Sequence record: DRR378314_2799
Length of the DNA stretch: 64,000 nt
Strand: one strand, 5' to 3'
Below, piece by piece: positions 1 through 64,000 of the stretch (the first letter of the stretch is position 1; the number at the start of each line of letters is the position of its first letter). The notes below the pieces were generated by a model. It had not been told where the DNA came from and ran no database searches. It saw nothing but the letters and a program-made list of their open reading frames with translations. A program made the translations under genes and the position numbers.

Positions 1-76
1 GCTGAAGGCGCTCCCCTGCTAAGGGAGTATGGGGTTAATAGCTCCATCGTGGGTTCGAATCCCACCTTCACCGCCA
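1..76 (+). tRNA. tRNA-Ser(GCT), 5' end truncated by window edge
   Basis: Anticodon arm CTCCC-CTGCTAA-GGGAG, long variable arm, T-arm GTGGGTTCGAATCCCAC, encoded 3' CCA ending at 76. Confidence 0.95.
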
Positions 77-486
77 GTGCTTCCTGCTCCATTATTTTCT
101 CTTTATAATTAACGCTTTAAAAGTGTTGGCGAAAATGCTTCCCCACACGGGTATCCAACATAACCTCTTTTGATCTATGTGATTTGATATCCTGTCGATT
201 GTTGGTCCGGTTGCAACCCGTGGCTCGTAAGGTTTAGATTTTCCCATCGAATGCGGTTCTAATTGGCATCTTTCAATCTTGATGTTTGGCGAGATTTTTC
301 GGGCATATTTTTTCGTCTGCGGCGCTTGTGAGTAGTCGTTTATAAGTATGAAAATAAACTAATGATTAACTGATTTGTGGGATGGTGCCATTAGAATAAG
401 TATACGCGGGAACTGCTTACATATTGTCCTTGGCAAGGTTCAGTGTCCTGCTTCTAGGGTGGAGTAGATGTGTGAAGAAGCAATCG

Positions 487-2109
487 ATGGCGACTGTTGA
501 GGCGGAAGAGCAAGCGCGGTTAGCTGCCCTTAACAATTATGACATCCTGGATACCGCAGCGGAAATGGCCTTTGATCGGTTGACGCAGCTGGCATCATCG
601 TTTTACGCCTCCCCAATCGCATTGGTGTCGTTGGTGGATCGGGATAGGCAGTGGTTTAAAAGCCGTGTTGGTCTAGACGACGCCACAGAAACACCCAGAA
701 GCATAGCCTTTTGCCATCATGCTATTCAGCAGGATAAACCCCTAATCATTAATGATGCAACTCAGGATGACCGGTTTAAAGATAATCCTCTTGTCTTAGG
801 ACATCCTGATATCCGCTTTTATGCTGGGGCACCGTTAAAGACACCGAATGGGCAAAAAATCGGAACTCTCTGCATTATTGACTACAAACCGAGATTGAAC
901 TTTATTGAAAATGATGCAGAACAACTCTCGTTGTTGGCAGACATTGTGATCAGTGAGATGGAGCTGAGAATAAAGAGCAACTGTCTGGAAAAAGCAATGA
1001 TAGAGGTGGAGAAGGCATCGCAATCGAGGTCTCATTTTTTGTCTTCCATAAGCCATGAAATCCGGACACCGTTAAGCGGTGTTGTTGGTTTGACAGAGGC
1101 CTTGTCGGATTGCAAAATTGATAATAATGGCCAAGAGATTGTAGAAGGAATTAAATCATCCTCTCAAATCTTAATGGGGCTTTTGAACGATGTGTTGGAC
1201 TATGCCAAAATCGAAGCCGGCAAATTTCAAATTCATCGTAAAAATGTAGAATTTTCAAAATACTTGAAAAACTTTGCTCGTATCTGGGAGAAAATGGCGC
1301 TTGAAAAAGGGCTGAGCTTCCAAATGGAGTGTGACCCCGACTTACCTGAAGTCCTGGCCATGGATGAGCTTCGCTTTACTCAGATTCTGAATAATATTTT
1401 GAGCAATGCCCTTAAATTCACGAAGGAAGGCGGAGTGAGCATTATTTTCAGCCGAATTGATTTCGGTGGCCGTCCTGGTGTGCAAATTGATATTGCAGAT
1501 ACCGGTATGGGAATGTCGGAAAGGCAGTTGGACAAGTTATTCTTGCCCTTCGAGCAAGCGGACGGATCGATTGCTCAGGATCATGGCGGAACAGGCCTTG
1601 GCATGGCGATTACAAAAAATCTGGTGGCCCTGCTGGGTGGTGAAATCGGCTGCCAAAGCATAGAAGGAAAAGGGACGCGGTTTACGTTGAAGTTCCATGC
1701 GGAAATCCTCTCGTACGATGGAGGAAAAACAGTAGAACTGGCAGAAGTTCCTCAAAAACCGGAAAGGATCCTGATCGTGGATGATATCGATGTTAATCGC
1801 ATGATCGCGCGGCATCTCGTCCATAAGTTGGGGCATGTTCCTGCGGAGGCGAAAAACGGATACGACGCCATTAATCAGCTGAAATCTGCAGATTTTGATT
1901 TGGTGTTAATGGATTTGCATATGCCAGGGATGAGTGGGATTGAAGCTGCCGCAAAAATTAAGGCATTTAAGCCAGAGCAAAGAATAGTCAGTTTAAGCGC
2001 GGATGACACATTGGATGATGGTCAGAATGACATGAGTGTCATGGATGCTCAGCTTGTAAAGCCTTTGACTAAAGAAGGGCTTGCGAGAATTATCTCTAGC
2101 CAAAGTTGA
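487..2109 (+). CDS. GAF-sensor hybrid histidine kinase (GAF-HisKA-HATPase-REC)
   Basis: EQARLAAL..YDILDT GAF start, SHEIRTPL H-box, G-boxes DTGMGM/GGTGLG, REC VLMDLHMPG; ATG at 487 preferred over TTG at 424. Confidence 0.93.
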   Translation: MATVEAEEQARLAALNNYDILDTAAEMAFDRLTQLASSFYASPIALVSLVDRDRQWFKSRVGLDDATETPRSIAFCHHAIQQDKPLIINDATQDDRFKDNPLVLGHPDIRFYAGAPLKTPNGQKIGTLCIIDYKPRLNFIENDAEQLSLLADIVISEMELRIKSNCLEKAMIEVEKASQSRSHFLSSISHEIRTPLSGVVGLTEALSDCKIDNNGQEIVEGIKSSSQILMGLLNDVLDYAKIEAGKFQIHRKNVEFSKYLKNFARIWEKMALEKGLSFQMECDPDLPEVLAMDELRFTQILNNILSNALKFTKEGGVSIIFSRIDFGGRPGVQIDIADTGMGMSERQLDKLFLPFEQADGSIAQDHGGTGLGMAITKNLVALLGGEIGCQSIEGKGTRFTLKFHAEILSYDGGKTVELAEVPQKPERILIVDDIDVNRMIARHLVHKLGHVPAEAKNGYDAINQLKSADFDLVLMDLHMPGMSGIEAAAKIKAFKPEQRIVSLSADDTLDDGQNDMSVMDAQLVKPLTKEGLARIISSQS

Positions 2110-2152
2110 TGTATAAAGTTGAGCGCCCTGTTCGGATCAGTTTTTTGCGGTT

Positions 2153-2182
2153 TTAATAGCCAAATAGATCTTTGGCTATTAA
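2153..2182. terminator. Hairpin between convergent genes (possible bidirectional terminator)
   Basis: TTAATAGCCAAA-TAGATC-TTTGGCTATTAA, perfect 12-bp stem. Confidence 0.55.
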
Positions 2183-2218
2183 CGGAAGGTTCCAGCCCAG
2201 AAATTGGGTGAAGAGCGT

Positions 2219-3058
2219 TTAGGTATAATATTCGGCCTTATCCGCAATTGTCAGGCGATGAAGCTTACGCTCATACCCTTCATATCCGCCGGAAGCCTTA
2301 TGAAGTACAGATCGATTATCCCACAGGACGAGCATGTCGGGCTCCCACTTGTGCTGGTAGACAAATTCTTCCCGGTCCTGCCAGTCTTTCAGGTCTGCTG
2401 CCAGTTGTATTGCCTCCTCATGAGACATGCCTTCAAAATCGACAACGTAGCTGCCGCCGAACAAGCCGATTTTACCACTCTCCGGTTGAGAGCGTATAAT
2501 CGGGTGAACCTGGATTTTTTGGGCTTCATCTGAAACGGTTATGCGCATGGCGCCGTTGTCTTTTGCATATGCGCCGTCGCGGGCGTAAGCTGAGCGTGCT
2601 GAATGGATGGCATTCAGTTCTGCTAATTTTTGCTTCATTTCATCAGGCAATTTTTCATAAGCTAAATGCTGATTGGAGAAGAAAGTGTCTCCGCCTTGGG
2701 GGGGGATGACAATACCATAAAGGCAGGTGCCGGACGGCGGAACAGGCATAAAACTCCAGTCTGAATGCCAATTATCAGCAAAAATGCGGCCTTTTTCTTC
2801 TGCGCCTCGGTGAACCGCAGCTATTTTTGCATGCCCATCAATCGGTTCAATAAACGGGTCGTCGCCAATGGGACCAAAATATTCGGCAAATCGGACCAAA
2901 TCATTATTTTCAAGCTTTTGATCAGGGAAAACCAGAACATGGTGATCCATCCAGACTTTACGGATCTGTTTTAGATCTGCCTCGGTCACGGGTTTGGAAA
3001 AATCGACACCAGTAATCTTTGCACCGCAAGGGGCGTTTAATTTTGTGACTTCAATCAT
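2219..3058 (-). CDS. TauD/TfdA family alpha-ketoglutarate-dependent dioxygenase
   Basis: WHSD (HxD) motif, GGDT, WDNRSVLH...R motif. Confidence 0.93.
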   Translation of the reverse strand: MIEVTKLNAPCGAKITGVDFSKPVTEADLKQIRKVWMDHHVLVFPDQKLENNDLVRFAEYFGPIGDDPFIEPIDGHAKIAAVHRGAEEKGRIFADNWHSDWSFMPVPPSGTCLYGIVIPPQGGDTFFSNQHLAYEKLPDEMKQKLAELNAIHSARSAYARDGAYAKDNGAMRITVSDEAQKIQVHPIIRSQPESGKIGLFGGSYVVDFEGMSHEEAIQLAADLKDWQDREEFVYQHKWEPDMLVLWDNRSVLHKASGGYEGYERKLHRLTIADKAEYYT

Positions 3059-3095
3059 GGAGAGATCCTTATTCTTAGTGTTTTTAAATCGTTAG

Positions 3096-3131
3096 CATTA
3101 AAATAGTTGTTGAACAACAACTATTTTAATG
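3096..3131. promoter_or_regulatory. Probable TetR operator
   Basis: Perfect 17-bp inverted repeat CATTAAAATAGTTGTTG-AA-CAACAACTATTTTAATG between divergent TauD-family and TetR genes. Confidence 0.75.
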
Positions 3132-3194
3132 TATTGCTATTAGATTGATTTTTATTGATAAATCAAATGAACAGTTCCGCCCAAGGATACTTAA

Positions 3195-3827
3195 ATGGCC
3201 AAGGCCCGAAAAAATCCCGAAAGAAGAGCCGACTCAAATCAGCGAATTATCCTGGCTGCAATGGAGCTATTTGCGGAAAAGGGATACCAGCGGACCACAC
3301 TGATCCAAATCGGCCAACGGGCCGGGTTTACCGGAACATTGGTGAGTAACCGTTTTGGAAGTAAAGAGCGGGTCTTGCGTGCAGTTTTGGCCCATATTCT
3401 TAATCGGTTTGAAAACCGGGAAGTTAAACCTGAGGACAGGGGGCAGACTGTTGCTGATCGCCTGTCCCGGTTTGTTGCCATGTATTTGAAAGACGTTTCA
3501 GAGCAGGAGGCAAGAATTCGCGCGTTATATGTGCTGATGGGAGAGGCTATGGGGGCGTTGCCGGAAATCGCTGAGGAGATGGTAAAAGTAAATACGGTCT
3601 TTCGCGAAGAAATCCGCGGCCTTATTCAGAGCGGAATGACCGCGGGGGAATTTGATCAAAACCAGGATGCAAATCTGTCGGCAACTATGGTTGTTGGTCT
3701 GTTGCGGGGGATTGCAATGCAGTTTCTGGCAGAACCCGATAGGTGCGAAATAAACGAACTGATCAATTATGCACAAAATGTGGTTGGTAGGGCCGTTCAA
3801 GGTGCTAACGGGCATTCGCGGGAATAG
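3195..3827 (+). CDS. TetR/AcrR family transcriptional regulator
   Basis: N-terminal HTH IILAAMELFAEKGY..TT...IG.RAG....V...FGSKE. Confidence 0.92.
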   Translation: MAKARKNPERRADSNQRIILAAMELFAEKGYQRTTLIQIGQRAGFTGTLVSNRFGSKERVLRAVLAHILNRFENREVKPEDRGQTVADRLSRFVAMYLKDVSEQEARIRALYVLMGEAMGALPEIAEEMVKVNTVFREEIRGLIQSGMTAGEFDQNQDANLSATMVVGLLRGIAMQFLAEPDRCEINELINYAQNVVGRAVQGANGHSRE

Positions 3828-3878
3828 TTGAACCCGAAATAAGATGAGAGCGCGGTTGAAAAACTGTGAGCGTTATTC

Positions 3879-4889
3879 TCAACCCCGAGCGCGCGGTAGC
3901 CAGTTGGTCAGAATGGGACCGGTGATGGCAAATGTTAGTCCCACCAGAAAAAGTCCGGAGAGTTCTTCTCCCAATAAAAGGGCCCCGAACGCACTGGCCG
4001 CAACGGGTGCCAAGGGAACATAGATAGCTGCTTTGGAGGGGCTTAGCTGTTGCAATCCCCAGTTAAAGAGGAAAAGACTAACGGCCGCAGCGGGACCTGC
4101 CAGGTAGAGGATCCATAGCCAGGTCTCTGTTGAAAAACCGGTTGCAACGGTGGGAAACCCTTCAGTGAAGGCAAACACCATAATAAATGAAGCTCCCGCA
4201 GACATACTTATCAGTGTCGCATGAACGATTGAGCAGGCCTTTAGCAAGCGGGAGGAAAAGGCGTTGTATATGGAGCCGCAACAGACTGCCATAAAGAATA
4301 GAAACTCCCCGCTCCAGCTGTCGGCCCCCGGTCGATCTTGGAACGCTTTTTCACCAATTGCCAGAGAAACGCCGATGATCGAAAGGATAGCTGCAAACAG
4401 GTTTATGCTTGTCAGCTTGTCCCGTCCTGCGGCGGCGGCGAAGATCATTGTCATAACCGGAATAAGGGAAAAAATAACCGCCCCGCGGGAGGCTGGGATC
4501 TGTTCCAGTGCCGTATTCACAAACAAGTGAAATAGGCCAAATTGAAAGGTTCCAAGTCCCACTAAGACTATCATAATCTTAAACGGAGGGGCAGGGCGTC
4601 TCACAAATAGCAGCAGCGGTAACAGCATCAAAACAGCAAGCCCATACCGTAGAAATCCCAAAGTCGCCGGAATTGAATGTTGCTCCATAACAATGCGGAT
4701 CGCAACAAAGGACATCCCCAGCATCACTGACGCCCCACTTAAAGCAAGATGGGGCGTGAAGGCAATCAGACCGGGATTTTTCTTTAGTCTGTTGAGGCGT
4801 GATGGGGTCTCTAACTGTCCCAAGCTTTTTTCACCTGTGTGGATCGATTGATAGGGCCGCGATGTTCCAATTATAATGCAGGAAGGCAA
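3879..4889 (-). CDS. DMT/EamA family transporter (true start uncertain, may be downstream)
   Basis: About 10 hydrophobic segments in two EamA-like repeats (FLRY, LIPVMT, LLGE). Confidence 0.85.
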   Translation of the reverse strand: MPSCIIIGTSRPYQSIHTGEKSLGQLETPSRLNRLKKNPGLIAFTPHLALSGASVMLGMSFVAIRIVMEQHSIPATLGFLRYGLAVLMLLPLLLFVRRPAPPFKIMIVLVGLGTFQFGLFHLFVNTALEQIPASRGAVIFSLIPVMTMIFAAAAGRDKLTSINLFAAILSIIGVSLAIGEKAFQDRPGADSWSGEFLFFMAVCCGSIYNAFSSRLLKACSIVHATLISMSAGASFIMVFAFTEGFPTVATGFSTETWLWILYLAGPAAAVSLFLFNWGLQQLSPSKAAIYVPLAPVAASAFGALLLGEELSGLFLVGLTFAITGPILTNWLPRARG

Positions 4890-4928
4890 AGACCGCGTTG
4901 TCTTTTTTTCAGTGCGGTTCAGGTTTCG

Positions 4929-5348
4929 CTATTCGTCTTTGGTATCTTCAGGGCCGACCCAGGCGAAGGGATTATAGGCCAGTTCCCAAAGGTGACCATC
5001 GGGATCTTTGAAGTAGCCGGAATAACCACCCCAGAAGACTTTTTGAGGAGATTTAACGCTGCTAGCCCCCGCCGCGAGAGCTTCTGTGAAGGCTGCATCC
5101 ACTTCTGCTTCGCTGGCAAGATTATGGGCGAGGGCAACACTGTTGAAATTTCCCGGCTCGAAAAGGACAGTTGCGTCTTTGGCGAGATCTTCGCGCCCAT
5201 AAAGACCAAGCCATGTTCCGTTTAGGTTGAAAAAAGCAACTTCAGGGGGGCTTTCCAGGCGCGGAAAACCAAGCCCTTTTTCATAGAATTCGATTGATCG
5301 TTTGATATCATCCACACCAAGGGTGATCATGCTGATCCGGGGTTTCAT
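4929..5348 (-). CDS. VOC/glyoxalase family protein
   Basis: MKPRISMITLGV, FWGGYSGYFKDPDGHLWE. Confidence 0.92.
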   Translation of the reverse strand: MKPRISMITLGVDDIKRSIEFYEKGLGFPRLESPPEVAFFNLNGTWLGLYGREDLAKDATVLFEPGNFNSVALAHNLASEAEVDAAFTEALAAGASSVKSPQKVFWGGYSGYFKDPDGHLWELAYNPFAWVGPEDTKDE

Positions 5349-5461
5349 GGGTCTCACCTGTTTGATTGTTTGAATTGTTTCTGGTTTATGGTTTTTCACA
5401 AACATAAGGCCTTTCTTTCAGATCGCCTAAAAGTAGGATAAGAAAATGTGATGTAGGTCAT

Positions 5462-5956
5462 TTGGAATTGGCGGGGGAAGACGATTTGATAGGCACGGTA
5501 CTCAGAAGTTTGGGACTTTTGATCCCCGCTCTTGTTCCGTCCTGGCGTTTTTTTGATACGGTAGCCCCCTCTCCGCGAATCCAGATAGTTCAACTTGCCA
5601 GTCCGGATGCAGTGGTTGAAGAACAGGATTGGCAGACGTTCAGACCGCGACCCAAAAATCTGCCTCTATGGCAAATGATCTTGCGGATATTTTGGAATTA
5701 TCGCTGGAATGAAAGTCTGTATCTAATGAGCTGTGCAGAACGGCTTATGCGTGCACCGTCCGCTCATAGTGACGTTGAAATCATTCGCCATATCCAACGG
5801 GATTTATTGGTTGCTTCAAAAGAGGAAAGCAGACCTTTATTTGCCCGTTACAGTTTGCTGTTTATCACACGTGAAGAGGGAGAACTCTATCAAGTCAGAG
5901 CTTATATGTCTGAGCTATTTCCTGTGAGGGTTGAGGAGCCCCATCATGACGTTTGA
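5462..5956 (+). CDS. Conserved hypothetical protein coupled to the HTTM gene
   Basis: 164-aa ORF with LVPSWRFFD..PSPRI segment, overlaps start of next gene; start uncertain. Confidence 0.7.
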   Translation: MELAGEDDLIGTVLRSLGLLIPALVPSWRFFDTVAPSPRIQIVQLASPDAVVEEQDWQTFRPRPKNLPLWQMILRIFWNYRWNESLYLMSCAERLMRAPSAHSDVEIIRHIQRDLLVASKEESRPLFARYSLLFITREEGELYQVRAYMSELFPVRVEEPHHDV

Positions 5957-6647
5957 GGTGGCAATGCGGGCAACAGAAATTCTGATGGGTTGGGCATTCC
6001 TTCAACAGAGTGTGGAGCATCTGTGGAGCCGAAGCTGGGAGAGGTATCTTTATTTAGTTCGCGCAGGACTTGCGCTGTTGCTTTTGGTCGGTGTGGCGAC
6101 AAACTGGGTTTGCCTGTTGCTGTTTTTGATAGCGTTCGTAACACTGTTTCGATTTCAGGGCCCCTTTAATGGCGGAAGTGATCGGATGAGTTATCTGATC
6201 CTCAGCTGTGTGACACTGGCCAAGTTTTTGCCAGATCCAACCTGGCAGGAATTGGCTTTTGGCTATCTGGGGCTACAGTTGGTCCTGTCTTATTTCATTT
6301 CCGGATGGGTGAAAATTGTGAATGTGGAATGGCGGCAGGGGCGGGCACTTGCTGATGTTTTTGCCTATTCTGCCTATCCGGTCAGCGAGTCGCTACGAGG
6401 CTGGCAACATCAATCAAGGTTACTGCTGGCGATGTCATGGGCGGTGATGGGGTTTGAACTTGCCTTTCCTTTCAGCTTGATGGCTAAGGAGGCTTTAATT
6501 GTCGGATTTTTCATCGCTGGTTTATTTCATCTGGCAAATGCGTTTCTGTTCGGTCTGAACCGGTTTTTCTGGATCTGGATCGCGGCTTATCCCTCTCTAT
6601 TTTGGTTGCAGGAGAGATTATTTGCAGGTCGATTTCTGGGGGATTGA
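5946..6647 (+). CDS. HTTM-domain membrane protein
   Basis: Multiple TM helices, GPFNGGSDRM, SYFISGWVK...W..G, FHLANA..FGLNRFFW typical of HTTM proteins. Confidence 0.8.
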   Translation: MTFEVAMRATEILMGWAFLQQSVEHLWSRSWERYLYLVRAGLALLLLVGVATNWVCLLLFLIAFVTLFRFQGPFNGGSDRMSYLILSCVTLAKFLPDPTWQELAFGYLGLQLVLSYFISGWVKIVNVEWRQGRALADVFAYSAYPVSESLRGWQHQSRLLLAMSWAVMGFELAFPFSLMAKEALIVGFFIAGLFHLANAFLFGLNRFFWIWIAAYPSLFWLQERLFAGRFLGD

Positions 6648-6665
6648 AACCTATAGAGTTGACGC

Positions 6666-6694
6666 AAAAAAAGCCCCCGCAGGGCGGAGGCTTT
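6666..6694 (-). terminator. Rho-independent terminator of the Cache gene
   Basis: Minus strand AAAGCCTCCGC-CCT-GCGGGGGCTTTTTTT hairpin plus U-tract. Confidence 0.75.
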
Positions 6695-6718
6695 CCTGAT
6701 CCTGAAGTTCAGGAGATG

Positions 6719-7171
6719 TTATTTATAGTAACCAACGGCAAAGATCAGATCGCCGTGTTTTTCGGTATAAGCTTCTTTTGGCGCAATCTTTTTAGTTTCC
6801 GGATGAACCCATTGATAGGTCGTCCATGCGCTGCCGTTGGCGATTGTGTTTTCAGTATATTCTTTCACAAATTCTTTACCGGTCGGGTCTTTCAAAGCCA
6901 TCAGATTGCGGCCAACGAGTTTTTCGTTTGCGCCGTGAAAGACGATTTCTTTGGAAGAGGCACTTTGAATAAATACATAAAATTCGCCGTGGTTAAAATC
7001 GCTGCCTTTAGTTGCAAAGTCAGCGAAGGCTTTTTCCTGGCCAGCTTCTTTGTAATGGGCGATGGCAGATTTAACGAGATTTTCTGCAATTGTCTTTTTA
7101 TCTTCCGCGTGGGCTGCAAAAGCCGTGATTACGGTAAATAGGATTAGGGCTGGGGCTAGAATTTTGCGCAT
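6719..7171 (-). CDS. Stand-alone periplasmic single-Cache domain protein
   Basis: Signal peptide ending AHA; FYVF, HGAN.KLVG.N...LKDPTGK.F, Y.W.HP......K..Y. Confidence 0.88.
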   Translation of the reverse strand: MRKILAPALILFTVITAFAAHAEDKKTIAENLVKSAIAHYKEAGQEKAFADFATKGSDFNHGEFYVFIQSASSKEIVFHGANEKLVGRNLMALKDPTGKEFVKEYTENTIANGSAWTTYQWVHPETKKIAPKEAYTEKHGDLIFAVGYYK

Positions 7172-7257
7172 ATCTGTTTCCTAAGCTTCAAACATTGTAC
7201 TTTGGCGATTTGACATTTTTTGTCGAAATCTTTCCCGCTTATTTAGCGGGATAAAAT

Positions 7258-7314
7258 TTAAGAACAAATTAATAAGCGGATTATTTCTAATTGGATTTGT
7301 TAACAGATTGTTAA
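7258..7314. promoter_or_regulatory. Two perfect CtrA boxes
   Basis: TTAA-GAACAAA-TTAA (7258-7272) and GTTAA-CAGATTG-TTAA (7299-7314) match TTAA-N7-TTAA(C). Confidence 0.7.
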
Positions 7315-7368
7315 GACCTGTGGCGCAACAATCCAGCCCCAGATAGGTTTAGAAAAAGGTTTTCACCA

Positions 7369-7539
7369 ATGGCTAAGATGAAAGAAGGTATTGTCGGCAA
7401 TTGTGTCCTGGCAGGGCTGTTCTGTATTCTTCTGGCAGTTTTGGTGATGGAGCAAGGCCTGTTGCCGCGAGATGGGGTAGAAGTTGAAATCACCCCGATA
7501 TTTCTTGCCAGCCAAAATGATCAGCTCACTAATCGCTGA
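7369..7539 (+). CDS. Small (56 aa) single-TM hypothetical protein, below the ORF-track cutoff
   Basis: Hand translation MAKMKEGIVGNCVLAGLFCILLAVLVMEQGLLPRDGVEVEITPIFLASQNDQLTNR; fills an otherwise empty gap. Confidence 0.45.
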   Translation: MAKMKEGIVGNCVLAGLFCILLAVLVMEQGLLPRDGVEVEITPIFLASQNDQLTNR

Positions 7540-7624
7540 TGATCCTGTAAACCCTTTTTATACAGCACAAAACCTTCCCAACCTGTCACGGCTTTGTATC
7601 TTAGGTTCAAAGCGAGAAAAGGTT

Positions 7625-8401
7625 TTAAGTTGGCGCGTTGTTGGCTTTCTGCCAGATCCAGCGGACACCGCCTAAGTCAAACCCCTTTTCCTCAACCTCA
7701 AGCCCTATATTTTCGGCCCGTTTTAAATAGTTGGTTGGATCCGTTGCCGTCAGGGTTATTGTTTCAAAATAATCTAGGTGTCCCGATCCAAGGGCTTTAA
7801 ATTTTAGCTGACCGTGATCCAGTTTCAGGACACCCTCCGGCTCCAGTTTTTTATCCATTAATTCAGCCCACCGATGGCCAACGTCTTGTGGCTGACGGCA
7901 GGCGAAAGAAAACTGGGTAATGTCCACATCTGGGTTTAAATTTTTCTGCCATTCGGATCCGGCCCATTCATAAGCATCCAATCGGTCTTCGCCATTTTGA
8001 TGGCGATCAAACTCTAACAACGCGACACCTGTATCTCTGGGGTGCAGTTGTAACAGGTCAGCGGCGGGCGTAGATCTTTGATAAGCAACTTCAATACCCA
8101 ATTTTTTGCCATTTTGTTTCAGGCGATTCACATTTTCACAATCAAAAATGGCCATGTAGCCACCAATGCCACTGGTTTTAGTCAAGAACCTGTTCACGGC
8201 GGTTTTCTCCCTTGTTGGAGCAACCACTTCTAAAAAGCTTCCTCCGACGGCGAACATCACATTTTGAAGTCCAAATTCAGAGAGGTTGGCACGATGACAG
8301 GGGGCAACGCCTAGGATTTCCTGTAACTGATGTTCAACAGGATCCAACGCCGCCGCCGCTAGACACACCTGGCGCAATCGGACAAAGGGCGCGGTCCTCA
8401 T
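7625..8401 (-). CDS. VOC/glyoxalase-like domain protein
   Basis: RLRQVCL, FGLQN......G.SFLEVVAP, QLHPRD; 4-bp overlap with upstream gene. Confidence 0.8.
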   Translation of the reverse strand: MRTAPFVRLRQVCLAAAALDPVEHQLQEILGVAPCHRANLSEFGLQNVMFAVGGSFLEVVAPTREKTAVNRFLTKTSGIGGYMAIFDCENVNRLKQNGKKLGIEVAYQRSTPAADLLQLHPRDTGVALLEFDRHQNGEDRLDAYEWAGSEWQKNLNPDVDITQFSFACRQPQDVGHRWAELMDKKLEPEGVLKLDHGQLKFKALGSGHLDYFETITLTATDPTNYLKRAENIGLEVEEKGFDLGGVRWIWQKANNAPT

Positions 8402-9015
8402 AATTTACCCTGCGCGCGACAGATTTCGCGCTCAACCGCAGGAAGACTATCTTTTCCGAAGAAAATTTCATTATCGATAAACAGGGTCGGGCATCCGAAG
8501 GTTCCTCTTTGCACCGTCGCACTGGTATTACTGATCAGCGCCTGCTTGACATCATCTTCCTGTATGCGGGACAGAATATGATCGGCATCAAAACCACCAT
8601 CAATTAGCGCTTGCTGGAAAATATGCGGATCATCCAATTTCAGGGATTGTTCCCACATCGCCTTGAGCACGACATCAAAATACTCTTTAACGAAGCCTTC
8701 CATATCGGCAACGATTGCGCCGCGCATCGCCATAACGGTGTTGACCGGAAAGTGACTGTTCATCTTAAAATCCGTCATCTGGTGATCCCGAATGAACCGC
8801 TGCATCTCCAGACGCATATATTCGTTCTTGCCTTTGACATTCTGGTTGGTCAGAAATGGAGCCTGATTGTTTGTCATTTTGAAAATGCCGCCCAGTAGAA
8901 CCGGCACATATTTGAATTCGACACCAGTGCGCTCTTCAATTCCGGGGATGAGTTTGTGACAAAAATAGATATTCGGGCTGGCGACATCGATGTGAAGTTC
9001 AGCTGTGACAGACAT
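8398..9015 (-). CDS. 2-hydroxychromene-2-carboxylate isomerase / GST-kappa (DsbA-like) family
   Basis: DVASPN.Y, PVLLGGIFK, FPVNT..AMRG, GTFGCPT....FFGKD. Confidence 0.9.
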   Translation of the reverse strand: MSVTAELHIDVASPNIYFCHKLIPGIEERTGVEFKYVPVLLGGIFKMTNNQAPFLTNQNVKGKNEYMRLEMQRFIRDHQMTDFKMNSHFPVNTVMAMRGAIVADMEGFVKEYFDVVLKAMWEQSLKLDDPHIFQQALIDGGFDADHILSRIQEDDVKQALISNTSATVQRGTFGCPTLFIDNEIFFGKDSLPAVEREICRAQGKL

Positions 9016-9058
9016 GTGGGTCCTCCGTGTTTATTTTCGCTTTTTTAGCTTTTAAGAT

Positions 9059-9793
9059 TTACCATTTCTCAATCCAGGGTCTTAGATCAAGCTCAAATGT
9101 CCAAGCGTCCCTGGGCTGGCAGTGTAAGTGCCAGTAATTGTCAGCAATATGGTCCGAGTTTAAAATGCCGTCATTTTCCTTCAGTGCATAGCGATCCGGG
9201 AAATTCGTCCGAATGAAATCTGTATCAATTGCCCCATCCACGATCACGTGTCCAACATGGATCCCTTTCGGCGCCAACTCTCTCGCCATGGACTGAGCCA
9301 GGGCACGAAGTGCATGTTTGGATCCAGCAAAAGCCGCGAAATTTCTACCGCCGCGCACGCTGGCTGTTGCGCCGGTGAAGAGGATTGAGCCTGACCCGCG
9401 TTCCACCATGCGCCGTGCCACTTCGCGAGAGGTCAGAAACCCTGCGAAACAGCCCATCTCCCATATTTTATAAAATTTTCGAGAGGTCTCTTCTAAAATG
9501 CTGGAGGGAGCATTGGCCCCGATGTTGAAGACAAGAACGTCAATAGATCCCAAATTGGCTTCGATCTTCTGAACCAGGTCTTGGACCTGATCTTCTTGAC
9601 GGGCATCACAGCCGAAAGCCTTGGCCATACCCCCAGTTTGAGTGATTTCCTCGATTAAAGGGGCCAGTTTTTCCTCATTTCGGCGGACACAGGCGGCAAT
9701 GTAGCCCTCTTTTGCAAAGCGTTTGGCTATCGCGCCGCCCGTGGCATCTCCGGCACCAATGATGAGTGCAACTTTTTTGTTAGGTTTCGTCAT
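9059..9793 (-). CDS. SDR family oxidoreductase
   Basis: IIGAGDATG, FNIGAN, TGATASVRG, F...K, ELDLRPW.EKW. Confidence 0.92.
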   Translation of the reverse strand: MTKPNKKVALIIGAGDATGGAIAKRFAKEGYIAACVRRNEEKLAPLIEEITQTGGMAKAFGCDARQEDQVQDLVQKIEANLGSIDVLVFNIGANAPSSILEETSRKFYKIWEMGCFAGFLTSREVARRMVERGSGSILFTGATASVRGGRNFAAFAGSKHALRALAQSMARELAPKGIHVGHVIVDGAIDTDFIRTNFPDRYALKENDGILNSDHIADNYWHLHCQPRDAWTFELDLRPWIEKW

Positions 9794-9809
9794 GATGTCT
9801 TCCCCTTCA

Positions 9810-10727
9810 CTAAAGGTGTTCCTGCCGCGTGTGGTGAGCTGCACCTGATCTTTGTAAATACTGTTTGGAAATAAAAGGCAGGCCAGCAGCAAACCACAGG
9901 CCAGTCAGCAAGTAGCGAATATAGTCCGCGACGGCCCCATCAAACCCTACTTCTTGAAAGACAGGTTTTAATCCGCGCCATAGAAGGAGCAGAACCACGA
10001 TGCCAATAATGAACGTTAGCACTCGACTTTTCCAGTTCCGGGGCGGTGTGAATTCGATGAACCGCTGGTCTATCAGAACACCAAAAAGCCAACTGGTAAT
10101 AAGGGCAGACAATACAATGGCCAGTTTTTTCATTTCGGGATTCTCAAAATAGAAAAAACAAGCCGTGGTGATGAGAAAACTGCCGATGCCTGCTAAGGTC
10201 CAGTCTTTAGCAGAGGGGTTTTTGTGCTTGCTATTGATGCAGAAACTAAACAGACCAACTTGCAGAAAACCAAGGAACAGCCCAACGCCCACATCATGAA
10301 AATGGTGAACACCAAGGTAAGGGCGGCTTAAGGCGACCAGAATTGCCACGATAAACATAAGGGTTGCCAAAAAGCGCCGATGGCGAAACTCAAAAGCAAG
10401 CCATCCCCAGAACGCCGCTGCCGTTTGGGCATGACCAGACGGGAAGCTATATCCTTCTGCGGTGTATACAGCCGTGACCGTTGGGCGGGGCAGGGCAAAA
10501 TATTCTTTGAGAAACGCATTGAGCAGGGCGGAGACGAGAAGCATCAATAAAGCCCGGCGGAAAATATCTTTATCGACAAACCATAACCCAATGGCCCCAA
10601 ACAGGATTAGAAAGGGTTCGTGTCCCAATTCGGTTGCCAGCCAGAAAAGCTGGTCGAGCAACGGGTTTCGAACCTCTGCAAAAGCCTGCAGGGCGAGAAT
10701 ATCTAAGTGAAGTATGTCTTCAATCAC
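9810..10727 (-). CDS. PAP2 family membrane phosphatase
   Basis: K......RP, FPSGHA, SR.YLGVH...DV motifs; GTG start at 10727 inferred from RBS and overlap with TetR stop. Confidence 0.88.
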   Translation of the reverse strand: MIEDILHLDILALQAFAEVRNPLLDQLFWLATELGHEPFLILFGAIGLWFVDKDIFRRALLMLLVSALLNAFLKEYFALPRPTVTAVYTAEGYSFPSGHAQTAAAFWGWLAFEFRHRRFLATLMFIVAILVALSRPYLGVHHFHDVGVGLFLGFLQVGLFSFCINSKHKNPSAKDWTLAGIGSFLITTACFFYFENPEMKKLAIVLSALITSWLFGVLIDQRFIEFTPPRNWKSRVLTFIIGIVVLLLLWRGLKPVFQEVGFDGAVADYIRYLLTGLWFAAGLPFISKQYLQRSGAAHHTRQEHL

Positions 10728-11331
10728 GATCACGTTCCTTTTGAATGGCCAGATGATCGGCAATTTGGTCGGCAATTGAAAGGGCAAATTCTATAGCTGG
10801 GTCCGCCAACGGGTCAGAACTTTGCTGGGTGAGGCCGATATATTTTAAATGAAGGGGATCACCGCTTCGGGCTATCAGATCCACTGATGTTTCCAGTAAG
10901 CCCGGGGAAGTTTTGCCAATGCCCGCCATATCGCGAATGGCGCGCCGCACAGATTGCCTTTGGCTCGTCAGGGCCAGATCGCAACCTTCCGAGGTGACAA
11001 CTTCCGGAATGGTCAAGAGTGTTAAATTATCGATGTTAAAAGCCCGGTAGCGATGAAGGTGATCTTTGAGCGCATTTCTTGTTTCGGTTCGGTTTTGCGC
11101 CGCTTTCAGGTTGTCGCGGGTGCGGGCAAACAGCACTTCATAACCTGTGCTGATAAAGGAAAAGGCCAGGGCGCCCGGATCTGGGAAGTGACGATAAACC
11201 GTACCGCGACCCAAGCCGGAGATTTTAACGATATCAGACATGGTCGGCAGATTATCCATATTTATACGGGTGGCTTTGTGGAAAGCGTCCATAATAATTT
11301 GTCGGTTCTGCCGGGCATCTTTTCGGGTCAC
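10720..11331 (-). CDS. TetR family transcriptional regulator
   Basis: RKDARQNR..I, MSDI...SGLGRGTVYRHFP HTH; GTG start inferred. Confidence 0.85.
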   Translation of the reverse strand: MTRKDARQNRQIIMDAFHKATRINMDNLPTMSDIVKISGLGRGTVYRHFPDPGALAFSFISTGYEVLFARTRDNLKAAQNRTETRNALKDHLHRYRAFNIDNLTLLTIPEVVTSEGCDLALTSQRQSVRRAIRDMAGIGKTSPGLLETSVDLIARSGDPLHLKYIGLTQQSSDPLADPAIEFALSIADQIADHLAIQKERDRD

Positions 11332-11361
11332 GAAAGTCACTTCCAATTTGATTTGGTATAT

Positions 11362-11400
11362 GGACAACTGTCCGTTTCTGTATTATACGGACATATGTCC
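11362..11400. promoter_or_regulatory. Tandem palindromic operator (TetR)
   Basis: GGACA-AC-TGTCC (11362-11373) and GGACA-TA-TGTCC (11389-11400) in the divergent promoter region. Confidence 0.7.
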
Positions 11401-11469
11401 ATTTTTAAACCCTAATTCTTAATGTGAGAGTTTGCAATAAGAAGAATAATATTTACAAGGAGTTAGCGA

Positions 11470-12435
11470 ATGTCTTTACCAGATATGCTGAAAGGCAGAT
11501 TATCCGTTCCCGTGCTTGGGTCCCCCTTATTTATCATCTCTAATCCGGATCTGGTGATCGCCCAGTGCAAGGCGGGCGTGATCGGATCCTTTCCTGCATT
11601 GAACGCACGCCCGATCGAGGTTCTGGAAGAATGGCTGAAGCGGATCACAGAAGAGCTGGATGCTTATAATCAGGCAAATCCAGATAAACCCGCTGCCCCT
11701 TTTGCGGTTAACCAGATCGTTCATAAGTCAAATGACCGCTTGATGCGCGATGTAGAGTTATGTGCAAAATATAAGGTGCCAATCACAATTACCTCTTTGG
11801 GCGCTCGTGAAGAAGTCAATGACGCCATGCATGCTGCAGGTGGCATCGTTATTCATGACGTGATCAATAATCGTTTTGCCAAAAAGGCCATTGAGAAGGG
11901 GGCTGACGGTATTATTGCGGTTGCCTCCGGCGCGGGTGGTCATGCGGGGACTTTGTCACCCTTTGCACTCGTTCAGGAAATTCGTGAATGGTTCGATGGC
12001 TTTCTATTGCTGAGTGGATCCATCGGAACCGGCGATGCCGTGCTGGCCTGTCAGGCCATGGGCGCTGATATGGCGTATATTGGATCAGCGTTCATTGCAA
12101 CGAAAGAAGCCAATGCGAGCGAAGCCTATAAGCAGGGAATTGTGGACAGCAGTGCGGATGATATTATCTACACCAATCTTTTCACCGGCATTCATGGCAA
12201 CTATCTGAAACCCTCTATCCTGAATGCGGGACTGGATCCAAATAACCTGCCAGAAAGTGATCCCAGTAAAATGAACTTTGGCTCGGGCGGGAATACAAAA
12301 GCAAAAGCCTGGAAAGATATCTGGGGTTGCGGACAAGGTATTAATGCAGTGAAGGAAATTCCTACTGCGGGCGATCTGGTGGCCCGTCTGAAATCAGAAT
12401 ATGAGACGGCACGTGCACGGTTGATGAGCCTTTAA
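11470..12435 (+). CDS. Nitronate monooxygenase family (NAD(P)H-dependent flavin oxidoreductase)
   Basis: SPLFIIS.P, GSFPALNAR, GAGGHAG, AYIGSAFIAT.EA, WKDIWGCGQG. Confidence 0.92.
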   Translation: MSLPDMLKGRLSVPVLGSPLFIISNPDLVIAQCKAGVIGSFPALNARPIEVLEEWLKRITEELDAYNQANPDKPAAPFAVNQIVHKSNDRLMRDVELCAKYKVPITITSLGAREEVNDAMHAAGGIVIHDVINNRFAKKAIEKGADGIIAVASGAGGHAGTLSPFALVQEIREWFDGFLLLSGSIGTGDAVLACQAMGADMAYIGSAFIATKEANASEAYKQGIVDSSADDIIYTNLFTGIHGNYLKPSILNAGLDPNNLPESDPSKMNFGSGGNTKAKAWKDIWGCGQGINAVKEIPTAGDLVARLKSEYETARARLMSL

Positions 12436-12463
12436 GGCGAACCGGCAGCTTTCTGCAGGAAAC

Positions 12464-12853
12464 TCAGGATTTAATATCCAGCAGGGTTTCCTGCATTTCA
12501 TCCCAAGTGGCGATGGATTTAAGATTGGCTTCATAGGTGCGTTGGGCCATCTGATTATTGACCAGTTCTGTGGCCACATCCACGTTCGGACTTTCAACAT
12601 ATCCATCGTCTGAGGCCAGCGCATGATCAGGAGAGTAGGTCAGGCTGGTTGCAGGGTCGCGCTCTTTAACGACAATTTCGGGGCCCCCGCCTGAGCCTGT
12701 GATTTGAACCGCATCTACGGGCTGATAAGCAGCCTCGGCGCCAGTTGCACCTGGTTTTCCCACGGTTTGGGAATTGACCAGGTTTGATGCCCCAACTTCT
12801 AATTTACGGGTGGAGGCGTTTAAACCGGCAAGGGCAGAGTTAATCACTGACAT
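12464..12853 (-). CDS. Flagellar basal-body rod protein, FlgC-like paralog
   Basis: N-term SALAGL.A...LEV.ASNLVN and C-term Y.PDH.LA..DGYV.SPNVD...E......QRTYEAN. Confidence 0.85.
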   Translation of the reverse strand: MSVINSALAGLNASTRKLEVGASNLVNSQTVGKPGATGAEAAYQPVDAVQITGSGGGPEIVVKERDPATSLTYSPDHALASDDGYVESPNVDVATELVNNQMAQRTYEANLKSIATWDEMQETLLDIKS

Positions 12854-12936
12854 CTTTCGCAACTCCATTTCATAAAATTTTAAATAAAATTTATGCGAAA
12901 ATAAAAATTAATAATTACTCCTTATAGGAGCAATTT

Positions 12937-12952
12937 GTTAATGAACTCTTAA
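12937..12952 (-). promoter_or_regulatory. Perfect CtrA box upstream of the flgC-like gene
   Basis: GTTAA-TGAACTC-TTAA, the reverse complement of TTAA-N7-TTAAC. Confidence 0.75.
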
Positions 12953-12968
12953 TCCCGATGCCGGACGT

Positions 12969-13562
12969 CTAGCCAAAGAGGATCAGACCAACAGTTCCAA
13001 CAAGCAGCAAAGCCATAATCGAATTGAAAATGCGGAGTTTTAAGGGGCTGGATAAAAAGCGCCGTAATTGAGTGCCAGCAATCACCCAGAAAAGGATTGA
13101 AGGTAAGCTGACGATAGCGTGTCCGCCAACCAGAAGCGCAATATCGGCAAGGGTTACCGGGCTGGTTTCCACGAAAGCAGAAGGAATTGTCCCTGCCAGG
13201 ATCCAGGCTTTTGGGTTGATATACTGAAAAAGCGCGGCTTGTAAGAAGGTAAATGGTTTTGAAACTGTAACATTCGAAATATTGGAAGACTGGCTCACCC
13301 GCCAGGCGAGATAGAGAAGGTAGGCACTTCCGGCATATTTCATAATTGGCTGGATTTGCGGAAACAGTGTGAAGATTTCACCAAGGCCAAAGCAAACGAC
13401 CGTCAGCATAAACAGAAAGCCCAGATACACACCCAGTGAGTGAGGAATGGTACGCCTAAACCCAAAATTCACCCCGGAAGAGGCGAGCATGATGGTATTT
13501 GGCCCCGGTGTGGCCGAATTAATAAAAGAATAGGTCAAAAGGGCGGTGAAAGCGACAGACAT
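12969..13562 (-). CDS. LysE/RhtB family exporter (EamB-like)
   Basis: TPGPNT.ML..SG.NFGFRRT.PH, YLLYLAW, FQYINPKAW. Confidence 0.92.
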   Translation of the reverse strand: MSVAFTALLTYSFINSATPGPNTIMLASSGVNFGFRRTIPHSLGVYLGFLFMLTVVCFGLGEIFTLFPQIQPIMKYAGSAYLLYLAWRVSQSSNISNVTVSKPFTFLQAALFQYINPKAWILAGTIPSAFVETSPVTLADIALLVGGHAIVSLPSILFWVIAGTQLRRFLSSPLKLRIFNSIMALLLVGTVGLILFG

Positions 13563-13625
13563 GGATGCTCCTTAAGTCAGCATCTTTGACCTATTTTGGA
13601 AAAGCCGTCAATCCATCGATGAGGT

Positions 13626-13943
13626 TTATGAGGTCTCCGTCACGGTTTTTCGCCAATCATCTAGCAGTCTGAGGAAGTCTTCAGTGTTCAAAGATTGAGT
13701 GTCTGTTTCATCATGGAGGTTAGAAAGGGTGATTATGTTTTGCCGTTTGGTGATTTCATAGAGATTGCCCGTCAGGCTGAATTGAGAGAGGTCTGTCCCG
13801 CCGATCCGATCCCTTAAGAGATCGCAAAAGGCTATATTTTGTTGGATCTCGCTTTCCATATAGGATTTAACGGTGGAGAAGGCGGCTTCAGTCTCTAGTT
13901 GGAAAAAGCTTGTTTTTTCGGATTTTCGGATTTTATAAATCAT
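13626..13943 (-). CDS. Small cytoplasmic protein, UPF0231/YacL-like by eye; candidate immunity protein
   Basis: ATGA overlap with the EndoU gene; segments ESEIQQN, TGNLYEI, EDFLRLLDDWR. Confidence 0.65.
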   Translation of the reverse strand: MIYKIRKSEKTSFFQLETEAAFSTVKSYMESEIQQNIAFCDLLRDRIGGTDLSQFSLTGNLYEITKRQNIITLSNLHDETDTQSLNTEDFLRLLDDWRKTVTETS

Positions 13944-14437
13944 TGTCTATTGGCTTCGTAAATTGGGTAGGCGGTGACAATTCTTCCGTTGGACAGAAGA
14001 TAGCCTTCTATATAAAAACCGGCGCCTGACTGGCCCCGCCATTTGCCTGCCGTGCTTCTAGGACTGTTGTGGAACGCCGTTAAAATAAGCGAGGTGATTT
14101 CCGCTCTGGATAGATTAGCTGGAAACATGCTGGAAAATTTCGATTTCCATATCTTGTGTTCGGGATCGAAAATCTCGACGATTGCGGTATAAATTCCGAA
14201 TTGATTGACACCGGACAGGGGTGTTTGAATGCGGGCTGATTTAGGTGGGTTGACGTTTGGCCGATGATGAAACCCGGTTGGCTTGCCGCGGCTGTTAATC
14301 TCTCCTTCAAAGATGTGGGTAAGGTTTAGCGGCGGCTGAGTATCCGACCAGACTGTGCCATCCCGCGCACCTGCAGAAACTTGAAAGAAGACGGTAAAAA
14401 AGAGGAGTAAGAGCGTGCCTGTAAAGGCTTTTCTCAT
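13940..14437 (-). CDS. Secreted bacterial EndoU-family ribonuclease
   Basis: Sec signal peptide, then HIFEGEIN..GKPTGFHH, K.KFSSMFP, IEGY....IVTAYP (EndoU His-His-Lys pattern). Confidence 0.85.
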   Translation of the reverse strand: MRKAFTGTLLLLFFTVFFQVSAGARDGTVWSDTQPPLNLTHIFEGEINSRGKPTGFHHRPNVNPPKSARIQTPLSGVNQFGIYTAIVEIFDPEHKIWKSKFSSMFPANLSRAEITSLILTAFHNSPRSTAGKWRGQSGAGFYIEGYLLSNGRIVTAYPIYEANRQ

Positions 14438-15231
14438 GTGGGCGGCGCCCCGCTCACAAAACTTTCCACCAGACTTCGGGCAACCAGGTTCCAGCCATCC
14501 ACCAAGACAAAGAAGATCAGCTTGAACGGAAGCGCAATCATGACAGGGGGCAGCATCATCATACCCATGGACATCAGAATAGACGCAACAACCATGTCGA
14601 TGACCAAAAAGGGAATGAACAGAAGAAAGCCAATTTCAAAGGCCCGTTTCAATTCACTGATCATGAACGACGGGATCAGAACTTTGAGAGGAATATCTTC
14701 TGGCGTTTCAACTGTGTCTGTTGCACTTAAATCCATGAAGAGCTGAACGTCTTTCTCTCGCGCATGCTTGAGCATGAAGTTGCGAAAGGGCAGGGCCATC
14801 CGCTCAAAAGCGGTGGTTTCGTCAATTTCTTCATTGATCAGTGGCAACAACCCGTCATCATAAGCCGCCTGAAATGTGGGGGCCATGATAAATCCTGTCA
14901 AAAACAGGGCTAGTGAAATAATCACCACATTTGGCGGGGTTGTCTGAATACCCAGGGCACTTCGCAGCAAAGACAGCACCACAATCAATCGGGTAAACGA
15001 CGTGGTCACAATCAGAATGGCCGGGGCCAGGCTGAGCACAGTCATCAGAACAATGATCTGCACAATCCGCCCGGTAAGCGGGCCAGTTGCATCGCCTAAA
15101 TCCAGACTTAAGGACTGTGCGATGGCATCTGCAGGAATAAAAAAGGCGATAATTCCAAGGGTGACGGTCAAACCAAGCAGAACGGGCAGGGAGACCAATT
15201 TTCGAAGGGATTTTCGCAGGGATCCGATCAT
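14434..15231 (-). CDS. fliP: Flagellar export protein FliP
   Basis: TVLSLAPAIL..TSFTR, PPN, ISELKRAFEIGF, MGMMMLPP..I.LPFKL.FFVLVDGW. Confidence 0.97.
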   Translation of the reverse strand: MIGSLRKSLRKLVSLPVLLGLTVTLGIIAFFIPADAIAQSLSLDLGDATGPLTGRIVQIIVLMTVLSLAPAILIVTTSFTRLIVVLSLLRSALGIQTTPPNVVIISLALFLTGFIMAPTFQAAYDDGLLPLINEEIDETTAFERMALPFRNFMLKHAREKDVQLFMDLSATDTVETPEDIPLKVLIPSFMISELKRAFEIGFLLFIPFLVIDMVVASILMSMGMMMLPPVMIALPFKLIFFVLVDGWNLVARSLVESFVSGAPPT

Positions 15232-15632
15232 TCTTCAGTTTCCCCTCGTATATGTCGCGCCCTTAAACCAGAAAATTTAGGTTCCTGATGTCCATCTTGG
15301 GCCGGTTCGGGGTCCGAACTGCTATTTCCAGCCTCAACTGTTTTGGGCTTGGAGGCAGGTTTGCGCGCTGCTGGGATGTTTGGCTCTACAACCAGATCAC
15401 CATCGGGACCCAACAGAAGAAGATGTTCCTGATCATCCCGTCTGACCAAAACCAGTCGCCTTTTTCCATCCAGCGCAATCATTTGGGTGATTGCCAGGCG
15501 GCGCTTTGTATTGCGATGGTTCTCAGCAGTTGGAATAAATCCAAATTTGCGAACCCCATAGGCAATCAGGGCAATAATCCCAAGGACAAAAACCAGGACA
15601 ACAAGATATTTGGTGTATAATAATAAATCCAT
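15228..15632 (-). CDS. fliO: Flagellar biogenesis protein FliO
   Basis: N-terminal TM, RRL.I.....LD.KRRLVLVRRD..EHLLLLG; overlaps fliP by 4 bp. Confidence 0.88.
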   Translation of the reverse strand: MDLLLYTKYLVVLVFVLGIIALIAYGVRKFGFIPTAENHRNTKRRLAITQMIALDGKRRLVLVRRDDQEHLLLLGPDGDLVVEPNIPAARKPASKPKTVEAGNSSSDPEPAQDGHQEPKFSGLRARHIRGETEE

Positions 15633-15713
15633 GCTGTGTGACGTGCGTCCAGAAGGACGTTTTCTACTCCGTGTCGCTTGGGTAAATTTTAGAAATCATA
15701 AGGCTGTTTTAAA

Positions 15714-15992
15714 TCACACGTCCAGTAAATTGATATGATGGGACAAATCCTCGTATTTCTTTTGAATTTCCTTGGATAGGGTATCTAGTAAAGCGAGAAG
15801 ATCTTCCAGTCCCTGAGTTAGCTCTGCGGTATTGTCACTGTTCATCGCCTGTACATTTTTATATAAGGCGCTCAGTCTGTCCGGAATTTTGGAGATGTCC
15901 ACAACATCACCATTGGCTGTGAGGATTAAACTGTTTTCCAGCTCCTGCTTCATGGATTTGATTTCTTGAAGAAGCTGTTCAGTTGTTATCAT
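15714..15992 (-). CDS. Hypothetical helical/coiled-coil protein
   Basis: ORF from MITTEQLLQEIK overlaps the end of the upstream gene; amphipathic heptad pattern. Confidence 0.6.
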   Translation of the reverse strand: MITTEQLLQEIKSMKQELENSLILTANGDVVDISKIPDRLSALYKNVQAMNSDNTAELTQGLEDLLALLDTLSKEIQKKYEDLSHHINLLDV

Positions 15993-16308
15993 CAGGTGTC
16001 TCGGGTGCTTCAAACTGGGGAGGGAGTTGGTCAGCGTTTTGCGCTTTGTAGAGATAAGACAAAATCTCTGACACGGCGGCAAACGCTTCCAACGGAATGG
16101 GACTATCGACATCCACCTGGGTCAGGATTTGAGCCAAATCGGCATCTTCCCGAACCTTGACGCCATTTTCGAAAGCAATTTTCAAAATCTGTTCAGCAAG
16201 TTCACCTTGACCCGTTGCGGTCACCAGGGGTGCCTTGGCGGAGCCTTTCTCATGGGACAAGGCAACGGCTATGGCCGGCTCGCTGCTTTTTGTCTTGTCA
16301 TCACTCAT
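15979..16308 (-). CDS. Stand-alone FlhB C-terminal-like protein (EscU/YscU/HrcU switch family)
   Basis: AVAL.H......AP.V.A.G.G.LAEQIL.IA.ENGV.VRED..LA..L......IP.E.F.AV.EIL. Confidence 0.9.
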   Translation of the reverse strand: MSDDKTKSSEPAIAVALSHEKGSAKAPLVTATGQGELAEQILKIAFENGVKVREDADLAQILTQVDVDSPIPLEAFAAVSEILSYLYKAQNADQLPPQFEAPETPDDNN

Positions 16309-16614
16309 AGGGCTATCAACTTTCTGATCTGAGACTGACGCCTATCTGTAAGATCTATGTCACTCAGTCTCAACAATACAGTGAAATGTTAACTATATTC
16401 AATTTTTGAATTCCCATTCTGCAAAGACAGCATTTGTTGTTGCTTCTTAGACACTTATACCCAAGTCATAATCTATTTTTTGCGGTACTGCGTGTTGAAT
16501 ATTTTTGGGCATCTTCTTTTTGTTGAAGAAAATGATTGGCACAAAACAATAATTCAGAACATCAGAATATGCTGTTTCATGTGCCGACCGTTACAAATTC
16601 TTTTCATTTTCGGG

Positions 16615-16643
16615 TTGCAAGTCGTTTAGAGAATGATTATGTT
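16615..16643 (+). promoter_or_regulatory. Sigma70-like promoter
   Basis: TTGCAA-N17-TATGTT, about 215 nt upstream of the PfpI start. Confidence 0.45.
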
Positions 16644-16761
16644 CCGCTCGCCGACACAGATATGTCGTGCACCCGACACCTGCCAAGCAGGCGTCTCCCC
16701 GATGAGATTTCGTCTCATTATTTGCAGCAGACAAATTGAATTTGCTTCACTGTCCGAGTGG
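16644..16761 (+). ncRNA. Candidate structured RNA/leader (family not recognised)
   Basis: Consecutive hairpins CGACA/TGTCG, GACACCTGC/GCAGGCGTC, ATGAGA-TTTCG-TCTCAT; possible closing helix CCGCTCG/CGAGTGG. Confidence 0.35.
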
Positions 16762-16858
16762 CCGCTGGCCTGCGATTTTGGCGTTGCCCCGGGTTGGAAA
16801 TTAATTGGTTAGTAAACAGTCCGACCTGATGGACTGTAGATGAAAGGAAAATATCACT

Positions 16859-17425
16859 ATGCAGCAGGAGAACACATTAAGCGGTAAAAAAGTCGCCATT
16901 CTTGTCGCAAACGGTTTTGAAGAATCCCACATGACGGACTTGCACAAGACCTTGGTAGAAACTGGCGCGGATGTGAAGATTGTGTCTCCTGAAAAAGGCG
17001 TAGTGAATAGCTGGCATAACAATGGCTGGGGTCATTTTTTCCCGGCAAATGCGTTTTTGGCAACGTCCATGTCACATCATTTTGACGCTATTGTGGTTCC
17101 AGGCGGCTCCCGTCACGTTCAGCGGTTGAGTGCGGATCCACAAACAGCCCGATTCATGAAGGGCTTCATGGAAGATAACAAACCGGTCGCGCTGTTCGAA
17201 GACGCAGCCCAGATCATTGCGGTTGGCGATTTGGTTGAACACCGGAACTTAGTTGCAGTTGAAAGCACAAAAGAAGTCCTCGGTGAATTTAAAGCGGACC
17301 TGGTGGAAGAGACTTTGGTTGTCGATGACATGCTGTGCACTGCCAAAGATGAAATGTTGCCACTTGTTTACAAATTCGTTGAATGCATTCAATCCTATGA
17401 GCCAGAGGCTTGGGAAGCTGCATAA
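16859..17425 (+). CDS. DJ-1/PfpI family protein (nucleophile Cys absent)
   Basis: GKKVAILVANGFEE, FDAIVVPGG, KPVALFED. Confidence 0.88.
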   Translation: MQQENTLSGKKVAILVANGFEESHMTDLHKTLVETGADVKIVSPEKGVVNSWHNNGWGHFFPANAFLATSMSHHFDAIVVPGGSRHVQRLSADPQTARFMKGFMEDNKPVALFEDAAQIIAVGDLVEHRNLVAVESTKEVLGEFKADLVEETLVVDDMLCTAKDEMLPLVYKFVECIQSYEPEAWEAA

Positions 17426-17451
17426 GTAACTGAATAAAAAATGTAATTTTG

Positions 17452-17485
17452 AAAATGCCTCCTGTTTTTTGGAGGCATTTTTTTT
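17452..17485 (+). terminator. Rho-independent terminator
   Basis: AAAATGCCTCC-loop-GGAGGCATTTT plus T-tract. Confidence 0.8.
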
Positions 17486-17595
17486 GGAAATTCTGATCAA
17501 CTCTTCTCGATATTCAGTTGAAAAATTTACTTTTTGTTTACCAATTCCAAATAAGGTAGACGGTGCAGATTTGTGGCAGAAATTGTGAGAGACCT

Positions 17596-18000
17596 ATGAG
17601 TTTAAAAAACATACCTTTATTCAGCGCGTTGACAGAGCGTATGAAATGGTTGTCTCAACGCCAGTCTGTTCTGTCCCAGAATATCGCCAACTCTGACACT
17701 CCCGGTTATCAGGCTGCCGATCTGAAAGCTCAATCTTTTAAAGATCTTGTGAAAGGATCGAAAGAAACACAGGTGTATATGGCGAAAACGAGTGACGCAC
17801 ATATTGTGAATGAGCAGAAAACGCCTTTCCGTCCTAAGGAAGATCGCGAACCTTATGAAGTGACGCCGGTTGGAAATGCTGTTGTGCTTGAAGATCAGAT
17901 GATGAAACTTGCAGATACGCAAATGCAGTATCAAATGACGACATCCCTTTATAAAAAGCAGGTCGGTATGCTCAAAACCGCCCTCGGCCGCGGTAGATAG
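17596..18000 (+). CDS. flgB: Flagellar basal-body rod protein FlgB
   Basis: RQ.VLSQNIANSDTPGY.A.DL, GNAV.LE.QM. Confidence 0.96.
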   Translation: MSLKNIPLFSALTERMKWLSQRQSVLSQNIANSDTPGYQAADLKAQSFKDLVKGSKETQVYMAKTSDAHIVNEQKTPFRPKEDREPYEVTPVGNAVVLEDQMMKLADTQMQYQMTTSLYKKQVGMLKTALGRGR

Positions 18001-18011
18001 GAGCAACTGAG

Positions 18012-18419
18012 ATGGATCTCTTAAAATCAATTAAGCTTGCTGCCGCGGGTATGAAAGCCCAGGGCGAACGGATGCGGGTAATTTCGGAAAACCTGGCCAA
18101 CAAGGATAGTGTCGGCCGCACAGCGGATGAAGATCCCTACCGCCGAAAGATTATTACTTTTAAAAATAGCCTGGACAAGGAACTGAACGCTCAAAAAGTA
18201 GAGGTCGGTAAAATTACTGTGGATAGATCGGAATTTCAAAAGCGCTTCGATCCTAGTCATCCGGCTGCGGACGAAGAGGGATATGTGAAGACGCCCAATG
18301 TCAATTCGCTGGTTGAATTGATGGATATGAAAGAAACTCAGCGCTCCTATAAGGCCAATATACAGACGATTGAAGCCTCCAAAAGGATGGTTGCTCAGAC
18401 GCTGGATATTCTGCGATAG
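18012..18419 (+). CDS. flgC: Flagellar basal-body rod protein FlgC
   Basis: RMRVISENLAN, PYRRK, DPSHPAAD.EGYV..PNVN. Confidence 0.97.
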   Translation: MDLLKSIKLAAAGMKAQGERMRVISENLANKDSVGRTADEDPYRRKIITFKNSLDKELNAQKVEVGKITVDRSEFQKRFDPSHPAADEEGYVKTPNVNSLVELMDMKETQRSYKANIQTIEASKRMVAQTLDILR

Positions 18420-18450
18420 TGCCGCAAGAGAATAGAGTAAGGGGTATTCA

Positions 18451-18780
18451 ATGGTAGATACATCTCCGATTTCGGCCACCCAGGCATATACGAAGGCGCT
18501 TGAACAGGCTTCCGATAGTAAAGGTAACGGTACCACCGTTGGCGTCGATGAAGTAAAGTCAGGCCCCAGTTTTTCTGAATTGCTGGATGAGGCAGGTCAA
18601 AATGCCATTCAGGATGGGATGACTTCGGAAAAAACATCACTGCAATCATTGACAGGAGATGCTGGCCTTGTGGATATCGTCACGGCAGTCAGTAGTGCAG
18701 AAGTGACACTGGAAACTGTTGTTTCTGTTCGCGATCGTGTGATTCAGGCTTACCAAGACATCATAAAAATGCCAATCTAG
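18451..18780 (+). CDS. fliE: Flagellar hook-basal body protein FliE
   Basis: C-terminal AEVTLE..V.VRDRVIQAYQDI.KMPI. Confidence 0.95.
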   Translation: MVDTSPISATQAYTKALEQASDSKGNGTTVGVDEVKSGPSFSELLDEAGQNAIQDGMTSEKTSLQSLTGDAGLVDIVTAVSSAEVTLETVVSVRDRVIQAYQDIIKMPI

Positions 18781-18817
18781 TGATCTTAACGATCATTCGG
18801 TTGGCAAGAGGTACAAA

Positions 18818-19081
18818 ATGACACCAACAGATGTTGTGGATGTAGCAAGAGAAGCCATCTGGGTTCTGTTGCAGGTTTCCGCGCCGATCATGTTGGTTGC
18901 CTTGGGGGTGGGACTGGTTGTTGCCCTTGTTCAGGCTTTGACCCAAATTCAGGAAATGACATTGGCGTTTGTGCCAAAAATCCTGGCAATTTTCCTTTCA
19001 CTTATAATTTTCTTCCCGTTTATGATTTCATCGATGATTGATTTGATGAATCTCATCGCCCAGCGGATTTCGGCCTTGTAG
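18818..19081 (+). CDS. fliQ: Flagellar export protein FliQ
   Basis: QALTQIQEMTL.FVPKI. Confidence 0.97.
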   Translation: MTPTDVVDVAREAIWVLLQVSAPIMLVALGVGLVVALVQALTQIQEMTLAFVPKILAIFLSLIIFFPFMISSMIDLMNLIAQRISAL

Positions 19082-19092
19082 GCGGCAGGGTA

Positions 19093-19854
19093 ATGTTGGA
19101 AGAATATCTCGTCACCAACGTTTTTGCTTTTTTTCTGGTCTTCGCCAGAATTGGCGCCCTGTTCATGGTCACTCCCGGAATTGGGGAAGGGTTTGTTTCT
19201 CCGCGGGTCCGTTTGTCCCTGTCTCTGGCGGTTAGCTTTCTGATCATGCAATTTGTTCAGGATCAACTGCCTGAGCAACCTGCCAACGTATTTGAATTAC
19301 TGTTGCTGTTGGTCTCTGAAATGATTGTCGGCCTTCTAATTGGCGGCGCCCTTCGGATGGCGATTAGTGCCTTGCATATTGGCGGCACAATCATTGCGCA
19401 GCAATCTGGTCTTGCTGCCGCCCAGTTTTTCGACCCTGGTCAAATGACACAAGGCGCAGTAACCAGTAGTTTCATGACACTTATGGGCATCACGATGATT
19501 TTCGTGACAGACCTGCATCATTTGTTTTTGCAAGGGGCGTATGCCAGTTATGAGCTGTTTCCTGTTTACCAATTACCGCCGTTTGGTGATTTGGCAGGTT
19601 TGGTTGCCGGATTTGTTGCGGGCAGCTTTAAGTTGGGCTTTCAAATTTCTGCGCCCTTTTTGGTCTATGGCCTTACTTTTTATATTGGGGTTGGACTGAT
19701 CAATCGGCTGATGCCGCAGGTGCAGATTTTCTTTGTGGCAATGCCGTTGCAAATCATACTGGCCTTCGCGATTTTTGCGATTACAGTAGGGGCCAGCGTT
19801 ATGTGGTTCATCAATTATTACGAAGAAACACTTATGTTGTTTCTTGGGACTTAA
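19093..19854 (+). CDS. fliR: Flagellar export protein FliR
   Basis: FARIG..FM..P, DLHH.FL, RLMPQ.QIFFV.MP. Confidence 0.96.
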   Translation: MLEEYLVTNVFAFFLVFARIGALFMVTPGIGEGFVSPRVRLSLSLAVSFLIMQFVQDQLPEQPANVFELLLLLVSEMIVGLLIGGALRMAISALHIGGTIIAQQSGLAAAQFFDPGQMTQGAVTSSFMTLMGITMIFVTDLHHLFLQGAYASYELFPVYQLPPFGDLAGLVAGFVAGSFKLGFQISAPFLVYGLTFYIGVGLINRLMPQVQIFFVAMPLQIILAFAIFAITVGASVMWFINYYEETLMLFLGT

Positions 19855-19858
19855 GTGA

Positions 19859-20923
19859 ATGGCTGAAGATCAGGACGACGCCCAAAAGACCGAGGAGCCG
19901 ACCCAGAAAAAACTGGAGGACGCTCATAAAAAAGGTCAGGTCGCTAAATCACAGGAAGTTGGACATTGGTTTATGACAATGGGCATTACGCTTGTTGTTT
20001 TGATATTCATGGCAGGCCTTGGCCAGGAGCTTTCCTTCGATTTGTTCAAATTTATTGAACAACCGCACGCCATACCGGTGAATTCCGGCAATTTATCAAA
20101 TACGTTTGAGCAATTAGGTTACGCTGTTGTCGGTGTGCTGGCCCCGGTTTTGGGTATTTTAATGCTGTTTGGATTGGCTGGAACCGTCATCCAGCATCGA
20201 CCGGTTTTCACGGCAGAGCGATTAAAGCCAAAGCTCAACAAGATCTCTTTACTCGCGGGCGTAAAACGCCTTTTCTCCATGAAGTCTTTTACAGAATTCC
20301 TGAAAGGTATTCTCAAGCTATTACTGGTTGGATCTATTGCCTATATGTTTGTCGCGCCGGAAATGGATGAATTGCCGATCGTGATGACATACGACATGAT
20401 CGGCATTCTGTCATTGCTGGAGCAGCAGATCCTTAGTTTATTGCTAGGCGTTGCGTCGGTCATGGCCGTTATTGGCGGGTTGGATTTGCTCTATCAGAAA
20501 TATAATCACAACAAAGAACTGCGAATGACCAAGCAGGAAATCAAGGATGAAAATAAGCAGGCTGAGGGTGATCCAATGATCAAATCCCGGCTGCGCTCCT
20601 TGCGGTTGCAGCGGTCCCGCCAACGGATGATGCAGGCCGTTCCAGCGGCCGATGTCGTGGTGACGAACCCGACCCATTATGCTGTTGCTCTGAAATATGA
20701 ACAATCAGTAGATCGCGCACCTGTGGTTCTGGCGATGGGACAAGACAATATTGCTTTGAAAATTCGGGAACTTGCTAACGAAAATGAAATACCTATCGTA
20801 GAAAATCCCCCTCTGGCTCGGGCGTTGTACGCATCTTGCGAGTTGGAACAGGAAATTCCATATGAACATTTTCGTGCAGTCGCGGAAATTATCGGCTATG
20901 TGATGCGTCTGAAAAAGAAATAG
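19859..20923 (+). CDS. flhB: Flagellar export protein FlhB
   Basis: KTEEPT.KKL..A..KGQV, EGDP.IK, NPTH autocleavage motif. Confidence 0.97.
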   Translation: MAEDQDDAQKTEEPTQKKLEDAHKKGQVAKSQEVGHWFMTMGITLVVLIFMAGLGQELSFDLFKFIEQPHAIPVNSGNLSNTFEQLGYAVVGVLAPVLGILMLFGLAGTVIQHRPVFTAERLKPKLNKISLLAGVKRLFSMKSFTEFLKGILKLLLVGSIAYMFVAPEMDELPIVMTYDMIGILSLLEQQILSLLLGVASVMAVIGGLDLLYQKYNHNKELRMTKQEIKDENKQAEGDPMIKSRLRSLRLQRSRQRMMQAVPAADVVVTNPTHYAVALKYEQSVDRAPVVLAMGQDNIALKIRELANENEIPIVENPPLARALYASCELEQEIPYEHFRAVAEIIGYVMRLKKK

Positions 20924-20941
20924 AGGGGACACCACCGGATC

Positions 20942-23437
20942 ATGGGTTCAGATAAGTCGGTTCGGGCGAAAAATCGCAGATTTTCACTGGGGGTGGATGC
21001 GCGGCAGTTGGCTGCAGCCTATTTCCTTGTTGCAACCTTAATTGTGATTGCGGCGCTGTTGGGTCGGGAAATGAGTTTCCTGAACATGGCGATTTTGAGT
21101 TTCATGGTGTTGGCCGCCATGGGAATTGGTTTGTGGTATCTGATTTTTTATGGACTTCGCCGGGCCGCATCTGGTGAACTGGATCTTCTGACGGAATTTG
21201 TCGCCTCCAGCCCGGAAGGCCGTTTGATGACCACCAAGGCGGGCGAGTTTGTGATGGCGAACGACGCTTATTTTGAAACTCTGAAGCTTAATCGCCGGTC
21301 AAATTCCAAAACGCTGGTTGAGGTGATGGATCATAATATCGCGGCCCGCGAACAACTACGGGCGCTTTATAACGCAGCTTTGCGCGGGGAAACCAAGAAT
21401 TTACGAGTTGAAGTGAAAACATCTGACGGCCGGTGGCTTTCTATTTTAGCTCATTCAATCAAGGCGCTACCGGACTATATCATCTGGTATGTTGCTGAAA
21501 CGACCATTCAGCATAAAATCGAAGAAGTGGAACGGGGCGAGCGGGAAAAGCTGACTGAATATTTCAATAACGCTCCGGTTGGTTTTTATTCACTGGATAG
21601 TCGGGGCCGGGTTCAGTTCGTCAACCGGATATTCGCAGAGTGGCTGGGCTATCATCAACGTGAACTGTCTGAGGGAAATCTTGCCTTTTCTGATTTGGTC
21701 GTGAAAGGGGATGAACGTCAACTCAACCTGATGGACAGTATGGGCGGCGATAGTTATCGCTACGAAGGTGAATTAAAATTGAGCCGTCGGGATGGCACTG
21801 TGTTGCCGGTTCATATTACCCAAACCACTGTCAAAGATGAAGCCGGCGAAATCATTGGCTCCAGAAGTGTTGTGCGCGAAATGCTACAGGAACAGCTTTG
21901 GAAGGAGCGTGTGGAAAGTGCCGAGGAGCATTTTCGGCGGTTTTTTGAAGCGGCGCCAATTGGCATTGTTCTGCTGGATGTTAATGGTACCCTGGTCGAG
22001 GGTAATCCTGCCTTTCGGGTTATGACAGAAACGGTGGTCGATAGTGCGATTGGCCAGCATGTAACCGAATTGGTGGCTGAAAGTGATCGCTCCACCTTGC
22101 AGGAGTGTCTAAAGGAAGCAACAGCCAGCGACAAAGCACCAAAGGCCGTGGAAATGAAGCTGGGAAGCGGGGAGCGTGTTGCGAACTTCTACATCAGTGC
22201 GGTGGGAAGCGCAGATACCGGTTCTGAGAGTATACTCATACATATCATTGACACTTCAGCCCAGCGTCAACTGGAAGTCCAATTCGCCCAAAGTCAGAAA
22301 ATGCAGGCGGTCGGCCAATTGGCTGGCGGCATTGCTCATGACTTTAATAACCTGCTGACGGCTATGATCGGGTTCTGCGATCTGTTGTTATTGCGCCATC
22401 AGGTTGGTGATCAATCTTATTCAGATATTAGTCAGATTAAACAAAATGCCAATCGGGCTGCGGGGCTTGTGCGGCAATTGCTGGCCTTCTCCCGACAACA
22501 AACCTTGCGCCCTAAAGTCACTGACTTGACGGAGGTTCTGGCCGAACTGTCCAATTTGTTGCGCCGCTTGATCGGTGAAACCATTGATTTGGAAATCAAG
22601 CATGCCCGCGATCTATGGCTTGTGAAAGTTGACCCCAGCCAGTTTGAGCAAGTCGTCATCAATCTGGCGGTTAATGCCCGTGACGCCATGGACGGTGATG
22701 GAAAATTATCCTACCGCACTGAAAATTATGTTGTTCATAAACGTGGTGTGGATGCAGACGAATTGGTTCCCGAAGGGGAGTATATCAAGATTAATGTATC
22801 TGATACTGGAACAGGTATCAGCCAAGAAGTGCTTTCCAAAATTTTTGATCCCTTTTTTACAACCAAGAAAGTTGGAGAGGGAACCGGTCTTGGCTTAAGT
22901 ACCGTCTATGGGATTATCAAGCAGACGGGTGGCTTCATTTTTGCCCATAATAATGAAGATGGGGTTGGAACAACCTTTGAAATTCTGCTGCCGCGACACA
23001 TTGAGGCGCAAAGCGAGGAAGATGATGCCGCGCTAGAGCATCAAAAGGTTCATAAAGATTTGTCCGGTATCGGAACCATTCTGCTGGTAGAGGATGAGGA
23101 TCCAGTTCGCTTGTTTGCCTCGCGGGCCCTACAAAACAAAGGATATGAGGTTCTGCAGGCGGATTGCGGGGAGACCGCACTTGAGCTTGCCCAAACCTAT
23201 GAAGGCACGATTGATTTGCTGATTACGGATGTGGTGATGCCCAATATGGATGGGCCGACTCTGGTTAAAAACATCACGCAGCAGAAACCGGATTTGAAAA
23301 TCATTTTCATCTCAGGATATGCAGAGGATGCATTTCGAAAAGATCTTGATTTTGATATCGATAAAATTGAATTCCTGCCAAAACCTTTCTCCCTCAAAGA
23401 GATTGCAGAAAAGGTCAAGGAAGTGATGGTCGGGTAG
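20942..23437 (+). CDS. cckA: Cell-cycle hybrid histidine kinase CckA
   Basis: 2 TM, PAS domains, QSQKMQAVGQLAGGIAHDFNNLL, REC LVEDE..VR; conserved position after flhB. Confidence 0.9.
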   Translation: MGSDKSVRAKNRRFSLGVDARQLAAAYFLVATLIVIAALLGREMSFLNMAILSFMVLAAMGIGLWYLIFYGLRRAASGELDLLTEFVASSPEGRLMTTKAGEFVMANDAYFETLKLNRRSNSKTLVEVMDHNIAAREQLRALYNAALRGETKNLRVEVKTSDGRWLSILAHSIKALPDYIIWYVAETTIQHKIEEVERGEREKLTEYFNNAPVGFYSLDSRGRVQFVNRIFAEWLGYHQRELSEGNLAFSDLVVKGDERQLNLMDSMGGDSYRYEGELKLSRRDGTVLPVHITQTTVKDEAGEIIGSRSVVREMLQEQLWKERVESAEEHFRRFFEAAPIGIVLLDVNGTLVEGNPAFRVMTETVVDSAIGQHVTELVAESDRSTLQECLKEATASDKAPKAVEMKLGSGERVANFYISAVGSADTGSESILIHIIDTSAQRQLEVQFAQSQKMQAVGQLAGGIAHDFNNLLTAMIGFCDLLLLRHQVGDQSYSDISQIKQNANRAAGLVRQLLAFSRQQTLRPKVTDLTEVLAELSNLLRRLIGETIDLEIKHARDLWLVKVDPSQFEQVVINLAVNARDAMDGDGKLSYRTENYVVHKRGVDADELVPEGEYIKINVSDTGTGISQEVLSKIFDPFFTTKKVGEGTGLGLSTVYGIIKQTGGFIFAHNNEDGVGTTFEILLPRHIEAQSEEDDAALEHQKVHKDLSGIGTILLVEDEDPVRLFASRALQNKGYEVLQADCGETALELAQTYEGTIDLLITDVVMPNMDGPTLVKNITQQKPDLKIIFISGYAEDAFRKDLDFDIDKIEFLPKPFSLKEIAEKVKEVMVG

Positions 23438-23439
23438 TT

Positions 23440-23465
23440 GAGAAGGAGCTCAAAAGCTCCTTCTC
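23440..23465. terminator. Hairpin between convergent genes
   Basis: GAGAAGGAGCT-CAAA-AGCTCCTTCTC. Confidence 0.65.
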
Positions 23466-23474
23466 GCGTTAAAT

Positions 23475-24638
23475 TCAGGCTTTTTTCTTGCCTGGGTGGA
23501 TCCCCATATGTTTTGCGATAATCTCCAGCATAATTTCATTGGCACCGCCGCCAATTGCCGTCACCCGTAAATCACGAAGCGCGCGGGAGATGTAGTTTTC
23601 ATTCATGACGCCCTGGCCACCCCAGAATTGCAGACAATCGTTGGGTACGGTGACGGCAAGCTTGCCGATCAGGTATTTACCCATTGAGGCCAGCTTTGTA
23701 ACATCCTCACCCTGCATATATAAATCTGCGGCCCGATAGAGGAGGGCCCGTAACGCTTCGACCTCTGCTGAAAGCGCAGAAAGCCGGTGATAGACGGCTT
23801 GATTGCTAAGGATAGAGCCGCCAAAGACTTTGCGCTGATCCGTATATTCAATCGTCTCGTCAATCAGGACCTCCAGAACCCGCAGCCCTCTGGCAACAGC
23901 GAACATTCTTTCTTCCTGAAACTGCTCCATTTGATAGGTAAATCCTTTACCTTCTTCCCCAATCCGATTACTGGCTGGAACACGCACATTATCGAAAAAG
24001 AGCTCAGCCGTATCAGAACTGACGAGGCCCAGTTTATCGAGTTTTCGCGAAACGCTGACGCCTTCACTTTTGAGAGGCACAACAATCAGAGATTTGTTGC
24101 GGTGGATGTTGGCATCATCAGACGTATTGCAAAGAAGACAGATCCAGTCCCCTTGAACCCCGTTTGTAATCCACATTTTGGATCCGTTGATGACATAATC
24201 ATCACCATCGCGTTTGGCAGTCGTTTTAATCGCTGCAACATCTGAACCTGCAGAGTTCTCACTAACACCGATGCAGCCAACCAGATCCCCCGCAATGGTT
24301 GGCGCCAGATATTGCTCTTTCAGCTCCTGACTGCCATAGAGCGCCAGGGCAGGTGTGCACATTGTGGTTTGCACCCCAATGGAAGTGGAGACACCATTTC
24401 CCCGGATATTGCCGAGTGCTTCTGCGAAAACCATTTCGTAGGAGAAATCCAGGTCCATCCCTCCGTATTCGGCGGGTTTGCCGATGCCGAGCAGGCCAGC
24501 CTCAGCAAATTTTTTCATCACTTGATGAGCGGGATAAATTTCTGCCTTTTCCCATTCATCCATGTAGGGGTTCACATGTTCTTCGATAACGCGTTTCGTG
24601 GTATCAATAATCTGATAATGTTCATGTGTTAGTTTCAT
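23475..24638 (-). CDS. Acyl-CoA dehydrogenase, AtuD (citronellyl-CoA dehydrogenase)-like
   Basis: GVQT.MCTPALA, CIGVSE..AGSDVA, HRNKSLIVVP, QFQEER, IGGGA.EIM. Confidence 0.85.
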   Translation of the reverse strand: MKLTHEHYQIIDTTKRVIEEHVNPYMDEWEKAEIYPAHQVMKKFAEAGLLGIGKPAEYGGMDLDFSYEMVFAEALGNIRGNGVSTSIGVQTTMCTPALALYGSQELKEQYLAPTIAGDLVGCIGVSENSAGSDVAAIKTTAKRDGDDYVINGSKMWITNGVQGDWICLLCNTSDDANIHRNKSLIVVPLKSEGVSVSRKLDKLGLVSSDTAELFFDNVRVPASNRIGEEGKGFTYQMEQFQEERMFAVARGLRVLEVLIDETIEYTDQRKVFGGSILSNQAVYHRLSALSAEVEALRALLYRAADLYMQGEDVTKLASMGKYLIGKLAVTVPNDCLQFWGGQGVMNENYISRALRDLRVTAIGGGANEIMLEIIAKHMGIHPGKKKA

Positions 24639-24677
24639 ATTCTTCTCTTTCTTGTTGTTATTGTTCGAAAAAATTAA

Positions 24678-25553
24678 CTACCCTTTTTTGAGTTCTTTAA
24701 CGAATTCTGAGTCATCCACTCGATGAAATCCTTCATAGGCTGGCAGGCGATTATGATCAGGCACTTCATAATTGATTGTTGTGTTGGGCACGGCGCCATC
24801 GACCCGGACGGTTTCACCTGTGATGAAACTCGCCGCCGGGCAGAGTAGAAACGCAACTGCCGCAGAAATTTCTGATTCTGTGCCCAGGCGTTTCGTCGGC
24901 ATTTTCTTGGCGCGGGTCCGAATAGATTTTTTATGTTCGTCGCTATAGTTATCCAAACCAGAGGATGCAATGAGACCTGGCGCAACCGCGTTCACGCGAA
25001 TGCCGTAGTGGGCCCATTCAAGTGCCGCTGTTTTTGTGAAATTCACCATGCCCGCACGGGAGGCACCTGAATGACCCATGTTGGGCATGGAATGCCAGAA
25101 ATCTGCGACAATATTGACAATGTTGCCGCCAGTTTCCTTCATGCTTTGAAGGAGAAGTTCTTTACTGACAAGAAAGCCGCCTGTCAGGTTGTTGCGCACC
25201 ACAGCTTCCCAGCCATTGATGCTTATATCTTCCAGTTTCGCTGCAAATTGTCCGCCCGCATTATTCACAAGATGATGAACTGGACCGACGGTTGACAGGA
25301 TATTGGCGATCCCCTCCTTGACAGCATCTTCTTTTCGGATGTCAAAGGTAAAACCATATGCTTTGCCGCCGTCCTCTACTATTTCTCCGACAACTTTATC
25401 CAGTTTTTCCTGCGACCGGCCGCTGATCACAATTGTCGCACCAAGGGCTGATAGTTCATGGGCAATACATCTGCCAATACCGCTACCACCCCCTGTAATT
25501 AAGACGGTTTGGTCCTTAAAGAGATCTTCTTTGAAAACTGAATCGTAAGACAT
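24678..25553 (-). CDS. SDR oxidoreductase, AtuB (citronellol/citronellal dehydrogenase)-like
   Basis: MSYDSVF...LF, TGGGSGIGRC.AHEL, NNAGGQF, MP.MGHSGA.RAG. Confidence 0.85.
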   Translation of the reverse strand: MSYDSVFKEDLFKDQTVLITGGGSGIGRCIAHELSALGATIVISGRSQEKLDKVVGEIVEDGGKAYGFTFDIRKEDAVKEGIANILSTVGPVHHLVNNAGGQFAAKLEDISINGWEAVVRNNLTGGFLVSKELLLQSMKETGGNIVNIVADFWHSMPNMGHSGASRAGMVNFTKTAALEWAHYGIRVNAVAPGLIASSGLDNYSDEHKKSIRTRAKKMPTKRLGTESEISAAVAFLLCPAASFITGETVRVDGAVPNTTINYEVPDHNRLPAYEGFHRVDDSEFVKELKKG

Positions 25554-25650
25554 TTGCACCCACTCTTTCTTGTTTTTCATCATGATTTCAAGAATAGGGG
25601 ACAAATTCAACAAAATTATGTAGCTAGCTTATTAAATTGGACTCTATCCG

Positions 25651-27192
25651 CTAAATATTGGAATCTGGGAAGCTGGCTTTACGTTGGTTTATGAAGTCGC
25701 ACAAAGCATCTTCAATTGCCGGATCAATGCTGGGTGCTTCATAACTGGCGAGCATGCTTTTCCATAATTTATTGGCCCGCATAGCCATGTCCAGAGAACC
25801 TTCTGCCTGCCACTGTTCAACGGAGTTATTGTCAGCCAGTTTTGAGCGGTAAAAAGCGGATTCGAAATTTTGTTGGGTGTGATCGCAGCCGAGGAAATGA
25901 CCGCCGGGTCCAACTTCACGGAGTGCATCTAGTGCTTGGGCATTTTCATCGATTTCAACACCATTGGCCAATACTTCCATCATGGCCAATTGATCCATAT
26001 CCATGACAAATTTTTCGTAAGAGGTGACAAGCCCCCCTTCGAGCCATCCGGCAGCATGGGGAACGAAATTAACGCCGGATGTGACGGTTGCCTGAAGTGT
26101 TTGGACACTTTCATAACCCGCTTGGGCGTCCGGCAGCTTGGAAGCCGTGAATGAGCCGCCGGAGCGAAACGGTATGTTGAGCCGTCTGGCAAGAGCCGCA
26201 GCGCCATTTAAGACCAGCAGGCTTTCAGGAGTTCCGAAAGTTGGGGCCCCCGATTGCATGGAGATGGAGGAGACAAAGGTTCCGAAAAGAACGGGCGTGC
26301 CCGGCTTGATCAATTGCGTCAGCGCCATTCCTGCCAATACTTCCGCCAGGATCTGCGTCAGTGTTCCCAACGGACTGACCGGGCTCATGGCGCCAGAGAG
26401 AATAAACGGTGAGACAACACAAGCCTGATTATGGGCCGCATAAACCTTCAAAGCGCCCAGCATTGTCGCGTCGTAGGTCATAGGCGAATTGACATTTATG
26501 AGGTTTAACATCACGCAGTTATTTTCGACAAAATCATCGCCAAAGACAATTTTCGAAAGGCTGACGCTATCCTCTGCCCGATCCGGACTGGTAACAGAGC
26601 CCATGAAAGGTTTGTCGGAGTAGCGGATGTGGCTATAGACCATATCCAGGTGGCGCTTATTGACCGGTAAATCCACAGGCTCACAAACGGTGCCCCCAGA
26701 ATGGTGAAGGGACGGGGCCATATAGGCCAGTTTGATAATGTTCTGAAAATCCTCCAGCGTTCCATAGCGCCGCCCTTTGTCCAGACAGGACACAAATGGG
26801 GGGCCGTAAACCGGGGCAAATACCATGTTATTGCCGCCAATTTGCACACTTCTTGCCGGATTGCGGGAATGTTGAGTGAATTCAGAGGGAACGGTTTTCA
26901 ATAATGAGCGGCAAAGGCCTTTGGGAAAGTGAACCCGTGTTCCTTTCACCGTTGCCCCGGCATCTCTCCAGATCTGCAAAACCTCTTCATCTTCCAGGAA
27001 ATTGAGGCCGATCTCTTCTAAAACCGTATCGGCATTGGCCTCGATAATTGTCAGTGCTTCGTCACTTAAGAAGTTTGTGACTGGAATTTGCCGCGTGATG
27101 TAGGGACGTTTAACCACTTGGCTGTTTTGCCGGGCTTCCATACGCGCTGCGCGGCCACGGCGGCCTTTGGATTTGGTCAGGTCTGCAGTCAT
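25651..27192 (-). CDS. Non-pyrrolysine MttB superfamily methyltransferase (glycine-betaine:corrinoid MT, MtgB-like)
   Basis: P.YGPPFV, GGTVCEP.D, SGAPTFGTPE, SKLPDAQAG.ES, HAAGWLEGGL, GPGGHFLG; no internal amber codon. Confidence 0.92.
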   Translation of the reverse strand: MTADLTKSKGRRGRAARMEARQNSQVVKRPYITRQIPVTNFLSDEALTIIEANADTVLEEIGLNFLEDEEVLQIWRDAGATVKGTRVHFPKGLCRSLLKTVPSEFTQHSRNPARSVQIGGNNMVFAPVYGPPFVSCLDKGRRYGTLEDFQNIIKLAYMAPSLHHSGGTVCEPVDLPVNKRHLDMVYSHIRYSDKPFMGSVTSPDRAEDSVSLSKIVFGDDFVENNCVMLNLINVNSPMTYDATMLGALKVYAAHNQACVVSPFILSGAMSPVSPLGTLTQILAEVLAGMALTQLIKPGTPVLFGTFVSSISMQSGAPTFGTPESLLVLNGAAALARRLNIPFRSGGSFTASKLPDAQAGYESVQTLQATVTSGVNFVPHAAGWLEGGLVTSYEKFVMDMDQLAMMEVLANGVEIDENAQALDALREVGPGGHFLGCDHTQQNFESAFYRSKLADNNSVEQWQAEGSLDMAMRANKLWKSMLASYEAPSIDPAIEDALCDFINQRKASFPDSNI

Positions 27193-27471
27193 TTTGTCCC
27201 CCTGTTCACTGGGTCTGCGAAAATTCGTCTGTGCAAGGATGTGAAAATCCCAATCGGCTGACTAGCGCGAAGCCGTCTTTTTTGGTCATCACCTGCCGCT
27301 TTTTGAATAGTCAACCAGTCCAAGGCCTTAAGGCGCCTTAGCGCTCGAAATAACATGGCGATTCAGGAACATCTGATGTCGCGGTTTGGTTAGCCAACCC
27401 TTTCCGGTGCGTTCAACTTGGTGTCAGGGGACATGTCGGAAAACCGGCGACTGGGAACAAAGGGAACATTG

Positions 27472-29910
27472 ATGAAAACACATGCGCGGGCAGTCGTAAT
27501 TGGGGGCGGTGTTGTTGGTGTCAGCACGCTCTATCATCTGACAAAAAAAGGATGGTCAGATGTGGTTTTGCTGGAACGCACGGAATTGACTGCGGGATCG
27601 ACCTGGCACGCAGCGGGTCTTTTGCCTTTGTTCAATATGAGCTACACGGTGGGACAGATCCATAAATATAGTGTGGATCTGTATAAATCCCTGCAGGCTG
27701 AAACGGGACAGGACGTTAGTTTCCATGTCACCGGGAATTTGCGCCTTGCTTGTAGTCAGGAGCGGATGGATGAATATCTGAAATATTGCGGAACCGCTAA
27801 TACGATCGGGGTTCCGTTTGAAATGATCACCCCCTCTGAAGTGAAAGAGCTATGGCCACTTTGTGATACGGATGGATTGGTTGGCGCCCTTTACCATCCC
27901 GATGATGGTCATATCGCGCCGGTCGATCTGACAAATGCCCTGGCGGCCGGCGCTCGCAATAATGGAGGCACTATTTATCGTCACACTGAAGTTCTTGCGA
28001 TTGAGCAGCAGCGAAATGGCGAATGGCTGATCAAAACCGATAAAGGCGATATTACCGCGGAGCATGTGGTCAGTTGCACCGGAAATTATGCCCGGCAGAC
28101 CCTTTCCATGGTGGGGCTGGATATTCCGGTTATCCCGGTTGAACATCAATATATCGTCACTGATGAAGTCCCTGAGCTGGTGGCGCGGAAAAAAGCCGGT
28201 CTGTCGGAGATGGCGGTTTTGCGCGAAAGTGACGCGTCCTATTACCTGCGTGAGGAGCGGCAGGGATATATATTAGGCCCTTATGAGAAAGGGGCGCCAG
28301 CTTGTTTTGTCGATGGCGTACCGGAAACATTCGGTCAGGACCTCTTTCCAGGCGATTTGGATCGGCTACTTCCGCATGTTGAGGCGACAATTAAACGCGT
28401 TCCTTCATTCGAAACGGCAGGGATCAAAGATATCGTCAATGGCCCGATTGCCTATACCCCAGATGGCAGCCCGATGATCGGACCGGCTTGGGGACTGAAA
28501 AATTTCTGGCTTAACGAAGGCCATAGCTTCGGTGTGACAGCCGCCGGCGGTTCCGGTTGGCAATTGGCTGAGTGGATCACCGAAGGGGAGCCGGGAATTG
28601 ACATGATGGCGGTCGATCCTCGCCGGTTTGGTGCCTATGCAACCAAGCCCTACACCAAGATTAAAAACGAAGAATGTTACGAGCATGTGTTTGTTATCCA
28701 TTATCCGGATGAAGAACGGCCTGCTGCCCGCCCTTTAAGGCAAAGCCCGTGTCATGACCGGTTGGCTGCTCGAGGGGCGGTCTTCGGTCAACGCTATGGT
28801 TGGGAGCGCCCCAACTGGTTTGCGCCCGACGGGGTGGAGGCTACGGATGACTGGAGTTTCCGACGTTCCAAATACTTCAAGTATGTGGGCGATGAAGTGC
28901 GGAATATGCGGCAGAATGCCGGATTAATCGATATTACCAGCTTTTCAAAGTTCGAAGTCAGTGGACCGGGGGCTGAAGCGTATTTGAACCGGCTTGTCTG
29001 CCGAAAACTGCCGATTGCCAGTGGTCGAATTCATCTCAGCCATGTTTTGAGCAAACGGGGCGGGATCAGGTCTGAATTCACGATTATGAAGGACGGCCCG
29101 AACAAATATTATCTGGTGAGTTCCGGTGCCGCCGAACGGTTCGATTATGATTTGCTGGTGAAGAACCTGCCCGATGACAATTCCGTTCATTTAAACAATG
29201 TCACGACACAGCATGGTGTGCTGGTCCTCGCCGGGCCGCGGGCCCGCGATATATTGTCCAGGGTTACCGACGCAGATTTATCGTCGGAAGCTTTTAAATG
29301 GCTGACCGGGCAGCATATCACTGTTGGGATGGCTCCATGCCGTGCGCTGCGCGTGAATTTCGTCGGTGATTTGGGTTGGGAGTTGCATCACCCCATCGAA
29401 TATCAAAACCATATTTTTGACGCGCTGGTAACTGCGGGGGCGGAATTCGGTCTTGGCATGTGCGGAATGCGCGCCATGGATAGTTTACGGATGGAGAAAA
29501 CATACCGCATGTGGGCACAGGACCTAACGCGGGATTATACAATTCTGGAAGCTGGCTTGGATCGGTTTGTTCATCTGGATAAGGGAGACTTTATCGGACG
29601 AGAAGCCTTGATCAAGCAGAAGGAAGAGGGCATTTCGCAAATCTTTGTCGCAATAGAGATTTTCGGCATTACAGATGCCGATGCCATTGGCAATGAGCCG
29701 CTTCGGGATGCCGCAGGCAATGTGGTAGGGCGTGTCACGGCCGGTGCTTACGGACATTGGGTGGAGAAAAGCCTGGCCCAGGGGTATGTGGCGCTGGAAC
29801 AGAGTGACGTTGGCACCCGATTAAGTGTCGAAATTCTAGGTAAATCCTACGATGCAGTAATTATTCCGGAGTCTGCGTATGATCCGGAAAATTTCAGCTT
29901 GCGGTCTTAA
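27472..29910 (+). CDS. Dimethylglycine dehydrogenase-like FAD/GcvT protein
   Basis: VIGGGVVG, LTAGSTWHAAG, NGPI.YTPDG, GWERPNWF, C-terminal THF-binding GcvT domain. Confidence 0.9.
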   Translation: MKTHARAVVIGGGVVGVSTLYHLTKKGWSDVVLLERTELTAGSTWHAAGLLPLFNMSYTVGQIHKYSVDLYKSLQAETGQDVSFHVTGNLRLACSQERMDEYLKYCGTANTIGVPFEMITPSEVKELWPLCDTDGLVGALYHPDDGHIAPVDLTNALAAGARNNGGTIYRHTEVLAIEQQRNGEWLIKTDKGDITAEHVVSCTGNYARQTLSMVGLDIPVIPVEHQYIVTDEVPELVARKKAGLSEMAVLRESDASYYLREERQGYILGPYEKGAPACFVDGVPETFGQDLFPGDLDRLLPHVEATIKRVPSFETAGIKDIVNGPIAYTPDGSPMIGPAWGLKNFWLNEGHSFGVTAAGGSGWQLAEWITEGEPGIDMMAVDPRRFGAYATKPYTKIKNEECYEHVFVIHYPDEERPAARPLRQSPCHDRLAARGAVFGQRYGWERPNWFAPDGVEATDDWSFRRSKYFKYVGDEVRNMRQNAGLIDITSFSKFEVSGPGAEAYLNRLVCRKLPIASGRIHLSHVLSKRGGIRSEFTIMKDGPNKYYLVSSGAAERFDYDLLVKNLPDDNSVHLNNVTTQHGVLVLAGPRARDILSRVTDADLSSEAFKWLTGQHITVGMAPCRALRVNFVGDLGWELHHPIEYQNHIFDALVTAGAEFGLGMCGMRAMDSLRMEKTYRMWAQDLTRDYTILEAGLDRFVHLDKGDFIGREALIKQKEEGISQIFVAIEIFGITDADAIGNEPLRDAAGNVVGRVTAGAYGHWVEKSLAQGYVALEQSDVGTRLSVEILGKSYDAVIIPESAYDPENFSLRS

Positions 29911-29948
29911 GTCAGGGTTTCTGGTTGGGCTAATTGGCGGAGTGGAAA

Positions 29949-30635
29949 ATGGATGAAGAAGATATTGATCTGACGGCCTTAAATGATGACGAACTTGTCG
30001 AGCAGATGCATGACGATTTGTATGATGGCCTGGCAGATGAAGTCATGGAAGGGACAGAAATCCTCCTCGATCGTGGGTGGGAGCCTTATCGTATTCTCAC
30101 TGAGGCCCTCGTTGAAGGAATGAGGATCGTTGGTGTTGATTTCAGGGATGGTATTCTGTTTGTTCCTGAAGTTCTTTTATGTGCCAATTCCATGAAATCC
30201 GGAATGGGTATCCTGAAGCCGTTATTGGCCGAAACGGGCGCGCCCAAGGCCGGAAAAATGGTGATCGGAACCGTCAAGGGGGACATTCATGATATTGGCA
30301 AGAACCTTGTCATTATGATGATGGAAGGTGCCGGATTTGAAGTGGTTGATATCGGCATTAATAATCCGGTTGAAAATTATCTGGAGGCGCTGGAGGAACA
30401 TGAACCTGATATTCTGGGCATGTCAGCGCTTCTGACAACGACAATGCCATACATGAAAGTTGTTGTGGATGCGATGGTGGAGCGTGGCATTCGCAACGAC
30501 TATATCGTTATGGTTGGCGGTGCGCCTCTGAATGAAGAATTTGCCGATAGTGTGGGCGCAGATGCTTATGGGCGTGATGCGGCTATGACCGTGGAAATCG
30601 CCAAGCAGAAAATGGCGGAGCGTAACGTTGCCTGA
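29949..30635 (+). CDS. Corrinoid (B12-binding) protein
   Basis: GTVKGDIHDIGKNLV (DxHxxG), MSALLTTTM, VGGAP. Confidence 0.95.
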   Translation: MDEEDIDLTALNDDELVEQMHDDLYDGLADEVMEGTEILLDRGWEPYRILTEALVEGMRIVGVDFRDGILFVPEVLLCANSMKSGMGILKPLLAETGAPKAGKMVIGTVKGDIHDIGKNLVIMMMEGAGFEVVDIGINNPVENYLEALEEHEPDILGMSALLTTTMPYMKVVVDAMVERGIRNDYIVMVGGAPLNEEFADSVGADAYGRDAAMTVEIAKQKMAERNVA

Positions 30636-31252
30636 TGCAGTATGAGGCTATTCAGGAGCGCGACATAAAAACTCTGCTAATTGCTTGCGGGGCTCTTGCC
30701 AGTGAGGCTATTGCCGTTTTGGAGCAACCGGGATTGTCTCATATTAAGCTCACCTGTCTGCCGGCAAAATTGCATAATACGCCGCAGAAAATACCGGACC
30801 TTTTGCAGGCTAAAATTCGCGAAAACAAAGGAGAGTTTGACAAAATCCTTGTCCTCTATGGGGACTGCGGGACGGCTGGCGGTATTGACAGAGTTCTGCA
30901 AGAAGAAGGGGCAGAGCGTATCGGCGGTGCGCATTGCTATGAATTTTATGCGGGCACACGGGCGTTTGATGAGATTGCTGAAGAAGAGCCGGGGACCTTC
31001 TACCTAACCGATTTTCTCGTGCGGCATTTCGAAACCCTGATTTGGCAGGGGTTAAAGCTGGATAAGCACCCGGAATTACTCCCTCAGTTTTTTGGAAATT
31101 ATACCCGTCTTGTTTATTTGGCACAGCTCAGTGACGGTCGTTATGTGGAAGCGGCCAAAGTCGCCGCAGCACGGTTAAATCTTGAGTTCGAGTATGTTTT
31201 TACCGGCTTGCATACGGTCGAGGATTTCCTGTTCGAAAAGGTGACGACATGA
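30635..31252 (+). CDS. DUF1638-like protein
   Basis: IACGALA, CLPA.LHN.P, YGDCGT.G, HCYEFYAG, GTFYLTDFL. Confidence 0.8.
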   Translation: MQYEAIQERDIKTLLIACGALASEAIAVLEQPGLSHIKLTCLPAKLHNTPQKIPDLLQAKIRENKGEFDKILVLYGDCGTAGGIDRVLQEEGAERIGGAHCYEFYAGTRAFDEIAEEEPGTFYLTDFLVRHFETLIWQGLKLDKHPELLPQFFGNYTRLVYLAQLSDGRYVEAAKVAAARLNLEFEYVFTGLHTVEDFLFEKVTT

Positions 31253-31554
31253 AATTGATGTTGATTTCCTGGCGGGATATTCCGTCTCAATTGGTTTTGA
31301 AAGAGGGGCGAAAATCCGCCAAACATTTGTTAAGCGACCGTTTTCAGGAAGCTATTGACCGGGCTGCAATTCGGGACAAATCTCATGGTTCTGATGACTA
31401 TCTTGAGGGATGGAAACGCACAGAAATTGGCACGGCAACCGACGAATTAGATATGGTTTTGCAGCAAAAAGCCGAAGAACTGGAAGCTGGCTATGATGAG
31501 CCGCGTCTGGAAATTCTGATCAAAAACGGGGGATGGGAGCAAGGAAATGGATAA
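31249..31554 (+). CDS. 'Virulence factor' family small protein
   Basis: WRDIPSQ, L.DRF.EAIDRAA, DYL.GW; 4-bp overlap with upstream gene. Confidence 0.75.
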   Translation: MKLMLISWRDIPSQLVLKEGRKSAKHLLSDRFQEAIDRAAIRDKSHGSDDYLEGWKRTEIGTATDELDMVLQQKAEELEAGYDEPRLEILIKNGGWEQGNG

Positions 31555-32086
31555 GGCAGCTTATCACCCCTCCCAACAAAACCCGATTGCCAGAACCCGG
31601 TCCTCCTTTACGATTCGGCTTTGGGCTGTGCGCCATTCCCGTTTTTTGGAAGGGATGTATAAAGCCTTGGCCAGGCTATTCCTGAAATTACACCCGTTAT
31701 GGACATTGCTTGGTTATCATCGCGTGGAAAAACCTGTCGTGGCTGTCGAAAAACGGGTGAAAGCCTTTTTGTTTGATTGCCGGATGTGCGGCCAGTGTGT
31801 TCTCAGTGATACGGGTATGTCGTGCCCAATGAATTGCCCAAAATCCCTGCGCAATGGACCCTGCGGTGGCGTGCGGCCCAATGGGAATTGCGAAGTAGAA
31901 CCAGATATGCCCTGTGTCTGGGTGGAAGCCTGGAAAGGCAGCCAGCAAATGGTTGCAGGTGATCAGATCATGACCGTCCAGGCCCCGGTTGATCACTCCT
32001 TGCGGGGGAGTTCGGCATGGCTTCGCGCAACATCACAAGCTGCGCTGGAAAATCAAGAAACGGGGCCTAAGAATGGTCAGGTATGA
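31547..32086 (+). CDS. MTHFR C-terminal/MetV-like Cys-rich subunit
   Basis: DCRMCGQC.L..TGMSCPMNCPK.LRNGPCGGV...G.CEV....CVW. Confidence 0.88.
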   Translation: MDKAAYHPSQQNPIARTRSSFTIRLWAVRHSRFLEGMYKALARLFLKLHPLWTLLGYHRVEKPVVAVEKRVKAFLFDCRMCGQCVLSDTGMSCPMNCPKSLRNGPCGGVRPNGNCEVEPDMPCVWVEAWKGSQQMVAGDQIMTVQAPVDHSLRGSSAWLRATSQAALENQETGPKNGQV

Positions 32087-33161
32087 GGGAATGAATGACG
32101 CAGAAATTCCGCTACCTCTGCTGGACGGACACTCTTCGCGGGGACGCCTTGAACAGGTTTTAAGGGCTGGAGAATTTGCGGTAACGGCAGAATTGAACCC
32201 ACCGGATAGTGCAGACCCAAACGATGTGTTTGAACGTGGTGCCGTTTTTGATGGCTGGGTGGATGGGATGAACGCCACTGATGGATCGGGTGCCAATTGT
32301 CATATGTCCTCGGTTGGTATCTGTGCGTTGCTGACCCGGGTTGGATATTCCCCGATCATGCAAATTTCCTGTCGGGATCATAACCGCATTGCCATCCAGG
32401 GAAATGTCCTTGGTGCGGCAGCTATGGGTGTTAATAACATTCTGTGTTTGACGGGTGATGGTGTTCAGGCTGGCGACCAACCAGAGGCAAAACCGGTTTT
32501 TGATCTGGATTGTATGTCACTTCTTCGGACAATTCGTCAGATGCGAGATGAGGGAACGCTTTTATCCGGCCGAAAACTGACAACTCCGCCGCAGGTCTTT
32601 TTAGGGGCGGCAATCAATCCTTTTGCACCGCCTTATGAGTTTCGGCCCTTGCGCCTTGCAAAAAAAATTGAGGCAGGCGCTCAATTTGTTCAGTCTCAAT
32701 ACTGTTTTGATCTTCCCATGCTGGAAACTTACATGAACCAGGTACGGGATTTGGGGCTTGATGAGACCTGTTTCATTTTAGTCGGGGTCGGCCCGCTTGC
32801 CTCTGCCCGTGCGGCGCGCTGGATCCGTAGCAACGTTCCAGGCATTCATATTCCGGATAACATTATTGCAAGACTGGAAGGGGCAGATAATCAGAAGGAA
32901 GAAGGCAAAAGGATCTGTATTGAGATACTACAGCAGGTCCGTGAAATGAAAGGGGTGTCAGGCGCCCATGTCATGGCCTACCGGCAGGAGGAGCTAGTTG
33001 CTGAAATTGTCCATGAAAGTGATATCCTGAAAGGGCGCGCGCCCTGGCGCCGGACCCCTAACCCGGATTTTGCAGCCGTTGCAGAGGCCGTTGAAAGCAG
33101 TATGGAGCAGATGGGCGAGCCGGTAAAACCATCGGATGCTGTTGCTGCCGCTTCTGAATGA
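32073..33161 (+). CDS. metF: Methylenetetrahydrofolate reductase
   Basis: VTAEL.PP, NATD, SCRD.NRIA, LCLTGD, KKIEAGAQF.QSQ. Confidence 0.88.
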   Translation: MVRYEGMNDAEIPLPLLDGHSSRGRLEQVLRAGEFAVTAELNPPDSADPNDVFERGAVFDGWVDGMNATDGSGANCHMSSVGICALLTRVGYSPIMQISCRDHNRIAIQGNVLGAAAMGVNNILCLTGDGVQAGDQPEAKPVFDLDCMSLLRTIRQMRDEGTLLSGRKLTTPPQVFLGAAINPFAPPYEFRPLRLAKKIEAGAQFVQSQYCFDLPMLETYMNQVRDLGLDETCFILVGVGPLASARAARWIRSNVPGIHIPDNIIARLEGADNQKEEGKRICIEILQQVREMKGVSGAHVMAYRQEELVAEIVHESDILKGRAPWRRTPNPDFAAVAEAVESSMEQMGEPVKPSDAVAAASE

Positions 33162-33262
33162 GCGGATGTCGGTTTTGGGAAAGTGGTATTTCCGTTTGTT
33201 CTTTTAAGTGAAATTAGGATCCGAGCGGTGTCTGCGGATCATGAATTTAAAGGACTATTTAT

Positions 33263-34162
33263 ATGACCGATACTGTTGTTTCTTCCGCCTCTAAAGAAGT
33301 TGTTATTGGTTTCGATCGGCCATTTGTCATTATCGGGGAGCGGATCAATCCAACAGGTCGGAAACTCCTCGCGGAAGAGATGAAACAGGGCGATTACAGC
33401 CGCGTGCAGTCTGATGCTCTGGCGCAGGTGGCAGCTGGTGCCCAGATGCTGGATGTCAACGCAGGAATTCCGCTTGCTGATGAGCCAAAAATGCTGGCCG
33501 AAGTGGTTCAGCTTGTTCAATCCTTAACTGATGTACCTCTGTCCATAGACAGTTCTATCGTCGCTGCGCTGGAGTCTGGTTTGTCGGTCTATAAGGGCAA
33601 AGCACTGGTCAATTCTGTGACCGGAGAGGAAGAACGCCTGGAGACAGTTTTACCGCTGGTAAAGAAATATGGCGCGGCAGTCGTGGCCATTTCAAATGAT
33701 GAAAGTGGTATTTCCGAAGATCCAAACGTCCGCTTTGAAGTTGCCAAAAAGATTGTTGAACGAGCCCAGGATTATGGCATTCCGGCATCTGATGTTGTGG
33801 TGGATCCGTTGGTCATGCCAGTAGGCGCGATCAATGACGCGGGTGTGCAGGTGCTGCATCTACTCCGACGCCTTCGCGAAGAGTTGAAAGTGAATACGAC
33901 CTGTGGGGCTTCAAATTTCAGTTTTGGACTGCCAAATCGCCATGGCATGAATGCGTCATTTCTATCCATGGCAATTGGGGCAGGGATGACCTCTGCCATT
34001 ACGAACCCCCTGCATGAGCCGGAAATGCAGGCGGTTATGGGCGCAAATGTCGTGATGGGTACGGACCCTAACTGCGTCAAATGGATCCAGAAATTCCGGG
34101 AACCTGTTGCCGAAGGGGAAAGTGGTGGCCGGCGCGCTAGCCGGAGACGGCGGCGCGGATAA
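33263..34162 (+). CDS. Methyltetrahydrofolate:corrinoid methyltransferase (pterin-binding domain)
   Basis: IGERINPTGRK, LDVNAG, PLSIDSS, VNSVTGE, GASN.SFGLP.R. Confidence 0.92.
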   Translation: MTDTVVSSASKEVVIGFDRPFVIIGERINPTGRKLLAEEMKQGDYSRVQSDALAQVAAGAQMLDVNAGIPLADEPKMLAEVVQLVQSLTDVPLSIDSSIVAALESGLSVYKGKALVNSVTGEEERLETVLPLVKKYGAAVVAISNDESGISEDPNVRFEVAKKIVERAQDYGIPASDVVVDPLVMPVGAINDAGVQVLHLLRRLREELKVNTTCGASNFSFGLPNRHGMNASFLSMAIGAGMTSAITNPLHEPEMQAVMGANVVMGTDPNCVKWIQKFREPVAEGESGGRRASRRRRRG

Positions 34163-34168
34163 ATTAAA

Positions 34169-36190
34169 ATGGCAGAGGATCAAAAATATCAGGTCGTTTT
34201 TCTTCCGTCTGGCAAACGGGGATTCTTCGAAAGCGGGACAAAGCTGCTGGAGGCGGGGCGAAGCCTTGGTGTGGACATCGACAGTGTCTGCGGTGGCCGC
34301 GGAATTTGTGGTCGTTGTCAGGTGGACTTGGTCGAGGGAACATTTTCCAAATTCGGAATAACAAGTGAAGCCACCGCGCTGACACCCATTTCAGAGAATG
34401 AAATACGATTTGATCAGCGCAGGGGTCTTAAGCCCGGCTGTCGTTTAAGTTGCCATACCCGTATTCAAAAAGATGTGGTCATTGATGTACCATCCACCAG
34501 TCAGGTCCATCGACAGGTGGTGGTCAAGACAGCGGATGATCGAAAAATCAAGATGGATCCAGCTATCCGTCTTCATTATGTCAGCGTGCAAGAACCAGAT
34601 ATGCACAATCCGACTGGTGACTTTGAACGGTTGACGGCCGCGCTGAATGCGCAATGGGGACTAGGCGAGCTTGAGTGCGATTTAAGGACCCTACAGAAGC
34701 TGCAGAAATGCCTGCGTGAAGGGGATTGGAAAGTCACCGTTGCTGTCCATCGGGAGCTTCGTATTACGGAAATTTGGCCTGGATTTCATGATAAAGCTTA
34801 TGGGGTGGCTGTTGATGTGGGCTCAACCACTATTGCCCTTCATCTTTGTAATCTTTCGACAGGTGCAATTGTTGCGTCTTCGGGAATGATGAACCCGCAA
34901 ATCCGATATGGTGAAGACCTGATGAGCCGGGTGTCTTATGTGATGATGAACCCGGGCGGCGATGAAGCGCTGACCCAGACCGTCCGCCAGGGCATTAACG
35001 AGCTGTTGGCAGAAGTCTGCGAAGAGGCTGACATAGATCCGGATCATATTTTGAACGGCGTGATTGTGGGTAACCCGATCATGCATCATTTGTTACTGGG
35101 AATTGATCCAACCGAGCTTGGCGGTGCGCCATTTGCGCTGTCAACAAATACAGGATTGAACTTGTGGGCGAGTGAAATTGGACTGAACAGCAATCCGGAC
35201 GGGCGTGTCTATTTTCTTCCCTGCATTGCAGGGCATGTCGGGGCAGATACAACTGCAGTCATTCTTTCAGAAGCGCCGCATCTCCAGGACAAAATAACGC
35301 TGATTGTCGATGTCGGAACCAACGCAGAACTGGTTTTGGGAAATCGGCATCGTCTGCTTGCAGCTTCGTCACCCACAGGGCCAGCATTCGAAGGGGCGCA
35401 AATTGCTTGCGGTCAGCGGGCAACTGCTGGCGCAATTGAACGAGTTCGGATTGATCCTGTTACCAAGGCCGCCCGTTTCAAGGTTATTGGATCTGATTTA
35501 TGGTCAAATGAAGCCGGCTTTGAAGAGGAAACCCGCCTCTCAGGCGTGACCGGTATTTGTGGGTCCGGTATTATTGAGGCATTGGCAGAAATGTATCTGG
35601 CGGGAATTTTGACCGAAGATGGGGTCATCGACGGCCGTCTTGCTGAGACTTGTGACTTAATAGAACCTGTGGATAGAACCTTCGCCTATGTTCTGGCTCC
35701 GGATCAGCCCACCCCCATACGTATTTATCAGACAGATGTTCGGGCCATCCAATTGGCGAAAGCAGCCTTATATGCTGGGGCTAAGCTGTTGATGGACCGT
35801 CTGGGGGTGACGGAACTGGATCGGGTTTTGCTGACGGGGGCTTTTGGGAGTCATATTGATACTCGTTACGCCATGATATTGGGAATGATACCTGATTGTA
35901 ATCTGGATGAGGTGAAAGCGGTCGGCAATGCTGCCGGGAACGGCGCGCGGATTGCCTTGTTGAACCAGGCGGCGCGGGATGAAGCTGAAAGACTGGTTCG
36001 CCAGGTGGAGAAAATTGAAACGGCGGTCGAGCCGGCTTTTCAACAATATTTCGTCGATGCCATGGCGCTTCCCCACAAGCGGGATCCCTTTGTGAATTTG
36101 AAAAAACGCGTCACGTTACCGGATGCAGCTCCGCCAACGGATGATGTTACGACCGGCGGCCGCCGCCGACGCCGAAAACGGCGGGCTTAA
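34169..36190 (+). CDS. ASKHA-domain corrinoid reductive activator (RACo type) with N-terminal 2Fe-2S
   Basis: CGGRGICGRC...RLSC, DVGSTT, NPQIR.GEDLMSR, DVGTNAE, GPAFEGA, GICGSG. Confidence 0.92.
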   Translation: MAEDQKYQVVFLPSGKRGFFESGTKLLEAGRSLGVDIDSVCGGRGICGRCQVDLVEGTFSKFGITSEATALTPISENEIRFDQRRGLKPGCRLSCHTRIQKDVVIDVPSTSQVHRQVVVKTADDRKIKMDPAIRLHYVSVQEPDMHNPTGDFERLTAALNAQWGLGELECDLRTLQKLQKCLREGDWKVTVAVHRELRITEIWPGFHDKAYGVAVDVGSTTIALHLCNLSTGAIVASSGMMNPQIRYGEDLMSRVSYVMMNPGGDEALTQTVRQGINELLAEVCEEADIDPDHILNGVIVGNPIMHHLLLGIDPTELGGAPFALSTNTGLNLWASEIGLNSNPDGRVYFLPCIAGHVGADTTAVILSEAPHLQDKITLIVDVGTNAELVLGNRHRLLAASSPTGPAFEGAQIACGQRATAGAIERVRIDPVTKAARFKVIGSDLWSNEAGFEEETRLSGVTGICGSGIIEALAEMYLAGILTEDGVIDGRLAETCDLIEPVDRTFAYVLAPDQPTPIRIYQTDVRAIQLAKAALYAGAKLLMDRLGVTELDRVLLTGAFGSHIDTRYAMILGMIPDCNLDEVKAVGNAAGNGARIALLNQAARDEAERLVRQVEKIETAVEPAFQQYFVDAMALPHKRDPFVNLKKRVTLPDAAPPTDDVTTGGRRRRRKRRA

Positions 36191-36202
36191 GAGCGCGGTC
36201 AA

Positions 36203-37219
36203 CTAGCCAACGGTTTTGATTTTAATGCGCCGTTCTTCGCTTGGAGTATGACCAAAATGCTCCCGATGGCATTTTGAAAAGTGAGAGGCGGAGACAAATC
36301 CGCAAGCCAGCGCGACCTCGATAATCGGTAGGCTGGTTTGGGCCAATAGATAACGGGCCCGATCCAGACGCAGTTTTAAATAATAGCGAGTAGGCGAGTG
36401 ATTAAGGTATTTTTGAAAAAGCCGTTCCAACTGGCGGATGGAAAGGCCGATCTCCTTGGCCAACTCACCGCAACTGAAGGGTTCTTCCAGGTTACTTTCC
36501 ATGCAGGTAATCGCTGCCAGCAGTTTTGGATGTGCAATCCCGAGGCGGGCGCGCAGCTCCATCCTTTGGCGTTCACTACCCTCGCGAATGCGATGATGGA
36601 TCAGTTGATCGGCAACGGCCAACGCAACATCTTCCCCATTATGAGCGGTGATGAGGCTTAAGAACATATCCAGTGAAGCCGTTCCGCCAGCGCAGGTCAT
36701 ACGGTTGCGATCAATTTCAAACAGTTCTGTCGTGATATCGAGTTCTGGAAAATCTTCTTTAATTCCAGACGTGTTTTCCCAATGAATTGTTGATCTGAAA
36801 CCATCAAGCAATCCGGCTTTCGCCAGGATATATGTCCCGGTGCAAATGGACCCGATATCAGCGCCATAGGATACGGCTTTGCGAAGGGCGGACTTCAGCT
36901 CTGGGGTGCAATAATCACCGACATTCATACCACCGCAAATGATCAGGCAATCATGTTTGGAAATATCTGCGACACTTCCACTGACCGAAAACTCCAACCC
37001 GGCACTACTGAGCGCTGATTGCCCATCCAGAGAGTAGAATTTCCAATCATAGATTTTACGGTCGAGCTGCCTGTTGGTTAGGCGCAAAGGTTCAATCGCT
37101 GAAATAAACGCTAAAGAGGAAAACTCCGGTATTAGGCAGAAGCCGATTGAGTATTTGGCTTCTTCGGGCTGCCCCATATCGTTAGAAATATGGGAACCCC
37201 CAGTCAGTTCCATTAACAT
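36203..37219 (-). CDS. GlxA-family AraC regulator (GbdR/SouR-like)
   Basis: IEPLR..N, CTG...LA.AGLLDG..TIHWEN, TCAGG.A.LD, C-terminal AraC HTH; start may be 37177. Confidence 0.92.
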   Translation of the reverse strand: MLMELTGGSHISNDMGQPEEAKYSIGFCLIPEFSSLAFISAIEPLRLTNRQLDRKIYDWKFYSLDGQSALSSAGLEFSVSGSVADISKHDCLIICGGMNVGDYCTPELKSALRKAVSYGADIGSICTGTYILAKAGLLDGFRSTIHWENTSGIKEDFPELDITTELFEIDRNRMTCAGGTASLDMFLSLITAHNGEDVALAVADQLIHHRIREGSERQRMELRARLGIAHPKLLAAITCMESNLEEPFSCGELAKEIGLSIRQLERLFQKYLNHSPTRYYLKLRLDRARYLLAQTSLPIIEVALACGFVSASHFSKCHREHFGHTPSEERRIKIKTVG

Positions 37220-37279
37220 AGATGAAACGCTACTGTAACAATCCTAATTCGGCAACAAATTTTTCCATATTCAAGCCTG

Positions 37280-38974
37280 CTAGAAAAGGCCAACAATTTG
37301 TCCTGTCTCATCGACGCCAATTTTATCGGCAGCAGGGACTCTCGGCAGTCCTGGCATGGTCATAATATCGCCGCAGACAACGACAATGAACTCAGCACCA
37401 CCAGATACCCGAACTTCGCGGATTTGCAGGGTATGATCTGTGGGCGCGCCCTTTAATGCCGGGTCAGTGGAGAAGCTGTATTGGGTTTTGGCAATGCACA
37501 CCGGGAAGTGACCAAATCCGTTTTCTTCCATTTCTTTGATTTGGGCCATGACCTTTTGATCAGCAACAATATCAGACGCGCGGTAAAGTTTTGTGGCCAC
37601 AGCCTTGATTTTATCCAAAAGTGGCATTTCATCTGGATAGATCAGTGAAATGGGCTTTGCCGGCTCGTCTAATTGATCGGCAACGACCATAGCCAGTTCT
37701 TCGGCGCCAGCACCACCATTTCCCCAGTGATCGGACATAACCGCCCGCACGCCAAGATCCGCGCAAATATCCTGAAGCGCCTGAATTTCAGCATCCGAGT
37801 CGGAAGAGAATTTGTTGACGGCAACGAGTACGGGCAGATTATATTGTCTCAGGTTTTCGATATGCCGGATCAGATTTAGGGCGCCTTTCTCAACGGCTGG
37901 GACATCTTCGGCGCTCAAATTTTCCTTGGGAATGCCGCCATGCATTTTCAGCGCGCGGATGGTCGCAACCACCACGGCAACCTCAGGATTGAGGCCCGCT
38001 TTCCGGCATTTGATGTCGAGGAATTTTTCCGCGCCCAAATCTGCCCCAAAGCCAGCTTCGGTTACCACATAATCGGCTAGTTTGAGCGCTGTTTTTGTCG
38101 CCAGGACTGAATTGCAGCCATGGGCGATGTTCGCAAAAGGTCCCCCATGAATAAAGGCCGGGTTATTTTCCAAAGTTTGAACCAAGTTGGGTTGGAACGC
38201 ATCTTTCAAAAGAGCGGTCATGGCACCGTGAGCATTCAGGTCCCGAGCTGATATGGGTTTTTTCTCTCGCGTGTAGCCGACAATAATATTGCCAAGCCGG
38301 TCCTCCAGATCTTTCAGGTCCATGGCCAGGCAGAAAATTGCCATCACTTCGGACGCTACCGTAATATCGAAATGATCTTCCCGCGGGAAACCATTGGATA
38401 CGCCGCCCATGGAATTAACAATATACCGAAGGGCACGGTCGTTCATGTCAACGACCCGACGCCAACTGATCCGCCGTTCATCAAGACCAAGGGAATTGCC
38501 CCAGTAAATATGATTATCAATCATCGCGGCGAGAAGATTATTGGCGACCCCAATCGCATGAAAATCGCCGGTGAAATGCAGATTGATGTCGGTCATCGGG
38601 ACAACCTGGGCATAACCGCCGCCCGCTGCACCACCTTTCATTCCAAAGCATGGACCGAGGGAGGGTTCCCGCAGACAGATCATGGTCTTTTTGCCGATCC
38701 GGTTCAGTGCATCGCCAAGTCCAACAGTGGTTGTGGTTTTACCTTCGCCGGCAGGCGTAGGTGTCATGGCTGTGACCAAAATCAGTTTACCATCAGGGCG
38801 ATCTTGAAGCTGGTTGACATAATCCAGCGAGATTTTAGCTTTGTAGTGACCATAAGGTTCCAGATTTTCGGCATCAATCCCAAGACGATTTTCCGCGATC
38901 TTCAGGATTTTTTCCATTTTTGCAGCATTGGCGATATCAATATCGCTTTTTGGATCAGTATGTTGATTGCTCAT
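37280..38974 (-). CDS. fhs: Formate-tetrahydrofolate ligase
   Basis: [55 protein letters not shown]. Confidence 0.97.
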
Positions 38975-39261
38975 GTCTCTGGCCTCGTTGATTGCCCTGA
39001 ATTTTTTTCGACCGGGTTCACTAGCCGAAGAGTAATTTACATATTTTGGGTGTATGAAGCCTCTGGCGGCTATTCGCGAAGCGACACTAATTCTTCTGGC
39101 ACCACTTTCTCAAGAAGATTTTTCGGCTAACAATCTTTGAATGTCGTTTTTACTTCAATAGGTGACTGCTTCGGACTTAAACTGCTGATCGCTCCATGGC
39201 AGTCTGCACCAAAGCATGATAGGTTGCCAATTAGAAACAGGATACCACCGAGAAGGGGCCG

Positions 39262-40512
39262 ATGAGTAAATATTCCATCTTCACAATTGCCCGAAATGCC
39301 CTCAGCCATCATAGAAACTGGCCACGGCAATGGCGTAGCCCTGAGCCGCAAAAAGAATATGACATTATAATTGTTGGCGGTGGCGGACATGGGTTGGCAA
39401 CGGCCTATTATCTGGCGAAAGAGCATGGGCTAAGCAATGTCGCAGTGCTGGAGAAAGGCTGGTTGGGCGGGGGCAATACAGCCCGGAACACAACTATTGT
39501 TCGTTCCAACTACCTATGGGATGAAAGTGCCGCAATTTACGAAAAATCATTACAGCTCTGGGAAGGATTGTCTCAAGATATCAATTATAATGTGATGCTG
39601 AGCCAGCGGGGTGTCATGAACCTTGCCCATAGCCTGGCGGATATCCGTGAAGGAAACCGGCGGGTAAATGCTAACCGGTTAAATGGAGTCGATGCTGAGT
39701 GGCTGGATGCGGAACAGGTGAAGGAATTCTGTCCGATCATCAATATTTCCAAAAAAGCAAGGCATCCGGTTCTGGGCGCGACCTTGCAGCGACGGGGCGG
39801 GGTCGCCCGACATGACAGTGTCGCCTGGGGATTTGCCCGGGCCGCAGATGCGCGCGGCGTTGATATCATTCAAAATTGTGAAGTCACCGGCATTCGCCGG
39901 GAAGGCTCCAAAGTCCTCGGCGTTGAAACTACAAAAGGCTTTATTGGCGCCAAAAAAGTAGGTTTGGTTGCCGCAGGCCACAGTTCCACACTTGCCGCAA
40001 TGGCCGATGTTCGCCTCCCTATTGACAGTCATCCCTTGCAGGCGTTGGTCTCTGAACCCATAAAGCCGGTTATTGATTGTGTTGTGATGTCAGGGGCTGT
40101 TCATGTTTATGTCAGTCAGTCTGATAAAGGGGAGTTGGTGATGGGCGCGGGGATTGATGCCTTTAATTCCTATGGTCAGCGCGGAAGTTTTCAGGTGATT
40201 GAACATCAACTGGGGGCTTGTCTTGAGCTGTTCCCAATCTTTAGTCGGGTTCGCATGATGCGCAGCTGGGGCGGTATTGTGGATACCTGTCCGGATGCAT
40301 CCCCCATTATTGGAAAAACGCCCGTGGATGGTCTTTATATAAATGCTGGATGGGGAACTGGCGGGTTTAAAGCAACGCCCGGTTCAGGCTGGTGTTTTGC
40401 CCACACTCTTGCAACTGAGTCTCCGCATCCCCTGAACGCTCCGTTTAGTCTGGAGCGCTTTACGACCGGGGCATTAATCGATGAACATGGCGCTGCAGGC
40501 GTCGCGCATTAA
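39262..40512 (+). CDS. soxB: Sarcosine oxidase beta subunit
   Basis: [47 protein letters not shown]. Confidence 0.96.
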
Positions 40513-40524
40513 TAGGAGGCTTTG

Positions 40525-40821
40525 ATGTTACTTATCCCTTGCCCCTGGTGTGGCGATCGGCATGAAACAGAATTTCGCTATGGTGGTGAAGCGCATATTG
40601 CGCGCCCGGAAAAGCCCGCAGATTTATCGGATACGGAATGGGGGGAATTTCTGTTTATGCGGACCAACACAAAAGGCGTGTTTGCTGAGCGCTGGTGCCA
40701 CACGCACGGATGCCGGCAATGGTTTAATGTGCTTCGCCATACGGTGAGCCATGAAATTCTGGCTGTCTATAAGATGGGGGAGAAGCGCCCTGATCTGACA
40801 GAGCGGGAGGTAGGCTCATGA
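40525..40821 (+). CDS. soxD: Sarcosine oxidase delta subunit
   Basis: IPCPWCG.R.E.EF..GGEAHI.RP, W.H.HGC; AGGAGG RBS. Confidence 0.96.
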   Translation: MLLIPCPWCGDRHETEFRYGGEAHIARPEKPADLSDTEWGEFLFMRTNTKGVFAERWCHTHGCRQWFNVLRHTVSHEILAVYKMGEKRPDLTEREVGS

Positions 40822-43800
40822 TCGGGGATTATCGCCTCAAACAAGGGACTTCCCTTAGTCATGACAAGACACTTTCCTTCACCTTTAACGGGGTAAGATA
40901 TCAAGGGGTTGAAGGGGACACCTTGGCCTCGGCCCTGATGGCGAACGGTGTGCATTTTATCGGTCGAAGTTTTAAATATCATCGTCCACGCGGCATCGTC
41001 GCGGCCGGTGCAGAGGATCCAGGCGCCTTAGTTCAATTGGAAGAGGGAAGTCATACCCAGCCCAACCTTAGAGCAACGCAGGTTGAACTTTATGAAGGAC
41101 TTAAAGCAAGTAGCGTAAATGTCTGGCCCAGCTTGGAAAATGATATCAGTGCGATCAACGGTCATTTCGCCAAAATTATGACAGCTGGATTTTATAACAA
41201 GACTTTCATGTGGCCCAGATCGTTTTGGATGAAGCTATACGAGCCTGTAATTCGGCGTGCAGCTGGTTGGGGAAAAGCCCCGACAGGCAGTGATCCTGAC
41301 ATTTATGATCAAATGCATGATCATCCTGATGTTCTGGTGATTGGTGCCGGCCCAGCAGGTTTGATGGCGGCGCTAACCGCGGCAAAAGCGGGTGCAAGGG
41401 TTGTCTTGGTTGATGAGAACCCGGCGGCAGGCGGCAGTTTGCGCAATCTGGACAGAAAGATTGATGGGAGGCCTTCCGCTGAGTGGATTGACGATATGGT
41501 GAAGGCGTTAGAAGCGCACCCAGAAGTCAAGATCCTCACGCGGACCACTTTGTTTGGGTATTATGATCATAACTACTTGGTTGCTGTTGAGCAGAAAACA
41601 GATCATCTCCCAGTGTCAGAGCGGGCAGGCAAGCCCCGTCAGCGCGTGTGGCACTTTCGGGCAAAAGAGGTGGTTTTGGCAACCGGTGCCCATGAACGCC
41701 CTTTGGTGTTCGCGGATAATGACAGACCCGGTATCATGTTGTCTGGCAGTGTCCAGGCTTATATAAAACGCTACGATGTGTTGCCGGGGCGAAAGGCCGT
41801 CCTGTTTACCAATAATGACAGCGCTTATGAGACGGCCTGCCAGTTGAAAGAAGCCGGGGCCCAGTCGGTGAGCATTGTTGATGTTCGCCGGTCAGCAAAT
41901 AGTGATTTAATCACAAAAGCGCGAGAGGCTGGTGTTGAGATCCTTGAAGGGTCTGCCATTGTTGCCACCCGTGGGAAAAAGCGGGTTTCCTCCGTAACCG
42001 TTCAGGCTTTTGATGTTGAAACCGGGGTGCTTTCCGGCTCGACCCGTGAGTTGTCATGTGATTTGGTCGCTATGTCTGGTGGCTGGAGCCCGGTTGTCCA
42101 TCTTTTCAGTCAGTCTCAAGGCAAATTGACTTATGATCCTGATCGCCTGTGTTTTGTTCCGCAAAAAACTGTTCAAAAACAGCATTTAGCAGGATCTTGT
42201 GCTGGCGATTTCTCAACATCTGAATGTATCGCCAATGGCTATCATGCGGCGCGCGCTGCAGTTGTTGAGGCTGGGTTCACTGTTGACGAAATTCACGATA
42301 GTCCCGCTGTGGAGGAACCAGCGACTTCAAGTGGTGTCGCTTGTTGGCTGGTACCCGGAAAAACAGAAGTTGGGGTCGGCAAGGCTAAGCATTTTGTCGA
42401 TTTTCAAAATGACACGGCTGCATCGGATATCTATCTGGCCATTCGGGAAGGCTTTGAAAGTTCTGAACATGTGAAAAGATACACATTGACAGGCTTTGGA
42501 ACGGATCAGGGAAAAACTTCTAATATCAATGCCTTGGGCATAATATCTAAAATCCTGAATAAACCGCTTGGGGATATCGGAACAACAACATTTCGCCCGC
42601 CCTATACACCAGTTGCTTATGGGGCTTTGGCAGGGCGCAATTTGAAACACTGGTCAGATCCCGTCCGGGTTACGGCTATTCACGACTGGCACGTGAAAGC
42701 AGGCGCCTTATTTGAAAATGTCGGACAGTGGCATCGTCCCTGGTATTACCCCCAAGCGGGTGAGAGTATGCAGGCGTCCCTCAACCGGGAATGTCTGGCG
42801 GTACGGACGGGCGTCGGGGTACTGGATGCATCGACCCTTGGCAAAATTGATATCAAGGGACCTGATGCCGCTGAATTTCTAAACCGTGTGTATACAAATG
42901 GCTGGTCGAAACTTGGCGTTGGCCGTGTCCGCTATGGGCTGATGTGCCATGAAGACGGTATGGTCTTCGATGATGGTACAACAGCGCGTCTAGCAGATGA
43001 CCATTTTGTGATGACAACAACCACTGGCAACGCGGCGGTTGTCTTGGATTGGCTGGAAGAATATCTACAGACGGAATGGCCTGAGTTGAATGTGTATTGC
43101 ACATCTGTCACTGAACAATGGTCAACAGTTTCAATTGCGGGACCCAAGGCGCGAAAATTATTGAAGAAATTAACGCCTGATCTTGATCTATCTCCCGATG
43201 GCTTTCCGTTTATGTCGTTTAAGGAAGCCGCGATTGACGGAACTCCGGCCCGGATTTTTCGGATCAGTTTTACCGGTGAACTCTCTTATGAGATCAATGT
43301 TCCATGGCATGCTGGCCGGAAAATGTGGGATCTGGTCATGTCCGCCGGGAAAGAGTACGGCATAACTCCATACGGTACCGAGAGCATGCATATATTGCGC
43401 GCAGAAAAGGGATTTATCATCGTCGGGCAGGAAACGGATATGACAATGACCCCATATGATTTAGGAATGTCATGGATTGTCTCCAAACTGAAAGATGATT
43501 TCATTGGCAAGCGCTCCTTCACACGCTCAGATACGGCCCGGTCAGATCGCAAACAATTGGTCGGTTTGCTGACTGAAAACCCGAATGAAGTTCTGCCTGA
43601 GGGTGCGCAGCTTGTTTTTGATCCTTACGTGCCCCAGCCAATGCCGATGGTCGGTCATGTAACCTCCAGTTACTATAGCGCGGCACTGGAACGCTCAATT
43701 GCGTTGGCGGTTGTTAAGGGTGGTCATGAAAAGGAAGGTGACTTGGTGTTTGCACCCCTAAAAAATACCACAATAGCCGCGAAAATCGTGTCGCCAGTAT

Positions 43801-43841
43801 TCTACGATCCTGAAGGAGAAAAGCTTGATGGCGAGATTTGA
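40818..43841 (+). CDS. soxA: Sarcosine oxidase alpha subunit
   Basis: GDTLASAL, RSFKYHRPRG, DFQND, EHVKRYT, TTFRPPY, GcvT-like C-terminus. Confidence 0.96.
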   Translation: MIGDYRLKQGTSLSHDKTLSFTFNGVRYQGVEGDTLASALMANGVHFIGRSFKYHRPRGIVAAGAEDPGALVQLEEGSHTQPNLRATQVELYEGLKASSVNVWPSLENDISAINGHFAKIMTAGFYNKTFMWPRSFWMKLYEPVIRRAAGWGKAPTGSDPDIYDQMHDHPDVLVIGAGPAGLMAALTAAKAGARVVLVDENPAAGGSLRNLDRKIDGRPSAEWIDDMVKALEAHPEVKILTRTTLFGYYDHNYLVAVEQKTDHLPVSERAGKPRQRVWHFRAKEVVLATGAHERPLVFADNDRPGIMLSGSVQAYIKRYDVLPGRKAVLFTNNDSAYETACQLKEAGAQSVSIVDVRRSANSDLITKAREAGVEILEGSAIVATRGKKRVSSVTVQAFDVETGVLSGSTRELSCDLVAMSGGWSPVVHLFSQSQGKLTYDPDRLCFVPQKTVQKQHLAGSCAGDFSTSECIANGYHAARAAVVEAGFTVDEIHDSPAVEEPATSSGVACWLVPGKTEVGVGKAKHFVDFQNDTAASDIYLAIREGFESSEHVKRYTLTGFGTDQGKTSNINALGIISKILNKPLGDIGTTTFRPPYTPVAYGALAGRNLKHWSDPVRVTAIHDWHVKAGALFENVGQWHRPWYYPQAGESMQASLNRECLAVRTGVGVLDASTLGKIDIKGPDAAEFLNRVYTNGWSKLGVGRVRYGLMCHEDGMVFDDGTTARLADDHFVMTTTTGNAAVVLDWLEEYLQTEWPELNVYCTSVTEQWSTVSIAGPKARKLLKKLTPDLDLSPDGFPFMSFKEAAIDGTPARIFRISFTGELSYEINVPWHAGRKMWDLVMSAGKEYGITPYGTESMHILRAEKGFIIVGQETDMTMTPYDLGMSWIVSKLKDDFIGKRSFTRSDTARSDRKQLVGLLTENPNEVLPEGAQLVFDPYVPQPMPMVGHVTSSYYSAALERSIALAVVKGGHEKEGDLVFAPLKNTTIAAKIVSPVFYDPEGEKLDGEI

Positions 43842-44391
43842 ACATTGGACCTCTCCCTTAGGGGCACTTGCAAAGAAGTTGCCTAAGAACCTGAAAAATT
43901 TAGCGTTTCAGGATCAATGGAATGTTCGCTGTAGTCCCGACACAGCATTTTTTTCAAAAATCGGCAAAGCACTGATTGGTGAAGATTTACCGCAGCAACC
44001 CAATCGGGTTCTTATGGGAAAAGAGGGGAGCAAAGCCATCTGGTTGTCCCCGGATGAATGGCTGATTGTCAGTCACAGAAGTTTGCAAGAAAAGGTCGAT
44101 AAGTTATTGAATTTTAAGACGGATGATGTGTTTTCAATAACTGATGTGAGTGCCAACCGTGTGGTTTTGGAGTTGAGCGGTGAGCATTGTCGGCAGATCT
44201 TAGCCAAAAGTTCAGAACTTGATTTTCATGATCGGAATTTCGGAATTGGAAACTCCGCGCAGACTTTACTGGCAAAGGCACCGGCTCTGATCGAACGGGT
44301 CGATACAGATTGTTACCACCTTTATGTTCGGAACTCGTATTCCCGGTATGCGGCGGAATGGCTGATTGATGCCATGGCGGAGTTTAGCTGA
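43828..44391 (+). CDS. soxG: Sarcosine oxidase gamma subunit
   Basis: WLSPDEWL, DVS, AQT.LAK, R.S...Y..EWL.DA; position after soxA. Confidence 0.9.
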   Translation: MARFEHWTSPLGALAKKLPKNLKNLAFQDQWNVRCSPDTAFFSKIGKALIGEDLPQQPNRVLMGKEGSKAIWLSPDEWLIVSHRSLQEKVDKLLNFKTDDVFSITDVSANRVVLELSGEHCRQILAKSSELDFHDRNFGIGNSAQTLLAKAPALIERVDTDCYHLYVRNSYSRYAAEWLIDAMAEFS

Positions 44392-44394
44392 ACG

Positions 44395-45669
44395 CTAAAT
44401 GGCCATGGCAGGGCTTGCCGGGCGATCTCTGGATTTGAGCAAAATAAAGGTCATGATACCGATATTGAGAAAATTCCAGGCAACGCCATTGAGGAATGCG
44501 GCATCGTAAGAGCGGGTCAGGTCGAAAATCAAACCTGATAGCCATCCTCCAAAAGCCATCCCCACAACAGTCGCAAAAATGATTAACCCAATTCGTTGTC
44601 CGGTTTGCTCAATCGGCAGGTATTCGCGGACAATAATGGCGTAGGAGGGAACTATCCCCCCTTGCGAAAGCCCAAAGACCAGAGAGACAACATAGAGCGA
44701 CACCAGGCCGTCAAACGGCATATAAAGAAACAGGGCGATACATTGCAGGACTGATCCCAGCAACAGGGTTCGAATTCCCCCTATATAATCCGCCAAGAGC
44801 CCAGAACATAATCGGCTGAGAATACCGCCTGCCAGCATAAGTGAGAGCATTTCCGCGCCGCGGGCAATTCCAAAGCCAAGATCCGCGCAATAGGCAACGA
44901 TATGAACCTGCGGCATGGACATGGCGACACAGCAAGCCACGCCCGCGACAATCAGTAGGAACTGCAGTGTTGCGGGTGATAGGTTGGTGACTTTACGGGG
45001 GCCTTTTGTAACGGGGGTTGCCATTTCTCCCAGGGAGATCGCAACGACTGGACGTTTTTTTCTCAGCAACAAGGCAAGCGGGAGCATGGTGACCAGCAGG
45101 ATAAACGCAATGGTCAGCTGAGCGGTTCTCCATCCTTCTGTTTCAAGGATGTTTTTCAGAAATAGTGGCCATAAGGTCCCAGCAAAATAATTGCCGCTGG
45201 CCGCCGCGGCGATGGCAATGCCCAGGCGTTTGTCAAACCAGTGTGAGATATCGGACATTAATGGACCAAAACAGGCACCAGTTCCCAGGCCGATCAAGAC
45301 ACCCTGAAACAGAGCAAATTGCCAAATATTCTCGACCAGTGTTGTCAGGTAAAACCCGCTGACGAGCAAGGCAATTGAGCCGACCATTGGCAGAAAGATT
45401 CCCATTCGATCCACCAAGCGGCCAACGATCACATTGCCGAGGCCGAAACCGATCATAACAGTTGTATAGGGTAGGGAGGCTGAAGCCCGGTCGGAATTAA
45501 ACTCTTCTTCAATAAGCGGCAGGACAACCACAATCGACCACATGCCCACACTGCCAAGTGTTGCAATCAACGTGCAAACGGCAAGGCGAAACCAGGAGTA
45601 GGAACTGTCGAGAAAAGTCGGATTTTCTCGCGGAGCCGTCTCCGGTCCATTGGCAGAGGGTATGGTCAT
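44395..45669 (-). CDS. MFS transporter
   Basis: About 12 TM, GRLVDRMG, SHWF.KR.G.A, G.LAD.IG. Confidence 0.9.
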   Translation of the reverse strand: MTIPSANGPETAPRENPTFLDSSYSWFRLAVCTLIATLGSVGMWSIVVVLPLIEEEFNSDRASASLPYTTVMIGFGLGNVIVGRLVDRMGIFLPMVGSIALLVSGFYLTTLVENIWQFALFQGVLIGLGTGACFGPLMSDISHWFDKRLGIAIAAAASGNYFAGTLWPLFLKNILETEGWRTAQLTIAFILLVTMLPLALLLRKKRPVVAISLGEMATPVTKGPRKVTNLSPATLQFLLIVAGVACCVAMSMPQVHIVAYCADLGFGIARGAEMLSLMLAGGILSRLCSGLLADYIGGIRTLLLGSVLQCIALFLYMPFDGLVSLYVVSLVFGLSQGGIVPSYAIIVREYLPIEQTGQRIGLIIFATVVGMAFGGWLSGLIFDLTRSYDAAFLNGVAWNFLNIGIMTFILLKSRDRPASPAMAI

Positions 45670-45785
45670 GGGAACTATCCAGGAATGGGGATCACAAAGA
45701 TACGTATACGTGATCTGACCATAGGGCACTGCAGGAGTAGCCGTCAATTCCTCTAATTGGAAAAACAGAAGCGGCGGGATACGAG

Positions 45786-46712
45786 TTAGTCGCTGGTTTC
45801 CCGGTTTAACAACTCAAAATACAGGTGACGGATCTGTTCGGTGATAGGGCCAGCCATTCCTGTTCCGATGAGACGGCCATCAATTTCGCGAACTGGCGTT
45901 TGGGCCCCAAAAGTTCCGGTCAGAAAAGCTTCGTCTGCATCATAGGTATCCACAAGTGAGTAATTACGCTCAAAAACAGGAATTTGGTTTGCACGGCAGA
46001 TCTCTATCACTTTCTTGCGGGTAATGCCGTTCATGCAGTAATCACCGGTTGAGGTCCAGACTTCCCCTTTTTTGACAATAAAGAAGTTACAGCCATTGGT
46101 CGTATTCACAAAACCATGAGGGTCGAGCATCAAGGCCTCATCCGCACCGGCTTTTTGCGCCTGAATACCCGCCAATATGCAGTTTAACTTGGAGTGGGAA
46201 TTAAGTTTTGGATCCTGGGAGGTTGGAAGCCCCCGCACAGTTGGAACGGTGTGCAGCGTAATTCCCTGATCAATAAGTGCAGAGGCCGGTTTGGAATGTT
46301 CCATGATAATGACAATGGTTGGGCCAGATGTACTGAGCCTCGGATCCTGAAAAGGTTTATCCTTGATCCCCCGGGTGACCATGAGCCGCGCATGCACATT
46401 TTCTGTCATGTTATTAGCGGCAGCAGTTTGATTGAGGGCATCCATAAGCCCTGACCTGTCCAGACCCAGATCCATATCTATGGCTTTTGCCGCTCCGAAA
46501 AGCCGATCCAGATGTTCCTTGGCAAATGCCCAATTCCCGTTATACAGGCGAATACCTTCCCATATCCCATCCCCAAGCATAAAGCCGCTATCATAAACAG
46601 AAACAACAGCGTTCTCTTTTGCGACGATGTCACCGTTCACATAAATCTTGAGGTTGTCGTTGCGGCTATCCTGTTCTGCGGTGTGTGTAGAGTGATGATG
46701 TCCGTTGGTCAT
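45786..46712 (-). CDS. Class IV PLP aminotransferase (BCAT/D-amino-acid family)
   Basis: SV.DSGF.LGDG.WEG.R, HSKLN, G.TR, ADEAF.TGT. Confidence 0.9.
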   Translation of the reverse strand: MTNGHHHSTHTAEQDSRNDNLKIYVNGDIVAKENAVVSVYDSGFMLGDGIWEGIRLYNGNWAFAKEHLDRLFGAAKAIDMDLGLDRSGLMDALNQTAAANNMTENVHARLMVTRGIKDKPFQDPRLSTSGPTIVIIMEHSKPASALIDQGITLHTVPTVRGLPTSQDPKLNSHSKLNCILAGIQAQKAGADEALMLDPHGFVNTTNGCNFFIVKKGEVWTSTGDYCMNGITRKKVIEICRANQIPVFERNYSLVDTYDADEAFLTGTFGAQTPVREIDGRLIGTGMAGPITEQIRHLYFELLNRETSD

Positions 46713-47107
46713 TTATCGCCTGTCTTAAGGTTCTAGCTAAAAATTATGAGAGAAAATCTAGCATTAAAATCGAGCCTTATGGAAATGATAACGACGACTG
46801 ATCACTTGCTATTCTACATATATGATTCGAAAGATCTGATGGGGCGTTTGTAATTTTCAAATATTTATCTAAGCAAAATTGATTGAAATCAACCAGAAAA
46901 CGCCAAAAATTTATAATACTAAACACATACATATGCGGATCGGTCTATGCCGAAAAGCGTGGAGTGAAACACCTTAGCCTTCGGATATTCGAAATCATGG
47001 AATATTTGAAAAACTAATGAGACAATCAATGTGGGTTGGGAATAACATTCCATTTTCATAAACATTTAACCATCAGGACTCCTGTCCCTGGATCGGAATG
47101 TAGAACC

Positions 47108-47749
47108 ATGCGTACGCTTATTATTGATAGTTATGAAATTTGTAGAAGTGGTATTCGATGTATTCTTGACGAAACATTCGAAAATTGTGTTGTCTGTGAA
47201 GCTGATAATGTTGACGTGGCTGTAAATTGTTTAACGGGTCATGGTGCTGACCTGATCATCTGGGCGATCACTGACTTGGATGAAAATGAAACACGAAAAA
47301 TACCGTCATTCCTTCAAAATGTTGGAGATGTTCCCGTCATTGCAATTAGTAAAACTCATAGTCGGGTCCTCAGAGAGTATCTAAAATACCCCCAATTCAA
47401 AGGCATCATTAATCGGAATGATAAACGGGAAATTGTTGTTGCTGCTATTCGACTTGTCCTGGCTGGTGGTCAGTATTTTCCGCCTGAAATGTACGCCCCA
47501 GCAACGTTTGAGCCGGATCTTCAGGGGGTTGGCGATCCGTCCGGTTACAGTAATTTAGGACGGCTAACCCGCCGGCAACGGGAGGTTTTGAAAGCCATCT
47601 CACAAGGGAAATCAAACAAATCTATTGCTGAAGAATTGGGAATTTCGCCAGGAACAGTGAAAGTCCATGTATCTAATTTGATGAAAGACTTGAACGCGAA
47701 GAATAGAACCCAAGCGGTTGCGATTGCCAACAATCTTGAAATGCTGTGA
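47108..47749 (+). CDS. NarL/LuxR response regulator with atypical receiver
   Basis: LTRRQREVL..I.QG.SNK.IA.ELGIS.GTVK.HV HTH; receiver lacks the phospho-Asp. Confidence 0.88.
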   Translation: MRTLIIDSYEICRSGIRCILDETFENCVVCEADNVDVAVNCLTGHGADLIIWAITDLDENETRKIPSFLQNVGDVPVIAISKTHSRVLREYLKYPQFKGIINRNDKREIVVAAIRLVLAGGQYFPPEMYAPATFEPDLQGVGDPSGYSNLGRLTRRQREVLKAISQGKSNKSIAEELGISPGTVKVHVSNLMKDLNAKNRTQAVAIANNLEML

Positions 47750-47904
47750 TTTTAGGCTGGAAGTCTGGATATTAGTTGGGGTCATTACGCCCAAGTATAT
47801 GGAAAATAGGTAGAGATTCTTTACTTTTCCGTTATATCATCTCTAAGGTAGAAATCTTGCAAAAGATGCTTCAATTTTAGTGGTGCGTTAATATTGGAAA
47901 CGGG

Positions 47905-49863
47905 ATGAGTACCTGCCTTTATTTATTTGGTGGTTTTCGGCTGGAGTTAATTCCTGGAAAAGCGATTGCGCCGCTTCGGGATAAAACACAGGCACTGATT
48001 GCGTATCTGGCCCTTTCCAAAAACGGTGTTGTAACCCGTCAGCAAGCCGCGACATTGCTGTGGGACAGTGGCAAAGACCCTTTTGCCAGTTTGCGCCAAT
48101 CTGTTAAGGAAATCCGTTCGCTGGAGGAATTGTATGGAACCTCTATCTTTCAGGCAGATACGCAATATCTTTCACTGGATCTCAACCGTCTTTGGGTGGA
48201 CGCCAGGATCGCCTCCCAGCTTTCTAAGGAATTTGAGAAGAATAAAGCGGATGAACTGGTTAAGTGTGATCTGGGCCTATTGCTGGAGGGGTGCACTGTT
48301 ACCGGTGACGCTTTTGAAGACTGGTTCCTGTCGGAGCGAGAACGGCGCCAGAATGAACTTTTGCAGACCCTGGATAGCTATCTGCAAAACCTGACCGCTA
48401 AAGCCGCCTCGTCACTGGAGCAACGGAAAATTGCGCATGCAATATTGCAGGTGGATCAAACGAATGAGCGGGCCTATCGGGTTTTGATGAAATCCTATTA
48501 CGAGGATGGTGATCGAGCCACCGCCCTTAAATACTACGAGACCTGTACAACTGTTCTCAGGCGGGAACTGGATGTTCTTCCCTCAGAAGAAACAGATATT
48601 CTGGCTGCAAGTATTCAGCAAAACCGGCAACCGACCGGAACGCTATCGGTTGTTGGGGAGGAGGGCCGAGAGCTAGTTCTGGAAGACCAGATAAAACCGG
48701 TTATACAGGTTCTGGATTTCACCACAGGTGTTAGTGATCAGGTTCTTGATTTCGTCGCGCAGACATTTAAGGCAGATATTTGTGAGCAACTCTCAAGAAA
48801 TGAACGATTTGCTGTCCGCGATCTTCCTGCAGTTTCGTCGAAACCGGAAGGCGCTGAAAAATTACCTGACTACACCGTGCGTGCCAATATTCTGAATGTC
48901 GGGGAACAACTCAATATTCTGTTGCAGCTTGTTGATGACAAGTATGGCGACATTCTTTGGATGAAGCGGATCGCCCCTGAGATGGCGAGCCTCCTTAAAG
49001 GGAAAAATGAACAGGCACTGCTGGCGGCAATCGAAATCTATAGAATGATAGAGCTGAAAGAGACTGATCGGGCGATGAAGACCGAGGAAAGTCATTTGAC
49101 GGCTCGACAATGTTTATTGCGTGCGGTTGCGATCATGTTTCGCTTTTCCAAAGACGCTGTAACAGAGGCGGAAAGATATCTTTTGCGGGCTTTGACGCAA
49201 TCTCCCGGGTATCCGGAAGCTTTGGCCTGGCTCGCTTTCTTGAAATCAATTGAGCTGGGGCAGGGCTATACGTCCAATCCACAAGCGACTACCGAAGAAA
49301 CGGGAGAGTTGGTCCGCCGGTCAATTGAGCTGAACCCTAGCAATGACATAGCATTGGCTATTGCCGGGCATCTGGAAGCCTTTGTGCATCATGATTTTGA
49401 AACAGCGCTTGAATATTTTGACCGCTCTCTGGCCGCCAATCCAAACTGTGCCTATACGTGGGGCTTTAGCGCCATCACTCATTGTTATATCGGCAAGCCT
49501 ACCGATGCGCTTGAGCTTTTGAGCCGGTGCCGACAAATTATGCCATTTGACGCTCATCCTTATTATTTTGATACCGCACGCTGCATTGCCAGTATGCTTT
49601 CTGGAAAATATGAGGATGCAGTGCGAATTGGCCGGCAGGTTCTTCGGAATAATCCGAATTTCTATGCCAACTACCGCCCGCTTATCTCCAGCCTTGGTCA
49701 TTTGGATCGGGTTGAGGAGGCCGCGCCGGTTTTGCAGGAATTCTCAAAACATCAGCCTGATTTCTCTATCGAATGGCACCTCAAAAACTATCCGCCACTG
49801 GAAGACGAAATAACAGAACAGTATATACACGGTTTGCGAAAAGCCGGTGTGTCAGAAGGCTGA
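47905..49863 (+). CDS. SARP/BTAD-type transcriptional regulator with TolB-like and TPR domains
   Basis: LFGGF, ALIAYLAL, LLW...SLRQ, FEDW...ER, E.AYR.LM..Y...G.R..AL..YE, C-terminal TPRs, GLRKAG end. Confidence 0.85.
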   Translation: MSTCLYLFGGFRLELIPGKAIAPLRDKTQALIAYLALSKNGVVTRQQAATLLWDSGKDPFASLRQSVKEIRSLEELYGTSIFQADTQYLSLDLNRLWVDARIASQLSKEFEKNKADELVKCDLGLLLEGCTVTGDAFEDWFLSERERRQNELLQTLDSYLQNLTAKAASSLEQRKIAHAILQVDQTNERAYRVLMKSYYEDGDRATALKYYETCTTVLRRELDVLPSEETDILAASIQQNRQPTGTLSVVGEEGRELVLEDQIKPVIQVLDFTTGVSDQVLDFVAQTFKADICEQLSRNERFAVRDLPAVSSKPEGAEKLPDYTVRANILNVGEQLNILLQLVDDKYGDILWMKRIAPEMASLLKGKNEQALLAAIEIYRMIELKETDRAMKTEESHLTARQCLLRAVAIMFRFSKDAVTEAERYLLRALTQSPGYPEALAWLAFLKSIELGQGYTSNPQATTEETGELVRRSIELNPSNDIALAIAGHLEAFVHHDFETALEYFDRSLAANPNCAYTWGFSAITHCYIGKPTDALELLSRCRQIMPFDAHPYYFDTARCIASMLSGKYEDAVRIGRQVLRNNPNFYANYRPLISSLGHLDRVEEAAPVLQEFSKHQPDFSIEWHLKNYPPLEDEITEQYIHGLRKAGVSEG

Positions 49864-50015
49864 GTTTTTCGCCATTTTTCCAAAAATTATCATTAGAAAT
49901 ACTTGATTCACGTCTCAATTCGTCCTCATCAGATAAAGTCGTTTTCGGATCATATATCGGTTGGGGTAACCGGGTGTCTGATTTTTTGAGTGTAAGTTGG
50001 AATAGTGAAGACAGC

Positions 50016-50573
50016 ATGTCACATCGTCAGTTAGGGGTTTCAGACAACGGTGAAATTCACAATAGTATGCTGCAAAAATGTGGTTGCCGTTTGCGTGTTT
50101 GTCATCACTTTGGGTTAAGTTTCCAACCTGCACATCAAAACGAAAATAAATTCTATGACTTGGCTTGCCGGGTCCTGTTCACGGAAAAGCCAATAATTTT
50201 GCTGTTGGATAGTCAGCGGCGGTTGGTTTCTCATTCAGGATTTGAACAGGGGGCCTTAGAGAAAAATGGCATTTTCTGTTGGGGGCGAGAAAGACGGGTT
50301 GGTTTTCGAGATGCTGTGAGTCAGAAGTATCTTATTCGACTTATGATGCAGGCAGATCATTTGCAGAGTGGTGCCTCTGGACAAGCAAAATCTTGTTTTA
50401 TTCCAACTTCAACTGGCTGGCCGGTTGTTGTTCTGGAAGGGGATGATCAAAAACCAGCGCTCGATAAGTTGAAATTTGAAGGCTTTGAAGCGGATATGGT
50501 AACGCTTTTGCTGCGAGGTAATGGCGGCTTTAATAGAACACAATCGTTGAAAATGCGCCAAGCAATTGGGTGA
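50016..50573 (+). CDS. Hypothetical protein, possibly a PAS-like region without HTH
   Basis: Open frame with IILLLDSQRRLV segment; start uncertain. Confidence 0.45.
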   Translation: MSHRQLGVSDNGEIHNSMLQKCGCRLRVCHHFGLSFQPAHQNENKFYDLACRVLFTEKPIILLLDSQRRLVSHSGFEQGALEKNGIFCWGRERRVGFRDAVSQKYLIRLMMQADHLQSGASGQAKSCFIPTSTGWPVVVLEGDDQKPALDKLKFEGFEADMVTLLLRGNGGFNRTQSLKMRQAIG

Positions 50574-50760
50574 AGGAAACGATTGGTAGGGGAAAGGTCG
50601 ATATTCTACAGTCATTTGCGAACTGTGAATAGACAGTAGAATTTCGATGGAGATGGAAACTGTGTGTGTTCAAAATTGGGGGGTGTCAGCGTCGGACCTG
50701 ATGGCCTTTGGATCGCATATTTTCATGATGTAGGATAATCATAGCTGGTACTCTACATCT

Positions 50761-50790
50761 AAAGGCCTGCTTCGGCAGGCCTTTTCTTTT
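50761..50790 (+). terminator. Rho-independent terminator
   Basis: AAAGGCCTGC-TTCG-GCAGGCCTTTTCTTTT. Confidence 0.85.
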
Positions 50791-50862
50791 GGCAGATCTC
50801 ACGTTTTTTCATCGACATTTTTTTATCTCCACGGATAGTATGAGCCAAAAGGGGAGTTGTAT

Positions 50863-52476
50863 ATGTCATCGCGGGAACAAGCGGGTTCATATGATTATAT
50901 TATTGTCGGTGCCGGATCCGCAGGATGTGTTCTTGCAAACCGATTGAGTGAAGATCCCGCGACCAAAGTATTGCTCTTGGAGGCTGGGGGGCGTGACACA
51001 TATCCCTGGATCCATATTCCCATTGGTTATCTTTATTGCATGGGTAACCCTAAAACAGACTGGATGATGAAGACAGAACCCGATGCCGGCCTGAATGGCC
51101 GGGTTCTGAATTATCCACGCGGAAAAGTTTTAGGAGGCTGTTCCTCCATCAATGGGATGATCTATATGCGCGGACAAGCGCGCGATTACGATCACTGGCG
51201 GCAACTTGGAAATGCAGGGTGGAGCTGGGACGACGTAAAACCTTACTTCCTTAAATCAGAACATTATCATAGGGGAACGTCTGAAAGTCACTCAACAGGT
51301 GGGGAGTGGCGCGTCGAAAAGCAGCGACTTTCCTGGGAAATCCTTGATCGGTTTATTGATGCAGCGAAAGAGATCGGCATTGAGCCCACTGAGGATTTCA
51401 ATCAGGGGACAAACGAAGGGGTCGGATATTTTGAGGTCAATCAGAAATCCGGCGTTCGGTGGAGCACGGCAAAAGCCTTCTTAAAGCCAATTGAAAAGCG
51501 GGCCAATTTGACTGTGATGACTGGCGCCTTAACCGAGCGCCTGATGATGGAGGGAAAGGCCGTTGCCGGGGTTGAGTTTATCATGAACGGGAAACCGTTG
51601 GTTGCCCAAGCTGGTAAAGAAGTCGTCCTCGCGGCAGGTGCCGTTAATTCGCCTAAAATACTGGAGCTTTCCGGAATTGGGCAGCCGGAATTGTTAAAAT
51701 CATTTGGCATTGATCCCGTGCATGAATTGAATGGTGTGGGCGAAAACCTGCAGGACCATTTGCAAATTCGCACAATCTATAAACTGAAAAATGCCAAGAC
51801 TTTGAACGAGCAGGCCAACAGTCTTTTTGGAAAAGCCAAGATTGGGTTGCAGTATCTACTTTCCCAATCTGGCCCCCTATCGATGGCGCCAAGCCAGTTG
51901 GGTATATTTGCTAAAAGTGACCCCTCTTTGGAAACACCAGATCTGGAATATCATGTGCAGCCCCTCAGTACGGATAAATTGGGGGATCCACTACATCCTT
52001 TTCCAGCGGTTACCGTTTCCGTATGCAATCTCCGCCCTGAAAGTCGGGGGCATTGTCATCTTCAGCGGCAAGATCCGGAATACCAGCCCAAATTGACGAT
52101 GAACTATCTCTCTGCAGAAAATGACAAACGGCTCGCAGTCCAGAGTATCTCTCATACACGCCGATTGATGCAAACCAGTGCGGTGGCGAAGTTTGAGCCA
52201 GAAGAGTTTTTACCGGGGCCAGGGGTGCAATCCGATAGCGAGATTGTCCAATCAGTTGGGGATATTGCCACGACTATATTTCATCCGGTGGGTACCTGTA
52301 AAATGGGGGATGATCCGCTGTCTGTTGTGGATAGCCGTTTGAAGGTCCACGGATTGTCTGGGGTGCGGGTCGTGGATGCGTCGATTATGCCGACCATTAC
52401 ATCGGGCAACACAAATTCACCCGTTATCATGATTGCTGAAAAAGCTGCAGATCTCATTTTAGAAGACAATCGCTGA
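50863..52476 (+). CDS. GMC family oxidoreductase (choline-dehydrogenase-like)
   Basis: GAGSAGCVLANRLS, PRGKVLGG.SSINGM.Y.RG, GENLQDH, HPVGTCKMG, SGNTN. Confidence 0.93.
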   Translation: MSSREQAGSYDYIIVGAGSAGCVLANRLSEDPATKVLLLEAGGRDTYPWIHIPIGYLYCMGNPKTDWMMKTEPDAGLNGRVLNYPRGKVLGGCSSINGMIYMRGQARDYDHWRQLGNAGWSWDDVKPYFLKSEHYHRGTSESHSTGGEWRVEKQRLSWEILDRFIDAAKEIGIEPTEDFNQGTNEGVGYFEVNQKSGVRWSTAKAFLKPIEKRANLTVMTGALTERLMMEGKAVAGVEFIMNGKPLVAQAGKEVVLAAGAVNSPKILELSGIGQPELLKSFGIDPVHELNGVGENLQDHLQIRTIYKLKNAKTLNEQANSLFGKAKIGLQYLLSQSGPLSMAPSQLGIFAKSDPSLETPDLEYHVQPLSTDKLGDPLHPFPAVTVSVCNLRPESRGHCHLQRQDPEYQPKLTMNYLSAENDKRLAVQSISHTRRLMQTSAVAKFEPEEFLPGPGVQSDSEIVQSVGDIATTIFHPVGTCKMGDDPLSVVDSRLKVHGLSGVRVVDASIMPTITSGNTNSPVIMIAEKAADLILEDNR

Positions 52477-52564
52477 TGTATAAGGTAAAATTAATAAATT
52501 CAATTTATTAGTTATCTGAAGATAATAAATTTTACACCCAGTTTTGTAACTAAACAGAGTTGTT

Positions 52565-52936
52565 GTGACAGATCCCAAAGAGTTACCATTAGGTGATATC
52601 GAGTATTTCAGGGACTTGGCCAGAAAATCAGGCGAAGCCATTACCAAAGAACTGATTGCAAGTGCGCCTGATGCGGTACTTAAAGAAATTTCCCATATAC
52701 AGGGAGCTCTGAGCGCCAATGATTCAGAGGCCATGAAAGCTGCTGCCCACGCGCTGAAAGGGGCCAGCTATTCCATGCAAGCCAAGCGGTTAGCCCATTT
52801 TTCTCGCGAATTGGAAATTAGTGCGAATAATCTGGCGGCCATGCAGGTTAAAACGGAAGATCTCATCGAAGTTGCTGAACTGACCATTGCATGGTGGTTG
52901 GATATTCTTGAGCATAAATCCTACCTTTCAGATTAA
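52565..52936 (+). CDS. Stand-alone Hpt phosphotransfer protein
   Basis: AAHALKGAS...A.RL.....ELE. Confidence 0.85.
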   Translation: MTDPKELPLGDIEYFRDLARKSGEAITKELIASAPDAVLKEISHIQGALSANDSEAMKAAAHALKGASYSMQAKRLAHFSRELEISANNLAAMQVKTEDLIEVAELTIAWWLDILEHKSYLSD

Positions 52937-52973
52937 CTGTCAGAACCCTGATACTCACATTATCGCTTGATAT

Positions 52974-52989
52974 AGTTACAAATGTAACT
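52974..52989. promoter_or_regulatory. Palindromic operator upstream of the VOC gene
   Basis: AGTTACA-AA-TGTAACT. Confidence 0.55.
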
Positions 52990-53026
52990 TAATTTAAAGT
53001 AAGAGCTTAATTGAGGGTGTACTGAT

Positions 53027-53572
53027 ATGGAAATCCAAAAAATTCATCATGTAGCTTATCGCTGCAAGAGTGCCAAAGAAACCGTTGATTGGTATGTAAA
53101 ATACCTGGATATGGATTTTATCCTCGCGATCGCGGAAAATGAGGTTCCCTCGACAAAAGCACCAGATCCCTACATGCATGTATTTTTGGATGCAGGTAAT
53201 GGAAACGTGCTCGCTTTTTTCGAATTGCCAAACTCCCCCGAAATGGGGCGGGATCAAAATACCCCTGAATGGGTTCAACATTTGGCGATGCAGGTTGGAT
53301 CAATGGAGGAATTGATGCAGGCTAAAGAGCGATTGGAAGCTGATGGGATAGAGGTTGTAGGACCAACCAATCATACCTTGTTCCAATCCATTTATTTCTT
53401 TGATCCGAACGGACATCGCCTTGAGCTTGCGGCCAATTCCAACACGTCGGAAATGAACAAGCGCTTGGATGACGTGAAATGGGAAATGCTGGAAGAGTGG
53501 GACCGCACGAAAAAGGCGCCTGATCATGCGAGATGGATGCATGATGGGTCGGTTGAGCCGGATCTGCGTTAG
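53027..53572 (+). CDS. VOC/glyoxalase family protein
   Basis: HHVAYRC, PDPYMHVF, QHLA, SIYFFDPNGHRLEL. Confidence 0.92.
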   Translation: MEIQKIHHVAYRCKSAKETVDWYVKYLDMDFILAIAENEVPSTKAPDPYMHVFLDAGNGNVLAFFELPNSPEMGRDQNTPEWVQHLAMQVGSMEELMQAKERLEADGIEVVGPTNHTLFQSIYFFDPNGHRLELAANSNTSEMNKRLDDVKWEMLEEWDRTKKAPDHARWMHDGSVEPDLR

Positions 53573-54699
53573 GACTGTTCAAACGTTGAGTTTACGAGTG
53601 TAACGTTTAAATTCTGATCCAGTCGAATTAAATCTGCCGCCATACCGGGTTTCAGGGACCCGACATGTTTGAGGCCCATAAAGGCTGCCGGCGTGGCCGC
53701 GCTCATCTTCAGAACATCGGTAAGCGGCAGGTTGAGAGTTTGCACGCAGTAGCGTACAGCATCGGCAATTGAGATGGCGCTGCCGGCAAGGACCCCATCA
53801 TCCGTCACACATTTCCCGTTTTGCACCGATATCCGCTCCCTATACAGATGAAAATGATCTTTTAGAGAGCCGACGCAGGGCATTGCATCGCTGATCAGCA
53901 TTGCCCTTTCGGAACCCAGGATCTGAAGCGCAGGGGCGAGGGCGGCCGGGTGAATATGATGGCTGTCCGCAATAACGCTACTATAGGTGCCTGCTAACTG
54001 AAAGGCCGCTCCCACCACACCCGGCGCGCGCGACAGAAAAGGGGGCATTGCATTAAACAGGTGGGTGAAACCATTTAGTCCGTTATCTGCAGCTTGGCAG
54101 ATCTCTTCATATGACGCATTGGTATGACCTGCTGAAACGCGCACGTTTCTGTGGCACAGTCCGGCGATGAATTCTGACGATACTGTTTCGGGCGCCAGGG
54201 TCACAAGAACAGAACCGAGGTGAAAGCGATCTAGAATTTCCAGAAATTCGGTTTCCACCGCGTTCATATATTGGGGTTGGTGGACGCCCTTTCGCTCCGG
54301 GTTCAGAAAGGGTCCTTCAAAATGGACGCCGCAAATGCCGCTCCTATTCGTTTCAAGAGATTCTGCTACTGCTTTTGCCATACGCGCAATTATGTCCATT
54401 TTGTCCGTAATCAGGGTTGGAAAAATGGTTGTCGTACCCAATTCTCGAAACGTCTGTGAAACTGTCTGAATAGCGCTTTGGGTTGGGGCATCATTGAAAA
54501 GCAGATCGGCCCCGCCATTGACCTGGATGTCGACAAATCCAGGCGCTAAAACGCCCTCTCCAAGGTCAATCAAGTCACCTGTGCCCTTAAGATTTTTTAG
54601 CGGCCCAACCGATTTTATGCGCCCGCTCTCAACCTCAATATAGGCATTTGAGGCAAGCGCTCCGTCCAGAAAGATATGTTGGCAGGTATATATGGGCAT
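53569..54699 (-). CDS. nagA: N-acetylglucosamine-6-phosphate deacetylase
   Basis: PGFVDIQVNG, PTLIT, HFEGPF, GHTNA, THLFNAM, LAGS. Confidence 0.93.
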   Translation of the reverse strand: MPIYTCQHIFLDGALASNAYIEVESGRIKSVGPLKNLKGTGDLIDLGEGVLAPGFVDIQVNGGADLLFNDAPTQSAIQTVSQTFRELGTTTIFPTLITDKMDIIARMAKAVAESLETNRSGICGVHFEGPFLNPERKGVHQPQYMNAVETEFLEILDRFHLGSVLVTLAPETVSSEFIAGLCHRNVRVSAGHTNASYEEICQAADNGLNGFTHLFNAMPPFLSRAPGVVGAAFQLAGTYSSVIADSHHIHPAALAPALQILGSERAMLISDAMPCVGSLKDHFHLYRERISVQNGKCVTDDGVLAGSAISIADAVRYCVQTLNLPLTDVLKMSAATPAAFMGLKHVGSLKPGMAADLIRLDQNLNVTLVNSTFEQS

Positions 54700-54728
54700 A
54701 TTTAAATGTTTCTGTTCACGGTATTGAT

Positions 54729-56303
54729 CTACCAGACGCCGAAATAAATGCCACGCTCCTGGGCGTTATCAGTTTTCTGCTCAATCTGTTCGAAGTCGAC
54801 AGTGATACGTGTTTTGCGTTTCCGGATCCAGTGAAGCAGTTTTAACTCTAACGCCTCAACAGTGGATTGAAAATCCTCAACATCGCCAAGGTCATTTAAC
54901 TCTCTCGGATCGGAGTTCAGATCGAACAGCTGGGGCCGAAACCCATCAAAAGAGATATATTTCCAGCGATCGGTGCGGATCATATATCCCCGGGTTTCAT
55001 CTGGTTTCAAGTTTAAGGAAAGCCGGGCGCCACGCCAGGCGTAATCAACCTCGCTAACGGCAAACTCCCGCCATTGTGTTGGTTGCTGTCCATGTAACAA
55101 GGGAAGCAGTGACCGTCCCTCCAGGAGATGTGGTTTAGGGGCGCCGCCCAAACTGTCAATGAATGTGGGTACCAGATCGATTGCCTCAACCAGCTCCTCG
55201 GAGACACTGCCCCGCGTTTTATCGGCATCTGAACTTGGATCAACGATGATCAGAGGGACCTTGACACTTTCTTCGTGGAACAGTTCTTTTTCACCGAGCC
55301 AGTGATCGCCAAGATAGTCGCCATGATCGCTGGTGAAAACAATCATGGTTTCCTGAAATTTATCCAAATCTGTCAGACATTGAACCAGTCGGCCGATATG
55401 GTCGTCGATCTCTGTTATGAGGCCCATATAGGTCGGAATAACATGGCTGCGCTTGTCTTCATCCGAGAAATTTATGCTCTCTTCATGCTGCATAAAAGCG
55501 CCGACAACCGGATGGGGCGTTTGCTTTTCTGTCTCGTTCCGGTTGGCCGGCTGAATGTCTTCAGAGCTGTACATTCGATGGTAAGGGGCAGGGGCGATAT
55601 AGGGCCAATGTGGCTTAATATAACTGAGATGCAGGCACCAGGAGGTATCCGCAAGCTTTGTGATCTGATCGATCGCCTGATCCGTCATATAGGCGGTTTC
55701 CGAATGCTCTTTTTGCACAACTGCAGGTAAGTGAGCGTTGCGCAAAAACCAGCCACTTTGAAGATCACCATTTTCATCAATGCCGGAATTAGCTGCAGTA
55801 TGCCACGGGTTCTCGCCCTCATAACCGTTTTCATTCAGATATTTATTATAGGCGAGGTCTGATGTTTTACCGCCCTCAGGGTGAAGCCCGTCGTCTCGCT
55901 CCCACGGCTCAAACCCACATTCCCGGGCCAGGACCCCTGAAATTGATCCGGGATCAATTTTGAGGCGATCTATGTTTGCCATATCCGCTGTCATGTGGGT
56001 TTTGCCAATCAGACCAGTGCTAACCCCCAGTTCACGCAGATGATCTCCCAGCGTTGGTTGTCCGATATTTAAAGGAACACCGTTATAGGTTGCGCCGTGG
56101 CTAAAGACATAACGCCCCGTGTAAAACGACATTCGCGAGGATCCACAGACCGGAGCCTGGACATAAGCGTTGCGAAAATTCACGCCCTGTTCAGCGAGCC
56201 TGTCGATATTGGGTGTTTTGAGGGTTGGATGCCCGTTGCAGCCTAGATAATCAAATCGAAGTTGATCACACATAATGAACAGAATGTTTTTGATCTGTGC
56301 CAT
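54729..56303 (-). CDS. Sulfatase superfamily hydrolase (phosphonate monoester hydrolase-like)
   Basis: DQLR.D, CGSSRMSFYTGRY, GKTH, KPHWP, SDHGD.LGDH...EK. Confidence 0.88.
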   Translation of the reverse strand: MAQIKNILFIMCDQLRFDYLGCNGHPTLKTPNIDRLAEQGVNFRNAYVQAPVCGSSRMSFYTGRYVFSHGATYNGVPLNIGQPTLGDHLRELGVSTGLIGKTHMTADMANIDRLKIDPGSISGVLARECGFEPWERDDGLHPEGGKTSDLAYNKYLNENGYEGENPWHTAANSGIDENGDLQSGWFLRNAHLPAVVQKEHSETAYMTDQAIDQITKLADTSWCLHLSYIKPHWPYIAPAPYHRMYSSEDIQPANRNETEKQTPHPVVGAFMQHEESINFSDEDKRSHVIPTYMGLITEIDDHIGRLVQCLTDLDKFQETMIVFTSDHGDYLGDHWLGEKELFHEESVKVPLIIVDPSSDADKTRGSVSEELVEAIDLVPTFIDSLGGAPKPHLLEGRSLLPLLHGQQPTQWREFAVSEVDYAWRGARLSLNLKPDETRGYMIRTDRWKYISFDGFRPQLFDLNSDPRELNDLGDVEDFQSTVEALELKLLHWIRKRKTRITVDFEQIEQKTDNAQERGIYFGVW

Positions 56304-56313
56304 GATTTTCAGC

Positions 56314-57132
56314 TTATTCGTTTTTGGTTTTCAGGAATTTGAGGAGCGTTGGCCAGGCTTTGGGATCTTCCTTCAGAAATAGATGCCCGCCCCGGAATAT
56401 TTTGAGTTGTCCGTTCGGCATCGCCTCGGCAATGGCCTCAGAATTGGCGACAGGCGCAACCCCATCGTCTTGACCGCAGGCAATCAGCGCGTTCAGATCC
56501 AGTTTGTGAAGGCGATCATACACATCATGAGCGGCACGGGCGGCGAACTGTTTTCTCATTGCTTCCAGTTTTTCAGGTGTGCTGTGACTACCTTGTGCCC
56601 CTTTCAAATAAAACTCATAGGTCTGTTTTGCCTTGCCGGGATTTTGCCGTTGCCATTCATCAGTGTGTTGAAGGTTCATCTTTTTTAAGATGAAAGCTGC
56701 GTATTCCTCTGGACTTAGATCAACCAATTCAAGCAACGGGAAGGAGGCGCCGCCCTGACCACCGCTACTGGTGCAACAAAGGACAAGCTTATCGACTATG
56801 TCTGGGTGCGAAAGGGCGAAATGCTGGGCGACCATGCCGCCAAAACTGACCCCGATAACATTGGTTTTGCTCCACCCTAAATGGGTCAGGAGTTTCGCTA
56901 GATCTTCTGCATAGGATTGCATTGTCGGATCATCAGCGGGACTGGTAGATTGCCCCATCCCGCGATGATCAAAGTTCAGAACCTCAAAATTTTCAATGCC
57001 CGGCACATCATAAATTGTGGGGCTATGACGGGTGTCTGAATTTGTACCGCTGACAAGGACAATTCGGGGGCCATTTCCCTTAATTTTATAAAAGATCTGA
57101 TGCGTTTGAAGATTGAGAAAACCTGTTGTCAT
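56314..57132 (-). CDS. Alpha/beta hydrolase
   Basis: DHRGMG.S, GVSFGG nucleophile elbow, G.DD, GGH. Confidence 0.9.
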   Translation of the reverse strand: MTTGFLNLQTHQIFYKIKGNGPRIVLVSGTNSDTRHSPTIYDVPGIENFEVLNFDHRGMGQSTSPADDPTMQSYAEDLAKLLTHLGWSKTNVIGVSFGGMVAQHFALSHPDIVDKLVLCCTSSGGQGGASFPLLELVDLSPEEYAAFILKKMNLQHTDEWQRQNPGKAKQTYEFYLKGAQGSHSTPEKLEAMRKQFAARAAHDVYDRLHKLDLNALIACGQDDGVAPVANSEAIAEAMPNGQLKIFRGGHLFLKEDPKAWPTLLKFLKTKNE

Positions 57133-57388
57133 GGTGGGGCTTTGAATACTTGTTTTTGAAAGAGCCCACAGTCTGCTGAGAAATGAATTCAACAACAAGG
57201 AAAAACGTGATTAGTCTGTTTTGATTTGTAATTTTTCTTTGAGCGCAACGATGGAAAGGTCGCAAATTTCCAGCATTTTTATCGTTCCATCCAGAACTTC
57301 CTGCTTTGCATCACTTTTGCAATATTGATCGATTTCTTTCGCCAGAGCAGGAAGGCCCGATCAAATCGAAAACTGTGGTTTAACCAAA

Positions 57389-58039
57389 CTAAAACGGCAG
57401 TTTTGCTGAAAACTCAACGGTTTTCTTGGTCGCAGGGTGGGCGAATTCAAGATAGCTTGCGTGAAGTTGCAGGCGTGGGGCCAGTTTGAGGATTTCAGGT
57501 GGCGCATAGAGGGGATCGCCGAGAATTGGGTGACCCATCGCCTGCATATGAACCCTGAGCTGGTGAGTGCGGCCTGTCTCAGGTATTAATTTTACAAAGC
57601 TATTTTGCTGTCTTTCTTCTAAAACCTGCCATTGGGTTATGGCTGTTTTGCCCAGTTGTTCATCAACTTTCTGTCGCGGCCGGTTTGGCCAATCAGCAAT
57701 CAGTTTCTTTTCAATCCGACCAGAAGGGCGATCGGGGCAGCCTGCAATCACGGCATGGTAGGTTTTGGAAACTTGTCGTTCCTGGAAGCTACGGCCTAGT
57801 CGGCTTTGCGCTGTTTTGCTAAGGGCAAAGAGCACTAATCCCGAAGTTTCCATATCCAAACGATGCACGATTTCAAGATCGGGATATTGCGACTGAAGCC
57901 GGGAGAAAAGGCAATCGGCTTTTTCCGGGCCACGTCCAGGGACTGTTAGTAATCCGGATGGTTTGTCCGAAACCAGGATATGGTCATCGCAGTAAAGAAC
58001 CGGGGCATATGGCTCTGTCGGGGGCGTGTATAGGGTCAT
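57389..58039 (-). CDS. rluA: RluA-family pseudouridine synthase
   Basis: KPSGLL.VPG, HRLDMETSG, TGRTHQLRVH, GHPILGD.LY. Confidence 0.88.
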   Translation of the reverse strand: MTLYTPPTEPYAPVLYCDDHILVSDKPSGLLTVPGRGPEKADCLFSRLQSQYPDLEIVHRLDMETSGLVLFALSKTAQSRLGRSFQERQVSKTYHAVIAGCPDRPSGRIEKKLIADWPNRPRQKVDEQLGKTAITQWQVLEERQQNSFVKLIPETGRTHQLRVHMQAMGHPILGDPLYAPPEILKLAPRLQLHASYLEFAHPATKKTVEFSAKLPF

Positions 58040-58127
58040 AAAAGGGCCGAAATTTGTTTCGGCTTTTATATACTACATTGCTGAGTGATAAAGAGAAAAG
58101 AGGCTGGATTGACCAGCCCCTGATGTC

Positions 58128-59273
58128 TTATGTGTTTTTCAGCAGCTCTTTGCCAATTATCTGTTTCATAATTTCAGAAGAGCCACCGGCAATCCGGGTC
58201 ATCCGGTTATCCGCCCAGGCACGGGCAATGGGATATTCCCACATATACCCATATCCTCCGTGCAACTGAACGCATTCGTCCAGCACTTGCATCAGAATTT
58301 CTGTTGTCTGCAGTTTTGCCATGGCGGCAGTCACGGCATCCAACTCGCCTTTTAAATGATCCTCCAGGCAGCGATCTACAAAATAGCGGAACATAACGGC
58401 CTGGGATTTGATTTCAGCCAATTTAAACTGGGTGTTCTGGAAATCTGCAATCGATCGACCAAAGGCCTTACGGTCCGTGGTGTAGGCGACCGTCCACTCT
58501 AGGGCCGCTTCAATGACAGCAACAGAACGGATGGCGATCACCAAACGCTCTTGTGCCAATTGTTCCATCAGGTGATAGAAGCCTTTGCCTTCCTCGCCTA
58601 GAATGTTGGTATAGGGGACGCGGACGTCGTTGAAGAACAGCTCGGATGTGTCTTGGGCCTTGTAACCAACTTTTTCCAGGTTTCTGCCCCGTTCAAATCC
58701 GTCTCGGTCTCCTTCCATCAACAGAAGACTTACGCCCTTGCCTTTGGCTTCGGGGTCTGTTTTGCAGGCAAGGACAACCAGATCTGCGATCTGTCCGTTG
58801 CTAATGAAGACTTTCTGGCCGTTTACAACCAGATCGTCACCATCACGAATGGCTGTCGTGCGGATATTTTGAAGGTCGGATCCGGCGCCCGGTTCTGTCA
58901 TCGCTACGGCGGCAATCACCTCACCCGTAACCATTTTGGGCAGCCATTTTTTCTTTTGTTCCTCAGTGCCATAATTCATCAGATAGGGGGCGACAATCTC
59001 GGAATGTAAATGAAAAGCCGGACCGGTTGCGCCGACCCTGGCGATTTCTTCACAGAAAATGGCGCTGTATAAAAAATCGGCGCCGGGGCCTCCATATTCT
59101 TCGGAGACGGTACAGCAAAGGAAGCCGGCCTCTCCAGCTTCGCGCCAAACGGATTTAGGGACCTGGCCGTCTTTTTCCCACTGATCATGAAATGGCGCTA
59201 CGCGATCTTCGGCAAATTTTCGTGCCGCTTCCTGGAATATGCGATGTTCTTCGGTCAGAAGTCTGCGTGTCAT
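58128..59273 (-). CDS. Acyl-CoA dehydrogenase (long-chain type)
   Basis: AMTEPGAGSDLQ, NGQK.FISNG, DTSELFF, QERL, QLHGGYGYM.EY. Confidence 0.93.
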   Translation of the reverse strand: MTRRLLTEEHRIFQEAARKFAEDRVAPFHDQWEKDGQVPKSVWREAGEAGFLCCTVSEEYGGPGADFLYSAIFCEEIARVGATGPAFHLHSEIVAPYLMNYGTEEQKKKWLPKMVTGEVIAAVAMTEPGAGSDLQNIRTTAIRDGDDLVVNGQKVFISNGQIADLVVLACKTDPEAKGKGVSLLLMEGDRDGFERGRNLEKVGYKAQDTSELFFNDVRVPYTNILGEEGKGFYHLMEQLAQERLVIAIRSVAVIEAALEWTVAYTTDRKAFGRSIADFQNTQFKLAEIKSQAVMFRYFVDRCLEDHLKGELDAVTAAMAKLQTTEILMQVLDECVQLHGGYGYMWEYPIARAWADNRMTRIAGGSSEIMKQIIGKELLKNT

Positions 59274-59478
59274 TTGAGAACCCTGTTTTTCTTTGTTTGC
59301 TTAATGGGATTTCCGGGGATTTTTGATGAAATCAAGGCAATAAGCAACCAAAAAAGTAAGCTAGCTTAGTAATTTATTTTTGATTTTGCCGTTGCTCCCT
59401 TATATTTCCTCTATAAAGAATTATTAAGAGAGTAGGGTGTATCTTGTTCCAGTTGCAAATGGACAGGGGTAAATTGGT

Positions 59479-60777
59479 ATGACGTCACTTGAGACGACCG
59501 TTCAGAATGAAACGAATACTGGCGAGAAAAAACGCCTGCTTCTTGTCGAACATTCGCCAATTTTTCTGGCGATGTTGGAAGGTTCATTGCGCGAAGTATT
59601 CTCCGGCGAAATTGATGTCTTTCAACGGTTCGAGGATTTAGAAAATGGCATCACCCAGCATCGGGATGATTATTTTCTGGCGTTGGTCTCTTCTGTGGTT
59701 CCCGGTGCCACTGATGGAGAGGCTCTTGAGTTTGTGCATAAATCTGGAATTCCGACACTCGCGCTTGTCAATTCCGGCCAAAGGGAGCTGATCAATCGGG
59801 TGAAAACGATTGGGGTTATTGATTATCTCATTAAAGAAAATGTGGGTGATCTGGATCTTGTCCGCCAGGCTGTCACACGGCTTGACAACAACCGCCATAC
59901 AAAGGTTTTGATTGCCGCAAGTCCGGAGGATGTGCGCCAATCGATCCGCTATTCATTGGAAAAACATCTCTTCAATGTGCGTGAGGTGGATAATCCCAAA
60001 GCGGCTTTAAAAGCAATAGAGGATAATGCGTCAATCCGGTTAGTGATTGCGGGTTTTGATGAAACCGAAATGCAGCATTTTGATTTCATCAAGAAATTGC
60101 GGTTGGGGCGCAAGCCCGAAGACCTGGCGATTGTTGGTGTGGCCCCGAAAGATGAAAATCGATTTGCCGCTGATCTGATCCGCTTCGGTGCGGATGACTT
60201 CATCCATGTCCCTGTTGATGTGGATGAGTTCGAGACGCGTATTGCCATGAATATGGACAAGATGGACATGTTGAACGAGCTCATGTTCCGCTCGACAACG
60301 GATCATTTGACTAAATTGCCAAACCGTATGTTTTTCATGGATTTAGCACCCAGTCTGTTTGCCAGTGCGCAGCGGAGACAGATAACGATCGATATCGCAA
60401 TGATCGATATGGATCGGTTTAAGCGGATAAATGATACCTATGGTCATGATGCTGGCGATGAGATCCTGGTGGAGGTCGCAAATGCGCTGAAATCAGTTCT
60501 TCGCAATACGGACGTATTGGCCCGAATGGGCGGGGAAGAGTTTTGCTTGTTGGCCGTAAATGTGGATAAAGACCATCAGGATAGCTTTTTCAACAGCCTG
60601 CGGGAAGCGATCGCCACGTTACGGTTTAATTATGGCGGTGAGGAAGTTCGCGTGACGGCCAGTATGGGCATCGCCTCTGAACTTGGGGACTCAGTTGAGG
60701 ACATGATCAACCGGGCCGAGAAAGGCCTGCATCAAGCCAAAAAGCTAGGTCGAAATCAGTGTGTATTCGTGAGTTAA
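59479..60777 (+). CDS. REC-REC-GGDEF diguanylate cyclase
   Basis: D.LT.LPNR, DMDRFK.IND.YGH.AGD, RNTD I-site, GGEEF. Confidence 0.92.
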   Translation: MTSLETTVQNETNTGEKKRLLLVEHSPIFLAMLEGSLREVFSGEIDVFQRFEDLENGITQHRDDYFLALVSSVVPGATDGEALEFVHKSGIPTLALVNSGQRELINRVKTIGVIDYLIKENVGDLDLVRQAVTRLDNNRHTKVLIAASPEDVRQSIRYSLEKHLFNVREVDNPKAALKAIEDNASIRLVIAGFDETEMQHFDFIKKLRLGRKPEDLAIVGVAPKDENRFAADLIRFGADDFIHVPVDVDEFETRIAMNMDKMDMLNELMFRSTTDHLTKLPNRMFFMDLAPSLFASAQRRQITIDIAMIDMDRFKRINDTYGHDAGDEILVEVANALKSVLRNTDVLARMGGEEFCLLAVNVDKDHQDSFFNSLREAIATLRFNYGGEEVRVTASMGIASELGDSVEDMINRAEKGLHQAKKLGRNQCVFVS

Positions 60778-60780
60778 GGA

Positions 60781-61122
60781 TCAGACGTGAAAAGAAGAGC
60801 CGCAACCGCAGCGTCCTTTTTCATTTGGGTTCTCAAAGGTAAATTTTGACTCTAACCCTTTTTCTTCCCAATCCATTTCCGTGCCGTTCACATACTGAAT
60901 GGCATCATGATCAATCAACAGGCGCACTTTGCCTGTCTCAATGATTGCATCATCATCTTTTTCTTCTGTCGCATAATCCATCGTATAGGAAAGACCGTTA
61001 CAACCGGTATTGGTGATCCCAATACGCAGACCTACAACAGGTTTATCATTCTGGGACAGCAGAGAACTCAGCCGGGCTTCGGCAGTATCTGTTAATGTCA
61101 TAATGTGCGGATTACTCATCAA
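60781..61122 (-). CDS. sufA: A-type Fe-S carrier (SufA/IscA, HesB family)
   Basis: GCNGLSY, F.NPN....CGCG.SF. Confidence 0.88.
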   Translation of the reverse strand: MMSNPHIMTLTDTAEARLSSLLSQNDKPVVGLRIGITNTGCNGLSYTMDYATEEKDDDAIIETGKVRLLIDHDAIQYVNGTEMDWEEKGLESKFTFENPNEKGRCGCGSSFHV

Positions 61123-61131
61123 CTCACCTTT

Positions 61132-61497
61132 TTAAAACATACCCAAATCAAGTTTTGCAGCTTCTGACATATTATCAGGTGTCCACGGCGGTTCCCAGAG
61201 GATTTCAACATCTACCTCTGAAATCCCATCTACGGTTATCACGGCATCGCGGACCCATCCCGGGATCTCACCGGCAACGGGGCATCCCGGGGCCGTAAGC
61301 GTCATCCCTACATATGTATGTCCTTTCTCGTCAATATCAATGACATAGATCAGACCTAAATCAAAGATGCTGACCGGGATTTCGGGGTCATAAACAGTGC
61401 GCAAAGCCTCGATCACCGGGCCTTCCAGAGGGGATGAACTGCTGCCTTCTTCGTAAGGGCCGGTTGCAACTGGCCTTTGTGTTTGCGAAACCGTCAT
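61132..61497 (-). CDS. SUF system DUF59 protein (SufT)
   Basis: YDPEIPV.I.DLGL.Y, MTLTAPGCPVA, W.PPW. Confidence 0.9.
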   Translation of the reverse strand: MTVSQTQRPVATGPYEEGSSSSPLEGPVIEALRTVYDPEIPVSIFDLGLIYVIDIDEKGHTYVGMTLTAPGCPVAGEIPGWVRDAVITVDGISEVDVEILWEPPWTPDNMSEAAKLDLGMF

Positions 61498-61955
61498 GTC
61501 ACGAACTCCGTACTTGCTTTTTCTGTGCCCTTAAATGCTGCCATCAAGGCGTGCCAGGGCAGGGTGGCACATTTAACTCGCATTGGGAACTGACGAACTC
61601 CGGCAAGGATCTCTAATCGTTCCGCGGTTTCTGACAAGGGCGCGGTCTCCGCCCCCTCTGTGACCAGTTGATGAAATTCGGTAAACAGATCAGTGGCTTG
61701 CTGTTTATTTTTCCCTTTTAGAATGTCAGTTAACAATGATGCCGAAGCCATTGAAATTGCACATCCTTTTCCATAAAAACTAATTTCCTGTATCCTGTCC
61801 GTCTCATCCATATTGCAATAAACCGTCACTGTGTCGCCGCAAAGTGGATTGTGGCCATGACCTGAATGTGTACAGGGTGAAATCTCTCCAAAATTTCGGG
61901 GATTTTTGGAATGATCAAGGATTACTTCCTGATACAAAGATTTCAGGTCATTCAT
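61494..61955 (-). CDS. sufU: SUF system NifU-family protein SufU
   Basis: LYQEVILDH..NPRN, NPLCGD, GCAISMAS, RVKCATL.W. Confidence 0.9.
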   Translation of the reverse strand: MNDLKSLYQEVILDHSKNPRNFGEISPCTHSGHGHNPLCGDTVTVYCNMDETDRIQEISFYGKGCAISMASASLLTDILKGKNKQQATDLFTEFHQLVTEGAETAPLSETAERLEILAGVRQFPMRVKCATLPWHALMAAFKGTEKASTEFVT

Positions 61956-61957
61956 GA

Positions 61958-63190
61958 CTAGCGAAAGAACTCCTGTACCATTTGAATAGATTTCACCAAT
62001 TCATCCACGTCCTGCTTGTTATTATAAAGCGCGAAGGACGCACGAACCGTTGATGGGACATCATAAAAATCCATCAGGGGTTGGGCGCAATGATGTCCGA
62101 CCCGCACGGCAACACCCGCCTGATCTACGATCGTGCCAATATCATGGGGATGAATACCGTCCATCGTGAAAGACACGATGGCGGCTTTGGATTTGGCCTG
62201 CCCGATGATTTTCACATTGTTAAGCTGACCCAATTGTTCTGTTGCATAGGCCAGTAAGGATTGTTCGTGGGCCGCAATTGCATCAAAACCAATACCGTTG
62301 GCGTAATCAATTGCTGTGCCCAGGCCAATTGCCTGGACAATCGGCGGGGTGCCAGCTTCAAACTTGCTGTGTCCGGTGGCAAATGTGGTTTTCTCGAAAG
62401 TCACGCGATTGATCATATCGCCGCCGCCTTGATACGGCGGCATTTTCTCCAGCCAAGCTTCTTTGCCATAAAGAACGCCTATACCTGTTGGTGCAAACAC
62501 CTTATGGCCAGTGAAGACGTAGAAATCTGCATCCAGATCCTGAACATCCACTTTCATATGGGGAATGGCTTGCGAGCCATCCACCAGAACCGGGATATCC
62601 CTGGCATGGGCCAACCGGATGATTTCCTTGATCGGCGTCACGGTACCAATTGCGTTGGACACATGTGTGATTGCAACGATCTTGGTCTTGTCACTGAGAA
62701 GCTTTTGATACTCCTCCATCAACAGGTCCCCATTTTCATCAATCGGAACAGCCTTGACCGTTGCGCCAACCCGTTCTGCAATCAGTTGCCATGGGACGAT
62801 GTTAGAGTGATGCTCAAGGTAGGAGAGAAGGATTTCATCCCCTTCACCGATCGCCATCTGCCCAAAAGATTGAGCGACCAGATTAATTGCTTCTGTTGTG
62901 CTTTTGGTGAAGATGATTTCATCCAGACTGGCCGCATTCAGGTGGGCGCGAACGGTCTCGCGCGCGCCCTCATAAAGTTCGGTCGATTTCTGGCTGAGAT
63001 AATGAACACCCCGGTGTACATTTGCATATGTCTGACTATAGGCTTTGGTGACTGCATCCAACACAACAGTCGGTTTCTGAGCAGAGGCGCCACTATCCAA
63101 AAAGGTCAGCCGTTTGCCATGGATCTCTTCCTTGAAAATGGGAAAGTCTTGGCGGATTTTCTCAACATCGAATGTGGTCATGTCATTCAT
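61958..63190 (-). CDS. sufS: Cysteine desulfurase SufS
   Basis: LDSGASAQKP, NVHRG.H, EHHSNIVPW, TGHK, R.GHHCA.P. Confidence 0.96.
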   Translation of the reverse strand: MNDMTTFDVEKIRQDFPIFKEEIHGKRLTFLDSGASAQKPTVVLDAVTKAYSQTYANVHRGVHYLSQKSTELYEGARETVRAHLNAASLDEIIFTKSTTEAINLVAQSFGQMAIGEGDEILLSYLEHHSNIVPWQLIAERVGATVKAVPIDENGDLLMEEYQKLLSDKTKIVAITHVSNAIGTVTPIKEIIRLAHARDIPVLVDGSQAIPHMKVDVQDLDADFYVFTGHKVFAPTGIGVLYGKEAWLEKMPPYQGGGDMINRVTFEKTTFATGHSKFEAGTPPIVQAIGLGTAIDYANGIGFDAIAAHEQSLLAYATEQLGQLNNVKIIGQAKSKAAIVSFTMDGIHPHDIGTIVDQAGVAVRVGHHCAQPLMDFYDVPSTVRASFALYNNKQDVDELVKSIQMVQEFFR

Positions 63191-64000
63191 CAGTCGCCTC
63201 GTGTTTCTGACAGCCATGAAGCCGCAAGCTGGGAGAAGAAGTTCCGGATATCTTCATTGTCAATTTCCTCCAGAACATCGCCAAGGAAGGCTTCAATCAG
63301 CATTTGGCGGGCAGTGTCTTTATGAATACCGCGGGCCATCATATAAAAAAGCGCGTCTTCATCCAATTCCCCGGATGTGGCGCCGTGACTGCATTTCACA
63401 TCATCGGCATAGATTTCCAGCTCCGGCTTTACCGCAACCTGCGCGGTATCTGACAGCAATAACGCTTTGCTCAATTGGTCACCAGCTACCTTTTGGGCAT
63501 CTTCATGAATATGGATCTTGCCTTGAAAAACGCCATGCGCCTTGCCATCCAGAACGCCTTTATAGATCTGCTTGCTCTCATTTTGTGGCACCAGATGCTC
63601 GGTCAGCGTGGTGGTGTCGCAATGTTGCTCTCCGCCAATCAGATAAGCTCCGTTCAATTCACTACTGACATCAGCGCCAATGATCCGGGTATGAAATTCG
63701 TTTCGCGACAGCTTTGCTCCAAGGGATAAGCTGAAGTTTGAATAGGTGGATCCTTTGGTCAGTTCAGCGTCGGTCAGCGCCAGATGATAGGCATTTGTGC
63801 TTTCATTCTGGAGTTTATAATGAGACAGGTTTGCCGCCTCGCCAAGCATGACAGTTGTCACCGGATTCGAAAAGTAACTGCCGCTCCCTTCGTGAATTTC
63901 CAGGATAGTCAGGGAGCTGTTTTGGCCCATAATAATTCGGTTGCGAAGATGCCGCCCTTCGGTCCCAGCAGTGTTTTGAAATTTGATGAGCAATGGGGCC
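63190..64000 (-). CDS. sufD: Fe-S assembly protein SufD (5' truncated)
   Basis: GVFQGKI, KPELEIYADDVKCSHGAT.G, LFY.MARGI. Confidence 0.95.
   Translation of the reverse strand, partial: APLLIKFQNTAGTEGRHLRNRIIMGQNSSLTILEIHEGSGSYFSNPVTTVMLGEAANLSHYKLQNESTNAYHLALTDAELTKGSTYSNFSLSLGAKLSRNEFHTRIIGADVSSELNGAYLIGGEQHCDTTTLTEHLVPQNESKQIYKGVLDGKAHGVFQGKIHIHEDAQKVAGDQLSKALLLSDTAQVAVKPELEIYADDVKCSHGATSGELDEDALFYMMARGIHKDTARQMLIEAFLGDVLEEIDNEDIRNFFSQLAASWLSETRGD

Follow-up and report, generated by a model that had tools for sequence, protein, structure and literature searches.

The window, the whole 64,000-nucleotide stretch of record DRR378314_2799 that was analysed, carries directly after the flagellar gene fliP two small genes that probably form a self-contained enzyme/inhibitor cassette, in which an exported EndoU-type RNase is matched with an intracellular inhibitor after the manner of barnase and barstar. 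This reading is built on domain identity, catalytic residues, gene adjacency, co-occurrence, partner family and fold likeness, all observed in the present analysis. The features of the locus are as follows.

12464-12868, minus strand: second FlgC-like rod gene, downstream of the cassette
12913-12935: terminator-like hairpin, downstream of the cassette
12938-12952: perfect TTAA-N7-TTAA, downstream of the cassette
12969-13562, minus strand: LysE-family exporter, downstream of the cassette
13626-13943, minus strand, 105 aa: cytoplasmic partner of the UPF0231/YacL family, predicted EndoU inhibitor (PF06062 matches of its relatives, hhalign)
13940-14437, minus strand, 165 aa: predicted exported minimal EndoU ribonuclease (PF14436, invariant residues, fold)
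14434-15231, minus strand, 265 aa: fliP, flagellar export-gate protein (PF00813, TIGR01103)
15228-15632, minus strand, 134 aa: probable fliO (PF04347 and TIGR03500, both just under their cut-offs)
15698-15712, no strand: CtrA-like string ATAA-N7-TTAA, judged a chance match
15714-16112, minus strand: 132-aa ORF with weak, below-cut-off Pfam matches only
15979-16308, minus strand: FlhB C-terminal-domain-like protein (PF01312, E 1.3e-17; TIGR00789)

A preliminary description of this DNA had reported four chained minus-strand genes with three ATGA overlaps. Both the coordinates and the junction letters were verified: the stop-start overlaps at fliO/fliP, fliP/EndoU and EndoU/partner each read ATGA. 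Co-transcription of the EndoU and partner genes with the fliP operon is likely on this arrangement. FliP was identified by PF00813 (E 1.7e-80) and TIGR01103 (295 bits, above cut-off). The FliO assignment is weak (PF04347, 21.7 bits against a cut-off of 22; TIGR03500, E 2.1e-10, under cut-off), and an ORF slot 5' of fliP, the fliO position, is kept in 11 loci. Both the FlhB-like gene and the 132-aa ORF are conserved upstream of fliO among relatives; as their longest ORFs overlap, the true start of the 132-aa ORF is probably later. In one related locus (L005) the stop of the ORF upstream abuts the fliO ATG.

The minimal EndoU protein

The 165-aa protein matched the Pfam family EndoU_bacteria (PF14436) over residues 40-159, corresponding to model positions 6-128 of 129, with an E-value of 2.5e-22 and 80 bits against a cut-off of 25.3. 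The motifs HIFEGEIN, GKPTGFHH, KSKFSSMFP and VTAYP are all present, and residues H41, H57, K100, S102 and T155 are invariant in an alignment of 47 sequences and found in 76-77 of 77 aligned rows (76 locus ORFs and the window). Judged by their spacing and by a table in a review (PMC9086364), H41, H57 and K100 would correspond to H187, H204 and K261 of 5HKQ. The N-terminal stretch of about 23 residues, in which MRK is followed by a hydrophobic run and VSA/GA, was called as a Sec-type signal peptide by a hydropathy heuristic of our own, used in place of SignalP, and the EndoU domain occupies residues 28-165 approximately. A carrier or trafficking region is absent, the protein comprising a signal peptide and an EndoU domain only. 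An N-terminal hydrophobic segment also precedes the EndoU domain in 82 of 85 homologues, which span 143-250 aa in a search restricted to proteins of 90-289 aa. The domain is 31-37% identical to the EndoU domains of plasmid-encoded, annotated LXG polymorphic toxins.

The model of this protein had a pLDDT of 92.8. When it was compared with 48,161 chains, the best five matches were all EndoU enzymes, namely Nsp15 (Z 7.9), CdiA-CT of STEC_O31 (5hkq_A; Z 7.6, rmsd 3.6, 111 aligned), human EndoU (Z 7.2), XendoU (Z 6.0) and nsp11 (Z 5.7), and the sixth was a chain of a CDI toxin system (Z 7.9-5.5 across these matches); Z-scores of 6.9-7.9 are often reached by models that lack a clear match, and values below 8 may reflect a common arrangement. 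A Foldseek search of the PDB gave no match at E <= 0.001, returning only Nsp15 (probability 0.90, E 0.08), and a profile search of PDB sequences gave none at E <= 0.01. The Sec-type signal peptide and the EndoU domain with its His/His/Lys pattern, both proposed earlier, are borne out by the PF14436 match, the motifs, the invariant residues and the hydropathy heuristic, and a carrier-less, signal-peptide-bearing EndoU is supported. From its sequence, the protein is predicted to be exported and to act as an RNase.

The partner and its UPF0231/YacL kinship

Searched alone, the 105-aa partner of the window gave no Pfam hit at E <= 1, and a word-based homologue search with it returned no relatives. 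A profile was built from the ORFs downstream of EndoU loci and iterated with ORFs of more than 150 aa excluded from the seed, as a guard against drift into EndoU via a merged ORF; the window partner matched it with an E-value of 4.9e-22. UPF0231 (PF06062) was matched by 35 of 42 partner relatives at E <= 10. Against the 25-bit cut-off of that family, the homologues P0086 (32.0 bits), L073 (33.5) and L031 (30.3) scored above and L007 (24.3), L078 (23.2), L001 (17.6) and L021 (15.8) below, while those of L009 and L077 gave no PF06062 match; P0086 is the closest partner relative, 53% identical to the window protein. Comparison of the 42-sequence partner alignment with E. coli YacL by hhalign gave a probability of 96.65% and an E-value of 4.6e-10 over 102 columns. 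There were 341 partner homologues at E <= 1e-5 and, among the 120 matches listed, most have a precomputed PF06062 annotation or are named 'YacL family protein' (NCBI/JGI). A phmmer search of 1.8 billion representatives produced 15 matches at E <= 0.001, four of them long repetitive proteins aligned over short stretches; three of these four have no Pfam relation, and the four were treated as spurious.

Besides UPF0231, no Pfam family recurs among the partner relatives. Profile searches of PDB sequences brought up no meaningful match to the partner and no match at all to E. coli YacL, and the PADLOC anti-phage defence models identified 0 families when run on the EndoU and partner of the window and on two homologues of the partner. 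The likeness to UPF0231/YacL had initially been noted by eye, and it held: on profile evidence, the 105-aa protein is a divergent member of the family. Conserved in the partner family are E-S-E-I-Q at positions 30-34 and a G59-N60 loop, with G59 and N60 invariant and Q34 near-invariant. The partner has no N-terminal hydrophobic segment, and its model had a pLDDT of 93.6.

The only studied UPF0231 member, E. coli YacL, is described as binding RNA polymerase and NusG (PMC8196013). It belongs to the same family as the partner and resembles it in length and in predicted secondary-structure order. It differs in having K at the position of partner Q34, H at that of N60 and an acidic insertion (hhalign alignment), and its gene is flanked in E. 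coli by acnB and speD, without an EndoU beside it. An EndoU_bacteria match is absent from E. coli and from one other genome with a canonical YacL. A PF06062 survey of 201 Gammaproteobacteria yielded a single hit, too few to tabulate co-occurrence.

Pairing, predicted complex and comparison with known systems

By a profile seeded with the window's 105-aa protein, a partner homologue lies directly downstream of EndoU on the same strand at 66 of 79 EndoU loci, and one truncated at a contig end brings the count to 67/79. Adjacent pairs span Pseudomonadota, Acidobacteriota, Cyanobacteriota, Thermodesulfobacteriota, Chloroflexota and Planctomycetota. Among 61 relatives, both genes were found in 37, always adjacent, and neither in 24; none had EndoU only or the partner only. 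Five genomes contained exactly one match to each gene, among them a Granulosicoccus chromosome on which the EndoU and the partner are 2 Mb apart. At the other 12 loci (11 Granulosicoccaceae, 1 Cytophagaceae), an intact-looking EndoU had no partner nearby in any frame; the check for unlinked copies covered one genome of these 12. A 258-aa merged ORF (L069) was considered as a natural EndoU/partner fusion and rejected, since the length of its tblastn match is not a multiple of three and a frameshift is likelier. With antisense shadow ORFs in GC-rich loci disregarded, no neighbour conserved across phyla was found beyond the pair itself. Judged by its distribution, the pair is an autonomous two-gene cassette.

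Prediction of the EndoU-partner complex gave an ipSAE of 0.91 in all three runs, compared with a best value of 0.02 in three controls, and the runs showed 100% contact agreement with a partner pLDDT of at least 89. In calibration of the tool, 51 of 78 solved complexes reached the mark, as did 2 of 108 mismatched pairs. The predicted interface is at the EndoU active site. In the model, the Gly-Asn loop of the partner is set on EndoU His57, Lys100, Ser102 and Thr155, and overall G59, N60 and Q34 contact H57, K100-S103, E144, T155 and Y157. A dedicated partner for EndoU, as the preliminary description had proposed, is supported by adjacency, perfect co-occurrence and the predicted active-site interface. 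Immunity proteins of BECR toxins generally bind the toxin active site, according to a review (PMC9086364), and the partner is predicted from the model to bind EndoU there and to inhibit it as an immunity protein.

Fold comparison of the partner model with the same 48,161 chains placed 9dcr_A, a T7SS toxin-associated chaperone, at the top (Z 7.6), followed in ranks 2 and 3 by 4q7o_B (Z 6.9, rmsd 3.2, 91 aligned) and 5hkq_I (Z 6.9, rmsd 3.1, 89 aligned), with 9dct_A at Z 6.7; these scores too lie below 8, where a common arrangement may suffice. The chains 4q7o_B and 5hkq_I represent the two immunity proteins with solved structures that belong to EndoU-type CDI toxins. Foldseek gave no match in the PDB at E <= 0.001 with the partner model.

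The cassette resembles the CDI pair of STEC_O31 (5HKQ) in several respects. The enzyme model matches CdiA-CT and has the His-His-Lys set in common with it, the partner model has CdiI of STEC_O31 and that of Neisseria meningitidis MC58 (4Q7O) among its three best fold matches, at Z-scores below 8, and the immunity gene likewise lies directly downstream. An interface at the active site, described in the review as a general rule for BECR toxins (PMC9086364), is here predicted. Sequence similarity to the 5HKQ chains or to CdiI was not found by profile searches of PDB sequences, which for the partner extended to E <= 10. Unlike CDI systems, the cassette lacks a CdiA carrier, CdiB and any domain for receptor binding or entry, and has a signal peptide instead; orphan toxin/immunity arrays are also lacking, the cassette being single-copy and inherited within lineages, with a partner that belongs to Pfam UPF0231. 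Polymorphic toxins with Tox-EndoU tips (MafB, LXG, Rhs, CdiA) have a homologous catalytic domain and an immunity-like gene downstream, but the cassette lacks their trafficking domain and their tip polymorphism. In a Pfam scan of 10 representative neighbours, neither secretion machinery nor orphan toxin-immunity cassettes were found nearby; the genes around the cassette are flagellar in the window and unrelated housekeeping ones at other loci. For Tox-EndoU, the immunity families Imm-SUKH, Imm-SuFu and Imm28 are given by Zhang et al. 2012; YacL, UPF0231 and PF06062 are absent from the 300,000 characters of that paper that were searched, and its supplements and those of Zhang et al. 2011 may add EndoU neighbours.

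That a secreted RNase is paired with an intracellular inhibitor is a known principle. In Bacillus amyloliquefaciens, the small secreted RNase barnase is encoded together with intracellular barstar, an inhibitor that protects the producer (PMC8625414); barnase is placed in the BECR fold class in PMC3482391. The present enzyme differs in belonging to the EndoU clade, with a duplicated BECR core, and its partner is not barstar, UPF0231 being the one Pfam family that recurred among the relatives. The hosts of the cassette are Gram-negative, so that Sec export reaches the periplasm first.

Under the preferred enzyme/inhibitor reading, the first gene would encode a small EndoU-fold endoribonuclease whose Sec-type signal peptide takes it across the inner membrane, to the periplasm or beyond. 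The second would encode a cytoplasmic YacL-family protein that binds enzyme folded before export, its invariant Gly-Asn loop blocking the catalytic cleft, much as barstar shields Bacillus from barnase and CdiI neutralises EndoU-type CdiA toxins. In Sneathiella-like alphaproteobacteria, the cassette would have been captured once, between fliP and the flgC-like gene, and transcription probably reaches it from the operon of the flagellar export gate, with translational coupling; the cassette itself would be no flagellar component. Several points count against this reading: a folded enzyme-inhibitor complex is not Sec-exportable, which leaves the inhibitor only enzyme that escapes export; 12 of the 79 EndoU loci have no partner nearby; the fold Z-scores lie in the common range, with a T7SS chaperone as best match of the partner, and Foldseek gave no match at E <= 0.001; the window partner alone reaches no Pfam threshold; and E. 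coli YacL binds RNA polymerase and NusG in a genome with no EndoU_bacteria match.

Flagellar context and competing readings

With the FlgC-like gene beyond the partner and flagellar genes before EndoU, the cassette is embedded in a flagellar cluster. It stands directly after fliP in 36 of the 37 EndoU-bearing Sneathiella-like genomes, the window and its closest relative both keep the ATGA coupling, and in the tree the EndoU sequences linked to fliP form a group of 11 rows (support 89/85, not starred). All of this would suit a motility-coupled system in which the RNase and its partner serve flagellar biogenesis or motility, for example by clearing RNA at the export gate or in dispersal. The tree grouping is equally expected from one ancestral insertion, however, and the survey of fliP-EndoU-partner linkage, positive within the Sneathiella-like genomes, gave few linked loci overall: 10 of 79 loci are fliP-linked and 68 have no fliP within 6 kb. 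At the loci away from fliP the neighbours are unrelated (peptidase S9, SH3, LON-domain, NHL, ABC; Pfam scan of 10 representative neighbours), and the cassette is found beside unrelated genes in Cyanobacteriota, including the Pseudanabaena type, and in Acidobacteriota and Granulosicoccaceae. Moreover, 15 fliP-bearing relatives lack the pair, and the signal peptide is of the Sec type and is not a flagellar export signal. The functional tie to flagella suggested earlier is not upheld by these counts, and a motility-coupled role is unlikely. Linkage to fliP is a stable marker of this clade, and no evidence was found that the placement reflects function.

Two other readings concern the partner alone. 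Its family relation to E. coli YacL, which crosslinks to and co-purifies with RNA polymerase beta, beta' and NusG as reported in PMC8196013, would allow it to be a factor of the transcription complex, the adjacency to EndoU then reflecting regulation. This is very improbable given how strictly the partner co-occurs with EndoU (37/0/0/24), a copy number that stays one-to-one even where the genes are unlinked, a predicted interface centred on catalytic residues, and the replacement of Q34 and N60 in E. coli YacL. The chance is slimmer still that the partner acts in export, as a chaperone or stabiliser holding the RNase secretion-competent. Tight coupling of the two genes and the fold matches to 9dcr_A and 9dct_A point in that direction, but proteins exported by Sec can do without a chaperone devoted to their folded state, the contacts in the model lie across the catalytic cleft of the folded enzyme, and the chaperone Z-score lies within 1 of those of the two EndoU immunity proteins and is in effect tied with them.

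A near-consensus CtrA box before fliO had also been proposed. The string is present at 15698-15712 with one mismatch, and its frequency is at chance level: 27 one-mismatch TTAA-N7-TTAA boxes were observed in the window and 27.05 were expected from shuffles. None of 11 related loci has a one-mismatch TTAA-N7-TTAA box within 140 bp upstream of fliO. A CtrA-regulated class II flagellar promoter at this position was rejected, with no conserved box and a count no better than chance.

Under the enzyme/inhibitor reading, three aspects appear to be unpublished: a free-standing family of EndoU proteins with a signal peptide only, across at least six phyla; a cognate EndoU partner from UPF0231/YacL, an uncharacterised family without a solved structure; and a predicted fold and binding mode that seem to match the immunity proteins of EndoU CDI toxins. 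In the literature searched, no paper names both EndoU and YacL, and among 25 of the 54 papers that mention YacL or UPF0231 no title concerns EndoU. The earlier suggestion of a function for the UPF0231/YacL family holds as a prediction for one branch of this y-gene family, where the function is directly testable, and has to be confined to it, E. coli and one other genome with canonical YacL having no EndoU_bacteria match and the contact residues of E. coli YacL being different. The role of E. coli YacL at RNA polymerase is thereby brought into question. A wider and doubtful conjecture is that UPF0231/YacL proteins are old, phylum-spanning inhibitors of exported EndoU RNases with a CdiI fold, that enterobacterial YacL is an orphaned descendant whose RNase was lost and whose contacts changed, and that in Sneathiellaceae the RNase came under export-gate (class II) transcription. 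If so, envelope or extracellular RNA cleavage would switch on with motility in Sneathiellaceae.

Of the related loci examined, only 4 have the LysE gene downstream of the cassette; in the others the FlgC-like gene comes after the partner. In favour of the enzyme/inhibitor reading, the pair has diverged faster than the genes around it: identity to the closest genome is 92% for fliP, 88% for LysE and 87% for the FlgC-like gene, but 64% for EndoU and 53% for the partner.

Gene run and flagellar surroundings

Four consecutive minus-strand ORFs, as claimed in the preliminary description, were confirmed in the window, with ATGA at all three junctions, so that the stop of each ORF overlaps the start of the next. 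The features of the region, together with two further box sequences, are as follows.

7258-7272 and 7300-7314: perfect TTAA-N7-TTAA boxes
12464-12868, minus strand: second FlgC-like rod gene, 134 aa (TIGR01395 70 bits, under the cut-off of 102)
12913-12935, after lysE: terminator-like hairpin (consensus scan, weak evidence)
12938-12952, intergenic, lysE to second FlgC-like gene: perfect TTAA-N7-TTAA, overlapping the hairpin
12969-13562, minus strand: LysE-family exporter, 3' of the partner (Pfam, NCBIfam)
13626-13943, minus strand: partner, 105 aa
13940-14437, minus strand: EndoU_bacteria protein, 165 aa (PF14436 80 bits against a cut-off of 25.3, residues 40-159)
14434-15231, minus strand: fliP, 265 aa (PF00813 E 1.7e-80; TIGR01103 295 bits)
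15228-15632, minus strand: probable fliO, 134 aa, borderline (PF04347 21.7 bits against a cut-off of 22; TIGR03500 E 2.1e-10, under cut-off)
15714-16112, minus strand: 132-aa ORF, 5' of fliO (weak matches only, all below cut-off)
15979-16308, minus strand: FlhB C-terminal-domain-like gene, 5' of fliO (Pfam, NCBIfam)

With the FlhB-like gene 5' and the FlgC-like gene 3' on the same strand, the EndoU/partner pair lies inside a flagellar cluster. Besides the second FlgC-like gene, flgB/flgC-like genes are also present at 17563-18419 (plus strand). The longest ORFs at 15714-16112 and 15979-16308 share 134 bases, read in different frames, and the true start of the 132-aa ORF is probably a later ATG. 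A LysE-family gene between the pair and the FlgC-like gene is confined to the window and four close loci (L001, L002, L004, L092); in relatives lacking lysE the FlgC-like gene directly follows the partner, and the LysE-family gene looks like a later insertion into the cluster. In the draft genome of Sneathiella glossodoripedis, fliP (5154-5935 of locus L004; G002:C11:352887-353668) was matched as two overlapping pieces with an internal TGA, either a frameshift or a sequencing error.

The EndoU protein and its adjoining gene

The reading of the 165-aa protein as a putative signal peptide followed by a bacterial EndoU domain agrees with its PF14436 match, its invariant catalytic residues and its hydrophobic N-terminus. 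A search restricted to proteins of 90-289 aa identified 85 homologues, all with PF14436, of which the best (Sneathiella limimaris) was 64% identical; others came from Terasakiella, Oceanibacterium, Granulosicoccaceae, Thermoanaerobaculia and a Gracilibacteria MAG. Residues W30, P35, H41, F43, G45, G55, H57, N78, G81, K100, S102, P106, G140, G145, T155, A156 and P158 were invariant in an alignment of 47 sequences, and cover the His/His/Lys set and Ser/Thr positions defined for Tox-EndoU in the accessible text of Zhang et al. (2012). By a simple hydropathy rule of our own, a hydrophobic segment precedes the domain in the window protein and 82/85 homologues; the remaining three comprise one truncated protein, one doubtful start and one failure of the motif pattern. 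One family member carries a lipobox. The window protein begins with MRK, a hydrophobic run and VSA/GA, with no twin arginine, and by eye its putative signal peptide was read as Sec-type.

The AlphaFold model of the EndoU protein (pLDDT 92.8) was compared with 48,161 PDB representatives. The top match was MERS Nsp15 (Z 7.9, rmsd 3.2, 115 aligned), followed by CdiA-CT of E. coli STEC_O31 (5hkq_A; Z 7.6, rmsd 3.6, 111 aligned), human EndoU (Z 7.2), XendoU (Z 6.0), arterivirus nsp11 (Z 5.7) and chain 7m5f_C of a Serratia CDI system (Z 5.5). Foldseek returned Nsp15 only (probability 0.90, E 0.08). Annotated LXG toxins from Bacillus, Priestia and Listeria plasmids have EndoU domains that share 31-37% identity with this one.

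Genomic context provides the decisive evidence on the partner. A genome scan found 79 loci with an EndoU homologue, and a profile seeded by the window 105-aa protein was iterated on their ORFs, long ORFs being excluded from the seed. It converged on 69 ORFs in 66/79 loci, each the next gene 3' of EndoU and in the same orientation (window partner E 4.9e-22 against the converged profile). A six-frame scan of the 13 leftover loci added one partner cut by a contig end, giving 67/79; at the other 12 (11 Granulosicoccaceae, one Cytophagaceae) no partner was found in any frame, and the catalytic residues are kept. For one of these 12, on a complete Granulosicoccus chromosome, unlinked partners were also sought, and the sole partner lies about 2 Mb away beside unrelated genes. 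Among 61 relatives of one Sneathiella genome, both genes were present in the same 37, adjoining in every case, and neither in 24. Five genomes reached via loci, the Granulosicoccus chromosome among them, each contained one EndoU match and one partner match.

In comparison with the closest genome, the pair has diverged more than its surroundings: identity is 64% for EndoU and 53% for the partner, as against 87-92% for the flanking genes. Both ATGA-type overlaps are kept. This faster change fits enzyme-inhibitor co-evolution, and relaxed constraint would give the same pattern.

The partner-less Granulosicoccaceae loci (L013, L064-L066 and others) carry a conserved ORF of about 613 aa after EndoU on the same strand, with no Pfam match. 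One Thermoanaerobaculaceae contig (L015; 110-1037 and 5974-6805) contains two EndoU/partner pairs about 5 kb apart.

Partner family and predicted complex

Alone, the 105-aa protein had no matches in Pfam or NCBIfam, nor in a word-based homologue search. With phmmer, 15 proteins among 1.8 billion representatives matched, the best (P0086) being 109 aa and 53% identical. Four of the matches (P0087, P0089, P0090, P0091) were rejected as relatives: they are repetitive proteins of 333-2529 aa in which partner residues 26-89 were matched in up to 30 stretches, no Pfam relation to the partner was found in the three scanned (P0087, P0089, P0090), and these matches are probably compositional.

An alignment of 42 partner sequences showed invariant G59 and N60 and a near-invariant Q34 within an E-[ST]-[DE]-[IL]-Q motif. 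In single Pfam scans (E <= 10), PF06062 (UPF0231) was matched by 35/42 (best E 1.5e-9), and no second family recurred in more than two. Of ten partners scanned in detail, three (P0086 and those of loci L073 and L031) exceeded the 25-bit PF06062 cut-off, four fell just below it and two were matchless. Using hhalign, the partner alignment matched E. coli K-12 YacL, taken from an annotated record, over essentially its full length (96.65% probability, E 4.6e-10, 102 columns). In a large collection, 341 proteins matched the partner profile with E <= 1e-5, and of the 120 listed, most bear PF06062, 'YacL family protein' or 'uncharacterized protein YacL (UPF0231 family)'. The resemblance to UPF0231/YacL first noticed by eye is therefore correct.

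The complex of mature EndoU (residues 26-165) and the partner was predicted without user-supplied alignments. The ipSAE was 0.91 in 3/3 runs, against 0.02 for the best of three controls; the mark used in calibration was reached by 51/78 solved complexes and 2/108 mismatched pairs. Contact agreement was at least 100% and partner pLDDT at least 89. The confidently predicted contacts run from partner segments 34-39 and 57-61, the latter with G59 and N60, to EndoU residues 52-55, H57, 99-103 (K100, S102), E144-146, T155 and Y157, which make up the invariant catalytic surface; this confidence is that of a model. Profile searches of the PDB found no sequence-similar structure for either chain, making recall of a homologous complex unlikely; the like-folded 5HKQ complex is, however, solved.

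The partner model (pLDDT 93.6, pTM 0.86) consists of two strands, two helices, four strands and a C-terminal helix. Foldseek gave no match. An exhaustive aligner ranked the T7SS toxin-associated chaperone 9dcr_A first (Z 7.6), and also matched immunity protein NMB0503 of N. meningitidis MC58 (4q7o_B; Z 6.9, rmsd 3.2, 91 aligned) and CdiI of E. coli STEC_O31 (5hkq_I; Z 6.9, rmsd 3.1, 89 aligned). Each of our two models thus has one 5HKQ chain among its top three matches; since the Z values of both lie in the range that the aligner warns may reflect a common arrangement, this likeness is supporting evidence and not proof of homology. In the available text of PMC9086364, 5HKQ is an EndoU-clade CDI toxin complexed with its immunity protein, CdiI-MC58 is a structural homologue of CdiI-STECO31, and immunity proteins of BECR toxins generally bind the active site.

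Barnase/barstar and EndoU-type CdiA-CT/CdiI pairs would be the closest systems in mechanism. Unlike polymorphic toxin systems, to which it consequently does not belong, the pair has no carrier domain, secretion partner or cassette arrays, and PADLOC defence models gave no match. Immunity families given for Tox-EndoU by Zhang et al. (2012) are Imm-SUKH, Imm-SuFu and Imm28; YacL, UPF0231 and PF06062 are unmentioned in the accessible part of that text and in a 2026 BECR classification preprint, and a literature search found no paper naming EndoU together with YacL.

E. coli YacL, whose only reported property is that it binds RNA polymerase and NusG (PMC8196013), differs from the partner family in having K opposite Q34, H opposite N60 (hhalign alignment) and an extra acidic insertion. 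Because no EndoU_bacteria match was found in E. coli or in a second genome whose canonical YacL is a strong match, the predicted inhibitor role is assigned to the EndoU-linked branch of UPF0231 and limited to it; enterobacterial YacL may be a relative that was orphaned and re-purposed.

Flagellar linkage and regulation

The proposed linkage of fliP, EndoU and partner stood within one group of relatives and not across the family. Of the 61 relatives, 52 have a detected fliP, which abuts EndoU in 36/37 EndoU-bearing genomes (in the exception the genes are on different contigs); 15 fliP-bearing relatives lack the pair. Overall, fliP is directly 5' of EndoU in 10/79 loci and 2 kb 5' in an eleventh (Oceanibacterium). 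In a tree of 77 EndoU rows, omitting two loci without an intact ORF, sequences cluster by taxon, and all 11 rows linked to fliP fall together (support 89/85, not starred) within a starred alphaproteobacterial clade of 14. Such a pattern would be expected from one capture event 3' of fliP and vertical inheritance thereafter. Away from fliP the pair has unrelated genes beside it (peptidase S9, SH3, LON-domain, NHL, ABC ATPase), none of them conserved across phyla, and the cassette is thus autonomous. Its position among flagellar genes is real and, in one clade, stable, yet gives no evidence for flagellar function.

The CtrA box suggested 5' of fliO was not borne out. It is a one-mismatch match, of which the window holds 27 against 27.05 expected, and in 11 relatives the 140 bp 5' of fliO contain none. 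Perfect boxes number 3 in the window against 1.21 expected, a count reached in 8/100 shuffles. Consensus scans, which are weak evidence, found no terminator-like site between partner and lysE. In one relative fliO starts directly at the stop of the ORF before it, so that the start of the transcription unit probably lies further 5'. A string of the form AAAGAATAGTTTTCAAA, missing from the window, L001 and L004, is conserved in six related loci (L003, L007, L008, L012, L014, L022) about 60-90 bp 5' of fliO, after the upstream ORF stop, and may be a shared regulatory site.
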